From the IMG/VR virus record IMGVR_UViG_3300032249_001164, positions 15,540 through 79,539 of that record: DNA of 64,000 nucleotides; one strand, written 5' to 3'. Positions within the stretch are counted from its first letter, which is position 1. Each line of letters begins with the position of its first letter. This stretch comes from a virus. Positions 1 to 64,000 of this stretch are shown here, piece by piece. Below the pieces are notes generated by a model. The model was not told the DNA's origin. It did no database searches and saw only the letters and a program-made list of their open reading frames with translations. A program made the translations under genes and the position numbers.

Positions 1-2244
1 AGCAAAAATTGTTGTCCAGTTTATACCGCAACTTGTGGTTATGTCATTCGGGTCTGTATCAGTATTAAAAACAATTTGAGGTGCTTCGTTGGTAATGGGT
101 TCTTCTGGGTTATAGGCTTCCGGCATGTGCACGTAGGCTTCATCCCAGTCAGCGAGTGGCGGGGTTGATGCGGTGGCGTAATTATTGCGAATAGCCTTGA
201 AGTGCTTATTGACAGCCTTAACTACTACACCTTTTCGATAGAACGTGCCAACTGTGTACGTGGTGCTGGGACAGCTGCGCCGCAGCGTCACCCGCGCACC
301 AAATTCTGTTTTAGAGGTGCTGGTAACAGCCAGCACCTCTTCCCCATCTGGGGCCAAAGGCCTGTTAATGCCGCCACCCGATACGCCTGCCGATGTCTGC
401 AATATTGCAGACCGATTTGGCGTGCGACTAGAATATGTTGTCAATTCCAGGGATGCTGAGCGCTCTGCCAAAGTGCGGTTATCTACCACGCGGCGGATGT
501 AGACTGATTTCCCAATAGCGTTGCTAATACCAAAGCTGCTGGGTACGTCTGCATTGGTTCCACTTTGGCTCAACGCCGCTGTGATATTGATTCGAGCAGG
601 GGTGCCAGGGGCCCAGGCTGTCGAGGTCAATAACGCTCGCCAATCGTCGCCGTCAGGGTTTTCAACCCATACATAGGTGCCGCCCGGCAACGAATAACCG
701 TCTGTGGCCAGCAGCTGAGGGGTCGTACCTGTGGTATCAGCAGACAAAGCCTGCAACAGGGTGATGTTCGAGGCGCTATGGCTCGCCACCGTCCCCAGTG
801 TGATTCGCCTGATTGCAGGTGTTTTATCAGATAGATTGACTGGCACGCTGATTCGATTTATCAGCCAGCCTGTATCCAGCGGAACAGCCGTTCGCGCATA
901 GCCGGTAGCAAGCGCAGCGCAGCTGCCAAACGTGAAATTGCCGTTGGATGAAACAATCTCGCCCCCCAAGTCAGCTCGCGCTCTCGCAGTGTGGCAAAGG
1001 CCAAAAACACTAACCTCGCTGCAGAAAGCGTCTCTGATTACCAGCAAATGGCAGTGAGCGCGCTGCGGCTTGATCCGCCGATTGTCGGGAATCGTGTCAA
1101 TGTAGGCCTGAAGGCTGGAAGGGGTGATCCAACTGCCACCAGAATAAACCTGCAGGCTGTTTACGTCTTTTTGGAGGGAAATTCCAGTAAACTGGGCTGT
1201 GATTGTAGATTTCAGACCACCTAAGTTGTCCCCATTGATGAATAAACCACCCATACCCCATTCACTACGCACGCTGATGCGCTCAGGGTAGGGGGATGAT
1301 CCCTTCACCGTGTCATAGGCGGGGCTTGGGCTGCCCTCAAACGGGCCAACAGTTTGATATTCGCTGGCTCGCGCCTGGCTGAGCGCAGCCGACAGGTTGG
1401 CGCTAGAGCCCAGGGCGGTGAAGGCCTTGGCGTAAAACGAATTTAGATGCGATTGAGATGGGTAGCCTAAGCAATAAAGCAAGTGTAATGATTGACTTTG
1501 GCCGATGGGGTCACGAAATGTAAAGTCAACCGCATGTACGTCGGGCGTTAGGTATAAAACGCAGCGGATATTGCTGTAGTCGCTAGCGATGTCTGCGGGG
1601 GCTGGCGCCCACATTGGTATCAGTACAGTCTTGCGTAAATCTTCGCCATCAAAAGCAGCACCGCGAGGCAGAATTAGTCCCCCAAGAATATCGTCGTTAA
1701 ATGCAATCAACTCCTGCCAGGTGGGGACCTTGCCATCAGCCCACGCACTGATGGCAACGGCACTGGAGTGAGAGCCTGGGTGGTTGTAAATAAACTGCGG
1801 CCCCGAACCCATGTGAATAATCACACAGTCGCGGTGGGCCCGAACGTCTGTGAATGTATACCAGTTTAGGGATGTAATTATGTGAGCTTCTAGGACTGCT
1901 CTGTTAGGAGTCTTGAAGGGGGCGGCTCTTGTATAGCCACACTCCAGTCGCTGCTCGCGAATGCGCTTGAGCTTTTGCGCAATTTTCTGTTCGTCAGTGC
2001 CGGTTGACTCAAAGCTATTAAAATCTCCAGTTACATATGTGTCTCGGCCAAGATTATCATCAACGTAGAGATGAAACGGAGCCGTAAGCGGATCCGTAGA
2101 TTCACTGGAGCCGCTAGCGATATTTGGATTGCCGATCAGCTGCCGAACTATATTTACCAACGCCGCCAGCTGACTTTTGGCTACATTCTGCGACTCGGCT
2201 ACATCAATTGCGCCGCTCTCTCCCGCCCTCCTCAGCTTGGTCAT
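1..2244 (-). CDS. Cyanophage-type tail fibre / virion structural protein (5' part; runs off the window)
   Basis: Not in the ORF track, presumably because no stop lies in the window. ATG at 2244 gives MTKLRRAGESGAIDVAES...APFKTPNRAVLEA...DTVKGSSPYPERISVRSEWGMGGLF...AQFTGISLQKD, motifs typical of cyanophage fibre/baseplate proteins; lies at the end of the tail module. Confidence 0.75.
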   Translation of the reverse strand, partial: MTKLRRAGESGAIDVAESQNVAKSQLAALVNIVRQLIGNPNIASGSSESTDPLTAPFHLYVDDNLGRDTYVTGDFNSFESTGTDEQKIAQKLKRIREQRLECGYTRAAPFKTPNRAVLEAHIITSLNWYTFTDVRAHRDCVIIHMGSGPQFIYNHPGSHSSAVAISAWADGKVPTWQELIAFNDDILGGLILPRGAAFDGEDLRKTVLIPMWAPAPADIASDYSNIRCVLYLTPDVHAVDFTFRDPIGQSQSLHLLYCLGYPSQSHLNSFYAKAFTALGSSANLSAALSQARASEYQTVGPFEGSPSPAYDTVKGSSPYPERISVRSEWGMGGLFINGDNLGGLKSTITAQFTGISLQKDVNSLQVYSGGSWITPSSLQAYIDTIPDNRRIKPQRAHCHLLVIRDAFCSEVSVFGLCHTARARADLGGEIVSSNGNFTFGSCAALATGYARTAVPLDTGWLINRISVPVNLSDKTPAIRRITLGTVASHSASNITLLQALSADTTGTTPQLLATDGYSLPGGTYVWVENPDGDDWRALLTSTAWAPGTPARINITAALSQSGTNADVPSSFGISNAIGKSVYIRRVVDNRTLAERSASLELTTYSSRTPNRSAILQTSAGVSGGGINRPLAPDGEEVLAVTSTSKTEFGARVTLRRSCPSTTYTVGTFYRKGVVVKAVNKHFKAIRNNYATASTPPLADWDEAYVHMPEAYNPEEPITNEAPQIVFNTDTDPNDITTSCGINWTTIFA

Positions 2245-2273
2245 TCAGGGGCTGCTCTGTGACTAGTGCTAGT

Positions 2274-3311
2274 CTACACCTCCCTGGCCAACCGAATCCG
2301 GCCCGTCGCAACAAAATCGGCATTCATTCTGATTACGTCATCGAACTGAGTATTTACAGTTGTTTTACTTAACAGAATATCTGTTTCATAAAATAAACGT
2401 TCTGGTATAGATAAAGAGCCGGAATTGCGCTGATCAGCAATTTGAAACCTAGCTTTAGCCTTGCTGCCTTGATTCGTCAACATAATAAGACGCAGCATCC
2501 CAACGCTACTGTTTGAACTAGACATAAATCCATGGCTAATGATGGCGCTAAAGCTTCCAGCGCCGCGAAGCATTCCTTTCGCAGACTCCCCAAAAGTTTG
2601 TCCAATCGCTGTTTCGTCCAGTTGAGTTACATCTGTTTCAAAAACCCAGTTAGTCAGGTCGCATTGCATTAGCCAGCCGCGTTCTTCTGCGTCTGCAGCG
2701 ATGTCGGTAAGGATTTCTGGCACTGGCGCCAGGTTTTCAGCTGGCTGCTCGCCATCTGGGATCTCAAGGCCGGCAATCGACTGGAGTAATTGCAGTGCTG
2801 CGGCGTTGTAGCCAGTCGCTGCGGATGCCGGCAGTATCAGTATCGGGCCTGGTGACACGTTGCGCAGCGGTATCAGTCCTTGAGCCCCTCCATTGATTGC
2901 GTCAACCTCGTTAGAGTAAAACCTTGCGTTATCCAGCTCATCACGACTGATAAAAGCAGTAGCTGATTGGACAAAGCCAACAGTCGCTTGCGACTCCCAG
3001 AATGGCGCACCCGTGTCCGCGCTCCAAAACATGCCGCCGGTTGTCCTGGCGGCCAGCGCAAGGCCTACTGCGGTCTCGCCGCCCGTCCAAAACGCATGAC
3101 CATCGGGGCATGGTGCAAAACCAGCAGTGCCAATGCCAAGTGGCACACCGCGAAGCGCAATAACAACCACTTCATCGCCAGCCTGAAAGGCTTGATCGCT
3201 TAGGTCTAGTGATGGCGAGGTGCCACGTTGCAAGCGCCAGTCAGCCAATGCTGTTGGTGCCGGCCATTCACGACTTAGCTCAACAATCCCTTCGTATCCA
3301 AGAATTGCCAT
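2274..3311 (-). CDS. Tail protein (C-terminal tail-tube-like domain)
   Basis: 345-aa ORF in the tail module; C-terminal 'TNWVFETDVTQLDETAIG...GAGSF...DFVATGRI' resembles tail-tube-fold proteins. Confidence 0.6.
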   Translation of the reverse strand: MAILGYEGIVELSREWPAPTALADWRLQRGTSPSLDLSDQAFQAGDEVVVIALRGVPLGIGTAGFAPCPDGHAFWTGGETAVGLALAARTTGGMFWSADTGAPFWESQATVGFVQSATAFISRDELDNARFYSNEVDAINGGAQGLIPLRNVSPGPILILPASAATGYNAAALQLLQSIAGLEIPDGEQPAENLAPVPEILTDIAADAEERGWLMQCDLTNWVFETDVTQLDETAIGQTFGESAKGMLRGAGSFSAIISHGFMSSSNSSVGMLRLIMLTNQGSKAKARFQIADQRNSGSLSIPERLFYETDILLSKTTVNTQFDDVIRMNADFVATGRIRLAREV

Positions 3312-3706
3312 TAGATTGAATAAGAAGATTTTCCGCTGATAACAAAAGAAATACTAACACTTGTATTTTCGTTGACACTCTCACTCAAGCCTAAAGAGCG
3401 CATCAGGACTGACCCGGAAATAACCCTGCCCTTACCCTTATGAAGAATAATCTCTATGTTGTCCGGCTCCTCGTCATCCTCAAAGATTCTTGCCATAAGC
3501 TCGCGGCTTACCTCGTTATCTGTTTCGTAGAGAAGAGTTGCCGAGCCGGACGTACTTCGTTTTCCGTATGCAAACTCGCTGTCCATCTCTCCGATACCGG
3601 TAGTATCTAAAATGTCACGCTGAACGTCAAGAGTAACGTTGGTCACTTTGGCGACTTTTTGCCCGTCAAAACGAACTTCTCCGTGGACGCTGTTTGCAAC
3701 CGCCAT
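3311..3706 (-). CDS. Minor tail protein, tail-tube-like
   Basis: 'KVAKVTNVTLDVQRDILDTTGIG...STSGSATLLY' tube-fold pattern; overlaps the next gene by 1 nt. Confidence 0.6.
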   Translation of the reverse strand: MAVANSVHGEVRFDGQKVAKVTNVTLDVQRDILDTTGIGEMDSEFAYGKRSTSGSATLLYETDNEVSRELMARIFEDDEEPDNIEIILHKGKGRVISGSVLMRSLGLSESVNENTSVSISFVISGKSSYSI

Positions 3707-3722
3707 TTGAATGAGCTAGCCT

Positions 3723-4127
3723 CTAATCCATTCTAAGCTCGGCCCTGAACTGAACCTTGACGGATATTCTTTTCCCGCCTTGCGAACGGCTTCCCTGGGG
3801 TTCGCCCAAAAAGTACCAACGCAAGCCTGGGCCAGGATTTAGCAAGTCAGCCTGCTCAAGATTCCTTCCAACAATCGCTGGGAATGCTACATCTTCTGTC
3901 GGTCCTCGTGCTGCGGTATAAGCCGCCTTAATTTGTGCGTAGGCCGCTTGGGTAATGTTATCGAATGTCAGGGTCATGGGCGCATCACTAGCTTTGTCGC
4001 CCCACTGCCGGATCGAACGGACACCGCTTTGCGCTCGCCGCTCTGTTATCGGCCAGCCAGGTTCACCGAAATCGTGAGCAGTGGGCTGAATCGCTGGGAA
4101 CTGAACTGTCATCGTTGAATCACCCAC
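3723..4127 (-). CDS. Minor tail protein (distal-tail-like)
   Basis: 134 aa, adjacent to the tail tip gene; size and position fit a lambda gpM-like protein. Confidence 0.5.
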   Translation of the reverse strand: MGDSTMTVQFPAIQPTAHDFGEPGWPITERRAQSGVRSIRQWGDKASDAPMTLTFDNITQAAYAQIKAAYTAARGPTEDVAFPAIVGRNLEQADLLNPGPGLRWYFLGEPQGSRSQGGKRISVKVQFRAELRMD

Positions 4128-7100
4128 GCTGCAGTGCTATCCCAGTCTAATACTGCCAGCATCATTCCGTTTTCATTGGTTGGCATGTGGACGGCTTCGA
4201 TAGCATAGGCGCCGTCATCAGTTGGCGAGATCTTGGAAATTTGATAACTGCGGACCTCGGTAGTGGTGCGCTTGACCGTGAAGATTATTCCAGCAGGGGA
4301 GCCGATACCGCCCGAGATCGTGAGCGATCCCGCATCATTCACGTCACCAGTGCCACTCCAGCTCACCACGTCGTAGAGGCCATCGCCAAGCACCTGGGAA
4401 CTCACCACCGTACCATCAGTTAGTACGGCGCCGTTGTTGAACTCGTCATAAGACGTGGCATCCATGGCCACCCGAATCAGGTCGCCGGGGCCTACGCCAG
4501 TGGTGATACCCTCCAGCCCATCGTAAGTAGTTTCAAAGCTGATCACATGATCACGCAGCCGCCGCAACCTCAAAGTGAATTTTGCTAAGTCGATCGCATG
4601 GTTTTCGTTAGTACAAAACTCGCTCATTTTGATTGGCTCAATCTGCAGCGTCTCATTGCCGTGTGGCTCCGCCTCTCTGACCAACACCTCCTTCACCTGA
4701 GGGAACATGCCGGGGTTGACAGGGTTGGTCGAGCTACGCTCCTGGCGCCATATGACACTGATCTGAGATGCCTGCCTGTCCTCCAGTGGGATGGTCTCAA
4801 ACTTAAAGGTGCCCTCGGCAATGTTGCCAGCAGTGAACAGAGCTACATGCCTGACCGGCTCAAAACTGATAAACGGCACCAGATCGAATTGGCCGTTTAC
4901 CTCGCGGAAGTCCAATAACATGAAGCCGGCGTGATCAGCGATCCATTGACGCGGCGACTCTTGACTGATAATTACACCACCATCGAAGAAGTAGCACCGG
5001 TCAAAGCACCATTGCGCAGATTTCCTGAAGTTGTTAATTTTGATCATGTCATCGGATATATTTTCTGGGCCATACTTTGGATTGGTTAAGCGATCTAGCG
5101 CTAGATCAGGCAGTAGGTGCGACGGGCCCTTGGTCATGCCCCCGAGCAGCCTGCGTACTTCGGTGCCGCCCGTTACATAGGGCGATAGCTGGCTAAATTG
5201 CTGCCACTCAAAAGCCGATGCAACATTAACGCCAATTAAAGCAATGCCGTCGTACAAAGGCGTAGTTTGATTTTCTACAATCTCATTGATGTAGACAATC
5301 TCGTGCTCGGGCTGGGTGGCGCTTGAGGTGATCTCTTCGTAGACAAACGCTTCGGCTAACTTCCCCCAGGCGTCGGCGTAGTTGTTGTCGGTGTCGGGGT
5401 GCGGAGTGCCGATGTTCTCCCTGTCGGCCTGCTGTAACTTAAAGGTCGCCTGGTTGCGAGTAACGGTTCGTCCGTTAAACGTTGCCTTAAGCGTTCTGCC
5501 TCCCGCAGTAGTAGTGACTGTGATCACGTCAGACAGGCGAGAGTCCACCACGTACAGGGTCGCGTCTGTTACTACATTGCGAATCTCCCAGCCGCTAAGC
5601 GGCTCAATTGTCCAGTCCCAAGAGTCTTGGAATGGAAATTCAAGGCGCAGGTAGTTAAACATTGACTGTTGTTCAATACCAGCGAAGCCAAATACCTGAG
5701 CAAGCGGTATGAACGTCGCCTCTGACTGCCTTTTATAGGAAACGCGATAAAAGGAGTAACGCTCTTCAGATCCCGCTACTTGACCACTTTGATAGTTGTC
5801 TACTTTAAGTGTGTTGCCTTTTGCGATAATATTGCCATCTTTGTTGAAACATGCGCGTCCATCAGTGTCGGCATAGGTGAGCGTTGCGCGGAATCTCAGT
5901 AAGCCGTTATACCTAATGCCAAGGCTGGACCTAAACCCAAACTCGATAATGCGGCATTCTTTTTCAGTGGTACCGCTTGCGATTACGACTCGCATAATGT
6001 GTGGGCCGCTGGTAGCAGTCCTTCGCGCTGCATAGGTAGTGCCCGGAAGCTCCAGGTTCGCAACAGTTGTAGTGGCAGCGCTACCAGCTCGCACGATCCT
6101 GAACGTTGCATCAATGCCCTGGCCGCTGCCAGCAGTGCCAAGGCTCGCCTCAGAGCGGAATACCTCATTGGATGGCGTCCTGGCAGTACATACGGCAAGA
6201 GCTGAGCCAATCTTGTAAAGATCGCCGATTACAATCGCGTCGTCCCATACTGCCTGTCGATTAGCGATTGAAGATGCTGCATCATTGGCGGACTCGCTAT
6301 AGGAATCCATCTCTTCATATCCAAACGTCAGTACAGCCCTGAGCCTGTTGGGGCTGGTGAGGGCTTGAACCGCCGCAAACCCTGGGTCTCCACTTATCGT
6401 GACTGTGACGGCGCGGGGAGCGGTACCGCTAAAGACAACCACCGCAGCAATTACCGTGGTCTGAAAGGTGACGTTTTCGGAGTCGCTTGCGATTGTAACG
6501 ATCCATTGTATTTCATAGCTGGCGGCATTTGCGTTCTCGTACAGGCTCGTAATAGTATCTGTGTTTACGTCTGCATTAACTGAAACCGTTTTTGCTGTTG
6601 AGTTTACGTTAGTAGTGCTAACCTCCAGTGCAGGCATGACATCGGCCTCGTAAATGCCTTCACTTAAAATGCTTGCGGCATCAAGACTGCCGAATGATTT
6701 AGCGCTGCCCCATGTTTGGGCCTCGCTGTGCGTGAAATTAGTTTCAAAGTCACTGCTGGGCAGCAAGCTATAAGTAACACTTCCGCCTACCGCGTTGAGT
6801 GCTCCCGCTGTTATTCCTGATCGCGTCGAAAAGTATGCTGCGTACTTAGCCCGCTCTACTACTACTGTGTTTTCAATATTGCAGACTACGCGAGCATTAC
6901 CTTCATCGCCACTTGGTACGAGTTGTGCCGACACTTTTGGTCTTACCGATGGATTCAACTTGAACCCCATGTCATTGCCAATCAATGTATAAACGCCGAA
7001 TGTCGTACTGGTTGCTGGTTTAGCCGTAGAGCAAAAATCGGGCCGTAGGACATTGTTTACTGATGGCACTTGAAATACATCAGTGGCGCCGGCCCTCATC

Positions 7101-7774
7101 GCATTACCTGGATCTGTTGCAGCAGAGCGTCCCAAGACGCGATCACCAGCAACGATGCGACCGCCATTGTTGCGGTAATAGATCGTCAAGCGGCCACCAA
7201 TTTCATTGGCCTCGGCGCTGCCTAGGTCGTAGACGCTGATGCTGCTATCGCCAATAGCAAAGCCGTTTGGGTCGATGCTTGCAACAGGCCCCTCGGCCAG
7301 CATAAATACTGCGCGAAGCATTTGCGATCCACCCAGGCTAATGATCTGCGACCACAGCAGCGACGTGTTAACCCTGATGCCACCGTAGGCGATGCCGTTG
7401 ATGGTTTCGCGATGAGCGTAAACGACAGGTATCGGCTCACCCAGCGATGCTACCGATTGCGTTGAGTTAAAACCTGCTCGCGGTGCAAATGCTTGCAAGC
7501 TGTTCTGCGATTGGCCGTTTTCGTTGCTAGTTTTCAGTTTGACAGGATTCCTATCTTTAGCTTGATACCTCGGCGCCAGTAATGAGCTGATTAACTGGAA
7601 TCCAATAGACAGAACTGTTAAAACGATTGAAACGATAATGGCAGTCTCTAGCCCACACACCACTGCTGGCCGTGGACCTTCTGCTGAGCGCTTGCGCACT
7701 TTGTCTTTCCAGAATTCATACTGCTCCTCGGACAAGCCAAGGAGATCTGCTAGGTAGCGATCAGATGGCAGCAT
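4109..7774 (-). CDS. Tail tip / central fibre protein (lambda gpJ-like)
   Basis: 1221 aa; 'ASLGEPIPVVY...LRAVFMLAEGPV', 'LFTAGNI', 'VGPGDLIRV' tip-attachment motifs; follows L- and K-like genes. Confidence 0.8.
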   Translation of the reverse strand: MLPSDRYLADLLGLSEEQYEFWKDKVRKRSAEGPRPAVVCGLETAIIVSIVLTVLSIGFQLISSLLAPRYQAKDRNPVKLKTSNENGQSQNSLQAFAPRAGFNSTQSVASLGEPIPVVYAHRETINGIAYGGIRVNTSLLWSQIISLGGSQMLRAVFMLAEGPVASIDPNGFAIGDSSISVYDLGSAEANEIGGRLTIYYRNNGGRIVAGDRVLGRSAATDPGNAMRAGATDVFQVPSVNNVLRPDFCSTAKPATSTTFGVYTLIGNDMGFKLNPSVRPKVSAQLVPSGDEGNARVVCNIENTVVVERAKYAAYFSTRSGITAGALNAVGGSVTYSLLPSSDFETNFTHSEAQTWGSAKSFGSLDAASILSEGIYEADVMPALEVSTTNVNSTAKTVSVNADVNTDTITSLYENANAASYEIQWIVTIASDSENVTFQTTVIAAVVVFSGTAPRAVTVTISGDPGFAAVQALTSPNRLRAVLTFGYEEMDSYSESANDAASSIANRQAVWDDAIVIGDLYKIGSALAVCTARTPSNEVFRSEASLGTAGSGQGIDATFRIVRAGSAATTTVANLELPGTTYAARRTATSGPHIMRVVIASGTTEKECRIIEFGFRSSLGIRYNGLLRFRATLTYADTDGRACFNKDGNIIAKGNTLKVDNYQSGQVAGSEERYSFYRVSYKRQSEATFIPLAQVFGFAGIEQQSMFNYLRLEFPFQDSWDWTIEPLSGWEIRNVVTDATLYVVDSRLSDVITVTTTAGGRTLKATFNGRTVTRNQATFKLQQADRENIGTPHPDTDNNYADAWGKLAEAFVYEEITSSATQPEHEIVYINEIVENQTTPLYDGIALIGVNVASAFEWQQFSQLSPYVTGGTEVRRLLGGMTKGPSHLLPDLALDRLTNPKYGPENISDDMIKINNFRKSAQWCFDRCYFFDGGVIISQESPRQWIADHAGFMLLDFREVNGQFDLVPFISFEPVRHVALFTAGNIAEGTFKFETIPLEDRQASQISVIWRQERSSTNPVNPGMFPQVKEVLVREAEPHGNETLQIEPIKMSEFCTNENHAIDLAKFTLRLRRLRDHVISFETTYDGLEGITTGVGPGDLIRVAMDATSYDEFNNGAVLTDGTVVSSQVLGDGLYDVVSWSGTGDVNDAGSLTISGGIGSPAGIIFTVKRTTTEVRSYQISKISPTDDGAYAIEAVHMPTNENGMMLAVLDWDSTAAWVIQR

Positions 7775-8165
7775 TCTTTGGTCTCCAGAAATTGAGGGGT
7801 TGTATTACACGGGCGGCAACGTCCAGCGGCAGCCATTGTGCGCCACGTCGATGATGGACAATCAAAACGCCGTCGCCAATCACCACACCAACACCTATTA
7901 TTCCACCTGGCTGCACATGCAGCACTAGAGCGTATGACTCCAGTTTGCATGGCTCGCACATTCGCTTCCATTCAGCCTCCAGCTCTGGCCACCGCCCCTC
8001 TACTGCTAAATCAAACCAGCAGGGATCAAGTAGTGGTGTATCTAGGCCGGCGTCCCTGCGCACCTTGGCCGTCATCACCAAGCAGTCGATGCCTTCGCCG
8101 TCGTCCGGGTCGGCGCCGATCTGGTGCGGTAGTTTTGCGTTTACCCAGCGAATCCAATCAGCCAT
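7761..8165 (-). CDS. NlpC/P60-like tail assembly protein (gpK-like)
   Basis: 'PHQIGADP..GIDCL' and later 'GVGV...LIVHH' NlpC/P60 pattern; position between gpL-like and gpJ-like genes. Confidence 0.65.
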   Translation of the reverse strand: MADWIRWVNAKLPHQIGADPDDGEGIDCLVMTAKVRRDAGLDTPLLDPCWFDLAVEGRWPELEAEWKRMCEPCKLESYALVLHVQPGGIIGVGVVIGDGVLIVHHRRGAQWLPLDVAARVIQPLNFWRPKNAAI

Positions 8166-8632
8166 TACTGCATCGTCAGGTTGCCGCTGGTAGGTAACGC
8201 GCCAACCAGCCGCTGCGATAGCACCCGGCCACCAGGGGCACGCACAGCATCGAGCGGGCTCGCTAATTGCAGCGCTACAACTGGCTCCTTGCTGTCGTGC
8301 TGGACCCTAAGCGCTGCCCAGTATTCAAGTGTCAGCATCGGGCCTAGCGAATTGTCAACTCGATTGACGGTAACAGTCTTCACCTCAAGCAGCCATCTTT
8401 CTCTAGCGGCTTCGGTGAAGACATTTAGGCTGAGTGCTGATATTCCAGCGCCGATCGCCGCTTCTGACCGATCGCCGCCACGGGCGCTGCTGTTGGTCGC
8501 AACGCCAACTGGCAAATACGGATACTGTAGTCCGTTGTAAGCGACGACCTCGCCGATAAAGTAATTTTGCGCCAACCAACCCGTGTAGGTTCCGTCACGG
8601 CGCTTGAAGCGTAGAAAATTGCAGTTTTTCAT
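8165..8632 (-). CDS. Minor tail protein (gpL-like)
   Basis: Directly after the tape measure gene; 'YNGLQYPYLP', 'LQLASPLDAV...RVL'. Confidence 0.55.
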   Translation of the reverse strand: MKNCNFLRFKRRDGTYTGWLAQNYFIGEVVAYNGLQYPYLPVGVATNSSARGGDRSEAAIGAGISALSLNVFTEAARERWLLEVKTVTVNRVDNSLGPMLTLEYWAALRVQHDSKEPVVALQLASPLDAVRAPGGRVLSQRLVGALPTSGNLTMQ

Positions 8633-11600
8633 CAGCTAAGGCCTACCGCACGCCTAGCGCTTGGGCTGTTGCGATAACGCTTATGAGCAAGCTCGGCGCC
8701 GCGTTGCGCAGACTCCCTGCCGATTTGCTCAGCTTCTTCGCGAGTGACATAATCGACACTCCTAATTCTTACTGTCTCAAACTTCACGTCGATGGTTGCA
8801 TTCATGCTGTCGCCTACTGTATCACCTGCAGACTTTAGATACGGCACGGCCAGGGCTGGCCCGCTGCGCCGATAGGGCACTTCCATTTCCGGGGTTGTAG
8901 CGGCTGCAGCTGAGCGCTGGTAGGGCACTTCCATTTCCGGGGTTGTAGCGGCTGCAGCTGAGCGCTGGTAGGGCACTTCCATGCCGCTGGCATCGACCCC
9001 CAGCCGGCCGTCAGGACCGCGCTTGAGGGGCATGATCGCTTCGGGGCCAGCCTCGCCCATCTCACCCATCTTCGTAACGCCGCCATCAGCGAATTGGAAC
9101 AGGGTGGGAGAGCTGACGATCGAGTTGGTGAAGGTGCCGCCCTTGGCGAAGGCGGCGGTGCCATTAGCAAAGTAGGCGCCGTTTGCCGCAAAATTAGCAC
9201 TAAGTGGCGTGACCGAGAAATCCCCCCAGTTAGATGGTGTCGCTTGAGCAGAGCCCGCCGAACCGCCACTACTCCCCGCAACCGCCCCAAGCGCCTTGAG
9301 GATTGTCTGTAAAACAATCATTGCCATCTGTTTTGCTATAATTTCAGCCGCCATACTGAGAAATGCCTCGCCAGTGCTTTTGAAGAAAGAGGCGAGAGCC
9401 TCTTGGGCTGACATCGATCCGCTAATCAGGCCCTGGAAGGCTTGGGTAAATGCATTGCCGATGCCGTCAGCAACTGTTATCGCTATATTACCTACATTAG
9501 TGAGTTCGGTAAGCTCTTCCTTTAGCTTGCCAATTTTTTCATCAATTTTTTCGCTGGGGGGCATGACAGACTTTTTGGCCACGCCCCTAGCTTCCTCTAC
9601 GACCGTCGCCGCCCGCCCTTCCACCTTGTCGGCCAACTGATTCCTGAGATCGAGAATTGCCTGAAGTTTAGCTCTTAACTCTTCTTGTTTTTTGGTATCC
9701 TCAGTTGTTGCAACAAGGCTTGCCAATGTGGCTTCGGTCAAAGCAAAAGTAGAGTCAACAAGGCTTGGGTTCAGCTTGAGTCTTTCCAGCTCGCTCCTAA
9801 CAGCTTGATTGGTACTGATCGTAAGGCCTGTTAAAACGCTGTTCAGGTCTCTTCTGATCTCAAGGATGCGCAACTCGCCTTCAATTATTTCCGGGGCAAC
9901 CCCTTCAAGCGCTAGTCGATTGCGCTCTTTACGTTTTTGAATTTCAAGCTCAAGTTCTCGATTTTGCTCTGTGTATTGCAGTATCGGAGCTAGGGTTTGC
10001 TGTTCAAGTGCAAAGCTGGCAGCCTCAGACTGAACAGCAAGCCTTTGCCTATCGGCAGCGGTGGCGCCTACGGTAGCTGCTTTAGTTTTTTCCACCAACT
10101 GAAGGTATTGCTGTAGTAGGTCATTGATACCAACAAGCCGTGGTGCGCCTGGAAGCTCAGGCATAGTCATGGTGCCCTTGAACACTGGAGCAGCGCCAAC
10201 AGAAGTGGCCTGGCCGGCCCCAGCAGTGAGCCCCCTAACCATCCTTCCGTTCTTCCTGCTGAAATAGCCAACACCTGGCTGAAGGTAGGTGTCTATGTCT
10301 GGCTTGATGCCAGATACCACGCCTTGCACCTGCCCCCGTACCAGCATGTCGGCGCTTCGTCGTGCTGCTGCGGTTTCCCGGTTGCGTTGCAGCGCTCCGT
10401 TTGTTCCAGGTGAGTTAATATCAATACTGTTATGCGCCCCAAACGTGCGCCCAGAGGCATCGAACCTCCCTATCGTTTGTCCGCCAACAACTGACTGCCC
10501 CATTTTCACTGCGGCGGCAACATGGCTATAGGTGGCTTCCAGCTTGTTACCCAGATCGTCTAAGAACTGAACTACAACGTAATTGCCATTGTTTCCGGCT
10601 TTATTTATTTCGGTTACAACGCCGTTGTGATAACTACGCATTATATTATTCAGTGCAACTGGCATGTCAGCTCCATTTTGCCCTGATGCGTCAAGCCTGC
10701 CACTAATAGAACCGGGTAGCCTTGATGCACCAGTGCCATTAGTTGCCTGAACTGCTTGCCTGATGGCCGAAGCCTGGATAGCAGCATCATCTAGTCCGTT
10801 TTGCACTACAATTTGCTTCTTCTTTTCCAGGTCGATTTCCACTTCGTAGCGATACTTGGCCATCGCTAAGCGATGATCCTCGGCTTGCACGGCATAATCG
10901 ACAATCTGCCTCTCGATTTGAAGGCGAGCGCGAGAAACATCACGCGAAAATTCATCGCGCTGAATCGCCATCTGGGAAACTCGGTTTTCAACTTGGAGTT
11001 TGTAACGGCTAGCCTCTTGGTCTATTTTCTGTAGTTCTAGCTTGAGTTGTTTTTCGGCTTGCTGGAGATCGGCTTCGCCTTCGGCTCTGATACGCAGATA
11101 GTCTCTGGCGGCGTCAACCACTCCTTGGGCGATTGGATCCAGACCTGTGGATGCTTTCTGAAGCTGAAGGTCAAAAGCGTCGATTGCATTTTGCTGACGC
11201 TTCCTTTCATTTTCAATAAGCTTTTGCTCAAGCTCCTGTCGCTTGCCAAATACCTGATCTTCAACAGAGCGGCGAAATTCGGTCGCCTCGCGCTCCATAT
11301 CAATTACACGCTTGCGAAGACCGTAAACAGTTTCTTCAGTGCTTAGGCGAAGATCGATTCCGCTGCGCTCAAATGCTATGCCTTGTTGGATGATAGAGCG
11401 AGCTTTTTCGGTTTTTTCAATTGTTTTATCAAGTGCCTGCAGCTCTTGTTCTGGAGTAGGTTTTCCGCCTTTGACTGTGGTTGGCTTGGCAAGAGGTCTG
11501 TAAAACTCAGCTAAGGCGGTTCGCTGCTTAGCGGCCTCTTCTTTGCTTATCCCGCCAAGCAAAGGTCCGAACGTAGTTCCAATCTGCTCCCTGGAATCTA

Positions 11601-14600
11601 TTCCAATCAATCCGATCTCAAATCGATCCTTAGCTTTACCGCTGAGCCCCCCCAGCACATCTTTTGCAAGCTGTCTCGAACTAGATGATTGGTTGCTAAC
11701 CGAAACAATACTGGTTACCCACTGCAGCAGTCCAGCCATTGGCCCAGCAAGCGCTGCCTGAAGCTGCAGGTTAAACTCAGCCCATGATTTACTCAATTTA
11801 TAGGAAGCGTCGCCAAGATTCGTCAAATCATTGACGCCAGAGACGCCAATCTTCTTAATCATCTCAGCTTGTATTTCAGCTGTGGCCTTGGCGGTTTCAC
11901 CTGTTTCAATCAGCTTAGATATATAGTATTCTTGTTGACGGCTTGCAAACAGCCCGGCTGTTTTTAAACTCTCAAATCCTTCAATTGGATAGCCGAGCGC
12001 CTTACCCGTATCCTGTGCGGCCTGCGCCAAGGTGTCAAACACTGTGCCAAGGGCTGTGCCGGCCAGCGACAAGCCAAAGCCAAGGCCACCGCCAAGGAAG
12101 CCGCCACCGGCGCCACCAGCAAGGCCGCCAAGGGAAGCCCCAAGGCCCTGGCCAAACAGCAGTGGGAATGCACCACCGATCAGGCCCTCGCTGATCGCTC
12201 TGCCACCCCTAGGGCCAAACCGGCGAGTCAGGAAATCCGCATCAGGTGCGCGGCGCTCGATCTGGCGATCAAGGTTGGCCGCCGTTTCACGTAATTGATT
12301 GTCAAGCCGATCGAATCCTTGGATAGTTGGATCAAGGACGGAACGGAATTCTTTTAAGACAGCGCTTAGTGCTTCCAGTTCAGCGGTTGAGGCCTTCGCG
12401 GGCTTGGCCAGTTCCGCGAGGCCCAGTAGCGCCTCAGGCCCCTGCTGGGCTGCTGCAGCTGCTCGGGAAGCCAGGTCGCTTCGCCCACCTGCCATTGACT
12501 TGCCTGTATTAAACTCGCGAGCAATCTTGTCGATCGCTTCGGCGGGAGATGCGCCGCCAAAAAAGTCTTGACGTGCGCGGCGAGCTTCTTGAAGTTTTTG
12601 CAGTGCCGCCTGAAGGCCAACACCAGGAAGCGCACCAGCTTTTAAGTCAATTGCCATTGCACTGGCAAAATTCCTGGCAGCAACAACTTTGGACGCTAAG
12701 GTGGCAAGTTCTTGCTGACTAGCTTTATTGCGAAGTGACTGAATATCGCTAATAGCCTGCTCGATTTCCAGTTTTTGACTAGAAACAGTTACACCCTTGC
12801 CTTCAAGGGTAATAAGCTGACTTAGGCCGCCTCTCGCCAAATTGAGCAGCCTCTCTCTCCTGGCTTCCAACTGCTGCGCAGTCGTTTCGGTTGCTTTATT
12901 GCCACTGCTATTACCGCCGTAGCTATCATTCAGTATTGCTTCATTTTTGCGATAGCGACCAGAAGCGTTGAAAACACGTATACCTTCTCCTATTGCTTTT
13001 GTATTGGCTATGGTCAGACTAAGTTCATTATTTTTTATCTGGTTAATAAGATTGCTCAGGTTTACTTTTTCACCAAGAAACTGAACGCCCTTCTTTTCTT
13101 CGATTGCGTACCGATTTTGTATGTCTCGAAGAGCTGAAAGCTGATTCATCATTATCCCTTGCGCTTTATTCCTTTCTTGCAAGCTTTCCGCGCCCATGTC
13201 CTGCCGCATGTCTTTGGCCTTCTCAAAAGCAAGGCCCCACGACGATTCTGTAAGCTTCTTCTTGGTGGTGCCTGCTTGCATGGCAGTTTCAAGCCCTAGC
13301 TGCTTGCTTATCTCCTTGGTAATCATCTGAGCGCTTTCGAGTCTATTTTCGTAAAGCTCGTTTCTTGCCTGGTCAATACCAAAGGAGAGAGCAAGTTTTT
13401 GAGCTTCTGGGATGGAAGCCTTGCCGATGCTCGTCAGAATTTCTTCAGTTTTTTGATAAGTGTCGTTAATTTCAATTGCGTACTTTTGCTGAGCAGCCAA
13501 GTCGTTAATCTTTTTACTTGGGCCGCCAACAGCTCCACGTAGAACATCGGCTATTTTGCCGTCAATCTTGGCTTGGCTTTGAGATATGCCGAGACGAGCG
13601 CGGGCATCCTTCAACTCCTTGGCAACCAAGTCAACGGATTGTTTGCTCGTTGGTATTTGGCCGGATTTAATATCAGCTATTAGCTTCTCAACCCTAGCCT
13701 TGTTTTGTGAAACGTCAACACCATCAATTTCAACCTCTACAAGTCTTTTTTGAAGTTTTTCAAGTTGTAGGGTCTGAGAGGAGAGTTGTTTGCTGGCACC
13801 ATTGCCTTCTACCGCAGCTTTCAGCCTGTCGTCGAAGTCTTTCAGGCTACTCTGCTCTGTTCCAGGAACAGTAGATAGTTTTTTTAGGAGTTCGTCGGTA
13901 CCCCGCTCGATGTTTGATAGATCCGCCAGGTATTCGTCCAAGGCCCCTGTTAACTTACCTCTATCGTAGCTGGCCTGCAGTTTCTGAGCATTTCGCTCTG
14001 CCTTTTCTGTGTACTTTTTTAAATCGTTAAAAGCTTTTGAGCCTCTCTCAAACTCCCGGTCAGCAGCCTTTCTTTCTTCTTCGGCGATTCGATTCTTTGC
14101 TGCCGGAGAGCCCGGAACCAAGTCCCCTCCCGTTAGCTTGCCGGTGATAGGCAGGAAGTCCTTACCAGGAACGCCGAAGAACTGGGGTGGCTTGGGTTTT
14201 GCAAGATCTACCGCAGCTTTGAGCTGCCGTTCAATCAAGCGTGTCATCTCCCTCGAATCTTCCAGCCTATTTTCGATTAGTGCATTTACCGCTCTTTCTG
14301 CACGCTCTCTCAGGTCTACCTTCTGATCGCCAGAAAGCCTGGAAGAGTTAATTTTATCAATTAAATCGTTTTGCTTTCCAAAAACATCGTTAATATCTTT
14401 TTGTCTTTTTTCCTGAACTTTTTGCTCTCTATCCTCAAACCTTTGCCGCTGAGTAACAGCCTGCAAGCTACCAAGGCGGCTGGAAGGGGCATCAACAATG
14501 CCAAGCTGAGCGCTTCGCATTTCTTCGTTTGCCCTGGCGATCCCTTCCTCAAGAGCCCGGTACTCAATGCTAAGCGCTGGAACCAATGTTTTCAGGTTTT

Positions 14601-15966
14601 GCAGCATGTTGATGTAGCTGCCGAGGGCTGCTTCACTTGCGCCAGTGGCGATGGTTGGCATCTCCGTGAGCACTTGGCCAACCATGCTTCTGGCGCCGGC
14701 TACATCGGATGCTCGCCTCAATCCTTCCGGTATACTCGAACCACCGCCGCCGGAAAAACCAGCAGCAAGGGCTGTGAACGTATTCTGCTGCGCTCTTGCA
14801 AGCTTGATCGACGCCATCTCAGCCGCAACCGTAAATCGATTGTAAGCTGTGCTAGCAATTGCAGAATTGTTTGCAATTAGTGCGAGCGACTCGGCCTGTG
14901 CTTGAATCTGATTGAGAGAAGCCGAAAGCCCAGTTTGGTTAGCTGGGTTGCGGTTCGCCATCATTCGGCTTACGGATTCCTGGTTTCTGGCAATAACCCT
15001 GCCCAGTCCCCCGGCTCTCGTCTCAAGACTGGCAAGATTTGCTTCCTGAGCCGCAATCTCACTGGCAACTTCCCCTCTTCTTGCGTTCCTCTGTTGCCTT
15101 AGTATGTTCTCCTGTTGAATTCGCTGAGATTCAGCCGCTTGTTGAGCCACCTGGGCCATACCAGCCGGCGACGTAAGCTCTCTTTGGCTAACAGGGCGAA
15201 CAGGTATGTCAATGGCCACCTCGGTGCTACCAAGTTGACGCAATTGCGCCCTAAGGCTGTTTAATGAAGTTTCTGCTTGTTCAATCTGGTTTCTTAGATC
15301 ACCAAAGGCAGCAACCTGGCGTGGCAGTGTTCTGTCTGTCAGTCCAGACTCTCTCGTAGATCTCCTGAGAGAGTCCCCATATCTGTTGTACTCTCTTGCT
15401 AAAGCATTAACAGCGTTTGCAGCGGACAGGGTTTGGTTTACATCTATCAAGCCACTAGCAGCTGAAATTGCGTTTCTAGTCGCCTGTCTGATCTGATTAA
15501 GCCTTGACTGTAGTGTCGTCGCTGACGCCGAAGCCTCCGCCATTCGGTCGCCAAATTGTTCCGCTTGGCCGGCGCTTTCACGTAAAGCATCTCTCAGTTC
15601 ACTTACTCGCCTACTTGCCAGCTCGTCTCGCCTACCAAGCCTCACAAGCTCTTTCTCCGTTGACGCTGCTTTTTCAATTGCCCGCTGTTGAGACAACTGC
15701 GCCTGCGTCAACCTTTCAATCGCTTGCCTTTGTTGCAATAGTATTTGATTCCTGTCCCTGCCAAGATCATTCGCTCTTGCGGCGGAACCTTCCATTACAG
15801 CCGCAAGACTATTTGCGCGTCTCTGTAAATTTGCAGGCCCAACATCAAGTGTTCTGCTGTTAATTCTGTCAACTGCGCTTTGCAGTTGATTTACGTCTTG
15901 AACTAATTTGTTTACAGCGTTCGACCCCCTTACAACAAGATCGATAGTTGCTTGGGTGCTGGCCAC
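8632..15966 (-). CDS. Tape measure protein with internal M23-like domain
   Basis: 2444 aa, Ala/Gln/Leu-rich helical; Gly-rich hydrophobic segment; C-terminal 'FAKGG...SSPTLF...GEMGEAGPEAIMPLKRGPDGRLGV'; follows the tail chaperone genes. Confidence 0.93.
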   Translation of the reverse strand: MASTQATIDLVVRGSNAVNKLVQDVNQLQSAVDRINSRTLDVGPANLQRRANSLAAVMEGSAARANDLGRDRNQILLQQRQAIERLTQAQLSQQRAIEKAASTEKELVRLGRRDELASRRVSELRDALRESAGQAEQFGDRMAEASASATTLQSRLNQIRQATRNAISAASGLIDVNQTLSAANAVNALAREYNRYGDSLRRSTRESGLTDRTLPRQVAAFGDLRNQIEQAETSLNSLRAQLRQLGSTEVAIDIPVRPVSQRELTSPAGMAQVAQQAAESQRIQQENILRQQRNARRGEVASEIAAQEANLASLETRAGGLGRVIARNQESVSRMMANRNPANQTGLSASLNQIQAQAESLALIANNSAIASTAYNRFTVAAEMASIKLARAQQNTFTALAAGFSGGGGSSIPEGLRRASDVAGARSMVGQVLTEMPTIATGASEAALGSYINMLQNLKTLVPALSIEYRALEEGIARANEEMRSAQLGIVDAPSSRLGSLQAVTQRQRFEDREQKVQEKRQKDINDVFGKQNDLIDKINSSRLSGDQKVDLRERAERAVNALIENRLEDSREMTRLIERQLKAAVDLAKPKPPQFFGVPGKDFLPITGKLTGGDLVPGSPAAKNRIAEEERKAADREFERGSKAFNDLKKYTEKAERNAQKLQASYDRGKLTGALDEYLADLSNIERGTDELLKKLSTVPGTEQSSLKDFDDRLKAAVEGNGASKQLSSQTLQLEKLQKRLVEVEIDGVDVSQNKARVEKLIADIKSGQIPTSKQSVDLVAKELKDARARLGISQSQAKIDGKIADVLRGAVGGPSKKINDLAAQQKYAIEINDTYQKTEEILTSIGKASIPEAQKLALSFGIDQARNELYENRLESAQMITKEISKQLGLETAMQAGTTKKKLTESSWGLAFEKAKDMRQDMGAESLQERNKAQGIMMNQLSALRDIQNRYAIEEKKGVQFLGEKVNLSNLINQIKNNELSLTIANTKAIGEGIRVFNASGRYRKNEAILNDSYGGNSSGNKATETTAQQLEARRERLLNLARGGLSQLITLEGKGVTVSSQKLEIEQAISDIQSLRNKASQQELATLASKVVAARNFASAMAIDLKAGALPGVGLQAALQKLQEARRARQDFFGGASPAEAIDKIAREFNTGKSMAGGRSDLASRAAAAAQQGPEALLGLAELAKPAKASTAELEALSAVLKEFRSVLDPTIQGFDRLDNQLRETAANLDRQIERRAPDADFLTRRFGPRGGRAISEGLIGGAFPLLFGQGLGASLGGLAGGAGGGFLGGGLGFGLSLAGTALGTVFDTLAQAAQDTGKALGYPIEGFESLKTAGLFASRQQEYYISKLIETGETAKATAEIQAEMIKKIGVSGVNDLTNLGDASYKLSKSWAEFNLQLQAALAGPMAGLLQWVTSIVSVSNQSSSSRQLAKDVLGGLSGKAKDRFEIGLIGIDSREQIGTTFGPLLGGISKEEAAKQRTALAEFYRPLAKPTTVKGGKPTPEQELQALDKTIEKTEKARSIIQQGIAFERSGIDLRLSTEETVYGLRKRVIDMEREATEFRRSVEDQVFGKRQELEQKLIENERKRQQNAIDAFDLQLQKASTGLDPIAQGVVDAARDYLRIRAEGEADLQQAEKQLKLELQKIDQEASRYKLQVENRVSQMAIQRDEFSRDVSRARLQIERQIVDYAVQAEDHRLAMAKYRYEVEIDLEKKKQIVVQNGLDDAAIQASAIRQAVQATNGTGASRLPGSISGRLDASGQNGADMPVALNNIMRSYHNGVVTEINKAGNNGNYVVVQFLDDLGNKLEATYSHVAAAVKMGQSVVGGQTIGRFDASGRTFGAHNSIDINSPGTNGALQRNRETAAARRSADMLVRGQVQGVVSGIKPDIDTYLQPGVGYFSRKNGRMVRGLTAGAGQATSVGAAPVFKGTMTMPELPGAPRLVGINDLLQQYLQLVEKTKAATVGATAADRQRLAVQSEAASFALEQQTLAPILQYTEQNRELELEIQKRKERNRLALEGVAPEIIEGELRILEIRRDLNSVLTGLTISTNQAVRSELERLKLNPSLVDSTFALTEATLASLVATTEDTKKQEELRAKLQAILDLRNQLADKVEGRAATVVEEARGVAKKSVMPPSEKIDEKIGKLKEELTELTNVGNIAITVADGIGNAFTQAFQGLISGSMSAQEALASFFKSTGEAFLSMAAEIIAKQMAMIVLQTILKALGAVAGSSGGSAGSAQATPSNWGDFSVTPLSANFAANGAYFANGTAAFAKGGTFTNSIVSSPTLFQFADGGVTKMGEMGEAGPEAIMPLKRGPDGRLGVDASGMEVPYQRSAAAATTPEMEVPYQRSAAAATTPEMEVPYRRSGPALAVPYLKSAGDTVGDSMNATIDVKFETVRIRSVDYVTREEAEQIGRESAQRGAELAHKRYRNSPSARRAVGLS
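8873..8982. repeat. 48-bp perfect tandem repeat (about 2.3 copies) within the tape measure gene
   Basis: tagggcacttccatttccggggttgtagcggctgcagctgagcgctgg at 8873 and 8921, partial copy at 8969; encodes MEVPYQRSAAAATTPE twice. Confidence 0.95.
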
Positions 15967-15987
15967 GTCTCAAGGCTTCTTCGTGAA

Positions 15988-15999
15988 CCAAGTCTAGCC
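15988..15999 (-). promoter_or_regulatory. Putative late promoter motif GGCTAGACTTGG
   Basis: Identical 12-mer at 21625-21636 and a near copy at 22374-22385, each about 15-25 nt upstream of a gene start in the morphogenesis region. Confidence 0.55.
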
Positions 16000-16007
16000 A
16001 TAGCCAG

Positions 16008-16032
16008 AAAAAAGCCGCCCATGCGGACGGCT
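16008..16032 (-). terminator. Intrinsic terminator after the tail chaperone genes
   Basis: AGCCGTCC-GCAT-GGGCGGCT stem-loop followed by a T run. Confidence 0.75.
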
Positions 16033-16045
16033 AGCAAGCACGAAC

Positions 16046-16249
16046 TCAGCGCCTCCCTTTGGTCTTCTTGATCTTCTCCATCTCCTCCCTTTGGAGTTTT
16101 GCCTTTCGTTCAAAGTGAAGACTCCAGAGGATCATCTCTTCTTCAGTCATACGAGACTTTAGATCAAACAAAGTGAGGTGAAGGCTCTCCGCCAAGCTCA
16201 TCTGGAACTGAAGCCTACTGTCCGCTTCAAATTCAATCCTTAGCGCTTT
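16046..16249 (-). CDS. Tail assembly chaperone extension (gpT-like), probably frameshift-fused
   Basis: Open frame KALRIEFEADSRLQFQMSLAESLHLTLFDLKSRMTEEEMILWSLHF... overlaps the end of the chaperone gene; LAxxLxxTLxEL..MTxEE..W is the usual gpGT-type pattern. Confidence 0.7.
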   Translation of the reverse strand, partial: KALRIEFEADSRLQFQMSLAESLHLTLFDLKSRMTEEEMILWSLHFERKAKLQREEMEKIKKTKGRR

Positions 16250-16622
16250 TCATATCTGGTTGTTTATCACCGGACTCGCCGCGAGGCTTAAGAACGCAAA
16301 GAATTAGTTTCTGAAGGTCTTCGTCTTCAACTTCGCATTTCAGGACGGGAATGTCCCCAGCCTTAAAAATTCGTTCGCCATTTTCATTCAGGGCTTTGTT
16401 GATCAGCAACTGCATTGCAAAATCATTGGCGCCGTCAGTCTTAGCGTCTTTTTGCGCTTGTTCTCGCTCAATCGCTTTCAAGGGGGCAGCGTAGAAACTG
16501 AACTCACTGCCATCAGCGAGAGTGACTTCCTGCTTGATTGGCGTGAAATTGGCAGCCTTGATCAGAGTGTCAATTGCCCGACCGAAACCAGGGGTTGCAG
16601 CGGGGGTCGAAGTGGTGGCCAT
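16233..16622 (-). CDS. Tail assembly chaperone (gpG-like)
   Basis: 129 aa between tail tube and tape measure; 'LLINKALNENGERIFKAGD'. Confidence 0.8.
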   Translation of the reverse strand: MATTSTPAATPGFGRAIDTLIKAANFTPIKQEVTLADGSEFSFYAAPLKAIEREQAQKDAKTDGANDFAMQLLINKALNENGERIFKAGDIPVLKCEVEDEDLQKLILCVLKPRGESGDKQPDMKSAKD

Positions 16623-16786
16623 AGGAAACTCGTAACGTGCGGACTCTACCGCTTAGGTGAGCTGAAGTCAATTCGAGGTGGATTAGAGAATTCCACCCCA
16701 AGCAAGCGTAGCTCAGTTAGCGCTGCCGTGTTTAGCCGTAAATACAAGCTTTTGCTACCACAGGTCAACAAAGTTATTTGGCCAAT

Positions 16787-16808
16787 AAAAAACCCTGCCG
16801 AAGCAGGG
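16787..16808 (-). terminator. Intrinsic terminator after the tail tube gene
   Basis: CCCTGC-TTCG-GCAGGG followed by T6. Confidence 0.85.
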
Positions 16809-16828
16809 CATCGCAGTTGCTGATTGAA

Positions 16829-17599
16829 TCAGGTGGTGGCAAAGTCAAAGTTTACATTGTCGAATGGTCGGAAGTTGATGGCCACCGACTGAGCATCATC
16901 TGGATTCACGTTCAGTGAAGCCGAGGTAAGTACAATGTCCATCTCAATAGAGCGTGACTTGGCATCATCGACAACGCCAGCGGATTCAATCCGTTCAACA
17001 TATAGTTTTACCTGAGCACCAATTTGCTTGCGCAGTAACACGTCCTGAACCATGCGATTAGCCATGGCCAAGTCTTCATCCGTCATATAGATATTGGCAC
17101 TGCCATTTGCGTCACCAAAACCAGAAATATAGTTTCGGAAAGGCGCAAACTGTCCAAGAGTTTTACCAATAGTTGTAACATCGATTTCCGCCCGGCTGAA
17201 CTCAATGGTCCAGTCCCGGCACTCCGCAACAACAGCGAGGCTACCATAAAATATCTCGAACCTGTTGGGAGCTGCAAGAGTTCCGGCGCTTGTCAGCGTT
17301 ACGATAGGAGACAGTGTTGCGCTACTGGAAACCGTCAGCACGCCGGTTGAACTGTTGTAGCCAATGACGTAGTAGGTGGTGCCAGCGGTGATACCAGCAG
17401 GAAGAGTGCCAGTGCCAATGGCGCCTGTCAGTGCATTGCGAATCCTGAACTGAACAGGATCGCCGGGCTTGAAGTTAAAGTTGACGCCAACGTTGAATAA
17501 AGCAGTAGCAAAAGTAACGTCAGACGTGCCAAACGTAGCAAGCGTACCGGCGGGCTTGTAGTAAAAGGCGCCGGAAACGCCAGACAAAACGGTAGACAT
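16829..17599 (-). CDS. Major tail (tube) protein
   Basis: 'VAECRDWTIEFSRAEIDVTT...ISGFGDANGSA...VAINFRP'; follows the tail terminator gene and is followed by a terminator and the chaperones. Confidence 0.85.
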   Translation of the reverse strand: MSTVLSGVSGAFYYKPAGTLATFGTSDVTFATALFNVGVNFNFKPGDPVQFRIRNALTGAIGTGTLPAGITAGTTYYVIGYNSSTGVLTVSSSATLSPIVTLTSAGTLAAPNRFEIFYGSLAVVAECRDWTIEFSRAEIDVTTIGKTLGQFAPFRNYISGFGDANGSANIYMTDEDLAMANRMVQDVLLRKQIGAQVKLYVERIESAGVVDDAKSRSIEMDIVLTSASLNVNPDDAQSVAINFRPFDNVNFDFATT

Positions 17600-17657
17600 C
17601 GTGGGTCGGGGGGTAGTGGCTTGGCGGGCACTGCCCAGCTAGACACAGGTTAGCGAC

Positions 17658-18086
17658 TTACTTTGCGCTTGCCTGCCAACTCGCATCAACCCTACCAACG
17701 AAATGAGGAAAATTTTCTGGAGCCTGAAACGATGGTCCTGTTATTTGACCTACGCGAACATAGGTAGAGCTGGAGGTTTTTCTTGTTGAGTTGAGGGTAT
17801 CAATAACCTGCTTAGCAAGGGCGATCATCTGCTGGCATCTTGCTGGCCCACTGCCTTTCGGAGCAAAGCACCTAACAATAAGAGCGCCCCTTGCGTAATC
17901 AAGCGATCCATCAAGGGTGGGCTCCGTTGTCAGGCCAAAGGTAATGTTGATCCTGACATATTCTTTTGGCGGATCTGGCGGAACCGCCGTTACGTTGTCA
18001 AAGTAAACAGGAATTTGAGGTGATTGAGAATTGTAAGCTGTCAGCAATGGTGCTTCAAGCTTTGCTCGAATGGATTGGTAATTCAT
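17658..18086 (-). CDS. Tail terminator / tail completion protein
   Basis: 'IPVYFDNV...YVRINI...GALIVRCFAPKGSG' pattern; position. Confidence 0.7.
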   Translation of the reverse strand: MNYQSIRAKLEAPLLTAYNSQSPQIPVYFDNVTAVPPDPPKEYVRINITFGLTTEPTLDGSLDYARGALIVRCFAPKGSGPARCQQMIALAKQVIDTLNSTRKTSSSTYVRVGQITGPSFQAPENFPHFVGRVDASWQASAK

Positions 18087-18727
18087 TAAGATAGTCCCGG
18101 TGTCTTAATTTGCATTCCTCGGGCCAGGTCTCTTTGCAAGCTACCACCCCGAGCATACGTTGGAAACCAGTCCTTCTCCGCCGTTATTGCGGAGTCAAAT
18201 TCCATGGGATTTCCCTTTGCGTCATATCTTGGGGCTTGGCTTAATTGATACCTGTAGTGCTCTACTTGAGCCCCTTCTGCAAAGTTATAGGGACGGAAAC
18301 CCTCTTCAACAAAATTTTTGATTGGAGGGTCTGCGGGTCGATAAAAATTACCCTCAACCATGTCCAGGGCTTCAGCAGCATAAGGAGCGGTGTTAACTAT
18401 GTTGAAAACTGTGGCCTGCCTGCTTTCGAGAGCTTTTTCAAAAATTTTTAATGGGAAGTTTCTGTATGTGTATTCATAAACGCTGCTCAGCTCTGGAATC
18501 CTGCGCTGTCGAGGGCTTCCACCAGCTGGAACAATATCCCAGGAGGCCGAGAACTCACCAGACCAGGCAGGGCCAGCCTCTGATAACCCGTTGCAAATTT
18601 CGACGCCTGCATTCCTGATTTGCTTGGCAAGCTCTGTGTTGATTTGTTTCATTAGGTCTCTGGCTATGGATTTCTCCATGCCGCCACGGCTGCCACTGAA
18701 GCGGCCTCGGCCATTGGAACGTGCCAC
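18086..18727 (-). CDS. Neck protein (HK97 gp10-like)
   Basis: 'GPAWSGEFSASW...IVNTAPYA' resembles the PVxTGxLxxSW...NxxxYA pattern. Confidence 0.65.
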   Translation of the reverse strand: MARSNGRGRFSGSRGGMEKSIARDLMKQINTELAKQIRNAGVEICNGLSEAGPAWSGEFSASWDIVPAGGSPRQRRIPELSSVYEYTYRNFPLKIFEKALESRQATVFNIVNTAPYAAEALDMVEGNFYRPADPPIKNFVEEGFRPYNFAEGAQVEHYRYQLSQAPRYDAKGNPMEFDSAITAEKDWFPTYARGGSLQRDLARGMQIKTPGLS

Positions 18728-19105
18728 TTAACTCACCTTTGCGATAACAGTGTGCATGATCGGGTTGTCGCCTCGATAATGATTCTGATCAACGATTTTT
18801 GCGGTACGAATGACACCGGCCTCGGTGTAGCGAATCGAATCAGTTGACTGTGGGTAGTAGCTTCCCAGGTAAGTGGCTGGAATAATGAATTTAATCACTC
18901 GCTGCTGGTAAAAGCCTTCCCTCTCTTTCGCTGTCAACTTTGCAGGTGAAGCTTTTATCGGAATTTCTGTGCTGGTTCCAAGTACAACGCCGCTTTGAGG
19001 GTCGTAGCTTTGGCTTTGGGAAGCCTTGATATAGACAGCGCTGATTCCCCACTGATCGATCAGTGGACCAGGTAGCGACCCAAATACATCATCAACAAGA
19101 GACAT
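18728..19105 (-). CDS. Head closure / head-tail joining protein
   Basis: 125 aa with 'SYDPQSG'; position in the neck cluster. Confidence 0.6.
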   Translation of the reverse strand: MSLVDDVFGSLPGPLIDQWGISAVYIKASQSQSYDPQSGVVLGTSTEIPIKASPAKLTAKEREGFYQQRVIKFIIPATYLGSYYPQSTDSIRYTEAGVIRTAKIVDQNHYRGDNPIMHTVIAKVS

Positions 19106-19107
19106 GG

Positions 19108-19770
19108 CTAGAACCTGTTGCTCCAGCTGCCACCATAGGGCCAGAGCTGGCCGTTGATGTAGCGCACGCTTGACGCCCTCTGCCCCGAAATAAATCCTCT
19201 ATAGCCAATGCGAGCCGTTGAACTGCGCTTAAGCCTTGGTTGACTGAAATCTCCACTAATCATGTATCTGGCAAAAATATCCATCGAGAAGGGAGGAATG
19301 AATAGCATTCCCGCTTGCGTCACTTGGTTTTTGTTGAATTTGACCGTCAGGCCTTCGCTGGTGCCGCCAAGAGTAACTTCGTCGTATTCACTGTTTTTAT
19401 ACCTAGTTGCGCCGCCATCGGCATTAGGGATTCCCGTGTAGCCACCACTGCTACCCAGGAATGCCGCCATGTAAGCAACGGCAACACCAAAATCAATTGG
19501 TAGTTCGTCGTCGGGAGCAAAATAGTAGTCTGCGACAATCCGCCTCGGCCAAGCCAGACTCTGTTCCTTCGATGCAGGTTGCCCCTTCCATCGCAAAGGA
19601 TTGACTGCCATTGCTGTAGCAACCAGGCTTTGCTCTTTTTGGGTGTTTGTCAGCGCAAGCCAGGCTGAAACCCCGAAGCTGGCCGGCAGCTCGGAGAGCA
19701 GGGTAGTGGCCTTCGCCACCGACAGGTAGGAGTTGGCGTCAGTCGCCCCCAGCGTCGAGACAAAGGCCAT
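19108..19770 (-). CDS. Head-tail adaptor (DnaT-like-domain family)
   Basis: 'DANSYLSVA...WKGQPASKEQSLAWPR' signature, just downstream of the capsid gene. Confidence 0.75.
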   Translation of the reverse strand: MAFVSTLGATDANSYLSVAKATTLLSELPASFGVSAWLALTNTQKEQSLVATAMAVNPLRWKGQPASKEQSLAWPRRIVADYYFAPDDELPIDFGVAVAYMAAFLGSSGGYTGIPNADGGATRYKNSEYDEVTLGGTSEGLTVKFNKNQVTQAGMLFIPPFSMDIFARYMISGDFSQPRLKRSSTARIGYRGFISGQRASSVRYINGQLWPYGGSWSNRF

Positions 19771-19779
19771 GATTCATCC

Positions 19780-20019
19780 TCAGGCGGCTCTAGGAGGAGC
19801 CTTGGGCTTAGGTTTTGCCACAGCAGCCGCAGTCTCCTTGTTGAGGGGCTCTGGCTGCCCAGCAAGGGGCTCCTCTGCCCTCGCGGACGACATCGGGTAA
19901 GCCTGCTCGGCCTGGGCCGCTTCAGCGGCTAGCTGCTCAGCCTGGCGTTTAATAGCAGCTTCAGCCTCTATCGCTTGCTCTGCGGCCTCGCGGCGCATTC
20001 TGAAAATACCGGCGCTCAT
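19780..20019 (-). CDS. Small Ala/Glu-rich hypothetical protein
   Basis: 79-aa ORF filling the gap after the capsid terminator. Confidence 0.6.
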   Translation of the reverse strand: MSAGIFRMRREAAEQAIEAEAAIKRQAEQLAAEAAQAEQAYPMSSARAEEPLAGQPEPLNKETAAAVAKPKPKAPPRAA

Positions 20020-20038
20020 GATTTGTCGTGGATAGTTG

Positions 20039-20060
20039 AAAAGCCCCGGAGAGCCGGGGC
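20039..20060 (-). terminator. Intrinsic terminator after the major capsid gene
   Basis: GCCCCGG-CTCT-CCGGGGC-TTTT. Confidence 0.8.
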
Positions 20061-20079
20061 CACGATCTTAATCGTTGGA

Positions 20080-21069
20080 TCAGATGTAGCACCGCATCCG
20101 GGTGATCCGAATGTTGCGATCGTCATCAAATACCTTGACCCAGTTACCGGGAGTTGCGAGTTCCGCGTTAGTAGGGCCGGCGGGGGCTGCGGCATTACCC
20201 CTCCAGCTCACGCCATTCGGATGAATGAGGTAATAGGCCCTGTTTATCAAAAATTCAATACCCAGGAACTTGTCTCGATCGGTCTCTACCGGGTACTTGG
20301 GTTGGTCGTTTGCATAGGAAAAAGCACCCTTACCGAAGAAAAAGGTCTGATAAATGGGAAGGCTACCACCACCACCACCAGTGGTGTCAAATGGCAGCTT
20401 GTCGTCTACAAACACTGGGCGACCCAAATAGCTACCTTTTTCCAGGGTTTCGCCACTCACCCTGGTATCTGTCTGAGAGGCGGATGAAGACGGAACAATC
20501 AAGTCCAGTTTCATTAACGCATAGTATATAGCTGAGTGCATCATCACACCTGTTAGCTCGTCGCCAGCGTCGCCAAGTTTGGCGATACCGTCAACCATCA
20601 GGCTCTGGGAAAGCTGGGCAGATGCACCGCCTACGGCGTGACTGGTTGCGAGGGGGCCACCAGTGCTAAACAGACCATTCATGATACTGCGAGCCGTAAC
20701 CTGCATATCACGAATCCAGTAGCGACCAGTGCTACGGGCAATAGCTTGAGCCGGGTCGCTACCGGAGATAGCTGCGGCGAGGTCGCTGGAGCGAAACGAC
20801 TTTCGACGCTTGTTCCTGACGCCAACCTGAACGTCACCGCCGATGTCAGCTGGGTTAGATGCGGTAGTATCGGAGTCGATTTCCGAATCGCCAGTCAAGT
20901 CGCCATAGAAGGGCAGATCGACAGTCTTACCACCTTTGGCAAATTCAGCCTGAATAGCCGGGTTTGTGGCCATTAAACCAGATGTCACCAAAGCATTTTT
21001 GTCACGAATCTCTTCTTGCTGATAGCTGAAGAAAAGCTCAGGAATGAGGGGAACGCCCGAGAGGAGCAT
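20080..21069 (-). CDS. Major capsid protein
   Basis: 329 aa; 'IPELF...GGKTVDLPFYGDLTGD...SDLAAAISGSDP...MHSAIY...YLGRPVFVDD...VETDRD...HPNG' HK97-fold coat pattern; own terminator. Confidence 0.9.
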   Translation of the reverse strand: MLLSGVPLIPELFFSYQQEEIRDKNALVTSGLMATNPAIQAEFAKGGKTVDLPFYGDLTGDSEIDSDTTASNPADIGGDVQVGVRNKRRKSFRSSDLAAAISGSDPAQAIARSTGRYWIRDMQVTARSIMNGLFSTGGPLATSHAVGGASAQLSQSLMVDGIAKLGDAGDELTGVMMHSAIYYALMKLDLIVPSSSASQTDTRVSGETLEKGSYLGRPVFVDDKLPFDTTGGGGGSLPIYQTFFFGKGAFSYANDQPKYPVETDRDKFLGIEFLINRAYYLIHPNGVSWRGNAAAPAGPTNAELATPGNWVKVFDDDRNIRITRMRCYI

Positions 21070-21179
21070 TGTCTTGGTAGCGGAGAACGGATTCGCGGCC
21101 TAGCCGCTTTTGATTCAGCTTCACAGCACCGCTGCCCTTGCTGCGAGGCACCGCCTCTCTTGCCAAGATAATAGCCAAG

Positions 21180-21204
21180 AAAAAACCGGGCCCTCCAGCC
21201 CGGT
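21180..21204 (-). terminator. Intrinsic terminator upstream of the capsid leader
   Basis: ACCGGGC-TGGAGG-GCCCGGT followed by a T run. Confidence 0.75.
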
Positions 21205-21302
21205 CCGTATCTCATGCCAGATCCAATGTAATCCGGCTAGCTGCTTGCGAAAAACAAAGTGTGCAAACCAAGAAAATACAGGTCTGTAGCCTGGGATACA
21301 AA

Positions 21303-21602
21303 TCAGTTGAGAGTGTAGCCCTTTGCAAGAAAAGCAGCCACCATGGCAGTTCGCTTGCCAGCGGTCATTGCAGTAAAACCAGCAGTGCCGGTATATGTAA
21401 TAGTTTTGGTGCCGGTGACAGTGGGAGCGGCGGCGAGCAGTTCATCAAGCTGAGCCTCGGTGAAAGCATCAGGCAGGACAAACGTCCAGTTCTTCATGCC
21501 ACGAGTGCAAAGAACGATGGAGGACAGGATTTCATCGACTGCGGTGGCCGACTGGAGGCCGCGCATGTTGGTGGAGGAACGGTAAACGCCGGAGACGGTC
21601 AT
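21303..21602 (-). CDS. Hypothetical protein, possible capsid decoration protein
   Basis: 99 aa, Thr/Ala-rich; preceded by the late-promoter motif and followed by a terminator. Confidence 0.55.
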   Translation of the reverse strand: MTVSGVYRSSTNMRGLQSATAVDEILSSIVLCTRGMKNWTFVLPDAFTEAQLDELLAAAPTVTGTKTITYTGTAGFTAMTAGKRTAMVAAFLAKGYTLN

Positions 21603-21734
21603 CGAGCAGGAATGTGACTATGGGCCAAGTCTAGCCGCTTGAAGGGTGTTGATAGTCCTAGCGAAACGCATCCTCAAGCGCCCGTTGGATAGCACTCGCT
21701 GAAGGTAGAGAGGCTGAGCCAATGCCTAGCTGAG

Positions 21735-22067
21735 TTAGAACAAATAGTTCAAGGGAATGAAAAATAAAATTACGCTCCATTTTACCCTATGGCTCCAGTA
21801 TTTTGCGCTTAACTTAGTTGTAGGTTTACCCTGTGCATCATGCCTTGCGTAATACCTCCGCTTTCTCGCTTTATCCTCTTTTGTTTTGGGGTTGCTGCCG
21901 GCACCCTCAACGCCTTGTTGGCCAAAACGAATCACTTTGTAAGTCTCGCCCTCCTTGGCCATCACTACATGGGACTTGGTGCGATGACCCGGAGTTTTCT
22001 TGGGCTTGTTTATTCCAGACAGCCCAAGTTCTTTTATTTTGTTTTTGACGCGCTCGGGGACTGCCAT
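21735..22067 (-). CDS. Basic conserved phage protein
   Basis: 'KSHVVMAK...VIRFGQQG...RRYYARH...SAKYWS' is a motif I recognise from small basic phage proteins. Confidence 0.65.
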   Translation of the reverse strand: MAVPERVKNKIKELGLSGINKPKKTPGHRTKSHVVMAKEGETYKVIRFGQQGVEGAGSNPKTKEDKARKRRYYARHDAQGKPTTKLSAKYWSHRVKWSVILFFIPLNYLF

Positions 22068-22069
22068 GG

Positions 22070-22360
22070 CTACGCTCTTTTTTTGAGTTTGACTGATTCT
22101 AGCGCTTGCATCTCTTGCCGAATCAGCGCTTCTGCTCGCTTCATTCGTCCGCTGTCATTCGTGATCTCCTGGGATGCTCGCAAAGTGCGCAAATCGTCCT
22201 GGGCTTGCCACAGAGCCATCTTTCGCTTCTCGGCGGCAGAGGTTCCGGGAACTGATTCAGTCCCCAAGTTCTTGGTCGAAGATGTTTGAGGCTTCTTCGT
22301 TTGAGGCTTCTTCGCTGAAGGCTTCTTCGTTGATGGTTTTCTTTGTGGCATGAAAAGCAT
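22070..22360 (-). CDS. Lys-rich hypothetical protein
   Basis: KKP(S/Q) repeats encoded by 15-bp tandem units; preceded by the late-promoter motif. Confidence 0.6.
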   Translation of the reverse strand: MLFMPQRKPSTKKPSAKKPQTKKPQTSSTKNLGTESVPGTSAAEKRKMALWQAQDDLRTLRASQEITNDSGRMKRAEALIRQEMQALESVKLKKRA

Positions 22361-22380
22361 TGAGCCGACCTCGCCAAAGT

Positions 22381-22683
22381 CTAGCGACGTGACCTTCGCC
22401 CGCTAGATGCCAGCCTGCGATTGTTGCCGTGACCATTTCTAGCCCTATTGGTTGATGGATTCTCCCTTCTAAGCCCGCCACCTACCGTGTGGCTTAGGTC
22501 GCCGCCACCCTTGCCAGCAATGCCGCGAGCACGGCGCTCCCTAGAAAGTTCAGCCCTGTATTTTTTGCGTTCAGGGGTCGAGTGATACTCCTTGTCATAG
22601 ACAGCTTTCTTTTTGCGAGCTTCTGGGTTGCTGGCGTAGAAAACAGCGGTCCTGCGTTTGTTTTTGACAGGCTTTGGCGCCAT
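22381..22683 (-). CDS. Basic protein, degenerate HNH-like
   Basis: Likely start MAPKPVKNK at 22683; 'GGGDLSHT...ENPSTNRARN' resembles minimal HNH-like phage proteins. Confidence 0.5.
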   Translation of the reverse strand: MAPKPVKNKRRTAVFYASNPEARKKKAVYDKEYHSTPERKKYRAELSRERRARGIAGKGGGDLSHTVGGGLRRENPSTNRARNGHGNNRRLASSGRRSRR

Positions 22684-22807
22684 GGTAAATCCCCCCCCCT
22701 TGAGCGGTATCGGAGCTTTGGTAGTACAAAAGAATTTTAGCCAAGAAAAAAGCCCCATTCCAAAACTGGAACAGAGCCCTTTCTTCCTTCCAGCCAAGCT
22801 TGGCACA

Positions 22808-23647
22808 TTAGTAGCCGATTACCGAAGCAAGAATTGGATCAAGGTTGCCACGGGCGCGAGCCTGCTGCACCAGACGCTGTGCTAGCGCTCTATCACGCAT
22901 GATGATTTCAGTCGCTTTGGTTGCATTGCCGGAGCCGCTCGGTCCCCTCATAAATGGATTCTCGTTTACGGGTGTGGATGAGCGAGAAGTGGGTAGCCCT
23001 GAGCCAGATGCAACGACGCCGGGAAAGTAAATCGAGTATTCATCGTCTCTTTCGAGATTACTAATAGCATCCGAAACATTTACCGGATTCTCTTCTGATC
23101 CGTAAACAACTGTTTCGTCGTCATCAAGGAGCCGAAACTGACTGCCTTGCAAAGCGTACACATGCGCCGGGCGCTTGCAGCCGGCTTTTTCTAGTTCCTG
23201 CATCACAACGGATCGCTTAAATCCATCAAGTCGCGCTTTTCGCTCCTGTTGTTTTTCCTGCTCCGTTTGCTGCAGCTTCGTGTTTAATTGATCCATCTGC
23301 TTTTGCATCGAAGTGAGGGTGGCACGTAAGACCTCATCAGCGGCACTGGAAGTGGTGCCCGGAGCCGAAGGTTCACCGGATGCAGAGGCCGGAGGGGTGC
23401 CGGCAGGAGTGCCATCAGCGCTAGATGCGGCCCTGGCTGCAAGTAGTTCCGCGATTCGGTCTTCAGCATCTTCGCTTGATAGGTCGATCCCAGCCGCCTT
23501 GACCAAGCGATCAACGCCTTTCTTTTTCTGTAGATCGCTCAGTAAGCCGGTCTTGGTGCGCTCCAGCGCCTGCAGCTTTGTTTCACTCTCTTGCCGCTTT
23601 GCCTCGCTCTCCTCTAGTAGCGCTTGCAGTTCTTCGATGGTCAGCAC
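22808..23647 (-). CDS. Capsid scaffolding protein
   Basis: Coiled-coil 279 aa between portal and capsid; C-terminal 'ASGSG...ENPF...NAT'. Confidence 0.75.
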   Translation of the reverse strand: MLTIEELQALLEESEAKRQESETKLQALERTKTGLLSDLQKKKGVDRLVKAAGIDLSSEDAEDRIAELLAARAASSADGTPAGTPPASASGEPSAPGTTSSAADEVLRATLTSMQKQMDQLNTKLQQTEQEKQQERKARLDGFKRSVVMQELEKAGCKRPAHVYALQGSQFRLLDDDETVVYGSEENPVNVSDAISNLERDDEYSIYFPGVVASGSGLPTSRSSTPVNENPFMRGPSGSGNATKATEIIMRDRALAQRLVQQARARGNLDPILASVIGY

Positions 23648-23678
23648 AGATTAAAGGTGTAACTACCTGAACTATAGC

Positions 23679-25352
23679 TCAAGACTCGCTTTGCTCATCC
23701 ACATGCTCGGGTAGCTCCCCATCGGCCCCGCCACCTACTGACTCCTGGGGATCGTTTTGGACGTAGAGCCTGTTATTGGCATCGCCCTGCGCTGGCCTTG
23801 GCTTGACAATCTCGGACCTGCGCTCCGAGCCTTTGAGGCCCATTTTCTCAAGCAGGGTTTTGACACTGAAACCATGCATTCCCTCAAACATTTCACCAGC
23901 CTCAAGCATTTCAAGGAAAGTTTGAATGGGGATAGCCTCAGAATCTTTATAGAGAGAGTTGATAGCGATAACTTGTTGGCTATGGAGCTTAGCTGGAATA
24001 AAATTCTTGCTAAGCGCAACTTTTACGAATGGATATGCGTCAGCCCTGTATCCAGACGCATACCACAATGCTCGATTGAGGCAGTCTTGTAGCGAACCGA
24101 TCAAAACAGCAAGCTGGGAGTCCGATTGCGACCTATCAAGAAGCTTTGCAACGCCAGACTCTATCTGATTCTTACCTGAGGCGATTGCAATGGCGGCAAG
24201 GCGGTCCATCGCGTTTTCGATTCTACCAAGCTGCTTGAGTGTCGTCTCGGCGCCATCCATACCAGGGGATACCATACCAAATCTTGCATTTTCATTTCTA
24301 CTGAAAAGACTGCGACCAGACCCAGCCCATACCTCTTCATCAGGACTGACGCCAGTGCCAGTTAAAAGCGGAGAAGAATTTAAGTGAATCGTTTCCGTTA
24401 AGTCAGCAGATGTCGCCCAGTGATGCAAATTTAGCCTTGCAATGTCAAATAGCAGAGGTCTTGCGCGGCAAAAAGCTTCTTCTTTCCCGCCGTAACAAGG
24501 CACAAACGGAATGTAGTTAATCGAAAGGAATGTTTCGCCGTTTTCCGGTATAATGTAACTGTCGGCAGCCCCTGAGGCATTTTTTTCGTAAATACGTACA
24601 CGAACATTTCCGCTTTTCTCTGGAATGTCATAAACCACAACAGTTGGCACCACTTCCTCGTAATGCTCGTTATCGAGGCTGGCTCTCCTGATTTCTGATT
24701 TAATCCTCAAGTAAACAACTCTTGCCTCGTAAGACGTAATATTGTTGATAGTAACAGGACCGTTTTCATGCCTGCAATCCAGAATATCATCAACCTTAAT
24801 AATTGTAAAGTATGGGCGCAGCTCCATACTACGTTGAACCGCTTTGTCGTCAGTGTCAACCCTGGGGTAATCTGCTATTAAGCCAGCAATTCCGCCGTTC
24901 AATGCTTCCGTGAACAGGGTTTTGGCGAAAGATGTGATCGACCTTCCTTCAAGGTTTACGTTTTCAAAAAACTTTTTCCATTCTTCTGTGAGTTCCTGTG
25001 GAAGAACTACGCCTTTCCTGAGAGCGGTACCGACGATGATGTCTACGTAGTGCGAATAAAACGGCTGAAAACAGGTCATCGCTCGCGTCATGCGAACGTT
25101 GTAACTCTCTTTTTGCTCTTGGAAGTCCTGTGGGATGTACTCGTCTATCGCTTCATCAAGATAAAACTCTGGTAGCGTGCAAAACTTGATAGGCAGAATC
25201 CGTGAAACTTGTTCTGCCTGGTCAGGTGAATATATGTCTACGCCCGTAACCTCTGCGTAAACTTTTTCTGTTTCAGGCGCCCTTCTGTCGAAAGGGGCTG
25301 GCAGATCATCGGCACTCAAGACGATGGAATTAGGAACGCCAATTGAGGGCAC
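23679..25352 (-). CDS. Portal protein (DUF4055-type)
   Basis: 557 aa after terL; 'YIPQ...E..ESYNVR', 'NVNLEG', 'IPFVPCY...PLLFDIARLNLHHW..SAD'. Confidence 0.88.
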   Translation of the reverse strand: MPSIGVPNSIVLSADDLPAPFDRRAPETEKVYAEVTGVDIYSPDQAEQVSRILPIKFCTLPEFYLDEAIDEYIPQDFQEQKESYNVRMTRAMTCFQPFYSHYVDIIVGTALRKGVVLPQELTEEWKKFFENVNLEGRSITSFAKTLFTEALNGGIAGLIADYPRVDTDDKAVQRSMELRPYFTIIKVDDILDCRHENGPVTINNITSYEARVVYLRIKSEIRRASLDNEHYEEVVPTVVVYDIPEKSGNVRVRIYEKNASGAADSYIIPENGETFLSINYIPFVPCYGGKEEAFCRARPLLFDIARLNLHHWATSADLTETIHLNSSPLLTGTGVSPDEEVWAGSGRSLFSRNENARFGMVSPGMDGAETTLKQLGRIENAMDRLAAIAIASGKNQIESGVAKLLDRSQSDSQLAVLIGSLQDCLNRALWYASGYRADAYPFVKVALSKNFIPAKLHSQQVIAINSLYKDSEAIPIQTFLEMLEAGEMFEGMHGFSVKTLLEKMGLKGSERRSEIVKPRPAQGDANNRLYVQNDPQESVGGGADGELPEHVDEQSES

Positions 25353-25515
25353 GGTGCCACGCTGTCAGGTGATCACAGTTTAACCAAAGCACAAAGGCCT
25401 TGGATTTCTCCAAAGCCCTCAAACAGCGAAGGCGATTGCGAACCTTCGCGCTTAACGTTTCAGCAGCCTTTTGTCATGCCCGCCGAAAGGCGACTGCTGG
25501 TGCATAGAAATCCTA

Positions 25516-26919
25516 TCATCTCCAGCGGCCACCATAACCAGCCCTAGCGCTAGCGCGTGGAAAGACCTGCCACAGTAAGTACCTTAAAGCATCTCCGATG
25601 TGCGAATGGTCAACAGCACCACCCTTTGATGGCTTCAATGTTTTGGAATCGTAAGACCAGCGCTCAGCCACGTTCATAGTGTTGTGACACGTTGTTGGAT
25701 TGAAAAGCACTAAATCGCGACGCATGTGAACGTTTGCGTGAGCCAGTGTATCCGCAATGTATGGGTTTTTGCTTTCTGTCAGAATTCTGACGCCAGCAGC
25801 AAGGAGGATCTCGTGATCAGTTTGTGTTGATGAAGTGGAATCATGGGAGCCGCTTGCATCTGGACAGCAAGTAATCAGGCCAGCCGCAAGGTGTCGTGGA
25901 TACTTTTGCTGAAGATGGGTTACTAGCGAGAAAGTGTCAGCCACTTTCGACTCTGCAAAACAGTGCAGCTCTTGACCCATTCGACCAGCCCTGACAACCC
26001 CGTACAGAGCGTGGCACTGGCCAACGTTGAAGTCCGCTCCAAATATAATCCGCTCTTCTGGTTCTGGTAGAAACACGCCAGTTGTATGCCTAGCCCTGTT
26101 GAATTCAAAGAAAACTGTAGCCGATTCAAGATTTACAAACTCACCATTAAGATAGGCTTTGACGAGCTGTGGATGGTACTTGCTTTTAAGATCTTCAACA
26201 AAACTTTTATCGAGGTAAGGATTGTCTTCCGATTTTCCGCGATACAACTCTTTGTTGTCTGCTTTCTGTTCCTCGAAGAATGTGTACATAAAGCCATAGC
26301 CCTCTGGCGTAGAAGCTGCGGCGATCTGAGGGCAGTTACCAACCCGTACACGACCCTGAAGCTTGATCATCGCCTTTTCCGCAATCTCCTGGGGAGTAGT
26401 ATCTGTTTCGTCAGAAGCAATGCTTGCTGCGTTGACACCAATTAGGCGTTGGTAGTTCTCCATTGAGCGAAGGAGAACAGGTGTTGGGCCACCGGGGAGA
26501 AGTAGCTTAAAGACTGGCCTGGGGGATACCTTAAAGGTGTGGGGAATGCTATACTTCTCCAGAAGTATGTTCCACTCTGGCAACGCAACGTCGTCAATTA
26601 GTGGAATTGTGGGTTCAAGGAATAAATGCGTAAACCCCTGGGACCTGAAACAAAGTAGAAGCTGCTTGCAAATCAAGGATCTTGTCTTTCCGCTGCCATA
26701 GCCTCCACAGAAACCCACGTACTTATGGCTAAAGTCTGTAACAAAGTTGCGCTGGTACGGAAGTAGGCCTTCAATAATTTTTACTTCAGCCGCTTTTACG
26801 TCAAATGTTGAATTGGCTCGGCGCTTAAACTTTTGCTTGACGCTTGCATCTGCCAGCAAGCCAAGACCGTTGGCTGCCGCTCGGTCGGCATAGGCACTGG
26901 ATCTTGATCGTGCTGGCAT
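25516..26919 (-). CDS. terL: Terminase large subunit
   Basis: Walker A GGYGSGKT, Walker B IASDE, STPEG motif, DNPYL, nuclease GADFN...DASG...HIGDALRY. Confidence 0.95.
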   Translation of the reverse strand: MPARSRSSAYADRAAANGLGLLADASVKQKFKRRANSTFDVKAAEVKIIEGLLPYQRNFVTDFSHKYVGFCGGYGSGKTRSLICKQLLLCFRSQGFTHLFLEPTIPLIDDVALPEWNILLEKYSIPHTFKVSPRPVFKLLLPGGPTPVLLRSMENYQRLIGVNAASIASDETDTTPQEIAEKAMIKLQGRVRVGNCPQIAAASTPEGYGFMYTFFEEQKADNKELYRGKSEDNPYLDKSFVEDLKSKYHPQLVKAYLNGEFVNLESATVFFEFNRARHTTGVFLPEPEERIIFGADFNVGQCHALYGVVRAGRMGQELHCFAESKVADTFSLVTHLQQKYPRHLAAGLITCCPDASGSHDSTSSTQTDHEILLAAGVRILTESKNPYIADTLAHANVHMRRDLVLFNPTTCHNTMNVAERWSYDSKTLKPSKGGAVDHSHIGDALRYLLWQVFPRASARAGYGGRWR

Positions 26920-27221
26920 TGCTACGTGTTACTGTCTTCAGGAATTTTTAGGCTTTGAACGTAAAAGCCAGTTTTGCATACTTTTAAGCAGAAATGACCG
27001 TGATGTTTGATGATTGCCTGATTGGACCTCAGTAATAACAACAGAAGGTCTCCACCGAAATTTAACACCAAAAATTAACGAAAGATTGCTCAGGTCTTGC
27101 CTTGGGCATGGACTTTTTGCGCTTGCAACACTGCCTAAAAACTGTAGCGCATCCCCACCGCCATCCCGCCCTCCGTGAATACAGGTAATTACCAAAACTC
27201 AATTGCATGACAGGCCGGCGT

Positions 27222-27416
27222 TCAGTTGTTGCGCACGGGTCCCGCTGACAGGGTTTGCTTCATTACCCAACCTGTAGCAGCTTTTTACATTATCCACGCT
27301 TGGAGTAACTGCTTAGCAATGGCTCTCAGTGTTGCTACGTCGCCCGTAGTATCGATGGCTCTCGAAAATCTTTCAATCTCAAATTCTTGGGAAGCAGTGA
27401 GCGCAAGTGGCTCCAT
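27222..27416 (-). pseudogene. nblA: NblA-like phycobilisome degradation protein with one in-frame TAA (27285-27287)
   Basis: MEPLALTASQEFEIERFSRAIDTTGDVATLRAIAKQLLQAWIM*KAATGWVMKQ...; LxxEQxF...LLxxxxxQK pattern and 64-codon length fit NblA; the stop sits where Gln is expected. Confidence 0.7.
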
Positions 27417-27816
27417 CGTTTGATTTCTGCTGATGAAGTTGAATTTTACCATTGATCTCGGTTTTATCGCCAGCACAGCCAAGATTGGTGGCCTTGCGTT
27501 CGGCGTTCCAAGCGGCCCGCTCTGACCTGGCGGTGCAGGAGGCCCAGGCGGCAGCGTTGTTGATGGTGTCGGACAGTTCGGCGGCTGCACCGCCTGCAAG
27601 TCGCTGCTCCAGTAGACCCCCAGCCTGGCTCATCCGATCAGCGCTTTTTAGATCCCGGCCACCCCAGGCTCTGCGTCGCGTCTCCAGTCGCTGAAGTACA
27701 GCGATTAAAAAACGATCCCTAGTTGCATCCAAATCGATTACCACACCTAAGTGTGCAATGTGAACAAAGCCTAGTTCCTGTTGTAGCCGCTTAAACCAGT
27801 AGGGCTGTTCAGTCAT
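27379..27816 (-). CDS. Hypothetical protein
   Basis: 145-aa ORF in a co-oriented run. Confidence 0.5.
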   Translation of the reverse strand: MTEQPYWFKRLQQELGFVHIAHLGVVIDLDATRDRFLIAVLQRLETRRRAWGGRDLKSADRMSQAGGLLEQRLAGGAAAELSDTINNAAAWASCTARSERAAWNAERKATNLGCAGDKTEINGKIQLHQQKSNDGATCAHCFPRI

Positions 27817-27856
27817 TGCAAGATTGTGAGTAAGTGGGGATTAGTAATCTGTAGCT

Positions 27857-28585
27857 TTACGGCGCCAGTCTCGCCTTAGCCCAGCGGTGCTGGTGATACC
27901 AGGCGGCGATTTCAGGAGCCCAACTTTGCAGGTGGGGCCACATCAAATCGCAGAGATAGCGAATTTCATCCTGGGCATCGAGCTTGACCCGCAGGTCGAG
28001 GAAGTGCAGGAAGGCCCGCAGGCTGAAGCTCACCACGAAGTGTTGGCGGTAATCGAATGGCAGGCAACCACGAGCCTGCTCGAATGGTTCACCGTTGGCT
28101 ACTCGGCAGGCGTAGTGCTCAGCGGCAGCGTGGCAGCGCCTAATATCCTCCTCGCGGAGTTCAAATGTGTAATCGTAAACGCTTCCGTTGTTCGGGTCGC
28201 GGTATTGCCCCACGGGGCGCAGGTAAAACACTTCCTCTAGCGGTAATTCCCAGTTAGCGGCACGCACGATACGTAAGCCTGTGAATCGTGCACTCTGAAC
28301 ATCGAAGCTAGTCCCGATCCGATGAGTTCGGGCTTGCTGTATGACTGAATGGGGAAACCAGCCTACATTGAGCACGATCTGGCCGTGCTCCAGGGGGCCG
28401 TAATGGCCGCGATCGCCCGCCAGTAGGCGCTTGATGCAGATCTCGCCAGCGCGGCTTTCCTCGGGCCAGTTGGCGCGGTCGTCCACCACGTAGCCCTCGC
28501 TGTAGTCCTGGTGCATCGCCGCGTAGATGACCTGCTGGGGGTTGGGGGTGGCGGCGATCAAGTCAACTCGAAAAAGTGGGTCCAT
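27857..28585 (-). CDS. thyX: Flavin-dependent thymidylate synthase
   Basis: 'GHYGPLEH', 'QARTHRIGTSFDVQSARFT', 'SLRAFLHFLDLR...AQDEIR'; cyanobacterial-type N-terminus MDPLFRVDLIAATPNPQQ. Confidence 0.95.
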   Translation of the reverse strand: MDPLFRVDLIAATPNPQQVIYAAMHQDYSEGYVVDDRANWPEESRAGEICIKRLLAGDRGHYGPLEHGQIVLNVGWFPHSVIQQARTHRIGTSFDVQSARFTGLRIVRAANWELPLEEVFYLRPVGQYRDPNNGSVYDYTFELREEDIRRCHAAAEHYACRVANGEPFEQARGCLPFDYRQHFVVSFSLRAFLHFLDLRVKLDAQDEIRYLCDLMWPHLQSWAPEIAAWYHQHRWAKARLAP

Positions 28586-28589
28586 GGAA

Positions 28590-29033
28590 TTAGTGCCAGA
28601 GAATTGATATTGCGCCGCAGATCCCCAGGGCAACTAGCACCCTGACCACTGCAGCTTGCTGCCATGAACGGTCAGCTCGTAGCGCAGCGATTGCCGCATT
28701 GCGATTAGCGAGATCTTCCTCCGCCCGATCTAGTCGGTCAGCTAGCTGCAGGCCAAGCGCTACTGCCGTGTCTCGCTCGCTGCGCAGGCGGGCATGGTGC
28801 GACGGAAGGGGGTGGTTCCTTCCCTGCTCAAACGCTTTGCATGCGACATAGGTAAACGCAGCTTCGTCGGGACGCTTGCAACCTCTGCTTTCTCTATATG
28901 CCTCTTGAACCCAGTCGGCGACAAGGCCCCTCAGGGCCTCACCCATCTCCAGATCGCAAGCCCCCCCGCACTCGGCAATCTGCAAGGGCCCAAGGAGGGG
29001 GTGGTCGTCGGGATTTGTTTCCGGGGTTGGCAT
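28590..29033 (-). CDS. Hypothetical protein with C-terminal coiled coil and TM helix
   Basis: Start moved to ATG 29033 because the track's TTG start is part of a -35 box. Confidence 0.55.
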   Translation of the reverse strand: MPTPETNPDDHPLLGPLQIAECGGACDLEMGEALRGLVADWVQEAYRESRGCKRPDEAAFTYVACKAFEQGRNHPLPSHHARLRSERDTAVALGLQLADRLDRAEEDLANRNAAIAALRADRSWQQAAVVRVLVALGICGAISILWH

Positions 29034-29061
29034 GTCGATAGCTAATTGGTTAACAGCAGGT

Positions 29062-29134
29062 ATTTTACTGGCAAGGCTGGAATCTGTCAAGAAACGTGAG
29101 CCCCTTGACAGCCGGCCAGCTTAAGAGATAAAGT
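29062..29134. promoter_or_regulatory. Back-to-back sigma70-type promoters
   Basis: Minus strand TTGACA-17-TAAAAT (29090 to 29062); plus strand TTGACA-18-TAAAGT (29105 to 29134), at the strand switch. Confidence 0.7.
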
Positions 29135-29157
29135 GGTGAAGCCGTTATTAGTAATTT

Positions 29158-29799
29158 ATGGATTTTGATACAGCGTTCTCCTCCCAGCCGTTGCGCCGAG
29201 ACATCCTCAGTAAAGCCTCTGGCCAGTGGCCACACCTTTTGCGAACCTTGGGCGGCCTTCAGGAACATTACCTAAGCGGCGCTCACCAGCCATGTCCGTG
29301 CTGCCATGGAGATGATCGTTATCGCTGGATCACGGATGATGGCCCAGGTGGCTGGTTTTGTACGCATTGCGCAGGCAAGGATCAGAGGGGTGGCGGAGGC
29401 AGCGGTATTGATCTTTTAATGCGTTTACGCAACTGGTCTTTCCGGCAAGCAATTAAACAGGTTAAACTCTATTACGATGGACTGCCGTTTCAGCCTACCG
29501 TTAAACAAGTGGCTCCACTCCCAAAGCCATCAACTGCTGGCCTCAAGCACTCTGAACTTGAGCGGTTTTTATTGCTAGAGCTTGCTGGTCAATTAACTGA
29601 TAACGAGTTTTTTTCGCCAGCAGGGGCGAGGCAGCGAATTTACTCTAGGCGCTGGGCTGCCTACGCATCAGTAAACTACGACCAAGCCAGATCAGCTGTT
29701 TTGCAGTTTGAGACGGAGCGTGGTATTGTGGATGAGCTGGAGGTGTGGCCAGGCAGCTCCATTCCAGCGGTCCGACAGATTTTCGCTATCAATCCATGA
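29158..29799 (+). CDS. Primase-type zinc-binding-domain protein (P4 alpha-like Zn ribbon)
   Basis: 'GQWPHLL...HQPCPCCHGDDRYRW..D.GPGGWFCTHC...GSGIDLLM...WSFRQA'. Confidence 0.8.
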   Translation: MDFDTAFSSQPLRRDILSKASGQWPHLLRTLGGLQEHYLSGAHQPCPCCHGDDRYRWITDDGPGGWFCTHCAGKDQRGGGGSGIDLLMRLRNWSFRQAIKQVKLYYDGLPFQPTVKQVAPLPKPSTAGLKHSELERFLLLELAGQLTDNEFFSPAGARQRIYSRRWAAYASVNYDQARSAVLQFETERGIVDELEVWPGSSIPAVRQIFAINP

Positions 29800-30056
29800 A
29801 ACGCGACCCGCTTTTACCATCGCCCGAAGTTTGCGACTGGCTATTAAACCAGGAGTGGTCAACGCCCGTAACTGTTCATATTGGCAGCGACCATTGCAAA
29901 AGCGAAATCTATGACTGCTGCGAGGCTCGCGCAGCTGTCGGAGCTGACGAGTGTATTGACCTGCATCTGCCGGCATTCGGCTTGCAGCTCCTTCGCGATG
30001 ATGCGGTAGCTCGCAAAGCTGGTGAATATGAAATAGGGGAAAACTTTGCCAGGTAG
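29796..30056 (+). CDS. Hypothetical protein
   Basis: ATGA overlap with the upstream gene. Confidence 0.5.
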   Translation: MKRDPLLPSPEVCDWLLNQEWSTPVTVHIGSDHCKSEIYDCCEARAAVGADECIDLHLPAFGLQLLRDDAVARKAGEYEIGENFAR

Positions 30057-30154
30057 GCCGACTCGACTGACCAAGAGCAGTAATTGGTGATAGACATCAG
30101 CGAAGTAATTAGATTCTCCAACGTTTCTGCACCTATCTCCATCGCTAAATTTGC

Positions 30155-30376
30155 ATGAACAGGGAAGGCATCGGTAAAGCGATTTTTGCGATTGGTATCG
30201 CGCTGTGGCTAGGATTAGCTATCGTACTTATTACAGCACCAGGACCTCGGAATTGCACGCGAACCGGAACTACCCGCTCGGTCGCGTCATCTATAATTCC
30301 TGGAACAACCGTTATGCCGTATACATATCAGCAGTCGATATACAAGTGTTCAGCAAAGGAGGGCGCTGGTGATTGA
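30155..30376 (+). CDS. Small membrane protein
   Basis: N-terminal hydrophobic helix. Confidence 0.5.
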   Translation: MNREGIGKAIFAIGIALWLGLAIVLITAPGPRNCTRTGTTRSVASSIIPGTTVMPYTYQQSIYKCSAKEGAGD

Positions 30377-30824
30377 GCCAGATTTTTTGGCGTCTCTTCG
30401 CCAGTGCCAGAGAGCTGAAATGGTCTTGGTTATGGTTCAGCTTGAACAGCTCATCCCTGGCTGGTGGGAATCTGTAAATGATTTAGCGTTGCAGCTGGGA
30501 ACTGATCGCGCTACATTGAACCGCAGCCTTCGCCATCTCAGGGAACGAGATTTAATCCGCTACTACAGTATTTCAAACAAAAGCGGTACCTGGGTCTGGT
30601 GGGTTAAACGTCACGCAACTGACGTACCCAAGCCAACGGATGAGCCAGGTTGGGATCTTGCAACCACGCCCAGCACGGGTAAAACCAGAATCCCCATCAG
30701 CAAAAGAAGGGAATGGGCAAGGGCTAGGGGCATCTCAATGTCAACCCTATGTGGTTTTTTGTACGGCAGGCAAAAAATACTGAAAGGTAGGTGGCGGCTG
30801 CTAAGGAGCCCCATTGACATATAA
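30369..30824 (+). CDS. Winged-helix DNA-binding protein
   Basis: 'SVNDLALQLGTDRATLNRSLRHLRERDLI' HTH. Confidence 0.7.
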   Translation: MIEPDFLASLRQCQRAEMVLVMVQLEQLIPGWWESVNDLALQLGTDRATLNRSLRHLRERDLIRYYSISNKSGTWVWWVKRHATDVPKPTDEPGWDLATTPSTGKTRIPISKRREWARARGISMSTLCGFLYGRQKILKGRWRLLRSPIDI

Positions 30825-30896
30825 GTAGCGTACAAGTAGGTGTGACCATTTCCCTGGCGCTACGGAAATGGTCGTCACGGCGTCAACCGCAGTACC

Positions 30897-31457
30897 ATGG
30901 AAGCAGCCAGCGAGCCAGTCACCATGCCCGCCCTTGTAGGCCCCAAGAAAACGCCCCACGATTTTGGCTTTGGCCCCAAGGATTCCCATCTGGTGGTGAA
31001 TGACCAAGCCGAAACACTGACGGCTTACGACTTCAAGGGGGCCAAGCTGTTCACCATCCGCTGCCTGGCACGGGGGCAGGGCAAAGACAATGAATGGCAG
31101 TCACCCAACACCGACACCCCTCCGGGCCTCTATCAAGTGGGAACTGTGTGGCGTGATTACGACCGACTGGGGGACTGTCCGGCAGTCGTGCCACATGAAC
31201 TACTGCCCTATGGCTGGTATACGCTTGACCTGATCGAGCTAGAAACCCAGGAGCGCCGCTACGGGCGGGCCGGCATTGCCATCCACGGTGGCGGGTCGGC
31301 GCTGGGGCATCGCGGCTGCTGGCAGCCATATCAGGGTTTGCTGCCAACCCACGGCTGCGTAAGGGTCCATAACGCTGATGTGCGTGATAAAATTATGCCC
31401 TTGGTAGACAAGGGGAAGGTGTTTGTTTCTGTTTACCAGGAGGCAGGTTCCCTGTAA
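30897..31457 (+). CDS. YkuD-family L,D-transpeptidase-domain protein (candidate lysin)
   Basis: 'DTPPGLY', 'IAIHGGG', 'THGCVRVHN' catalytic His/Cys motif. Confidence 0.85.
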   Translation: MEAASEPVTMPALVGPKKTPHDFGFGPKDSHLVVNDQAETLTAYDFKGAKLFTIRCLARGQGKDNEWQSPNTDTPPGLYQVGTVWRDYDRLGDCPAVVPHELLPYGWYTLDLIELETQERRYGRAGIAIHGGGSALGHRGCWQPYQGLLPTHGCVRVHNADVRDKIMPLVDKGKVFVSVYQEAGSL

Positions 31458-31464
31458 AAAATAG

Positions 31465-31716
31465 TCACTCCCTGGGCCTCTCCAGCTTGGTAACAATGGT
31501 GTTGATGTGATCGACACGCACAGCGGGGAGTTCCCCGTCCGTTGGGCAGTACAGCTGTTCGCTTTGGTCCGCCAGCGCTTTTAGTACAGCAGCAGCACCA
31601 GCGCGGCAATCTGCGCATGTGACCGTGCAAGGGCGTGAAGTGTAGCCGCAAAGAAGGAACAAGAAAGTGTTGCATATTGCGCGGGCTAAGTTGTCAGCGG
31701 ATTCAGCGTCGATCAT
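31465..31716 (-). CDS. Hypothetical protein
   Basis: Coupled ORF. Confidence 0.45.
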   Translation of the reverse strand: MIDAESADNLARAICNTFLFLLCGYTSRPCTVTCADCRAGAAAVLKALADQSEQLYCPTDGELPAVRVDHINTIVTKLERPRE

Positions 31717-31928
31717 TCGATGATGGTTTGAGTGTCCAGGGAAAATCTAACAGATTTGACAATTTTTTCCCATGAGGCGTCATCCTTGATCCATTTGGGG
31801 CGACGTAGGTAGGCCAATGGGCTAACGCAATGCTCTGAGTGTCCCCAGATCGCCAAACTGCCGTTAATAGCTTCCACGCTGTAACTATTTGGGATGAAGG
31901 CTCGTAGGGTGTTTGGTTGTTCGGTCAT
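31713..31928 (-). CDS. Hypothetical protein
   Basis: Coupled ORF. Confidence 0.5.
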   Translation of the reverse strand: MTEQPNTLRAFIPNSYSVEAINGSLAIWGHSEHCVSPLAYLRRPKWIKDDASWEKIVKSVRFSLDTQTIIE

Positions 31929-31985
31929 GACATAGTTGCAGAAAGAATCACAGGAAGGATTACGGCAAGACGTACTTACGGTTTG

Positions 31986-32843
31986 TCACGATCCCTCCCC
32001 CACATCCCCCACCTCCGGCACAGGCGAGGCGGCGGGGTGGCCCCAGCGGGCGAGGGCGGCGCGGGCAAAAGCTCGGAAGGCTTCGATCTGCCACCGCGTT
32101 GATCCTGTTTTGCTGTATAAGTTCCACGCCAGCTCGTCTAATTCCTCATCGCTCGGCCCCTCTTCCACCGGCTCAGTCGCCAGGACGGCGCGGGCGGGGA
32201 AAGCGACCATCAATGCTATCTGGCAGGCCGCCGTGACGGCTTCCATCCCTTGGCTGGCATCAATCGCTGACCAGCCATTGGCAGACCACAGCTGGCAGTA
32301 GCCCTGTACAACTCGATCCAGGAAAGTCCCGCCGACCGATTCGATGCGATCAGCAAGGCGATGGCCCCGACGCCGCAGCGAATCGGTCAGAGGTAGGTTT
32401 AACTAAAGGGTGAGATCGGGCTCCAGCCCAGAGGTGGCCATTTGATTGAGCTGCTTGATCAGCGCCAGGTCGAGTCCACGGCCATAGCCCTGGTAGGCCA
32501 TCGTCGAGCCGGTGTAGCGGTCACACAGCACCCAGTTGCCCGCTGCTAAGGCAGGCTCGATGATCTGTGCCGTGAGCTGGCTAATGTCGGCGGCATAGAG
32601 CATTAGCCCGGCGATGGGGCATGGCTCGGCACCGCTCGGAGGATGCAGTAGCAGCCCCCGCAAGGCCTGGCCCAGGACCGTGCCGCCCGGTGCTCGGGTG
32701 GTGATCAACCTGGCACCCTGGGGCATTAGGCCGCTGGTGGGCAACCAGTCAACCAGGGCCTGCAGCTGGGTGGTCTTGCCGGAGCCATCGACACCCTCTA
32801 GGGCAATGAAGCGCCCACGGGGTAAAGGTGTGGTGAGTGTCAT
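31986..32843 (-). pseudogene. tmk: Thymidylate kinase with one in-frame TAG (32403-32405) and a C-terminal extension
   Basis: 'FIALEGVDGSGKTTQ', 'TRAPGGT', 'LCDRYTGSTMAYQGYGRG', 'PDLTL*LNLP...ADRIE...FLDRVVQGY...IDASQ'; the frame continues after the TAG into track ORF 31986..32246. Confidence 0.88.
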
Positions 32844-33268
32844 GAATAATAAAAAACGGGGGAACTGGTTTTTGGTTGTTGGGGCATCGGCCCATTAGCG
32901 GCCTTTAGTGCAGATTTAGCTAGGTCAAGTTGCTCATGCAAAATGGCATGGCGTCGTCGCGTTCGCGCTGCAAAACTTTCCCACGCCTCTTCTCTTGTCG
33001 GATAAGCAAGGCGTTTCCTGCCAGACGCAAGAACGAATTTAGGTTTTGGGAAGAGCGCTCCGATTCGAGTTACCCAGCCGCCTGCTGGCGTCACCTTTTT
33101 TACCGTAAACTCAGTCAGGATCAGTTCAATGACGGGAAAAACAGGACTAGCGCGTTTCTCGTCAAAACTGTAATTGTCTTCAAGTTTCCTGAAAGCATCA
33201 AACCGATACAGGATTTGTCCAACTACAAACGATTCTTTTTTAGTGTCTTTAGCGTCGAATTGAAACAT
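32840..33268 (-). CDS. Hypothetical protein
   Basis: 142 aa; ATGA-coupled to tmk. Confidence 0.6.
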   Translation of the reverse strand: MFQFDAKDTKKESFVVGQILYRFDAFRKLEDNYSFDEKRASPVFPVIELILTEFTVKKVTPAGGWVTRIGALFPKPKFVLASGRKRLAYPTREEAWESFAARTRRRHAILHEQLDLAKSALKAANGPMPQQPKTSSPVFYYS

Positions 33269-33371
33269 GTCGAGGTGATGGCGAGGGTCGGGAGGGTGGT
33301 AACTGCGATTACGATTGCATAAACCAGCAGCCAGGAAAATCCAATTGCCAGCAGGCTGTTGATCACTGTTT

Positions 33372-35018
33372 TCAAGCCCTCGCCAGCGTTACGCTCTCGA
33401 TCTGACCCTGGTACTTACCTGACCGATCCTCGTAGCTAGTGCCGCATGGCTCACCACTGAAGAACAGAGCCTGTACGATTCCTTCGTTGGCATAAATTCG
33501 TACATCGGCATCGCTACTATTGCTGAACTCCAGTGTTAAATGGCCATGCCACGAGTTACCTGTCCATGAAACCCTGCCTCGATGGCGCATTAAGAAAACG
33601 TGTGACGGCACCGTTAAGTCGTACACAAAGCCAGAGTACGGAATTTCTTCACAGTTTTCGGGTGAAATCCTTGACGGACTCGGATTGCGAGAGGAAAAGC
33701 GACAAACGTGGCTGGCAAATGTTTTTCCGTTAATGGTGCTTTCTTTTGCCCAGCATGTGGCGTAGTCTCCAATCTTGAGGCATATCTCCTGAAAGTCGTC
33801 AACCAACTGCTTGCTAACGCTGACATAGGTAGAGGTTTGGATATTTCCGTCAGAATGCATCATGCCCTCGCGGATCAAGGCGAGTTGATCAGCTGGAAGA
33901 TTGATATACTCCCTGGGAATGCGCTTATTGCGAGCGCCCCTGAATTGCATTAAGTAAAGGCAAGTTGCCTTGTGGTGAAATGCAAAACCGTACCCTGTCT
34001 CACTAAAGTTGACACCAAGAGATTGCAGGACTTCCTTGAAATAGGCTCGTTTGCGCTCTTTCGTGACAACAGCGAGCTTGATGACGTAGTTGCCGCCTGA
34101 TTGCACATAGGTCGAGCCATCCCCCAGCCAGCACCCCAAGAATCTGAGCCATGCATTTGTCGGATATTCGCGCTCACCAATGGTCACAGTATTGCCAATC
34201 CTGGAGCCAAGCCAGTCAACATCCCGAGACAGGTAGAGATTGTGCTTGCCAAATACTGTCTGAGCCTCAACACGCTCAAACGGGTAGGCCATTGACGCCT
34301 TGCGACGGACGCCTGCAACTCGTCCAGGTGCATAGCCCGCCTCGGCCTCAATCCGCCGCTTGGAGATCGCTGCCCACATCATGTGGCCCGGAGTTACAAC
34401 CTGCGAAACCACTTTGCTCTGAAATGAGAGCATTTTGCCATTAAAGTGATAGCGGTGGAAATCTTGCACCGGCTGGTAGACGGCTTTCGTGTTATCCAGA
34501 CACATAACCTCCTCGCCAGTGAGAACTTCTGAAATTAACTTCCATCCAGTTCTGCAGAGGACTTCGGTATCTTCAGAGAGACACGCTTCACCCGGAGTTA
34601 GATTAGCAATTACCCCGCACCTAGCGTATGTACTTTTTCCAATGAAGAGAGCTGTAATATTAGGTGGTATTCTTAGGTGTTCTAGCGCTACGCCTAACCC
34701 GTAACTATGGTGCGGCAAGACGAAAAACTTTCCCCACCTGTCTTCCTGGAGTTCTACTGGCTGCAGGTTGATTTCACTGAATGCTTTTGGGTTGACCACC
34801 GTACCAGGTACGTGCCTGAAAACCAAAAACTCTTTTGGAGATAAGCGCAAGTCATAGCCGTAGCTACTGGCGCCGTAGCTAATGGCGGGTATCACAAGCT
34901 GACTGGCACCGTCTAGCGTTTCGCCGTGCTCAATACGACGAATCAGTTTAGGCACGAAGGGCGTAATCATGCCCTTTTCTGCCAGTAGCTTAATGGCTGT
35001 GTCGTTAAGGATGGTCAC
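33372..35018 (-). CDS. dcd: dCTP deaminase containing an intein
   Basis: 'ISYGASSYGYDLRL', 'GKSTYARCG..NLTPGEA|SWHGHLTLEFSN...YANEGIVQ..F...Y..RSGKYQGQ'; about 205-aa extein. Confidence 0.93.
   Translation of the reverse strand: MTILNDTAIKLLAEKGMITPFVPKLIRRIEHGETLDGASQLVIPAISYGASSYGYDLRLSPKEFLVFRHVPGTVVNPKAFSEINLQPVELQEDRWGKFFVLPHHSYGLGVALEHLRIPPNITALFIGKSTYARCGVIANLTPGEACLSEDTEVLCRTGWKLISEVLTGEEVMCLDNTKAVYQPVQDFHRYHFNGKMLSFQSKVVSQVVTPGHMMWAAISKRRIEAEAGYAPGRVAGVRRKASMAYPFERVEAQTVFGKHNLYLSRDVDWLGSRIGNTVTIGEREYPTNAWLRFLGCWLGDGSTYVQSGGNYVIKLAVVTKERKRAYFKEVLQSLGVNFSETGYGFAFHHKATCLYLMQFRGARNKRIPREYINLPADQLALIREGMMHSDGNIQTSTYVSVSKQLVDDFQEICLKIGDYATCWAKESTINGKTFASHVCRFSSRNPSPSRISPENCEEIPYSGFVYDLTVPSHVFLMRHRGRVSWTGNSWHGHLTLEFSNSSDADVRIYANEGIVQALFFSGEPCGTSYEDRSGKYQGQIESVTLARA
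33555..34583 (-). mobile_element. Intein (343 aa) with LAGLIDADG homing endonuclease
   Basis: Block A CLSEDTEVL, block B VTPGH, LAGLIDADG-like FLGCWLGDGS and GMMHSDG, block F VYDLTV, C-terminal WTGN followed by Ser+1. Confidence 0.92.
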
Positions 35019-35470
35019 TTTGTTTTTGGGGGTTGTGGAAGAATGGGCAGTATTCCATCAGCGACTAAGGCTTGACGAATTAGTTCGCTAATGGTTGTGT
35101 GACGGGATTTTGCGGCATTGCAAAGGCGCTTGCGCTCATTTGTGTTGACACTTATTACAACACGTAGCGACCTTTTGGTGCCCCGTTCATCTGTTTTTTG
35201 CTTTTCCTGCAAGTCTTGTTGTTTGAGGAGTAGATAGCGGAGGAAAGAGGTTGTTCTAGGCTTGACTGGGGCATGGCTTTTGTTATTTGAGTTTTGTGTA
35301 GTTTGGTTGATGTGTTCGCATGGTGGGCCGAACCATGCCTCATCCTTTTCCCTGGTTCGCCAGACGTGGCCACAGGATCTACAGCATCGACGGCGAACTA
35401 TGCTTTCAAAAGTGTCGTGCCTGCTTTCTTTGACGCAGATCGACACACTTCCGCATTCAGGGCAAAGCAT
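35015..35470 (-). CDS. NrdR-like Zn-ribbon protein with C-terminal ribbon-helix-helix-like segment
   Basis: 'MLCPECG..ICVKESR...IVRRRCCRSCGHVWRTRE' matches the NrdR N-domain; C-term 'VVISVNTNERKRL..AAK..TTISELIRQAL'; coupled to dcd. Confidence 0.7.
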   Translation of the reverse strand: MLCPECGSVSICVKESRHDTFESIVRRRCCRSCGHVWRTREKDEAWFGPPCEHINQTTQNSNNKSHAPVKPRTTSFLRYLLLKQQDLQEKQKTDERGTKRSLRVVISVNTNERKRLCNAAKSRHTTISELIRQALVADGILPILPQPPKTK

Positions 35471-35511
35471 TATTCAGGGGGTACATGGTCAATTAGTGCT
35501 TACGGGAGTTG

Positions 35512-36003
35512 TCACATCAATGGCTGATTGCTTCCTGAATTTTTAAATCGGAATCTTGATAGCTTTAGGTGATCTGGTATTGGTATGATGACTTCCATGT
35601 CACGCAGGGCGTCATTAGTAGTACGCCTTAGTTCCACAATGTCTTCGTGAGTCCAGGTTGCCCCGGAGAGACCCTGTACTGACAGGATTTCGGAGAGAAT
35701 CTGCAGCTGCTTACGGGTGAACATTGTTGTTTCTTGGTGGGTTGGAGTAGTTTTCGTCTTCAGCTGGGCCAGAGTTGCCAGCAATGTGTCTACCTTTGCA
35801 TTGTGCTCATCGGCACCACAGTCGCATTCATAGCCCTTTTGCTCATTACTGGAGCCGCCATCAGCCTTGGGACAGGTATACCAGCTGTCTTCGCAGCAAT
35901 AATGGTTGCGGCGAGCAAGTGTGGCTATTTCAGCGCAGAGCTGTTCGAGGTTGTTCATGGATAGAAAGGGCTTCTGTCTTGATTGGCTAGCCAGTTCCAC
36001 CAC
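35512..36003 (-). CDS. Hypothetical protein (Cys/His-rich N-terminus)
   Basis: 'HYCCEDSWYTCP...CDCGADEHN'. Confidence 0.55.
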   Translation of the reverse strand: MVELASQSRQKPFLSMNNLEQLCAEIATLARRNHYCCEDSWYTCPKADGGSSNEQKGYECDCGADEHNAKVDTLLATLAQLKTKTTPTHQETTMFTRKQLQILSEILSVQGLSGATWTHEDIVELRRTTNDALRDMEVIIPIPDHLKLSRFRFKNSGSNQPLM

Positions 36004-36191
36004 TCACCCATCGTGTTGATAAATGCAAACATTCCAGGTTTGTCGTGATCATGGGCAATGATCTCGTTCGTTAGCGGGTGAACGGAAGTCAAGCGCTTTT
36101 GGTTGCTCCAGTAAAAGCGACCAATGTGGCCGCCGTCACAGCCAATAGCCATCAATTCGGCTGGGGCGAAAGGTTTATCAAGGCAAGACAT
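35955..36191 (-). CDS. Hypothetical protein
   Basis: ORF in a co-oriented run. Confidence 0.5.
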   Translation of the reverse strand: MSCLDKPFAPAELMAIGCDGGHIGRFYWSNQKRLTSVHPLTNEIIAHDHDKPGMFAFINTMGEWWNWLANQDRSPFYP

Positions 36192-36325
36192 GGATTACTT
36201 ATTTTTGTTGGAAGAGAGGATCAAGATGGTCATGACGCAGAGGCAAGTAAGTAAAGTAATTACCACGAATGCGTTAAAAACTTTTTCAGCCGCTAGGAGC
36301 CAAAAGGTAATTGATAGCGGATCTA

Positions 36326-36901
36326 TCATTGCGTCTTCTCGGCGTGTCGGCTTTCAACTTGCTTGAGCAGCAGCGCCATCCTGTCAAGGGTTTCTTTTCG
36401 TTGCCAGTAATTAACGGTAGTGTGGCTCATGGTACCCAGCCACGCCCTAAGCACGTCAACCATGACACAAAAATCCACAGCATCTATGGTAACTGGAAGT
36501 GAATTCGGAAGAAGTGGTGCCGAGATGGGTAACGGGGAGCTTGAGCCAACAGAAACACCATCCACGTGATCAACTGTGTTTGCTTTTTTGACTTGCTCAG
36601 GGGTGAACGTCTCCCTGGCTTCAACAAGGTGAAAGATGCGTTTTTTGTATTTCCTCAGCATCAGAACAATTTTCTTTGCTTCTTCAAGTGTGTCAAATCT
36701 TTGTGTGATCTCCCCGCCTCTGATGTTTTCTGACTTATGAATAGCAAACCTAACTCTCAGTAAATCTGTGTCAAAATATTCTTCAATGCGATAGTCGGGT
36801 TCTACACTGGCCTCGGGCTCCGAAAGGTGGCAGGGCTGGATCTCTGGGGAAGGCTTGTCTTGCGGAAGTGGCAGTTCGCCGAATGAAAGCTTTTGAGACA
36901 T
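36326..36901 (-). CDS. Hypothetical protein
   Basis: Start moved to ATG 36901; the track's TTG start lies in the upstream -35 box. Confidence 0.55.
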   Translation of the reverse strand: MSQKLSFGELPLPQDKPSPEIQPCHLSEPEASVEPDYRIEEYFDTDLLRVRFAIHKSENIRGGEITQRFDTLEEAKKIVLMLRKYKKRIFHLVEARETFTPEQVKKANTVDHVDGVSVGSSSPLPISAPLLPNSLPVTIDAVDFCVMVDVLRAWLGTMSHTTVNYWQRKETLDRMALLLKQVESRHAEKTQ

Positions 36902-36958
36902 GAGCGTGACTTTTCCTGAAATCGGGTTGCGTGGTATCGCGAGCCCGCTGGCACTTTG

Positions 36959-36988
36959 ATTATCCCACACCCATAGGTGGCCTGTCAA
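36959..36988 (-). promoter_or_regulatory. sigma70-type promoter for the dNTP gene block
   Basis: TTGACA-18-GATAAT. Confidence 0.55.
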
Positions 36989-37086
36989 GACATTCGCCAG
37001 CAGGGATCACTGATGGCAGATCGAGGCGTTGACGAGCGGGATACGGGTGCTGGAAGAAAAAAAATGCAGTCCATGCCAGCCGTGAG

Positions 37087-37563
37087 GTGATTGGCTCGCA
37101 AAAACACGGAAAGGCTGTTTTCAATGGTAAACTGGTGCTGCCCGTTCAAAAAGAGCATTTTGCCGTGAAGCCTTGTAATTCCTTTCAGGTCAAGAAAATT
37201 TCTTTTGGCGACTGCGTAGCCTGGATATTACAGCTTAAAACTTTGGATGGTGATTTGTATTCCAGAACCTATAGACAAACGAAAGCCGCTCTCATGTCTG
37301 ATGGTAGACAGGCTGCTGCTATAGGACTACTGGAAGCTCGTCGTGCTCTTCGGGAGTGCGTAAGGCAGGCTGATGCCGAGGACAGCACCAAAACTATTTA
37401 CGATAGGTGGGAGACTAGGTGGTTAAACAATCTCCATAATTTCCATAGGCTTACATGGCAAGTCGATGCCGGGAATAACGCTAAGAATAATGCTAGAATT
37501 CTTGAGGTTGGGCTGACAGTTAGGCGGCCAGACAGTCCTTTTAGGTTTACGGGGGCAGGTTAA
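37087..37563 (+). CDS. Hypothetical protein (start uncertain)
   Basis: Isolated 158-aa plus-strand ORF. Confidence 0.5.
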   Translation: MIGSQKHGKAVFNGKLVLPVQKEHFAVKPCNSFQVKKISFGDCVAWILQLKTLDGDLYSRTYRQTKAALMSDGRQAAAIGLLEARRALRECVRQADAEDSTKTIYDRWETRWLNNLHNFHRLTWQVDAGNNAKNNARILEVGLTVRRPDSPFRFTGAG

Positions 37564-37633
37564 TGAGGAGTGGCTTGGGGTACGGTAATACTGGGGTGTA
37601 GGGTAATGTAATGATAATGGGGTAAGTTGTAAG

Positions 37634-37873
37634 CTAGGTTAGTTGTAAGGAAGGTGGTGGTGGAATGGGGAAAAAAGTTAGGGAGGGGGGTAACCGTACA
37701 CCACGCCCTCTCCAACCTCCCACCCCCCCTACATCCAACCTGCAAGATGTAACCTCATTTTTCGCAACCGCAAACCTATTAGACTTGACATACATTAAGC
37801 CAGATGGTGACTCAGGACATAGCATAACATATTGTTTGACTACATCTAACGGTGGTAGTGTAAGCTTGCACAT
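37634..37873 (-). pseudogene. Possible N-terminal fragment of an HNH-type endonuclease
   Basis: 'LPPLDVVKQYVMLCPESPSGLMY' resembles the N-terminus of phage HNH endonucleases, then runs into G/C tracts with no HNH motif. Confidence 0.35.
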
Positions 37874-37957
37874 GTTTGTGGGTCGAGTTAGGTTGAGATA
37901 GAGAGAGGAGGGTTAGGTTGGGCTGGGGCCTATTGCTAGGCCCCGCAATTCTAGGGT

Positions 37958-38560
37958 TTACTTTTTAGCGTAGAAGTCTCGAACTAATGCGATGCCACTA
38001 GGTCGCATAACAGCGAAGCGACCGGCCACGTTAGCCACTTGAGCTAACAGGTTAGTCTGACCGCTGCCTGTCAGAACTTGCGACCATTTACGGGCTTTTT
38101 GTAGTTGGGGCGCTGTAGCTAGGACCGTCAGTAGTACCGGGACTGGCAGTAAGCCACCATTGGCAGCGCTTTCGCCAGCGTGCAGGCGGTGCCCTGCCCA
38201 GTCATTTTGCAATGCCGCCCAAATGACTAACAGCAATGGATCATGGCGCCTTGGCGGACATACAGGGCCGTCTAGGGCCGATAAATCCTTTGGCGCTGCC
38301 ACAAAGGCCGGCTCACCCGCGATCTGGGCGCCCGGTCCTCTGGCGGGGAACCGTGCGGGAAGCTCCATGGGAACGGCAAGCGCTGCGGCAGCCGATACGG
38401 TGGCCGGTGACCAGGCCACGGGGAGAACCGCTGGCTTTGGCTTGGCAGATGCAACAACAGCAGACTGTCTCATTGCAGCGATCATCGCATCGAGCGATAG
38501 CAGCAGTCCAGAATCATCAGGTTCTGGCGCAGATACAACTTTCTTGGGTGCGCTGGTCAT
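37958..38560 (-). CDS. Hypothetical Ala/Pro-rich protein
   Basis: 200 aa; preceded by TTGCCA-18-TATAAT (38645 to 38616). Confidence 0.6.
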   Translation of the reverse strand: MTSAPKKVVSAPEPDDSGLLLSLDAMIAAMRQSAVVASAKPKPAVLPVAWSPATVSAAAALAVPMELPARFPARGPGAQIAGEPAFVAAPKDLSALDGPVCPPRRHDPLLLVIWAALQNDWAGHRLHAGESAANGGLLPVPVLLTVLATAPQLQKARKWSQVLTGSGQTNLLAQVANVAGRFAVMRPSGIALVRDFYAKK

Positions 38561-38997
38561 GGCATGGTTTGCTAGGTGGATACAGCTTCGCCCTTGTGGC
38601 CGTTGCTGCCCTCAAATTATAGGCGGTGAACCTGTTAGGTGGCAAGCCCTGGCAGCTTTTAAGGTCTGGCGGTTCGCAAACCGTAACATTAGCCGGCTTC
38701 CAGCCTTTGCTTTTTCGCAATTTTGCTTGTGCTGCCAACGTGCTACCTGTCACCAGCTGCGGCCAGAATCGACCAAAAATGGCAAACTACAAACAATCGG
38801 AGCCGTGCTCCAATTAACCTAAATCTCTTAAAGTCTTCAGTTCAGTAGCAACGGCGAGCCGCCAAACTATCACTACGCCAAACCACAATTCAATCAGCCA
38901 ACGTGCAACGTATAAAGTATAGCCGAGCGGGATAGTGAACATAACAATTATCGCGTACTTTGTAGCGCAAACCCTATGTAAATACAGTTTGATGTAG

Positions 38998-39354
38998 GAC
39001 CTGTAACCCATAAGCTGTAAGGTGTCAATCGTAACTTATGCCACGTAAAGTGCAAGGCATAAGGTGTAACTAGTAACCAGTAGCTAATAGTTTGTAAACT
39101 GTAAACTGTAAACTGTAACCTGTAAGGTGTAACCTACAACATGTAACCTGTAACCTACAACATGTAACCTACAACCTGCAACGTGTAACCTGTAAGGCGT
39201 AACGTGTAACCTGTAAGGCGTAACCTACAAGGTGCAACGTGTAACCTACAACCTACAACCTACAACCTACAACCTGCAACCTACAGCCCGTAGCGTGCAA
39301 GGTGCAAGGTGCAGGGTGTGGCGTGTGGCGTGTGGCGTGTGGCGTGTGGCGTGA
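38998..39354. repeat. Degenerate in-phase heptamer array (about 51 units, consensus AASSTRY)
   Basis: Parses without indels as aacctgt/aacctac/aaggtgt/aacgtgt/aaggtgc/ggcgtgt etc. Confidence 0.9.
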
Positions 39355-39580
39355 ATGATTTAATGTGTAAGGTGAATGGCTAAGCGAATGCAATTCAAGG
39401 CGCATACTGAGTGAATGGCTTTTAAGCTGTAATCCTGAATGAATGGTGAATGGCCGCGGCATGTAACATCAAATGAATGGCCTCGGCAGATAATATTGCA
39501 TGAATGGCTTTAGGGTTAAATGGGTGAATGCAATTTTGAATGAATGGCCTCAGGGTTGAATGGGTGAATGAATGGCCGCG
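39353..39580. repeat. Cluster of 15 (T)GAATG(GC) direct repeats, iteron-like
   Basis: GAATG at 39353, 39374, 39386, 39413, 39437, 39441, 39448, 39475, 39502, 39526, 39538, 39542, 39558, 39566, 39570, all on one strand. Confidence 0.85.
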
Positions 39581-39612
39581 ATACTGAACCTGCAACCTGT
39601 AACCTGTAGAGT

Positions 39613-40185
39613 TCAGGGTTCATCGAAAGTCCCTGGATCTTCTAAATCGTTGCCATCAGGATCAAGATCAGGCGATGGCAAGGCAGAAGGTCGATTCTTC
39701 TCAATTGCATTAAAGTAAGTGCTAACTAGGAAACCTCTTACCTGTCCAGATCCAGCCCTGAGCAAGAAAGGACTGAGAATGTAAAGTTTTTCCCCTGTTC
39801 TTGAGTCTGTAATAGGAACCAGTAAGTACCGCTCTTTTAGTCTCCTAATACTTGGGTACAATGTTTTTCGCTTATGTCCAAGTATTTCAGCAACTTTTTG
39901 TGTCGTTAACCTGCAACGTCCTGTTCTCCAGTCTGAGTGAATAATGTATACCATCAAGACGACAAAATCTTTATTTTGAAGTTTATTCGCTGAAATATCT
40001 AAAATTAAACTGCGAAGTCCACCAACCTGAAGGCTTAGGAACCTATCTCCATCGTCGGGGTCCAACCCCGAATCCTCAAGGTCCAAGCCTTGACCAATGC
40101 CGTTTTGGTATAAATTGATACCGTTTTCGCTGGATTCAGTCACAATCGAGTCATACCAAGGGGTTTGGGCTCTGTGCCGCAACAC
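39613..40185 (-). CDS. Winged-helix protein, RepL/replication-initiator-like
   Basis: 'DFVVLMVYI...CRLTTQKVAEILGHKRKTLYPSIRRLKERYLL...YILSPFL' wHTH; the repeat arrays lie directly downstream. Confidence 0.6.
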   Translation of the reverse strand: MLRHRAQTPWYDSIVTESSENGINLYQNGIGQGLDLEDSGLDPDDGDRFLSLQVGGLRSLILDISANKLQNKDFVVLMVYIIHSDWRTGRCRLTTQKVAEILGHKRKTLYPSIRRLKERYLLVPITDSRTGEKLYILSPFLLRAGSGQVRGFLVSTYFNAIEKNRPSALPSPDLDPDGNDLEDPGTFDEP

Positions 40186-40438
40186 TAAGGTACCACGTTA
40201 GATGGAACAAAGTCTATCCAGACGGGGTTGATTTTCCGATGGTACAGAGCTGAGATCCCTTGGTATGACAGGGCCGTTTTGCAGTCCTCTTAATTCTCTA
40301 TCTAATGTCTGGATCGGAAATTTCCCAGCAGGCAGCCCGAAGGTCGTTCTCGACCCCCTCGAAGGTCCAACCCGCAAGGTCGAAAGTGCAGCCTGCAGGG
40401 TCGGGGTAAGAGGCCAGCAGGGGTGGAATAGCCTGGAA

Positions 40439-41233
40439 TTAGTCACTATCAGCTTCTTCCAGGGCAATTAGCAAATTATCGACACCAAGGGCACTACTTT
40501 GAAGGCTCTTACCAACATCAGCAAGCTTGGCTGCAACATTTAACATACCAGGTAAATCTCTTGTATCTAGCGGTTTATCGTCATCTAACATTTTGGACAG
40601 TGTAGAATTCGCCAGTAATGCAATACGTGCAGCATTCAGGGTTAATTGCTGACCTAAAGCCTCTTGTTCTTGGCGATATTTCTCTAATTTACGAATATGA
40701 AGGTCATGTTTAGCATCTTGAGACTGTTTCATCTTCTTTACAAGCTCTGCCCTGTCGTAATCCTCGGTTCTACGCTTCCAACTGTTCTTTGCACTTACTT
40801 TACTTAGTGCCGAGGGTGTAACGTTGGATACCACTGAGATATATTGAAGGGAACGCCCCCCACCGTACATACAATAAAGTTTGAACAGCTCGAATTCCTT
40901 GTCAGTTTCGTTAGTAGCGAGGTAGCTTCTCTTATCCCAAGAGTTGCTAGAAGAGGTGGTGGTAGTTAGGGTGTGATGTACCGCGAGTAAATCTTTAGTA
41001 GTTGGGGGTGCATCGTCAGGGTCAACCTCGATAGATTCATCATCCATCAGGGCTTCCTCAAGTGCGTCCTTAAATGTTTCACCTTCACCTTCCTTAACAT
41101 CATCCTCAATCTCTCCGTATTCATTGAGATTTCCTGTAAATTCTTCAACTTCACCTTCGTCGGTGAATCCCTGTAGATCATTCCTTAAGGTATCAGCAGC
41201 TTCATTCAGGTGCTCAAAATCTTGGGGGTTCAC
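40439..41233 (-). CDS. Putative terminase small subunit (HTH plus coiled coil, acidic N-terminus)
   Basis: 'ETDKEFELFKLY..YGGGRSL...SAKNSWKRR..YD' resembles TerS-like phage HTH proteins; no TerS candidate next to terL. Confidence 0.5.
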   Translation of the reverse strand: MNPQDFEHLNEAADTLRNDLQGFTDEGEVEEFTGNLNEYGEIEDDVKEGEGETFKDALEEALMDDESIEVDPDDAPPTTKDLLAVHHTLTTTTSSSNSWDKRSYLATNETDKEFELFKLYCMYGGGRSLQYISVVSNVTPSALSKVSAKNSWKRRTEDYDRAELVKKMKQSQDAKHDLHIRKLEKYRQEQEALGQQLTLNAARIALLANSTLSKMLDDDKPLDTRDLPGMLNVAAKLADVGKSLQSSALGVDNLLIALEEADSD

Positions 41234-41304
41234 GTTGGGTAATCAGCTTCCAGGATTCTAACAACAATCATCAGCGGTAGTGTCGGGGTTTACGTTGGGG
41301 CTGG

Positions 41305-41517
41305 TTAATCAGCTTTTATCAACTTAACATCCTCTAAGCCGTAAGCCACTACCATGTCAGGATTCCGAAGGTAGGAACGTGTAGCCCGGAAGACATTTTC
41401 TGCACCCTTGAGAGTCTTAAAGTATTCATGGCTCCAGCGGCCCCTGGACTTTGTTGCAACACAGAAGGTTGCATCCTTCTCGACTTGCCTTCCTGATGGA
41501 AGCGTGAAACTAGCCAT
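41305..41517 (-). CDS. Early hypothetical protein
   Basis: Downstream of conserved leader hairpin A. Confidence 0.6.
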   Translation of the reverse strand: MASFTLPSGRQVEKDATFCVATKSRGRWSHEYFKTLKGAENVFRATRSYLRNPDMVVAYGLEDVKLIKAD

Positions 41518-41552
41518 AGCAAAAACAAAACAAGGTAACTAAGGTTTACAGT

Positions 41553-41579
41553 GCAGGTTTCCGGTACTCCTACAAACTT
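41553..41579 (-). promoter_or_regulatory. Conserved leader hairpin, copy A
   Basis: AAGTTT-GTAGG-AGTACCGGAAA-CCTGC. Confidence 0.7.
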
Positions 41580-41591
41580 ACTCATCAAAGT

Positions 41592-41828
41592 TTAAGCAAT
41601 ATCCCTAAGATGCCGAAACTGATGGTTAAAGACCATTTTTTGATCCAAGTCGTAGATCGTCAACGGGCCGAATTCGGCCACGAAAGACTGAGGTGTGGAA
41701 AAAGTCTGGCGATTACAATTTCCCACTTGCTGGCATCCGAATCGAAGGTATTTCGCAAACCTTCGAGTTTTTTTCTTGTTACGTGAAATTGCAATATCGA
41801 AATTACTGACAGCAAAGTAAATTGTCAT
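41592..41828 (-). CDS. Early hypothetical protein
   Basis: First ATG after promoter cassette 1. Confidence 0.55.
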   Translation of the reverse strand: MTIYFAVSNFDIAISRNKKKTRRFAKYLRFGCQQVGNCNRQTFSTPQSFVAEFGPLTIYDLDQKMVFNHQFRHLRDIA

Positions 41829-41851
41829 AGCCTGTAATGTGTAAAGTGTGG

Positions 41852-42066
41852 AGCCGGACAAGCTGTAACTTCCCCGGCTGATCTAATAATACCCCAGCGG
41901 CGCCATTTTGTCAAGCCAGGATGCCTGCAAAGTTAGCGGACTGTAACAATAATTTCCAGGGCTACCCGTGAGGTTAAGGGCCGTTTGCCTGTAAAACCAG
42001 GCCCGCCCCATCGCTTAACCTGTAGATTTAGCGATCACAACATGTGAGGTTGCGGGATAGTGAATA
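41852..42066 (-). promoter_or_regulatory. Early promoter cassette 1
   Basis: TTGACA(41914-41909)-17-TATTAT(41891-41886); GTTA-N8-TAAC at 41932-41947. Confidence 0.85.
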
Positions 42067-42088
42067 TACAAGCTTTAGCCCTTAGCCT

Positions 42089-42508
42089 TCAACCCATGAC
42101 CCGTGGGCTGTTATCGACAGCAACAAAATCCCTTGTCGCAACTGGTACGCCAGCAGCATCGTAATCTGGATGCCGGTCTCCATCTGCGTCTACGATCCAA
42201 CAATCAACCATGTGACATCTACCGGAACAAACTGGCACCATATACCTGAAAGTCGGCTTGCTTTTGTTAAAAATCCAGCCCTGGATCTCGTACATTAAAT
42301 GTTTACTGACAAATGGTGGCAAGCCTTGCTCCAGAATCCAATCAAGGCTTTGCCCCTTCTCTAATGCAAAACTGGCGCGATAACTGTTTGAACTACTACA
42401 AAAGTCTTCAATCTTTACGCCAGACAAATCAACAAGATACGCACTGCTGATTCCAAAGTAAAGACTGTCAGTGTTGACAACTGTGAGGCTTGGGGATGTG
42501 AGATCCAT
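42089..42508 (-). CDS. Early hypothetical protein
   Basis: 139-aa ORF. Confidence 0.55.
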   Translation of the reverse strand: MDLTSPSLTVVNTDSLYFGISSAYLVDLSGVKIEDFCSSSNSYRASFALEKGQSLDWILEQGLPPFVSKHLMYEIQGWIFNKSKPTFRYMVPVCSGRCHMVDCWIVDADGDRHPDYDAAGVPVATRDFVAVDNSPRVMG

Positions 42509-42627
42509 AATACAAAAAAGCGAAAGCGATGGTAGAATTGTAAATCCTGTAGACGACTTTTACTGCTCAACCTCTTTAGCTGAACCTGCATACTCCCGGC
42601 ACAACTCAATCAACTTTCTGCCTGAGA

Positions 42628-42993
42628 TCATGCAATCTTCATTGATCGAAAAGTGATGCACTCAGGCATCATGAATATCTCGCCACCTGCGAGCTGATCC
42701 CACCGCGCTGGGTACATAGCCTCCAGCATGTCCTGCCAGCGCTCCTTCGTGACCCTGGAAGGGCCCGTGCAGTACCTTTGACGTGCAAGGTCCTGGCTTA
42801 ACCTTTGAGCCTCCTCCCAGGGGCACAGGAAGGCATCTGGCGAAACCAATCCCCGTGACTTCAGTTCGTCCAATGTCTGCTTTCCGAACATGCAGACAGG
42901 AACGTTAGGGTCGGGACCTGGAACCATGAAACTGTAAATGCCGGTGCTGTACTTTGACTTTGGATCAAAACAACATACTTCAGAGGTTGTCAT
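42628..42993 (-). CDS. DUF1419-like protein, C-terminus possibly frameshifted
   Basis: 'VTKERWQDMLEAMYPARW...FMMPECIT'. Confidence 0.45.
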   Translation of the reverse strand: MTTSEVCCFDPKSKYSTGIYSFMVPGPDPNVPVCMFGKQTLDELKSRGLVSPDAFLCPWEEAQRLSQDLARQRYCTGPSRVTKERWQDMLEAMYPARWDQLAGGEIFMMPECITFRSMKIA

Positions 42994-43187
42994 TGCGGAA
43001 ACAGAATGTGTGGGGTAATTTCAAAGGTTGCACCTGGAAACTGATCGGCATAAACGCCTGACCTACAAGTAGCATCCTCATAAGTCACCCGAGAAGCAAG
43101 AAGCTTCCAGTTACCTTCGTCATCCAAAACCGAGAGATTATACTCCTCGTAACTAACGTCTAAATCCTTCATGAATTTGGGGCACAT
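42990..43187 (-). CDS. Early hypothetical protein
   Basis: Coupled small ORF. Confidence 0.5.
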   Translation of the reverse strand: MCPKFMKDLDVSYEEYNLSVLDDEGNWKLLASRVTYEDATCRSGVYADQFPGATFEITPHILFPQ

Positions 43188-43188
43188 G

Positions 43189-43371
43189 TCAGTAAATAGC
43201 TTTTGGTTTTGGGGTCTTACTCTTCCAGTGTGGCTTGGAAGAGCTAACTATCATGTAGCAAGCTCCAATACCAGGAAGCCAACCTGTAACCAACCTTTTA
43301 CCAGCAGGAAGGCGATCTTCCAGGCTCCTGAGATCAACCTTTCCTGCTGGCTTCCAGTTTTGCTGCTTCAT
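43189..43371 (-). CDS. Early hypothetical protein
   Basis: Coupled small ORF. Confidence 0.5.
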   Translation of the reverse strand: MKQQNWKPAGKVDLRSLEDRLPAGKRLVTGWLPGIGACYMIVSSSKPHWKSKTPKPKAIY

Positions 43372-43700
43372 CGGTTTAAGCTCCCAATCGCAAATGGAAC
43401 ATTCCCTGGATTAACCCCTGCTCTAAGCGGCCTAATTCTTTCGACTAGAGCCTTGATTCTGTCAATTCGACGCCAGTAACGTTCAGCTCCGAACTTGCGG
43501 TAAAACTCTTCATGCCTGTAATCATGACGCTGTGCGCTCCAAAGCCATAAAAAACAATAATGACCGTACACCTTGTCAGATATACGGTCCCATTGCTTTA
43601 AGCTCTCCATTTGGGCTAGAGAGTGATCCAAGAAATAGGAAAGTTCAGTGGAAACTGGAAAGAGTTGTCTCCAGCGTTCAGCGATAGCCATAACAAGCAA
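43368..43700 (-). CDS. Early hypothetical protein
   Basis: Coupled ORF. Confidence 0.55.
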   Translation of the reverse strand: MLVMAIAERWRQLFPVSTELSYFLDHSLAQMESLKQWDRISDKVYGHYCFLWLWSAQRHDYRHEEFYRKFGAERYWRRIDRIKALVERIRPLRAGVNPGNVPFAIGSLNR

Positions 43701-43718
43701 GCGAGTGGATGGTTGAAG

Positions 43719-44288
43719 CTAGGCGAGTTCACCTAGTTCAGTAAACAGGTAATCATTAGCCTTGATGGTTTCGACTACCTGCTCTCGGCTGGTTTGGTAC
43801 TCGTATTCATCACGCAAAATTAGCAAATAATCTTCAAGCAGCTCCTTAGCAAAGTCGGCTTCAATCTCTTCGGCTTCGTCTTCACGCTTGAAATCTGCAA
43901 GCCAGTCTTTAGGCTTCCAGTGACTGGCAGAAGGGTCAGCCTGCTGGGTTTGAGTTCCGTACCATTCTACAAAGGCTGCAATGTATTGCTTATGGTATGC
44001 AATGGCAGTTTGGAAAGTGCGCCATTCCTTGCCGTGATTTTTTCGTATTGACTTGCAAACATCAAGCAGGTATTCGTTAAGCTTTCCCTCGATTGTTCTG
44101 CGTTCAATGTCGAACTCTACAATCTTTAGCCCAATAAGCTCGGCGTTCTCGTACGTTGAATCCCGCCAATCATAATGTACGTTGACATCATGCAAGTTGG
44201 AGATTGCTGCCTCTTGAGCTTCTTTACTAAGCTCATCGAACCTGTAAAGCGTGATTAGCTTGATGACTGGCATGGCTGTAAATAACAA
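43719..44288 (-). CDS. Conserved acidic phage/mobile-element protein
   Basis: 'LYRFDELSKEAQEAAI...EYEYQTS.EQVVETIKANDYLFTE.G' recognisable family of unknown function. Confidence 0.65.
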   Translation of the reverse strand: MLFTAMPVIKLITLYRFDELSKEAQEAAISNLHDVNVHYDWRDSTYENAELIGLKIVEFDIERRTIEGKLNEYLLDVCKSIRKNHGKEWRTFQTAIAYHKQYIAAFVEWYGTQTQQADPSASHWKPKDWLADFKREDEAEEIEADFAKELLEDYLLILRDEYEYQTSREQVVETIKANDYLFTELGELA

Positions 44289-44310
44289 GGTGTGAGGGTG
44301 CGATAAAAGC

Positions 44311-44829
44311 TCAATTATACAAACGAAAGTCTTTGAACGGGAGAATACGGCTCTTTATTTCGTCAACCTGCTTAGCTAGTCTGTCAATTTCGTTCATATC
44401 GTCTAATACGGCTTCAGGCTCGTAACCTGTCTGCAAGATGCCATCGCCCATTTCATCGCCCAGGATACCGTTACTGATGGCCGCAACATATATATAGCCC
44501 TTCATGTACGACGTTCTGCCCTGAAACTGATAGCATTTATCAATCTCAAGATTTAGCCAGTAGGAGTTTACAAGAAAGTGGAACCTAAAACCTTCATTGT
44601 AAGACCCTGAGTCTTTATCAAAAAACAAGTCACAATCCCTAAGTGCTTGATCTACAACTGCAGCACACTTTTTTGTAAGTGAGCCGCTCGCAAGCTGCAC
44701 TTTTTTGCCCTTGAACCCCTCAAGCGCAAGCTTAAGCTTGGCTCTCGCTTCGTTAAGCTTTGCGTGAACAGCGTTGCGTGTTGCAACCTCTAACCTTAGC
44801 TTGTCAAGATAGGCTTGCGAAGTTTTCAT
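44311..44829 (-). CDS. Early hypothetical protein
   Basis: 172-aa ORF. Confidence 0.6.
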   Translation of the reverse strand: MKTSQAYLDKLRLEVATRNAVHAKLNEARAKLKLALEGFKGKKVQLASGSLTKKCAAVVDQALRDCDLFFDKDSGSYNEGFRFHFLVNSYWLNLEIDKCYQFQGRTSYMKGYIYVAAISNGILGDEMGDGILQTGYEPEAVLDDMNEIDRLAKQVDEIKSRILPFKDFRLYN

Positions 44830-44868
44830 GACAGTGTGATGATGATTTTAACAAATTAGAGATAAAAC

Positions 44869-45228
44869 TCAAGTATTGATCGTGCCATCCGCACGAATGC
44901 ACATCAACATCCCTTGCATGGTGCCTGTAATGCTGCCCTCAGGAATGTAGAAAGTTTCGCCGCCAACCTTTAAAGCCTTTTGTTCGTAGTAAAAACTATC
45001 AATTACCTCTGGTAGGGTTTTACCCTTGAGACTGTCGTAGGACAGTATCCGAACTGCAATCTTTGCCCACTGAGCGTCAGTAACAAAAAATGGATTAACT
45101 CTTAAATACCAGTGACCGGGTTTCATGTCACGTCCAACGTAAGAGCTAAAGTTGCTGCATTTTACGAGTAACTCGTAGGTTGTAGGATCCTGCCGCTTAA
45201 GTGCTGTGAAATCGCTGTAAATAGCCAT
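44869..45228 (-). CDS. Early hypothetical protein
   Basis: ATG at 45228, downstream of leader hairpin B. Confidence 0.6.
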   Translation of the reverse strand: MAIYSDFTALKRQDPTTYELLVKCSNFSSYVGRDMKPGHWYLRVNPFFVTDAQWAKIAVRILSYDSLKGKTLPEVIDSFYYEQKALKVGGETFYIPEGSITGTMQGMLMCIRADGTINT

Positions 45229-45268
45229 CGCTGAAATGAGTAAAGAATGAGTAAGATTGGTTTGGAGG

Positions 45269-45295
45269 GCGGATTTCCGGCACTTCCGCAAACTT
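45269..45295 (-). promoter_or_regulatory. Conserved leader hairpin, copy B
   Basis: AAGTTT-GCGGA-AGTGCCGGAAA-TCCGC. Confidence 0.7.
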
Positions 45296-45306
45296 ACGGG
45301 ACGCAA

Positions 45307-45516
45307 TCAGGTCCAACCAGTGTTTAAGCTGTAAGATTCGTAGCCAGATCGGCTAGACACCCACTTCCAGTAGTCAAGCTCCGATGTCCGACCATCGAGT
45401 AGGCAAGCCTTATGCACTGAGCGTGCAAAAGTTGGGTGGCCATCTTCGCAACCGCCCCACGTAGCCTCAAGTTCATCAGCAGACAGAGTGCAAGACATCA
45501 CACATCCCTGTGACAA
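45307..45516 (-). CDS. Early hypothetical protein
   Basis: 'HPTF...TSELDYWKWV'. Confidence 0.5.
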   Translation of the reverse strand: MSQGCVMSCTLSADELEATWGGCEDGHPTFARSVHKACLLDGRTSELDYWKWVSSRSGYESYSLNTGWT

Positions 45517-45616
45517 ACTTCGGCTGCAATGAAACGAAGCGCAACGTAGCTATCACAGGTAGAACCCGCGATTTGCCCTTTAGTAGTCATAGCAATAAAG
45601 CGCAAAGTGTAAGGTC

Positions 45617-45643
45617 GCGAGTTTCCGGTACTCTCGTAAACTT
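45617..45643 (-). promoter_or_regulatory. Conserved leader hairpin, copy C
   Basis: AAGTTT-ACGAG-AGTACCGGAAA-CTCGC. Confidence 0.7.
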
Positions 45644-45694
45644 CAAGGTTGAATCAGAGCATTGAAAACCTCCCGCAAGATGTAAACTGTGAAG

Positions 45695-45865
45695 TTGGTT
45701 GGGGCTTGGCCTGCAAGCTCCCCGACCTGACACCATAATAACCGATTGGCTTGCGGATGTCAAGCGCAAAACCCTGTAAAGTTAGCACACCGTAACAATA
45801 AAATTGCCCCGATTTTGCCTCCAAATCTGTCTCGATTGCCTGCAAAGTTGCGGGATAGTGAACCT
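45695..45865 (-). promoter_or_regulatory. Early promoter cassette 2
   Basis: TTGACA(45763-45758)-17-TATTAT(45740-45735); GTTA-N8-TAAC at 45781-45796. Confidence 0.85.
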
Positions 45866-45870
45866 GTAGC

Positions 45871-46128
45871 CTACAGCCTTGAACTTACTGGCGCTCCCTG
45901 CCAAACCTCAATATCTCCGCTCCAGGAGCTAACAGCAGCAATTGCAACAGTCATGCCAATTTTTATGTCAAACAGTAACTTGCGATCATCCGTCGTGCAA
46001 CGATAGATAAATTCGTCGCGAACAGAAGTTGCGGCCCTGTTGCGAGCAATGGAGAACGTGAGACCCGTCTTATTGTCGTAACATGTAACTTTTTCGATGG
46101 AGCGCAGCCACCTGGGAGTCTTATCCAT
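45871..46128 (-). CDS. Early hypothetical protein
   Basis: Coupled ORF. Confidence 0.55.
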   Translation of the reverse strand: MDKTPRWLRSIEKVTCYDNKTGLTFSIARNRAATSVRDEFIYRCTTDDRKLLFDIKIGMTVAIAAVSSWSGDIEVWQGAPVSSRL

Positions 46129-46657
46129 TGCAGCTGACCCCCCAGCCTTGGTGCCAGGTTTTTGACTCTTTAATCTGATTAAGCATCGTGTCGCACAGCA
46201 ACTTTGCTTTTTCAGGTGTTAACATACGAGGCTCATTTCCAGTAAAACTTGATGCTCCCCAACAACGCACAGCATCCATGTACGCAAGAGCACGTACTAC
46301 TGGCGACTCAGCAAGAAACTCCATCAACAAGCCTTCGTAAGTCGCATCACAGATTTTACTCTGCTGGAGCAATTTTACAGGATTGCCGAACCAAGCTTCA
46401 TGGTCAGGGTGGAAATTGTTGTCAGACAAACCATCAAGGCCGTTCTCATGTTTAATCCTGGTGACTCGATCCAGTAGGATCGTCTCTATCTGGTGCTGGC
46501 ATTCGCCCACACTACCTGAAAGGTGCTCCAGAATCAATAACTCAGGAGTGTAAATCCCTGTCCTATCAACCAGGACAAAACCACCTCCATGTTCAAATGG
46601 ATCGCCCTGATCTTTAATGTTTGCAACGCACCAGTAGCTTGGCTGATCTGTCGTCAT
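46121..46657 (-). CDS. Early hypothetical protein
   Basis: 178-aa ORF. Confidence 0.6.
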   Translation of the reverse strand: MTTDQPSYWCVANIKDQGDPFEHGGGFVLVDRTGIYTPELLILEHLSGSVGECQHQIETILLDRVTRIKHENGLDGLSDNNFHPDHEAWFGNPVKLLQQSKICDATYEGLLMEFLAESPVVRALAYMDAVRCWGASSFTGNEPRMLTPEKAKLLCDTMLNQIKESKTWHQGWGVSCNG

Positions 46658-47028
46658 AGTTAAGCCGCAATGAGTTCAGCGTTTAGGTGTAAAATGGGTT
46701 ATCCCAGGACTGAGCCTGGTGATCGGTGATTCGACCATCACGGTGCAGGGTGTCAATGAAAATGCACCAAGCCTCGGCGGCTTCTGGCTTGTCTTGTGGA
46801 TCAAACCTAAAGCGCTCGTTAAAAAGCCTTTTGGCTAGCGACTTGTTCATTTGATTTTGCAGCGAAGTACGTTGCCAAAGATTGGATGTATAAACGCAAG
46901 CTCTGGCGTACCAGAGCCACAAGCAAGCATTCGATTATTCATTTCAACGACCAACTTAATAATAACGAACCAAGTCAATAAAATAATCAACCCAGAAATC
47001 GCAACTTCAGTAAAAACTCGTTTAAGCA

Positions 47029-47307
47029 TTAGTGGTATGCAGTGGGAGCAAGTACAAAATAGTAGCCTTCGTGATCACTCCCCCTAGCAACGATCTTGTA
47101 GCTAGCAAGATAGCCGGCAGATTCTGGCCCCGTAAATTTATCCATCCAAATTTTGACGACTTCTATTGGATCTGTATTTGAGTCAATAGAGTCCATTGTG
47201 CAAACCTTCCAAGTCGTGCTTGCGTCACGCTTGTGTTTAGCGATTAACTTGAAACGCCCGGCTGAGCTACAAGAATTTTCGACTCGAACGCAAATGCCAA
47301 TGTCCAT
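47029..47307 (-). CDS. Early hypothetical protein
   Basis: 92-aa ORF. Confidence 0.55.
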   Translation of the reverse strand: MDIGICVRVENSCSSAGRFKLIAKHKRDASTTWKVCTMDSIDSNTDPIEVVKIWMDKFTGPESAGYLASYKIVARGSDHEGYYFVLAPTAYH

Positions 47308-47341
47308 AGCAATGAAATGTGAAATGTGAAACTGAAAGTAA

Positions 47342-47494
47342 TCAGTAATTGTCGGTTAAAATATCAAGCACATCTTGCACGTCGTCCGTAGAATTAGCTT
47401 GAATAAACTCTCTGGCGATAAGCTCCCAACTAAACCGACCCTCTTCGGCAAGTTCAACTAAGGTGGAACGTGGATCTTGTGTTTTGTGTGGCAT
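47342..47494 (-). CDS. Small acidic early protein
   Basis: First ATG after promoter cassette 3. Confidence 0.5.
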   Translation of the reverse strand: MPHKTQDPRSTLVELAEEGRFSWELIAREFIQANSTDDVQDVLDILTDNY

Positions 47495-47516
47495 GACCTG
47501 GAAAGTGCAAACAGTG

Positions 47517-47676
47517 GATGTGCCGAGGCTGTAATTTCCCCGACCCATCTACTATACCACGGCGACCCGCTTTTAGCAAGCCCAGAACCCTGTAAAGTTA
47601 GCAAAATGTAACAATAAAATTCTCGATTTTCGCAAGGTTAAGGACGCCGAGCCTGCAGATTCCAGCCGCCTCAACC
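47517..47676 (-). promoter_or_regulatory. Early promoter cassette 3
   Basis: TTGCTA(47579-47574)-17-TATAGT(47556-47551); GTTA-N8-TAAC at 47597-47612. Confidence 0.8.
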
Positions 47677-47677
47677 C

Positions 47678-48211
47678 TTAAGCTTTAGCGGAGGTAGTCG
47701 GCTTGCCACTTTTCTTTTTTTCTTCCAGCAACCTGACAAGCTCTGACATCGAAAGTCCATTGAGCGGCTTATGGTTGAATTGACCCGCCGCCATCCGCTT
47801 TAAGTTTTCACCTGTGTTTCCTGGTGGAATTCCCCAGTCCAGAATCTGGCCTTTATCCCCCAACGTCATCAGCGTATTCTTGCACCTTTGCAGCAGCTCA
47901 AACGCTACAAAGTGCAATTTAATCCATTCGTGTAAGCTAGCTTCCGTTGCATCATGCCTTGCGTCATCGAATTTGTGGTCTGGAACCTGCGATTCCCAGC
48001 CCTCTTTCAGTTCAACTGGCTGAAGCTCTGCAACTCTCAAGCCCTCCTTGGTAGCATACCAGGTCAAAACATCAATTCTTCTTGAGTGGCTGGTCCATTC
48101 AAAAATGCCTGGACCTATAAACGCAACCTTTTTGCCGTTCACGTTCAAGTTGCATGTGTGCCCCCCTTCGCAACGGCGAACGCTTTTGACTTCGAGTAGC
48201 AAGTTTTGCAT
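47678..48211 (-). CDS. Early hypothetical protein
   Basis: 177-aa ORF. Confidence 0.6.
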   Translation of the reverse strand: MQNLLLEVKSVRRCEGGHTCNLNVNGKKVAFIGPGIFEWTSHSRRIDVLTWYATKEGLRVAELQPVELKEGWESQVPDHKFDDARHDATEASLHEWIKLHFVAFELLQRCKNTLMTLGDKGQILDWGIPPGNTGENLKRMAAGQFNHKPLNGLSMSELVRLLEEKKKSGKPTTSAKA

Positions 48212-48219
48212 TGTTGAGT

Positions 48220-48702
48220 TCAGTGAATAAGATCGATGTACCGAGGTAAAAAGTCAACACTGATTTTACTGCCATCATTCCAAGCGGCTACTGGGGCATG
48301 GTGCCAAGTACCAAGCCACAAAGCTGCAACCTTTGACACCTTGCTTTCATCCCTCCAAGGGTAGAAAACGACAACTATGGATACTCCAATGGAAACTCCA
48401 TTGCCAAGCGTTTGCTCCGTAAACTCAATCGAGTTAACTGCCTTGAACCTGTCGTCCGCCTTCCAATCGTAATCCCAGTATCTCCCTGCACTATCTACCA
48501 AGCAGTGAATATCCAACGCCGAAAGCTTGGGTGCAGCGTAATAGCTCTTGTCATCGCTTGGCCTATAGCCGGCTGGAACGTAGATATTCTGGGTTCGCAT
48601 AAAAGCAAGGCGCTCTTTGTCCCCAATATAGTTTTTTGCGGCTTGTAACCTTGCGATTGTTTCCTTTCGCGTGAAGCGAAGTGGGTTCCTGGTTTTTGCC
48701 AT
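48220..48702 (-). CDS. Early hypothetical protein
   Basis: Likely start MAKTRNPL at 48702. Confidence 0.55.
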   Translation of the reverse strand: MAKTRNPLRFTRKETIARLQAAKNYIGDKERLAFMRTQNIYVPAGYRPSDDKSYYAAPKLSALDIHCLVDSAGRYWDYDWKADDRFKAVNSIEFTEQTLGNGVSIGVSIVVVFYPWRDESKVSKVAALWLGTWHHAPVAAWNDGSKISVDFLPRYIDLIH

Positions 48703-48710
48703 GTTAAGCG

Positions 48711-48983
48711 CTATGGTAGTTGAACCATTAAAACGCGAACCAATGGCGTAGCACATGCAAGCTCGCAGCCGGACGACCTCGCCGCACGCTCGTAGCCATA
48801 ACCTGCCTGACCTGATGGATCTTGACCTGGTAGTGGGTTGTAAGCGCTGAACATACAAATGCGTCGATTCTCAAAATACTTTCTCAAGGCCTTAATTCGT
48901 GCATCGCACTTATCCTCGGCAACAATCGCCATCTCAATTGGTTCGGCAATGGTGTCGCCTTTAATTGTGACTTGTAATTTCAT
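48711..48983 (-). CDS. Early hypothetical protein
   Basis: ATGA-coupled ORF. Confidence 0.5.
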   Translation of the reverse strand: MKLQVTIKGDTIAEPIEMAIVAEDKCDARIKALRKYFENRRICMFSAYNPLPGQDPSGQAGYGYERAARSSGCELACATPLVRVLMVQLP

Positions 48984-49288
48984 AATTCAGAAATGGTGAA
49001 ACGTGAAGGTTGATTTCCTGAAGGCAGGGGACCGGATGGCTCAAGGCGAAGCGGCAAACCAGCGAGGTGCAGGCTGCTAATCATCTTGCGTTCAAACTCC
49101 TCTCGATGCACCCTAAAACGCCCAGCATGGGTAAATACCCAGAGCTGGCCTTGGGGATCTTTTGCAACATTTGCAACGTAAGCTGCACCGCTAAAGCCAT
49201 CAGGTCCCGCCATTGCACCCTCCCAGCTCCAATCTGGATGTGGTAAGGTATTAGGTTCGTAGGGGATTACATTAAATGCACTTCTCAC
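48980..49288 (-). CDS. Early hypothetical protein
   Basis: Coupled ORF. Confidence 0.5.
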   Translation of the reverse strand: MRSAFNVIPYEPNTLPHPDWSWEGAMAGPDGFSGAAYVANVAKDPQGQLWVFTHAGRFRVHREEFERKMISSLHLAGLPLRLEPSGPLPSGNQPSRFTISEL

Positions 49289-49530
49289 AGTTCGGCCTCC
49301 GAAAGTTTGTGGTTGAATTGATAGAGCATGATTGAAGCAACAAGTTCAGCATCGCTAGTGCCAAGCGCCTTGGCCAATGCTTCAGATCGAGCGGGAACAG
49401 TGTATGGTTTGAATCGTCGTCTACCAATTCCACTTGGTCGCGTTACCTTGGGATTAGCTTTTTCCCATGCAGCGAAAGCGTCAGCAAACATTAACTCTTC
49501 AGCTTTAGCGTACATTGCGTCAGAAATCAT
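49285..49530 (-). CDS. Early hypothetical protein
   Basis: Coupled ORF. Confidence 0.55.
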   Translation of the reverse strand: MISDAMYAKAEELMFADAFAAWEKANPKVTRPSGIGRRRFKPYTVPARSEALAKALGTSDAELVASIMLYQFNHKLSEAEL

Positions 49531-49943
49531 AAAAACTCCACGTAAACCTTACCGTCCTGAGCATAGCAATGCATCTCTTGCTCTTGACGCGCAAGATTAG
49601 TCAATATTTCGCCAACTTCAGGCTCCCAGTCATCTTTCTCCCAGAAACCGCAACCGTGATGATTAACAGTTAAGATGTAGTCATGTTCAAGGTAGAAGCC
49701 GCCAGTGCCCGAACCTGTATAAAAGTCATCAATGGAATTCCAGTCAGAACCCTTAAGCTTCGTGATCTCAGTTTCAGCCTTGTTAACGAAAGCCTGAAAC
49801 TTTTGATGAAGCCTGTCCAGTGATGCCTTGTCAATGTCGCAAACACTGTAGTTTCTGTCAAATGGTTCTCCGCCTTGAGGCGTAGACTCGTCGCTCTCAG
49901 ACCAAAGCAAAGTAACAGCAAGCTGTTGCAGGGAAGAATTCAT
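49527..49943 (-). CDS. Conserved acidic early protein
   Basis: 'LLWSE...HDYILTVNHHGCGFW' motif seen in phage early proteins. Confidence 0.6.
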   Translation of the reverse strand: MNSSLQQLAVTLLWSESDESTPQGGEPFDRNYSVCDIDKASLDRLHQKFQAFVNKAETEITKLKGSDWNSIDDFYTGSGTGGFYLEHDYILTVNHHGCGFWEKDDWEPEVGEILTNLARQEQEMHCYAQDGKVYVEFL

Positions 49944-50623
49944 GATTGATAGTCCTCGGAAGTAGAAGTAATGTGGCAGTACATGCCAGTAAAATCTACG
50001 TGCAAGGTAGCTTCTCTTCCCTCACACTCTAAATACTCAAACCAGCTGTTCACTGTGCGCTCAATCTCGTCAAACAGGAAATCAGCGACCGTACCGGGAT
50101 CCTTGAACCTCTTATTAAAGAGATTGTAACCCCTCGACATCCAGCCAACAATTGATCGAATGTTGGCTGGTTTTACTGGGTAAGACTCAAGCTCAAGCTC
50201 ATTGCAAGCATCTCTCAAGCCATTAACGACGCATTGCTCAAGATCACGCATAATGTCAGCATTATTAACGTAGCTCACCGAAGTGGCAACGCACAACGGT
50301 CTATCGCTTATTTTTAGTACCGAGTTGTAACACTCAATAGCCATATCAGATATACTCGACGCAATATCGTGTAGCTGAACAGGTCTATCCCTGCCAGAAG
50401 GCATGCAACTTACCCTTAACCTCCCTGCAACAATGGCCCCCAAGGCCATGAACTCATCAATAAATGGATCAAAGTGTGGCTTCACAGTATGCTCTAAAAT
50501 ATCATGAGCAACTACAAAGCTATTGAAGGGTTCGTGGTAGTCGCGACCAGTATTCACGGATACGCCAATTTCGCCGGTGCATGAATTTCGCGCAGTCCGA
50601 AGCTTGTATAGTTTCACGTTCAA
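49940..50623 (-). CDS. Early hypothetical protein
   Basis: 227 aa; 'VAHDILEH...DEFMALG' could bind metal. Confidence 0.6.
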   Translation of the reverse strand: MNVKLYKLRTARNSCTGEIGVSVNTGRDYHEPFNSFVVAHDILEHTVKPHFDPFIDEFMALGAIVAGRLRVSCMPSGRDRPVQLHDIASSISDMAIECYNSVLKISDRPLCVATSVSYVNNADIMRDLEQCVVNGLRDACNELELESYPVKPANIRSIVGWMSRGYNLFNKRFKDPGTVADFLFDEIERTVNSWFEYLECEGREATLHVDFTGMYCHITSTSEDYQS

Positions 50624-51018
50624 GCCTCAGACTGAAGTACGTGGGATTGAAGCTCATGGATGCGGCCCGCGATCTCTTCGGCAAGATCTTCAGCGAGATC
50701 CTTGCAATTACTTCGACCAAGCAGTGAAGTGGTAAACCATTCAGGATGCCCGTAAGCTCCACCAGTAAAGCTGTTGTCTCCGGTCTGGTAGCTCCAGCTA
50801 ATGCAGCCTTCCGCAAAGTCAAAGGTGCAGCCAACAGTTACGCCAACGTAAGGCGTCTGATCACTGGGATCAGCTTCACGAAAGTCTCGGCGCAAGGTAG
50901 GCCAGTCAGTATCTTTCTTAATCGCAACCAGTAAACTATAAAGCTCTTGCTTTAAGCCTGGAAGCTGCTTGAGCAACTTCTGCACTGCTGGCGACGTATC
51001 GCAAGCTGTAGTTTGCAT
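50620..51018 (-). CDS. Early hypothetical protein
   Basis: First ATG after cassette 4; 'WSYQTGDNSFTGGAYGHPEW'. Confidence 0.6.
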   Translation of the reverse strand: MQTTACDTSPAVQKLLKQLPGLKQELYSLLVAIKKDTDWPTLRRDFREADPSDQTPYVGVTVGCTFDFAEGCISWSYQTGDNSFTGGAYGHPEWFTTSLLGRSNCKDLAEDLAEEIAGRIHELQSHVLQSEA

Positions 51019-51038
51019 AGCGTGTAACGTGTAGGACA

Positions 51039-51225
51039 AGGCGCCGGTTTGCCTACAGGCTTCCCGACGCCTCTTATGATACCACGCCAACGCCAGGAAT
51101 GCAAGCGGGTAGTCCTACAAAGTTAGCACACTGTAACAATAAAATCGCTGGGCGCCTCGCCAACAAGACAGCCGCCCAGCGCCTTAACCTATAAAACTGG
51201 CTACAAGGTATAGCGATAGTGAACG
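51039..51225 (-). promoter_or_regulatory. Early promoter cassette 4
   Basis: TTGCAT(51104-51099)-17-TATCAT(51081-51076); GTTA-N8-TAAC at 51122-51137. Confidence 0.8.
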
Positions 51226-51240
51226 TTTAATTTTTAAGGC

Positions 51241-51474
51241 TTACCTTGACAAAATAAAACCACCACAGTTGTCACATGTTAGTGGGTAAGATGTTCTGTT
51301 AACCTGGTCAGCCTTGATAATCCAACGAGGATCAACCGCGAAGTTATTGCGACAGGTACCACAGCATCTGCTGCAAACCCTGAAACCTCCAGCAGTGGAA
51401 ACGTATCTAAGACCTTGGTTACTTGCGAACGTAATCTCGGCGAGTCTTAGGCTCTGGGATGCGACCGTCATCAA
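51241..51474 (-). CDS. Small Zn-finger-like protein
   Basis: CxxC...CxxC. Confidence 0.5.
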   Translation of the reverse strand: MMTVASQSLRLAEITFASNQGLRYVSTAGGFRVCSRCCGTCRNNFAVDPRWIIKADQVNRTSYPLTCDNCGGFILSR

Positions 51475-51648
51475 TGCTTCCTTTTATTTGTCTGTAAAGT
51501 TTTTTGATTTGTAGCTTGCACTGTTCCCACTCAGCCTGCCTTGGTGGAGAATCTCCATCCCAAAACATTGAGATAAAATACGGACCAGCGTTGTAGAAAA
51601 ACTTTAAGGCTACCAGCAGCAACCTTTTCTGGAAATTAGTGAACTCCA

Positions 51649-52131
51649 TTACAGATCGTCAAGCTCTGGAGCACAAGGGGGCTCGCGTAAGCGCAAGTTA
51701 ATAGCGCAGTCATCATCCTGGAAACAGTCAACTGAGCAATCAAAGAATTCGCCTACCCAGGAATGTTCCACGATGTAACAAGCATCAAGGTAGGTTTGAT
51801 CGATCCACTCTACCGAATTGAAACCAGCAACCCGAAGAGGATCGCCAAACCCGCAAAACTTAGCATGAACAAACTTCAACCAAAAAACAAATCTTGAGAC
51901 TGGCGTCGTGAATGGTCCCTTCTCGCAAATCTCCCAGACGCAGCCCTCAACCCTGCCCCGTGAATGCATTCGGCAAAAATGCTGCCAAGCGAAAGGGCCG
52001 CATTTTCCGTCAACCACTTCCTTGGATGAATCGGATTGTGAAAAATCAAAACTGTTAAACTTCCAGGTGTCGTAACCTTTCATAGCGCGAATGGGAGGCA
52101 TGACATGAATGGGGATTGCAAATAGTTGCAC
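51649..52131 (-). CDS. Hypothetical protein
   Basis: 160-aa ORF. Confidence 0.5.
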   Translation of the reverse strand: MQLFAIPIHVMPPIRAMKGYDTWKFNSFDFSQSDSSKEVVDGKCGPFAWQHFCRMHSRGRVEGCVWEICEKGPFTTPVSRFVFWLKFVHAKFCGFGDPLRVAGFNSVEWIDQTYLDACYIVEHSWVGEFFDCSVDCFQDDDCAINLRLREPPCAPELDDL

Positions 52132-52615
52132 TTTTCCAATGTAATCAACTGAAACTCTTTCTCCAAAGTGTCCATCGGCGGTTCCTCAGTTCAAGTTTAC
52201 AGGCTTTGATAAGTTGAAGATTAAACCCGTTGCCGCTCGCGTGACCAGCAAGGTCCGAGTCGGACAGCGATGCGGCTATCGCCTGATGGCACTTCCACTG
52301 GTGACTCTGCAATTGCAATCGAAGCCATCTTTCCCTTATCCAGTGAATCATTTGATACTGAAACCTAATAGGTGAATAGATCGCGGGTGAATGGCTTTGC
52401 TCTCGCCGTGTCATTGACGCGGACCACCGCTCAGCCCCCGGTAGTAGTCTGCCAGAGCCTGAGAGCCACGGCGGGGCTCGTTGGCCGTCCTCACCGGCCT
52501 TGGATGCCGGCAACGATAACTGAAGCTGCGCAGCCAGATCACAGCGACCATGGCGGGCAAGAGAACGCCCACGACACCTATGACAGCGCCCAGTAGGAGC
52601 CAGGCGAATTGCTGG

Positions 52616-53113
52616 CTAATCGGCATCGGACACCTCCGGGCAATAGGTTGGCAGTGGGAACGCAGCTGCCGGAACCCAATGGGTATAAGAAATACGCGAA
52701 TTAAACCCAATCATCTCAATCTTCGCCCTTTGGGCTGACGTATAATTCCTTAGCCTTTTGATAGTTATCCATTGAATGGTGGCCGGCTTGAAGAGCCACC
52801 CACAGGTAGTCCGTTTAGCCACCCAGCACCACGGATCGGTATCAACGCCGCTGGCAACCATGACAACCTTTGAATTAGCTGGGTGTGGCGCCACGTCATC
52901 CGGCCCAGGTAAGCGATCCCTCAAGGAGGTAAGCACGGGTTGGGACGCCAGGGCTGCCTTGACCGTTTCAATCTGTTTATCAATTTCCACCGTGTCCCCG
53001 TTAAGTTCTTCGTAGTAGTTCCTGGCGCAAGCGCAGAGAGCGTTAAACGCGCCGAGGAGGCAACTAGAATCATGGATTACAGGGAAAGCGGTACTACCGT
53101 AATATACAGGCAT
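52616..53113 (-). CDS. Hypothetical protein
   Basis: 'SLRDRLPGP...CW...YTHWVP...FPLP' DUF551-like tail. Confidence 0.55.
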   Translation of the reverse strand: MPVYYGSTAFPVIHDSSCLLGAFNALCACARNYYEELNGDTVEIDKQIETVKAALASQPVLTSLRDRLPGPDDVAPHPANSKVVMVASGVDTDPWCWVAKRTTCGWLFKPATIQWITIKRLRNYTSAQRAKIEMIGFNSRISYTHWVPAAAFPLPTYCPEVSDAD

Positions 53114-53601
53114 TCCACGCCTTCCTCAACTGAAAGCACTCGATAGTCAATCAGTGAATACACTCCTGCGCATGGCTCGACACCACGCAAGTGCGCAACC
53201 TTAACATAATCTCCCGGCCTTACTTCAAATGTATCCAAAATGCCAAGGTGTACGTAAATCCCGTTCGGATCAAAATAAAAACTACCCGCTATAATATTGC
53301 CAGCCGTAAAAATATGCTTAAAAACGATAGGCGGCGAAGCGGGACTAAGGGAAGACCTAGAGTTGTGAACTGCGTGATTCACGCTGGATTCAACTGCGGC
53401 TTTCACGTCCGAGACGGGCACTACACCCAGCTCCACCTGTTCGTCTGACGTTAATGAGCCGGTTTGAGCCCGAAACGCCAGCTCAAGTGCTTCTATGCGC
53501 GAACGGAGTTCAAGGATGCAGGTGAAAGCTCCACTCCGGGCCTTGGCATCGCTAGCACACTTAGCCCACTGCTCAGGCGTAGCGCGGTGTTGATCGGTCA
53601 T
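53077..53601 (-). CDS. Hypothetical protein
   Basis: N-terminal 'ATPEQW...CILELRSRIEALE' module. Confidence 0.55.
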   Translation of the reverse strand: MTDQHRATPEQWAKCASDAKARSGAFTCILELRSRIEALELAFRAQTGSLTSDEQVELGVVPVSDVKAAVESSVNHAVHNSRSSLSPASPPIVFKHIFTAGNIIAGSFYFDPNGIYVHLGILDTFEVRPGDYVKVAHLRGVEPCAGVYSLIDYRVLSVEEGVECLYITVVPLSL

Positions 53602-53663
53602 GCTGTTGTACTGGGTGAAGAGAATTGAATTGCCGAGATAGGCTCCCGGCGGGCCACAGGTCT

Positions 53664-54068
53664 CTACTTCTCAATCTGCAGGGTCGGCACTGGCATTCCA
53701 CCTTCAGTTGGAACGTAAATCGTTCGGTTGCCCTTCTCGGAACCCTCTTGCAAACCAACAATATAAAGATATTGAAGGTAGCGAGGGTTATCCTGGAGGC
53801 TGGATCCAATAATTTCATTCGATTTAGCTACGCCCCCTGCCCTTCGGATTTCAGCCTCCGCTTCATAAGCAGCTGCATCATTTTTGGCCTTCGATTCAAG
53901 CACTTTTACTTGCCTGGTGGATTCAGCCTCCATCAGTGCCGCCTTTCCGCTCATGGAACGGTAGTAGACATTTACCTGGGGAACCAGCCAAACGAGGCCA
54001 GAGACAGCCAGCAGGAGCACAGCCAAGGTAAGAGCAGGAAAAACCGTGCCTTGAAACTTGTTTGACAT
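53664..54068 (-). CDS. SPFH/band-7-like membrane protein
   Basis: N-terminal TM helix, AE-rich coiled coil, 'SNEIIGSSL...YLQYLYI...IYVPTEGGMPV'. Confidence 0.7.
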   Translation of the reverse strand: MSNKFQGTVFPALTLAVLLLAVSGLVWLVPQVNVYYRSMSGKAALMEAESTRQVKVLESKAKNDAAAYEAEAEIRRAGGVAKSNEIIGSSLQDNPRYLQYLYIVGLQEGSEKGNRTIYVPTEGGMPVPTLQIEK

Positions 54069-54115
54069 GAAACTTGGTGATAAGGTGAAATTACTGAAAT
54101 CAGTGAAGCCTGGAA

Positions 54116-54478
54116 TCAAGACCGACGACTTCTCATCTTTTGATAAGCAATAGCCAGTAGTTCATTTACGGAAAGAGAGTTTGCATTGCGGAAAAGGTTG
54201 ACAGCATCCGCAAGTGAAACAAGTTTCAAGCCGTAGCCCCTCACCTCAATCGTCACTTCTTGCCGACCGGTACGCTTGAAACAGGCTTCTCTCCCTGGCC
54301 ACACGTGGTCAACGTAAACCGGGGAGTCCACGGTGATCTGAACTGGAGCGTAACTGGAAATCAAGCAAACGCTTGAATCACCGTTGGCGGCATACGGAGA
54401 GCTTGGAAAGCCAATCGCCATCCGATCGCCATCCGCAACCAGAAACCCCAACCCAGACGAAGAAGTTATCGTGCTCAT
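54116..54478 (-). CDS. Hypothetical protein
   Basis: 120-aa ORF. Confidence 0.55.
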   Translation of the reverse strand: MSTITSSSGLGFLVADGDRMAIGFPSSPYAANGDSSVCLISSYAPVQITVDSPVYVDHVWPGREACFKRTGRQEVTIEVRGYGLKLVSLADAVNLFRNANSLSVNELLAIAYQKMRSRRS

Positions 54479-54708
54479 CAGCGATCCCCCAGCATTGCGA
54501 TCTCCAACTGGTCGAGCTGAAGTAGATCAGCTAGGTCAGCTTTAGCTTTCGCGGTTAAAGCTTCGAGCCTTCAGATCTCAAGGAGGCGATCTTTAATAAC
54601 TTTCTTGGCTTTCGTTGTCTCGTCGTCCCCAAGCTCAGCCATCGCTTGCTGAAGCAGCTCTCTGCCTTCGGGCGACAGTGACAAATCGAGACCAGCTGTG
54701 GTTGTCAT
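54478..54708 (-). pseudogene. Coiled-coil hypothetical gene with one in-frame TGA (54571-54573)
   Basis: MTTTAGLDL...KDRLLEI*RLEALTAKAKADLADLLQLDQLEIAMLGDR; the terminal stop forms a TGATG overlap with the next gene. Confidence 0.6.
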
Positions 54709-54785
54709 TAGAATGTCAGACATTGACTGTTAGCGCGTTGGATGTGGTGTAATTGCTAAATTGGGTCCGGCTTTAGCGGGCCGGG

Positions 54786-55226
54786 TTACTCACATGGCGG
54801 ACGCACAATCACGTCATAATCACCCTGATCATTGAATGACGTGTGCTGGTACTTCCAGCGATGACCATCGTATTCAAACGAAATACTGAGTCGGTTCAAA
54901 AACCGCTTTTCAATGTAAGGCATGTACTCAGGGGAATTCCTGTAAATCCTGCGCTCAATCCACTTTTGCTCTATTGCGGGAGCCGGCTGAGAATGGACGG
55001 GTTCATCGGGGAAGGCAATACACATATTTTCAAACAGCGGCGTGGAACCATTACCGAGATAGGGCCCAAATATTCTCATTAAATGAAATAACTGAAACCT
55101 AAACCAGCCGTCGCTTTGCGAAAGGTAAGGATAAGACGACGAAAGATTTACTAGTGCAAGAATATTGCGCCCGTAGCTAGTTAGCTGAACTTTTACGTCG
55201 TGGTAGATGTTGAATAGCACAGTCAT
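54786..55226 (-). CDS. Hypothetical protein
   Basis: 'NIYHDVKVQLTSYG...GWFRFQLFHLMRIFG'. Confidence 0.6.
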   Translation of the reverse strand: MTVLFNIYHDVKVQLTSYGRNILALVNLSSSYPYLSQSDGWFRFQLFHLMRIFGPYLGNGSTPLFENMCIAFPDEPVHSQPAPAIEQKWIERRIYRNSPEYMPYIEKRFLNRLSISFEYDGHRWKYQHTSFNDQGDYDVIVRPPCE

Positions 55227-55274
55227 AACAGCGAAAGATTAACTTAACACAGTTTAAGCAGGAAAGTGGCCAGA

Positions 55275-55847
55275 TCAGTCCTCAAGCTCCGAGATACAAA
55301 CTGGCGTAGGTATAAAACAAGGGCTGACGTTCTCGGGATCGCCGTCAGAAAAAATCAGCGCATAAACGCGACCATTCCATTCGGCAAATGGTTTGCGCTC
55401 TGCTAACGGAATCGACCTTAGGTGTCGGCCAAAGCGGTCAATGTCACCAAACCAAATACCACTGTTTGCCCCTGGTACAGAAAAGTGAATTCTTTCCTTG
55501 CTTAGGCCATTCTGAATAACATAAAGTCTTGATTCCAGCTGGTTTAACCTCTTCCTCAAGGGTTGCCTTACGGCAGTAATCTGAGTAACGCAACTCTCCA
55601 GTGCCCTGACCCGTGCGTCTACTGGCTCTAGCTGCAACCCAACGTTGTCAATCTCGTTACAAATAACATTTTCAGTTGTAACCGGGTCCATATTAGCATA
55701 CTTATCTACAAGCTTAGGAAAAGCTTGAACAAGAATAGCACAACTCTCTGGATCAGCTGCGGCCATGGCATCAGCAAGCTTCGCCGCAAAGTTGCCGCCA
55801 TAGCGACGCAGATTGTCGATCAAGGGAAACCTGGGGGTGGAGGTCAT
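55275..55847 (-). CDS. Hypothetical protein
   Basis: N-terminal 'YGGNFAAKLADAM..AD..L..AFP' phage module. Confidence 0.6.
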   Translation of the reverse strand: MTSTPRFPLIDNLRRYGGNFAAKLADAMAAADPESCAILVQAFPKLVDKYANMDPVTTENVICNEIDNVGLQLEPVDARVRALESCVTQITAVRQPLRKRLNQLESRLYVIQNGLSKERIHFSVPGANSGIWFGDIDRFGRHLRSIPLAERKPFAEWNGRVYALIFSDGDPENVSPCFIPTPVCISELED

Positions 55848-56210
55848 AGCGTTGGTGGTGGGTTGACTTGGTTGTGGCTAATTGATTTTACAGGAGCAGG
55901 GGCCGCTTGTCAACAAGGACCACCCTTTGTTCGCGAAACTCGCCGTCTCTCCAACAGGAATGCCGAGAGATGTTGCTCAAACTCTTTTTCCAAGTCATCG
56001 AGATGGCTAACGAGAAACTCCGCCGGCTGTGATCCCAAGGCGAAAAAGCACGGGATATGCTGAAGACCTTCAGCCTTTTTGCGAAATTCCTGCAACTTTA
56101 CCGCTGAAATCAGAAGGTTTTCTGTAGCGCAGGAGTAGTGTAAGCCGGGCATAAAGCAATGGCAAGAAGTAATTACCGGGATAAACTGGTCTTTTCATGA
56201 ACCGCCGCAA

Positions 56211-56492
56211 TTATGGCGCTACTTTTGCCCGCCAGACATACTCGTGGGAGGAACCGCCTCTGGCTGCCGACTCCAGTAAAACAGCTTTCATCCTCAAGGC
56301 GTAGACTGCACGATTCCTCGTATCCAACCATTCAGGGTTTTCGCAGTAATTTTTTTCGCCCCTGTGCTCAAGCAAACTCCGAAGCTCACTTGCAGCTCCG
56401 AGCCAAGCGTTCGCCGCTTCGTTCCAGTGATTCGCCTGCACCCGCAAGTTACAAATGGTCTCTGAATTAGCGTGAGCTGAAGTTGCAGTCAT
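56211..56492 (-). CDS. Hypothetical protein
   Basis: 93-aa ORF. Confidence 0.5.
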   Translation of the reverse strand: MTATSAHANSETICNLRVQANHWNEAANAWLGAASELRSLLEHRGEKNYCENPEWLDTRNRAVYALRMKAVLLESAARGGSSHEYVWRAKVAP

Positions 56493-56576
56493 TGGAAGTT
56501 GTTGGGTTAAAATGGGTTAAATTAAAACAGGTTAAACGTCAATAACTAAAAATGCTTGCGTCAGCCCCAAAAGCCG

Positions 56577-56849
56577 CTAGGCACAAGGCACGCACCCTGC
56601 CTCCAGTTCGTCGGCGATGGCGAGAAACTCAAGACGTACTGCGTGATTGGCAGCACCAGCATCATTTGTGCGATGCCAGGGCTTCTGCTCCGGCACCACT
56701 TGTTTCGCAGCGGCGCGGATAGCGACGGACGCTTGATGAGCCATGCGTTGGGCCTCGTTTGGAATGTCGGCGGGGTCAAGTCCGTATTCGCTTTGGGTAA
56801 GTGCTGCCAGCACTTTCTGCGAGGCGGGGGAAAGAGGGAATTCCATCAC
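56577..56849 (-). CDS. Hypothetical protein
   Basis: 'LSPASQKVL...AIRAAAKQVVPE...LAIADELE' motif. Confidence 0.6.
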   Translation of the reverse strand: MMEFPLSPASQKVLAALTQSEYGLDPADIPNEAQRMAHQASVAIRAAAKQVVPEQKPWHRTNDAGAANHAVRLEFLAIADELEAGCVPCA

Positions 56850-56958
56850 CCTGCCTTCAGCGCCTCAACACATGCCGATAGGGCATCGGCAGCCAGGAGG
56901 ATTGCGGTGAAGCAGGAAAACAGTTTCCCTGTTGTTAGAATTTGATTCATGAAGTGTT

Positions 56959-57468
56959 TTACCAAGGGAGAGTGTTTCCAGTTTTTCGCATACCGGAGTT
57001 GGTCCATATAAGTTGCCGGACAAAAGCGAGATTCAGCATTTCCTCAAAAGAAGAAGGAATCATTTCTCCGCCGAACGGCCTGTTTTTGTTAATGCACGTA
57101 TAGTATTTGTACTTTGTCGGATCAAACCTGTTCCTAAATTTAACAAAGTAATCCTGGCATTGAATAAAAAAAGCTTCAAACGCGGTAACTTTTCCTTCTT
57201 TTGCCGCCTGAATGTAGTATTCTCTAGCGTCTAACCTGCAAAAAGTTTCAATAAAGTGAGACCCTTCTGGCTTGAGGATCCAGACAAAAACATGACCCTC
57301 TGGAACCAGTCGCAACGCATTTTTATCGCGCAAAGCGACCGATGTCCAGTTTTGCTGAATTTCGGTTTCAGCCTCTACCATCATTCTGTCATGAAACGTA
57401 AGCAAATAGTGGTCAAAGCGCTCGCGCTCAGCTGAGATTGCGCATTGGTCGCCGGTTTGCCGGGTCAT
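56959..57468 (-). CDS. Hypothetical protein
   Basis: 169-aa ORF. Confidence 0.55.
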   Translation of the reverse strand: MTRQTGDQCAISAERERFDHYLLTFHDRMMVEAETEIQQNWTSVALRDKNALRLVPEGHVFVWILKPEGSHFIETFCRLDAREYYIQAAKEGKVTAFEAFFIQCQDYFVKFRNRFDPTKYKYYTCINKNRPFGGEMIPSSFEEMLNLAFVRQLIWTNSGMRKTGNTLPW

Positions 57469-57550
57469 AGTTGCTGCTGGTGGCCTCTATATCCTAGCAG
57501 ACAGCCCAGCTTGCGGAGGCCCCGCCAGCCGCCTGCAACAAAACCGATAC

Positions 57551-58114
57551 TCACAGGTCTGGGACGGCCGGGAGCGTTAGACAGGGGTAATAGCGATAAT
57601 CACTCAGGCGCGACCAATTAGCCAGCACGCGACCCAGTGGCTCAAATGGTTCGACCATGACGTGGCCACTCTTTGAATAAGGACAAAGCCAGTCAGCTAC
57701 AAGGTTGTCAACATAGATCCTGGGATACTCATGTCTAGTCCCGATCCAAATAACGCCACTGTCGATCGGCCTAACTCTCTGGATACACCTTACAAAAGGG
57801 TAGAATGCACCCTCAAGAGCTTGCTTGTAGTTTGTGTACATGCCACCCCAAGCGAACTGAGACAAGTTTTTCGCGTTTGCACCAAAAGACTCCTCCGAAA
57901 GAAATTTTAGTTTGCAGTATTTCTGAATTTGAGACTGAGAGGAGTAACAGTCTTTCATTTTGATACCTAAATCTCTGCCTGGACACAAAGCTTTTCTACA
58001 CAAAGCGAATCGATTCTCCGTTTGATTTGAGGTAAACATCGGCCACCCGTTTTCATTTACCAACTCGTGATACTTTACGGCTCTTGTCACGACTTTACGC
58101 CTTGAAAAATGCAC
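57551..58114 (-). CDS. Hypothetical protein
   Basis: 187-aa ORF. Confidence 0.55.
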   Translation of the reverse strand: MHFSRRKVVTRAVKYHELVNENGWPMFTSNQTENRFALCRKALCPGRDLGIKMKDCYSSQSQIQKYCKLKFLSEESFGANAKNLSQFAWGGMYTNYKQALEGAFYPFVRCIQRVRPIDSGVIWIGTRHEYPRIYVDNLVADWLCPYSKSGHVMVEPFEPLGRVLANWSRLSDYRYYPCLTLPAVPDL

Positions 58115-58569
58115 TGCGCTTGATACTCTTCCATCTCCCTGATGCCATAGGTTACTACAATGGTTCTTAAAAGGTAGCTATTAAGTTGCGCAGAATAGCT
58201 CAGCGGATCAAGCGAGTCGAGCCAGTCCAGTATTTCACGGGATTTCTTCGCACATTCCACCCAGTATCTCCTCAGCGACGCAGCCTCCACTGGTTTGACG
58301 GTTTTTGAAACCATCCCAGAATACGGGCAGATAAATTCAGCAGTAGATGGAGCGCCGTAACCGCTGACAGCGTAAAATTTGAACCATTCATACCTCGCCC
58401 TGCTAGACGCTTTTTTGATTTGTATCGCAAGTTTCATCTTTATATTGTAAATTGCTTTGTACTTCCATTGATGCGTTCCAACCCAGGGCGCTTTTGGAGC
58501 TGGTTGATCAACCGGAACCAGGGCAATCCTAAAAGAAAATCTCGCCTTTCCCTTTGTAGTTCGGGCCAC
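58087..58569 (-). CDS. Hypothetical protein
   Basis: 160-aa ORF. Confidence 0.55.
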   Translation of the reverse strand: MARTTKGKARFSFRIALVPVDQPAPKAPWVGTHQWKYKAIYNIKMKLAIQIKKASSRARYEWFKFYAVSGYGAPSTAEFICPYSGMVSKTVKPVEAASLRRYWVECAKKSREILDWLDSLDPLSYSAQLNSYLLRTIVVTYGIREMEEYQAQCIFQGVKS

Positions 58570-59207
58570 TTTACGAAGTTCGCCGACAGGTAAATAGATT
58601 AGCCAATGGTACCATTGTCAGCCCTTCGCCACCACTGCCACCAGCGCGGAGGTGTCCAGCCACCCTGCTGAGCGGCCTCGACAGCTTCCTCACGTGTACA
58701 AGCGAAAAACCGCCATACCTCTCGCAAGCCATTAAAATGCGTATGACTAAAGACGTACCTTATCAATACAGTACGGTCAGCAGATTTTTTGTTCATGGAG
58801 GGGTTTGTTAGTGAAGAGGTTGATAGCCGATGGATGACATTTGTGAATCGATCTCGCTATACGCACAGTGAAGAACTCCTCGCTCAAGTAAACTATCGTC
58901 CGACTGCGACTGATGCCAACAGTGCAAAGCGTAAGCCTCTGTTTCACTTTCTGGTACAATCTTTAGGCAGCCGTTGGCGCTTATAGTAGCTTTCATTGCT
59001 AAGTGTTCCAAGCGGGAAGAAATGACACGCTGCCATCCAGCCAATACATTGCACCTGCGAGCCTGCATTGCTCAAGAGTGCGACTCGCCATCTTTCTCCA
59101 ACAACCTTCTCCGTTGTTTACCGTATAGTACCAGCACCTTCTGTTAATATCAAAATGTTTCGGCTCCGGCAGCCGCGATTCCACGCTCACTGGGGTAGGG
59201 GTCGAGG

Positions 59208-59990
59208 TCAGTTCCTCGTTACGCGCTCGCCTAAAAGCTGGGCAGCTAACGTCAGCATTCCAGCAGCTTGAGAAGAACCATTGTTGGCCGCTTGAATAGC
59301 AGCCTCGCCCAACCAGGGGACAACTTTGTTAACTTCCTCTTCAGCCAAAAGCTGAGGCGCGTAGCCACCATTAAGAGAGCGATCAGCGGCAATAGCATCA
59401 CGGGCCAGCCTCACCGCTTCATCTATATCCCCCCACAAATTAACGTTAGCCATTGACTGCAGTTGTTCGTCGGTTAACTCTTTTAGCTTGCGATCCTCAT
59501 TCTTGAACACGCCAGTAGCCTCTAAAGTATTGGCCGCGTTATTGCCGGGCTTTTTTGGTTCAGGTTGAGCTGGGGTAGCAAGCGAAGCCCACCTCTTCAA
59601 TCGCAAAACAACATCAGCCGCTGTGTGACCATCCCACAAAAAACCACGCTCCAACTCCGCCGCACCTGTCATCTTGGCCAGTTCCCACATTCTTATCAGC
59701 AAGTGATAAGTGATTTGACCACTATCCGGTAAGTCAATACCGAAGATAAACCACCTGCCATCGTTGAAGCACAGTTCTCCGTCGTGATGCCACAGGCTAA
59801 ACCAAGACCGATGCGGCAAGGCTTTTGCGAGAGCCAATGTTAGCGCGTGTCGGCTTTCATACAATTCAGCAAACGTGTGATAGCCATCGGTACCCTGGCT
59901 GCAATCTTCCGACGCGGGTAGCAGCTGGAACTCAGGAGCCCTGTTAACAGCGGGAGCGGGTGTGATGCTTGGCAGTGGATCAAGGGTCAT
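59208..59990 (-). CDS. WDGH-motif phage protein
   Basis: 'DGYHTFAELYESR...WFIFGI...GQITYHL...WDGHT..DV..RL'. Confidence 0.7.
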   Translation of the reverse strand: MTLDPLPSITPAPAVNRAPEFQLLPASEDCSQGTDGYHTFAELYESRHALTLALAKALPHRSWFSLWHHDGELCFNDGRWFIFGIDLPDSGQITYHLLIRMWELAKMTGAAELERGFLWDGHTAADVVLRLKRWASLATPAQPEPKKPGNNAANTLEATGVFKNEDRKLKELTDEQLQSMANVNLWGDIDEAVRLARDAIAADRSLNGGYAPQLLAEEEVNKVVPWLGEAAIQAANNGSSQAAGMLTLAAQLLGERVTRN

Positions 59991-60231
59991 GTCGAGTAAC
60001 TCAAGTACAATGATTAAGCCGTAAAATCAAGTTAAAGCGGAATTTGCGCTCGAAGTTCTAGTATAAGTTTTGATATAGCACTTAAAGAATCAGCACGTTT
60101 TTGGGCGGAACTTTTGATAGGTGCAAGGTCTAAAACATATCCTTTTACTGCTTCAAGTTTATCAATCACATCTGCAATATCGCTGACTTTGATGCCATCC
60201 CTTTTAGCAACAAATAGTGAAATCGCTTCAT

Positions 60232-60915
60232 TTATTTTTTCAATATACGCTCTTTCTCTTGTTTGCACTGCTCCAGGGTCCCAACAAAAGCCTGCTTACC
60301 AAAATCCATACCATCATCGAAGACGTACCTACCTTTAATCTGAGCGAAGCGAATACCAGAGTGACTTGCGATACTAAATTTCAAAGAAGAGGCTTCGCAA
60401 GCTTCCTGAAAACTTTTAACCGCGCAGGCATTGCGATTCAAACCGTAAAGGCAAAACCTGCGGCCAACGCTCGGCGCGTTCCATAAAGACTTAATATCTG
60501 GGTCGCCCGATTCAGTTCGCACTTCAGTGATTGTTACCTGAACAGGCAGTTTTTCATAGCTAAGCTCGTTATACACTGGCTTCCAGGTTTTCATATATCG
60601 TATGTACTGAAGCTCATCGTCAATGTTATCAAACAGGAGGCTTTCCTCATCGGATGCCACGCGACCCTTACCCGCAAGTTCTCCCTTTTCCAGCAAGTAC
60701 ACTTCCGGGCTTTTAACGTTTTCCGTTTCAGCTTCTTTGTAAGCAACAATTTCTTGTTGGATTGTTTTTACAAAGCAAATACTAGAGAGGTCCTGCACAA
60801 CAATAGTCTTCTCGTTTGCGGGAATCCCGTCTACTTCAAGGCGGTAAGAAAAATTGTTTGAGACAAGGTAAACACCTTCTTCAACAAGTTTGATCGCAGT
60901 GAGTTGAACTGTCAT
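60232..60915 (-). CDS. Hypothetical protein
   Basis: 227-aa ORF. Confidence 0.6.
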   Translation of the reverse strand: MTVQLTAIKLVEEGVYLVSNNFSYRLEVDGIPANEKTIVVQDLSSICFVKTIQQEIVAYKEAETENVKSPEVYLLEKGELAGKGRVASDEESLLFDNIDDELQYIRYMKTWKPVYNELSYEKLPVQVTITEVRTESGDPDIKSLWNAPSVGRRFCLYGLNRNACAVKSFQEACEASSLKFSIASHSGIRFAQIKGRYVFDDGMDFGKQAFVGTLEQCKQEKERILKK

Positions 60916-61220
60916 TGTAGGATAGCCTCGTCAGTAGATTGCTTATCGTGAAACAAAAGCTCGCCCAGAAGCTTAAGCGCCAAGCGTTCATCACCATCTT
61001 GAATTGCCGTAGCAAGACGCTGCCTGGTGGACGGAACAGTAGGCGGCACACCTTGAACCTCCGTGGCCAACCGAACTCCCTCGCGCAGACCAGTACCGTA
61101 AGCAGCGTTTATCAGCCAGAGTTCGCGAGTTACCCCAGCATCCCGAATACCCTGCGGAGCTGAATTGCGGAGCGAAGCAACTACACTTGGCGGCGCGGAA
61201 TTAGGCAAATCTTTACTCAT
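60912..61220 (-). CDS. Hypothetical protein
   Basis: Coupled ORF. Confidence 0.55.
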   Translation of the reverse strand: MSKDLPNSAPPSVVASLRNSAPQGIRDAGVTRELWLINAAYGTGLREGVRLATEVQGVPPTVPSTRQRLATAIQDGDERLALKLLGELLFHDKQSTDEAILQ

Positions 61221-61611
61221 TTTCGCTCCGGGGAATCATTGGACGGGACAGGCCACCCGCGTTAACTATGTGATAAGCCTGGCCTGATGGCGGCCTCTCC
61301 CTGGCAAGCTGAAGGCCGCGCTCGACCCCATCCAAATACGCAACCCTCGGGTCACAGGCCATCGCTCTGCTGGCCACCAGCAGCCCCCTCCACAGCCAGC
61401 GGGTCACTGCAACCAGCAGCGCCAGAGGTATGGGGGCAGCATAGGCACCGTTGGTTAACCAATCTTCCCAGGCCACTCCGTACCAAGCCGGAATAACCTC
61501 GTGGCGTTTCACGTAACGCAATAACCTGAACCGCTCAAGCTTGAGCTTCAATGCTTTGAGAAAGTGTTTCACAGCTGAAAAAAGATAGGCCCCGAGTAAA
61601 CGCGGAGCCAT
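61213..61611 (-). CDS. Hypothetical protein
   Basis: Coupled ORF. Confidence 0.5.
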   Translation of the reverse strand: MAPRLLGAYLFSAVKHFLKALKLKLERFRLLRYVKRHEVIPAWYGVAWEDWLTNGAYAAPIPLALLVAVTRWLWRGLLVASRAMACDPRVAYLDGVERGLQLARERPPSGQAYHIVNAGGLSRPMIPRSENE

Positions 61612-61648
61612 TGGATAAAAGAAAAAGCTGGCAGGGGTTGGCCGTTAA

Positions 61649-62278
61649 TCAAAGATCCAGGTCGCTTTCCTCCGCGTCTCCCCCTTCGTCAAGGCCATCA
61701 GGATCGTAATCATCAAGATCATCACCACCTTGATCCTCGGATGCGTATTCGCCTGGGGCAGCGGCAAAAATAGTGATCTTACCCGGCTCAGCCTCTACAC
61801 GAACGCGAGAATCAACCTCTTCGCCGAACGGAAAACCCGCCACGTTCGTGTATCGGCCGCCAACCACAATGTTACCAGTTTTGCCGATTTTGATAATCGG
61901 CTGACGATTGCTGCGCCGGGTGCTACGAGTAGGTGGCGCCAGATTAGTACCGTGAGAAGCCAGTAGCGCTTGCATGTAGCCAAACGTGTCGTCTCGTGTC
62001 ACGCGCACATCAACTTCACCGGTCAAGACAGTGGTGAACTCGGTGTAGTAACCGCAAGCGCGAGCGATTTGGTCGGTAGGGCTCCCGTCCAGCTCAGTAG
62101 TGATCCGCAGAAGATCACTTACATTGACAGGTACGCCCTTCTTGCTAGTAACGGCAGGCGTTTTTTTTGCGACAACTTGCAGTTCGCTGTCAAGGAGTGC
62201 GGCAGTTTCGGACATTTGATCGGTAGTGGTGGCGGGTTGTTCAACCGCTTCGACGGCGGCATTCTTTCGGCGGGGCAA
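61649..62278 (-). CDS. Cyanobacterial-type AbrB-like transcriptional regulator
   Basis: 'IARACGYYT...YMQALL..G..L...IKIGKTGNIVVGGRYT...G...V....GKITI' matches the cyAbrB pattern; acidic tail. Confidence 0.8.
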   Translation of the reverse strand: MPRRKNAAVEAVEQPATTTDQMSETAALLDSELQVVAKKTPAVTSKKGVPVNVSDLLRITTELDGSPTDQIARACGYYTEFTTVLTGEVDVRVTRDDTFGYMQALLASHGTNLAPPTRSTRRSNRQPIIKIGKTGNIVVGGRYTNVAGFPFGEEVDSRVRVEAEPGKITIFAAAPGEYASEDQGGDDLDDYDPDGLDEGGDAEESDLDL

Positions 62279-62371
62279 CGTTGAGATCCGTTGACGACCC
62301 AGAAATCATACACCACGAACAGCGAAACGCGCAAGCGCCAATAAAAACCATCGAGCGCGAGCAGGCTGCTG

Positions 62372-62863
62372 TCAACCGGCGGGAAATCGATCTAGACCGT
62401 AATGAACCAGCAAGGCGGCCTCCGCCCGCCCGTCATCCCGAACGCGCTTGAACAGACCGGCTTTCTCGGGCCATAGACGGGCTGCCATTGCGCGGCTAGC
62501 ATCCTTTCCGCTGCCCGTGAGTCGCAAGCCCCGCTTCCAAGTGATCGGAGAGATCAGGCAAACTGGCAAACGCAGACCAGCGCAAACACCGCGCACTAGG
62601 CCAGCGGCCTCTCCAAAGCTGAACATGCTCGTAACGCCTTGACCCGGCATTGCATGAACATCCTCGATATAAACCCTGGACAGATAGCCAACGTGCTCCT
62701 CAATTTCCGCTACCAGCATTTCAGGCGAGATGCGGCGTTTCTTCTTTTTACCAGACTGAATCTCAATCACTGGCATGTCAAACGCATCCAAAAGAGCAGT
62801 ACCATCAAAAATCGCAATTGCTCCTGAAACTCCAGGGTCAATACCCATGACTCTCGTCTTCAT
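62372..62863 (-). CDS. RuvC-like Holliday junction resolvase
   Basis: 'MGIDPGVSGA', 'YIEDV', 'SMFSFG', 'P..WK', 'K.ASR', 'DGRAEAAL'. Confidence 0.88.
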   Translation of the reverse strand: MKTRVMGIDPGVSGAIAIFDGTALLDAFDMPVIEIQSGKKKKRRISPEMLVAEIEEHVGYLSRVYIEDVHAMPGQGVTSMFSFGEAAGLVRGVCAGLRLPVCLISPITWKRGLRLTGSGKDASRAMAARLWPEKAGLFKRVRDDGRAEAALLVHYGLDRFPAG

Positions 62864-63575
62864 CCAAGCCAGCGCGACACATCAGCTCCGATGCTAGCTT
62901 ACGGGACTTCCCTTTGCCCAACCTCTGAAAAAGACTTTCAGCAAGCTGGGAAACTTGGAAATCAGTTGGATTTTGATAAGTTTTGATTGGCTTGAGGATT
63001 TGCTGCTTTTCCTCAAACCTTTCGCCATAGTAACAGGCTTGAACTGTTTTATACTTCCTATCCCAACCTATTTCATTCAATAAAGTCGGACTCGTATTGT
63101 AAATAAATCTCGCCCACCTGTAAGACAAGGTTTTTGTTTTTGGTGGCATCCTTTTGTCGTACCAAATAGCTTTCATTATGCGACGATACTCAAAGTATTC
63201 TTGTGGAAACTGAAATGCAGGATCCTGCGTCTTAAGCCATTCTATAAACTGGTGAGCGTACCTATTCTTTGATTTCTCTTTAAGGGAAGACTTTACAACA
63301 TTTGCAGTAAAATCTCCTAAATCTTTAATGCCAAGCCCATAGTAAACACTTTGAAGAAAATCCTTTATACCTTTTAACCTTGCCTCCTTGTTCCTTAGTG
63401 TTAGGTATTCAAGGTGAACATTAGCTTCTACGATCTTCAACATTGCCATGAAAAAAGGCTCCGAATCTTGGCCAGCCATAACGGTGCCAAGATGAAGCCT
63501 TGCTTGTTCAATCAACATCGCCCCATAGTGGGGATCATTCGTGCTGAGCATTTCGCGGGGTCTTACAGGTAGCAA
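62838..63575 (-). CDS. Hypothetical protein
   Basis: 245-aa ORF. Confidence 0.6.
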   Translation of the reverse strand: MLPVRPREMLSTNDPHYGAMLIEQARLHLGTVMAGQDSEPFFMAMLKIVEANVHLEYLTLRNKEARLKGIKDFLQSVYYGLGIKDLGDFTANVVKSSLKEKSKNRYAHQFIEWLKTQDPAFQFPQEYFEYRRIMKAIWYDKRMPPKTKTLSYRWARFIYNTSPTLLNEIGWDRKYKTVQACYYGERFEEKQQILKPIKTYQNPTDFQVSQLAESLFQRLGKGKSRKLASELMCRAGLDEDESHGY

Positions 63576-63774
63576 TCACTCTTGACGATGCCACAGCGGG
63601 TACTTGGACCCAGGAACCACATCGCCTCAACCAAGACTACCCTCTTCGTGCATCTGGCCAATTCGCTTCCAGGCGAATCGGAAATTACCGCACGGCCCGA
63701 GCAGTAATCCTGTCAGCACTGGGGAGAGAGTGACATCGGCTGCTATGAAAGCCTATGCTACCATGCCCCAACCA

Positions 63775-64000
63775 TCAAAAGGGAATATCATCCTCATCCT
63801 CGTCTAGCGGATTCTGGGCTGGTTGGGTGTTAAAAGCCGGCCTGCGACCTGCAGCACTGGAGCTGCTGCCAGGGTTGCCAGAACTACCAGAACTACCATT
63901 ATCTTCCTTCTTGGAATTGAGAAGAGTGAAGTTTTGACAGTTGAGCACTAATCGGCTCTTCTCTGCGCCGTCCTTTGTCCAAGACTCCTGCTGAAGCTCG
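63775..64000 (-). CDS. ssb: Single-stranded DNA-binding protein (3' end; starts outside the window)
   Basis: ELQQESWTKDGAEKSRLVLNCQNFTLL-(G/S linker)-DEDEDDIPF*. Confidence 0.9.
   Translation of the reverse strand, partial: ELQQESWTKDGAEKSRLVLNCQNFTLLNSKKEDNGSSGSSGNPGSSSSAAGRRPAFNTQPAQNPLDEDEDDIPF

Follow-up and report, generated by a model that had tools for sequence, protein, structure and literature searches.

A covarying hairpin with a fixed 11-nt loop in the early-operon spacers of uncultured freshwater phages

What maintains a short hairpin whose stem differs from copy to copy and whose loop does not, and is it the message or the genome that carries its function? Three copies of such a hairpin occur in the window (the whole stretch of 64,000 nucleotides of phage DNA analysed here), each made of a 5' AAGTTT flank, a stem and an 11-nt loop (Table 1). 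To our knowledge, cyanobacteria lack Rho and mostly do without Shine-Dalgarno-led initiation, and cyanophage gene regulation past transcription start is almost unexplored. The hairpin may offer a small, easily mutated handle on the partitioning of expression within long early cyanophage messages.

Table 1. Hairpin copies and neighbouring features of the window, in minus-strand order within each operon
Feature	Position	Strand	Details
Early promoter cassette P3	45735..45797	minus	operator-like box TGTTAC-N5-GCTAACTTTACAGG, then TTGACA-17-TATTAT
5'-proximal hairpin of P3	~45697-45727	minus	downstream of cassette P3
SD-like GGAGG (45669-45673) and mini-ORF ATG-CTC-TGA (45654-45662)	45654..45673	minus	ends 10 nt before copy 3
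Hairpin copy 3	45617..45643	minus	AAGTTT, stem ACGAG/CTCGC, loop AGTACCGGAAA; covariance model 47.7 bits
30-codon ORF	45498..45590	minus	ATG 26 nt past copy 3; overlaps 63-aa ORF (TGATG)
63-aa ORF	45307-45498	minus	ends 11 nt before copy 2
Hairpin copy 2	45269..45295	minus	AAGTTT, stem GCGGA/TCCGC, loop AGTGCCGGAAA; covariance model 45.3 bits
119-aa ORF	44869..45228	minus	ATG 40 nt past copy 2
Early promoter cassette P4	41886..41948	minus	operator-like box as in P3 (TGTTAC-N5-GCTAACTTTACAGG), then TTGACA-17-TATTAT
78-aa basic protein gene	41592-41828	minus	first gene after P4; copy 1 follows
Hairpin copy 1	41553..41579	minus	AAGTTT, stem GTAGG/CCTGC, loop AGTACCGGAAA; covariance model 45.9 bits
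70-aa ORF	41305..41517	minus	ATG 35 nt past copy 1

Hairpin copies and their place between stop and start codons

The three minus-strand copies proposed in the original prediction were recovered at exactly the positions given there and pair as it described, with one G-U pair and one terminal A-C mismatch among the three stems; a sixth stem pair is possible via the last T of AAGTTT. A 22-nt pattern of flank and loop, allowing up to three mismatches, matched at three places only, all without mismatch, where 0.34 matches were expected, and the phage genome, searched over its whole 79,539 bp, contains no others. The predicted distances were equally accurate: the end of the stop codon is separated from AAGTTT by 10, 11 and 12 nt, and the stem from the next ATG by 26, 40 and 35 nt (copies 3, 2 and 1, respectively). 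One point needs correcting: the supposed gene ahead of copy 3 is none, its 63-codon frame being an artefact of a conserved promoter cassette. The only ORF plausibly ending ahead of this copy is a two-codon mini-ORF, GGAGG-N6-ATG-CTC-TGA. The relative G003 keeps the arrangement of GGAGG and ATG-CTC-TGA and the relative L314 has ATG-TAG in its place; a pattern scan for more cases of Shine-Dalgarno sequence, mini-ORF and hairpin found none besides G000 and G003.

Copy 3 lies within the 5' UTR of the P3 transcript, about 120 nt past the -35 box. Downstream of P4, a 5'-proximal hairpin and a 23-nt leader precede the ATG of the 78-aa basic protein. In the early promoter cassettes, such 5'-proximal hairpins stand 21-27 nt before their ATGs and are followed by a leader of the type seen after the AAGTTT hairpin. 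Wherever a promoter could be recognised, here and in related phages, it is an early cassette of sigma-70 type that precedes the copy by some 110-1,530 nt, and the operons of the cassettes P1 and P2 have no copy. Pfam and PHROGs searches with 40 neighbouring or hairpin-adjacent proteins returned nothing informative.

Placement is equally regular across the 22 copies of the family delimited below, every one of which is found in an early operon of host type (sigma-70), on its coding strand. The upstream stop codon ends 5-16 nt before the element, mostly 10-12 nt and in 18 copies 9-13 nt, and a start codon without Shine-Dalgarno sequence follows 23-40 nt after it in 21/22 copies, mostly at 23-28 nt; downstream of the remaining copy, L176:4254, there is a non-coding structured repeat region, not a gene. 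The frame in which the core would be read changes from copy to copy, so it is non-coding, and the predicted location in untranslated operon spacers was borne out. The leaders after the hairpin are G-poor and contain no more structure than shuffled sequence. Genome-wide, TGA accounts for about 54% of stops; three copies follow TAA. Since only about 3 of the roughly 50 intergenic spacers in the phage genome carry one, the hairpin is not a general requirement for expression.

Covariation, extent of the family and turnover among sister phages

The covariance model finds 22 distinct copies in 10 related IMG/VR and metagenome contigs, scoring 27.7-53.3 bits, while all other matches in the covariance searches reached at most 16.4 bits; the family is therefore discrete. 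Two weak matches, L158:1431 and L163:2492, were rejected as both fall inside coding sequence. Pairing occupies 96.2% of stem cells in the 22-copy alignment, with compensatory changes at five of the six pairs, against 21-44% in slid controls. A 10-copy alignment gave 96% pairing, two-sided changes in four of five pairs and 22-40% in the controls. Stems measure 5-7 bp and the loop is 11 nt in all 22 copies, with the consensus A-G-U-N-C-C-N-G-A-A-A; constant throughout are the 5' GUUU and, within the loop, the positions xGUxCxxGAAA. The structure of the hairpin is under selection, its stem being free in sequence but kept paired and its loop fixed, and because the stem letters change yet stay paired around that loop we regard it as a real control signal.

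Chance matches to flank and loop lack this pairing: none of the 19 found in 185,579 cellular genomes has four or more stem pairs, those in IMG/VR pair as a random distribution would, and a looser IMG/VR pattern scan gave, among the matches listed, only unpaired chance ones. Covariation on one side and unpaired stems in every chance match on the other thus uphold the earlier claim of a selected structure with a sequence-specific loop, homologous copies retaining the stem pairing along with the loop rather than the loop alone. That the hairpin is not a named motif agrees with Rfam, where nothing matched at gathering thresholds over the whole window or, on the hairpins, at E<=10 (41300-45900). 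Neither the region nor the 41-nt element had a match among cultured phages (INPHARED). The motif is previously undescribed and lineage-specific, and its carriers are a small group of uncultured freshwater phages, probably cyanophages, with 1-3 copies per genome. Since 22 sequences clearly covary and a covariance model is at work on them, it makes a ready candidate for a new RNA family.

Two sister genomes (G002 and G004) have a copy at the same position as copy 1. The hairpin module is optional and portable among sister phages: the same gene may stand directly behind a promoter and 5' hairpin or behind an AAGTTT hairpin module, as in families fam30 (G003 versus G005/G006) and fam111 (G004/L314 versus G006). 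Synteny maps, together with this optional presence ahead of fam30 and fam111, place the element at points of gene insertion, deletion or replacement between close relatives, and the hairpin marks points of ORFan gain and loss in this phage group.

Such turnover could also reflect an element acting as DNA, be it a single-strand fold used in replication, priming or recombination, a cassette-shuffling repeat of the PeSL type, or a promoter that the phage's own sigma factor would recognise. In six genomes one gene is enclosed by two adjacent copies, whose stems are often nearly identical (G002 a/b, G004 b/c, L176 a/b), and the genes beside the hairpin differ between sister phages. Both traits recall the PeSL cassettes of T4-like phages (PMC4122927). 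Moreover, the phage encodes a sigma-70-family factor, and the counts of G-U versus A-C pairs in the 22 copies do not tell the strands apart. Repeat recombination, however, explains the spread of the element and not its conserved pairing and loop, covarying stems are unexpected for a duplex-DNA promoter or dimer-binding site, and the fixed position between stop and start codons speaks for the transcript. No consistent -10/-35 occurs at fixed spacing after or within the element, nor was a gene for a virion or single-subunit RNA polymerase seen. PeSL (promoter-early stem-loop) cassettes are likewise repeated intergenic modules of an ORFan-rich variable region with gene turnover between sisters, but they contain a sigma-70 promoter and a Shine-Dalgarno sequence (PMC2839356, PMC4122927), and both are absent from the hairpin module; what does look like a PeSL in this phage are its separate early promoter cassettes. 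We consider a DNA-level function quite improbable.

Candidate roles in the early transcript

A protein-recognised RNA element acting after transcription, through processing and 5' capping or through translation control, is the reading we favour, and we give it about an even chance. The RNA strand would be the active one, bound by protein, with cleavage, capping or control of translation as the outcome. The hairpin would be the docking site of a sequence-specific factor deciding the fate of the downstream message: either an enzyme of the RNase E type would cut the single-stranded segment beside the stem, between AAG and UUU, or the bound factor would block nucleases there. The downstream cistron would then start with a 5'-terminal hairpin and a G-poor, Shine-Dalgarno-less leader of 23-28 nt, the very layout of the primary early transcripts with their own 5' hairpins, and because the two layouts are equal, downstream stability and ribosome access could be set independently of the upstream gene. 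Messages stabilised by a 5' hairpin are exemplified by T4 gene 32 and by transcripts of the E. coli ompA type.

The mean fold energy of the 22 copies is only -7.4 kcal/mol. A weak fold combined with a fixed loop is typical of operator hairpins stabilised by their protein, such as those of MS2 and T4 gp43. With the T4 gp43 operator and the MS2/PP7 coat-protein operators the element shares a weak fold, a loop that would set specificity and a position ahead of a start codon; these operators, however, serve one autoregulated gene, whose ribosome-binding site they overlap, whereas the phage hairpin ends 23-40 nt before the start and precedes unrelated genes. An alternative conformer pairing GUUU with AAAC was rejected, being weaker on average (-4.4 vs -7.4 kcal/mol) and favoured in 3/22 copies only. 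No partner complementary to the loop was found elsewhere in the phage genome.

With the putative cut placed between AAG and UUU, position -3 is A in 16/22 copies and positions +1 to +3 are U in all 22, which, judged by sequence, fits the cyanobacterial RNase E signature, a single-stranded segment with A at -3 and U at +2 (PMC8682795), here beside a stem-loop. Known RNase E sites next to stem-loops resemble the element in having such a single-stranded A/U-containing segment directly 5' of an intercistronic hairpin, but they need no conserved loop. Because RNase E cleavage alone would leave the invariant 11-nt loop unexplained, a separate reader of the loop is needed. No candidate for it came from the neighbouring genes or from co-occurrence, as a comparison of hairpin-bearing with hairpin-free contigs, most of them fragments, yielded no discriminating gene family. 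It also counts against the favoured reading that in many copies the two U's adjoining the stem pair with an AA that follows, so that less of the target is single-stranded, and that copy L176:4254 has no downstream gene; so do the pair counts that fit either strand and the small share of spacers with a copy.

The main rival of this post-transcriptional reading, possible but in our view rather unlikely, is a nut-like site of processive anti-termination, in which a phage protein would read the hairpin as a boxB analogue and the 5' flank would serve as a NusB/S10 site of boxA type, so that host RNA polymerase coming from the early promoters would be modified and read through downstream intrinsic terminators. 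The copies with a recognisable promoter do lie downstream of an early cassette, either in the 5' UTR or right behind the first small gene, a placement shared with nutL and nutR. The element is always kept outside translated sequence and numbers 1-3 copies per genome; one copy precedes a structured non-coding region instead of a gene, and a strong terminator stands immediately upstream of cassette P1. Free-sequence stem, fixed loop, conserved single-stranded 5' flank and small copy number, as well as an untranslated position in an early operon past a host-type promoter, just after a stop or in the 5' UTR, are all shared with lambda and P22 nut. There the loop is GNRA-like and of 5 nt, with the flank 8 nt away, whereas the loop of the phage hairpin (AGUNCCNGAAA) is of 11 nt and not GNRA-like in all 22 copies, and its flank abuts the stem. 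Unlike lambda and P22 nut, the element also occurs in tandem, two copies of the same operon often being separated by 250-700 nt that contain no promoter. In cyanobacteria, the rrn boxA reads GAACCTTGAAAA (bioRxiv 10.1101/2021.01.08.426015), and the flank of copy 3, CAACCTTGAAGT, matches it at 9/12 positions. At least 8/12 positions agree in 7/19 copies compared with 6.8% of background windows, but this likeness is weak, uneven and in different registers, and the genome shows no boxA enrichment. An N-like protein common to all carriers was not found: the sole candidate is the 78-aa protein encoded between cassette P4 and copy 1, whose N-terminal stretch is basic. It occurs in G000, G002 and G004, but is absent from the sequenced parts of the hairpin-bearing G003, G005 and G008. 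No clear intrinsic terminator was found between the hairpins and the next genes, and the P1 and P2 operons do without the hairpin. The long non-GNRA loop, the weak and uneven boxA likeness, the missing common N-like protein and the closely spaced copies speak against the nut/boxB role that had been offered as an example.

The fairly constant distance to the upstream stop raises another alternative, a device that depends on the termination of translation (a coupling operator, or termination-reinitiation), by which a ribosome stopping about 10 nt upstream would be handed on, or denied, to the Shine-Dalgarno-less start 60-75 nt downstream. A terminating ribosome has a downstream reach (footprint) of about 9-13 nt, and this is where the stop ends in 18/22 copies. 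Furthermore, a vestigial mini-ORF stands ahead of each of the three 5'-UTR copies (in G000 and G003 GGAGG-ATG-CTC-TGA, in L314 ATG-TAG), and Shine-Dalgarno-like sequence accompanies only 15% of the genes in this genome. The mini-ORF of L314 is visibly the remnant of a deleted gene, however, and the mini-ORFs may for this reason only reflect selection to keep ribosomes off the hairpin; further examples were not found in the pattern scan, the excess of TGA is explained by overall TGA usage, and one copy has no downstream gene. Coupling to termination in general seems improbable to us. We are slightly more doubtful still of its specific form, in which the hairpin would just clear the ribosome at the upstream stop, a start-stop mini-ORF would be supplied where no gene precedes, and the hairpin with its loop-binding factor would decide whether ribosome or message continues to the distant start. 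If true, a ribosome-coupled hairpin would be the bacterial-virus counterpart of viral termination-reinitiation signals.

Several other functions were rejected. RNase III sites of T7-type early mRNAs are hairpins that span about two helical turns and contain an internal loop; the element has 5-7 pairs and its consensus fold no extended helix. A bacterial SECIS calls for an in-frame UGA about 11 nt ahead of the hairpin in an ORF that runs on through it; this, like a read-through or frameshift signal, disagrees with the stop types (the three TAA), with the spacing and with the frames from stop to next ATG, which differ between copies. Matches of loop, flank or leader to Nostocales 16S rRNA are of 5-7 nt, as for random 12-mers. 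A sigma-70-type or ECF-type promoter in the module would require a -10-like hexamer at a fixed distance; there is none, and some copies lack such a hexamer altogether. As for hairpin promoters of the N4 type, the large proteins contain no RNA polymerase domain and the loop is of 11 nt, not 3 nt. Separately, we note that the domain content of the 2,444-aa protein is confined to an M23 peptidase.

Sequence family and stem covariation

The genome holds three copies of a module made of AAGTTT, a stem, an 11-nt loop and the pairing stem strand. The coordinates, stems and loops put forward in the original prediction were all confirmed on the sequence, as was the spacing: the modules follow their stop codons at 10, 11 and 12 nt and precede ATGs by 26, 40 and 35 nt. 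Besides these three, the window contains no match at up to 3 mismatches (0.34 expected), and no further copy was found in the whole 79,539-bp genome.

A pattern scan of IMG/VR returned mainly chance matches with unpaired stems, plus four true relatives (G001/G002, G003 and G004), whose conserved genes are 66-82% identical to those of this genome at the nucleotide level. A covariance model made from 10 copies was run on these relatives and on others retrieved via two conserved neighbouring proteins. It detected 22 distinct copies on 10 contigs, scoring 27.7-53.3 bits, while the best other match in these searches did not exceed 16.4 bits. When these copies were aligned to the model, ungapped, 96.2% of stem cells held a standard pair, compared to 21-44% when the 3' partner was slid by 1-3 columns. 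Changes on both sides occur in five of the six stem pairs, the middle one being A-U (9 copies), C-G (8), G-C (4) or U-A (1). No variation is seen in the 5' GUUU or at loop positions 2, 3, 5 and 8-11, and the loop consensus reads A-G-U-N-C-C-N-G-A-A-A. A seventh pair, U-A, is common, and mean hairpin stability is -7.4 kcal/mol. Aligning 10 copies independently with MAFFT led to the same conclusion. The proposal, first drawn from three copies, that stems change with pairing kept around a fixed loop thus holds over the 22. Selection on a single-stranded fold is solidly supported, and the loop and 5' flank are, just as firmly, predicted to be read by sequence.

Among 185,579 prokaryotic species, each represented by one genome, the strict flank and loop pattern gave 19 matches, none of which forms at least 4 stem pairs. 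No cultured phage holds a copy, nor was the hairpin found in three related contigs (G006, G007 and G011) in which the neighbouring genes are present. The Rfam search gave no family match, in agreement with the original prediction, which did not recognise the hairpin as a named motif.

Placement within early operons

The hairpin copies share their strand with four early promoter cassettes, which are conserved among relatives. In each, TGTTAC-N5-GCTAACTTTNCAGG is the first box, followed by a -35 box that equals or nearly equals the consensus and by an extended -10 box. The transcript begins with a hairpin, after which come a G-poor leader of 21-27 nt made of xxTTACA-like heptads and an ATG devoid of a Shine-Dalgarno sequence. 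A strong terminator-like hairpin (-26.8 kcal/mol) lies directly upstream of P1. Copy 1 follows the first gene downstream of P4, copy 3 lies about 120 nt past the -35 box of P3, and copy 2 is located 348 nt beyond copy 3. A 63-codon open frame before copy 3 was rejected as a gene: its apparent "homologues", both here and in relatives, are none other than the promoter cassettes, so the frame is only a translation of the cassette and copy 3 therefore sits in a 5' UTR.

In all 22 copies, the element follows the end of a stop codon by 5-16 nt (9-13 nt in 18 of them), and a start codon lies 23-40 nt past the stem in 21, most commonly at 23-28 nt. Since the reading frame over the core varies among copies, conservation of the core is not coding. 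Three copies are located in a 5' UTR, and before each of them lies a mini-ORF: GGAGG-ATG-CTC-TGA in this phage and in G003, and ATG-TAG in the related contig L314, where it is the visible remnant of a deleted upstream gene. There, the 78-aa basic protein gene that follows P4 in our phage has been deleted nearly exactly, leaving leader-ATG-TAG and the gene's final 18 nt before the hairpin. That the element is positioned relative to translation signals, on early-operon transcripts of the host polymerase, is solid.

Depending on the sister phage, genes of two families (fam30 and fam111) are served either directly by a promoter with its 5' hairpin or by the hairpin module, and six genomes have a single gene enclosed by a pair of copies whose stems are often near-identical. 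Consequently, the module is portable and marks sites of gene gain and loss, like the PeSL (promoter-early stem-loop) cassettes of T4-like phages (PMC4122927). None of the hairpin-adjacent genes has an assignable function.

Most Shine-Dalgarno-less leaders of the early region consist of xxTTACA-like heptads in ATG phase (e.g., TTTCACA-TTTCACA-TTTCATT-GCTATG). There is also a long array of 7-nt units kept in phase, and because both are built of the same heptads, a single factor reading array and leaders is suggested. Elsewhere, a hairpin inside a conserved 110-aa ORF resembles a terminator and also the start of a promoter cassette.

Coordinates and recognisable genes (window positions unless a genome or contig is named)
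Feature	Position	Strand	Remarks
Hairpin copy 1	41553-41579	minus
Hairpin copy 2	45269-45295	minus
Hairpin copy 3	45617-45643	minus
Early promoter cassette P3	45735-45797	minus
Early promoter cassette P4	41886-41948	minus
Early promoter cassettes P1 and P2	~51076-51138, ~47551-47613	minus	operons without a copy
63-codon open frame	45654-45845	minus
78-aa basic protein gene	41592-41828
Deletion of the 78-aa gene	L314:14640-14742
Heptad array	39012-39252	minus	GGTTACA, CCTTACA, GGTTGTA
Heptad leader	~47307-47342
12-bp hairpin, then ATTATTGTTTTTT	43562-43589	minus
dCTP deaminase-like gene with LAGLIDADG insert	33372-35018	minus	LAGLIDADG match weak, C-terminal half
Complete sigma-70-family factor (L157)	genome 7998-8996, outside window	plus	regions 1.2, 2, 3, 4
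Sequence across record ends	genome 79308-79539 and 1-1237
Large terminase			recognisable gene
DUF4055 portal			recognisable gene
HK97-type capsid			recognisable gene
2,444-aa protein			M23 peptidase domain
ThyX			recognisable gene
DnaB helicase			recognisable gene
Rad52			recognisable gene

Candidate functions

Based on the selected fold, the sequence-read loop and flank and the fixed placement, the economical reading is an RNA element bound by a putative trans-acting factor. We favour, with roughly even confidence, a post-transcriptional role in which the hairpin would serve inter-cistronic processing or translation control within early operons, AAG|UUU beside the stem being a candidate RNase E site and a putative protein stabilising the weak hairpin as an operator. 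This preference stems from the hairpin-ATG distance and leader type, which are shared with the 5'-terminal hairpins of primary transcripts, and from the fit of AAG|UUU by the stem to the cyanobacterial RNase E signature, i.e., A at -3, U at +2 and a single-stranded segment (PMC8682795). Moreover, multiple copies per operon are natural for such processing or control, and a weak hairpin with unstructured leaders is expected of a protein-stabilised operator. A weak point of the post-transcriptional reading is one copy without a gene behind it, L176:4254 in a distant relative, whose downstream region is repeat-rich and non-coding. Past the second hairpin of this contig, the non-coding stretch L176:4290-4620 contains TTTAGAC repeats, a 12-bp palindrome and several CCACTAATTTTT-like repeats.

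A nut-like site would suit the promoter-proximal, untranslated placement and a flank partly resembling the cyanobacterial rrn boxA GAACCTTGAAAA; however, the boxA likeness is uneven, and the loop size, the tandem copies within one operon, the two of four early operons devoid of any copy and the lack of an N-like protein common to the carriers make it doubtful. A termination-coupled device and roles at the DNA level both seem unlikely. The element fails defining features of nut/boxB sites, RNase III sites, PeSL, N4 hairpin promoters and SECIS, and fits an RNase E site at the sequence level only. It is an undescribed motif within a familiar kind, the conserved inter-cistronic hairpins of phage early messages.

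Identity of the phage

The window covers bases 15,540-79,539 of the IMG/VR virus record (79,539 bp, with terminal repeats). Almost all genes are on the minus strand. The sequence is continuous across the record ends in two collinear relatives, G001 and G002. This implies an arbitrary start point or a circularly permuted genome, and the "direct terminal repeats" are probably the product of a circular or circularly permuted assembly, not a sign of fixed ends. The sigma factor best matches sigma genes of the Synechococcus siphoviruses S-CBS3 and KBS-S-2A, and the nearest cultured relatives of the terminase and sigma factor are the cyanobacterial siphoviruses KBS-S-2A, S-H1 and S-CBS3 (33-38% identity). 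Lake-water and freshwater metagenome runs list small shares of this DNA's words. From these relatives and runs, we infer that the phage is a probable freshwater cyanophage. The LAGLIDADG part of its dCTP deaminase-like gene may be an intein or come from fusion to a homing endonuclease.
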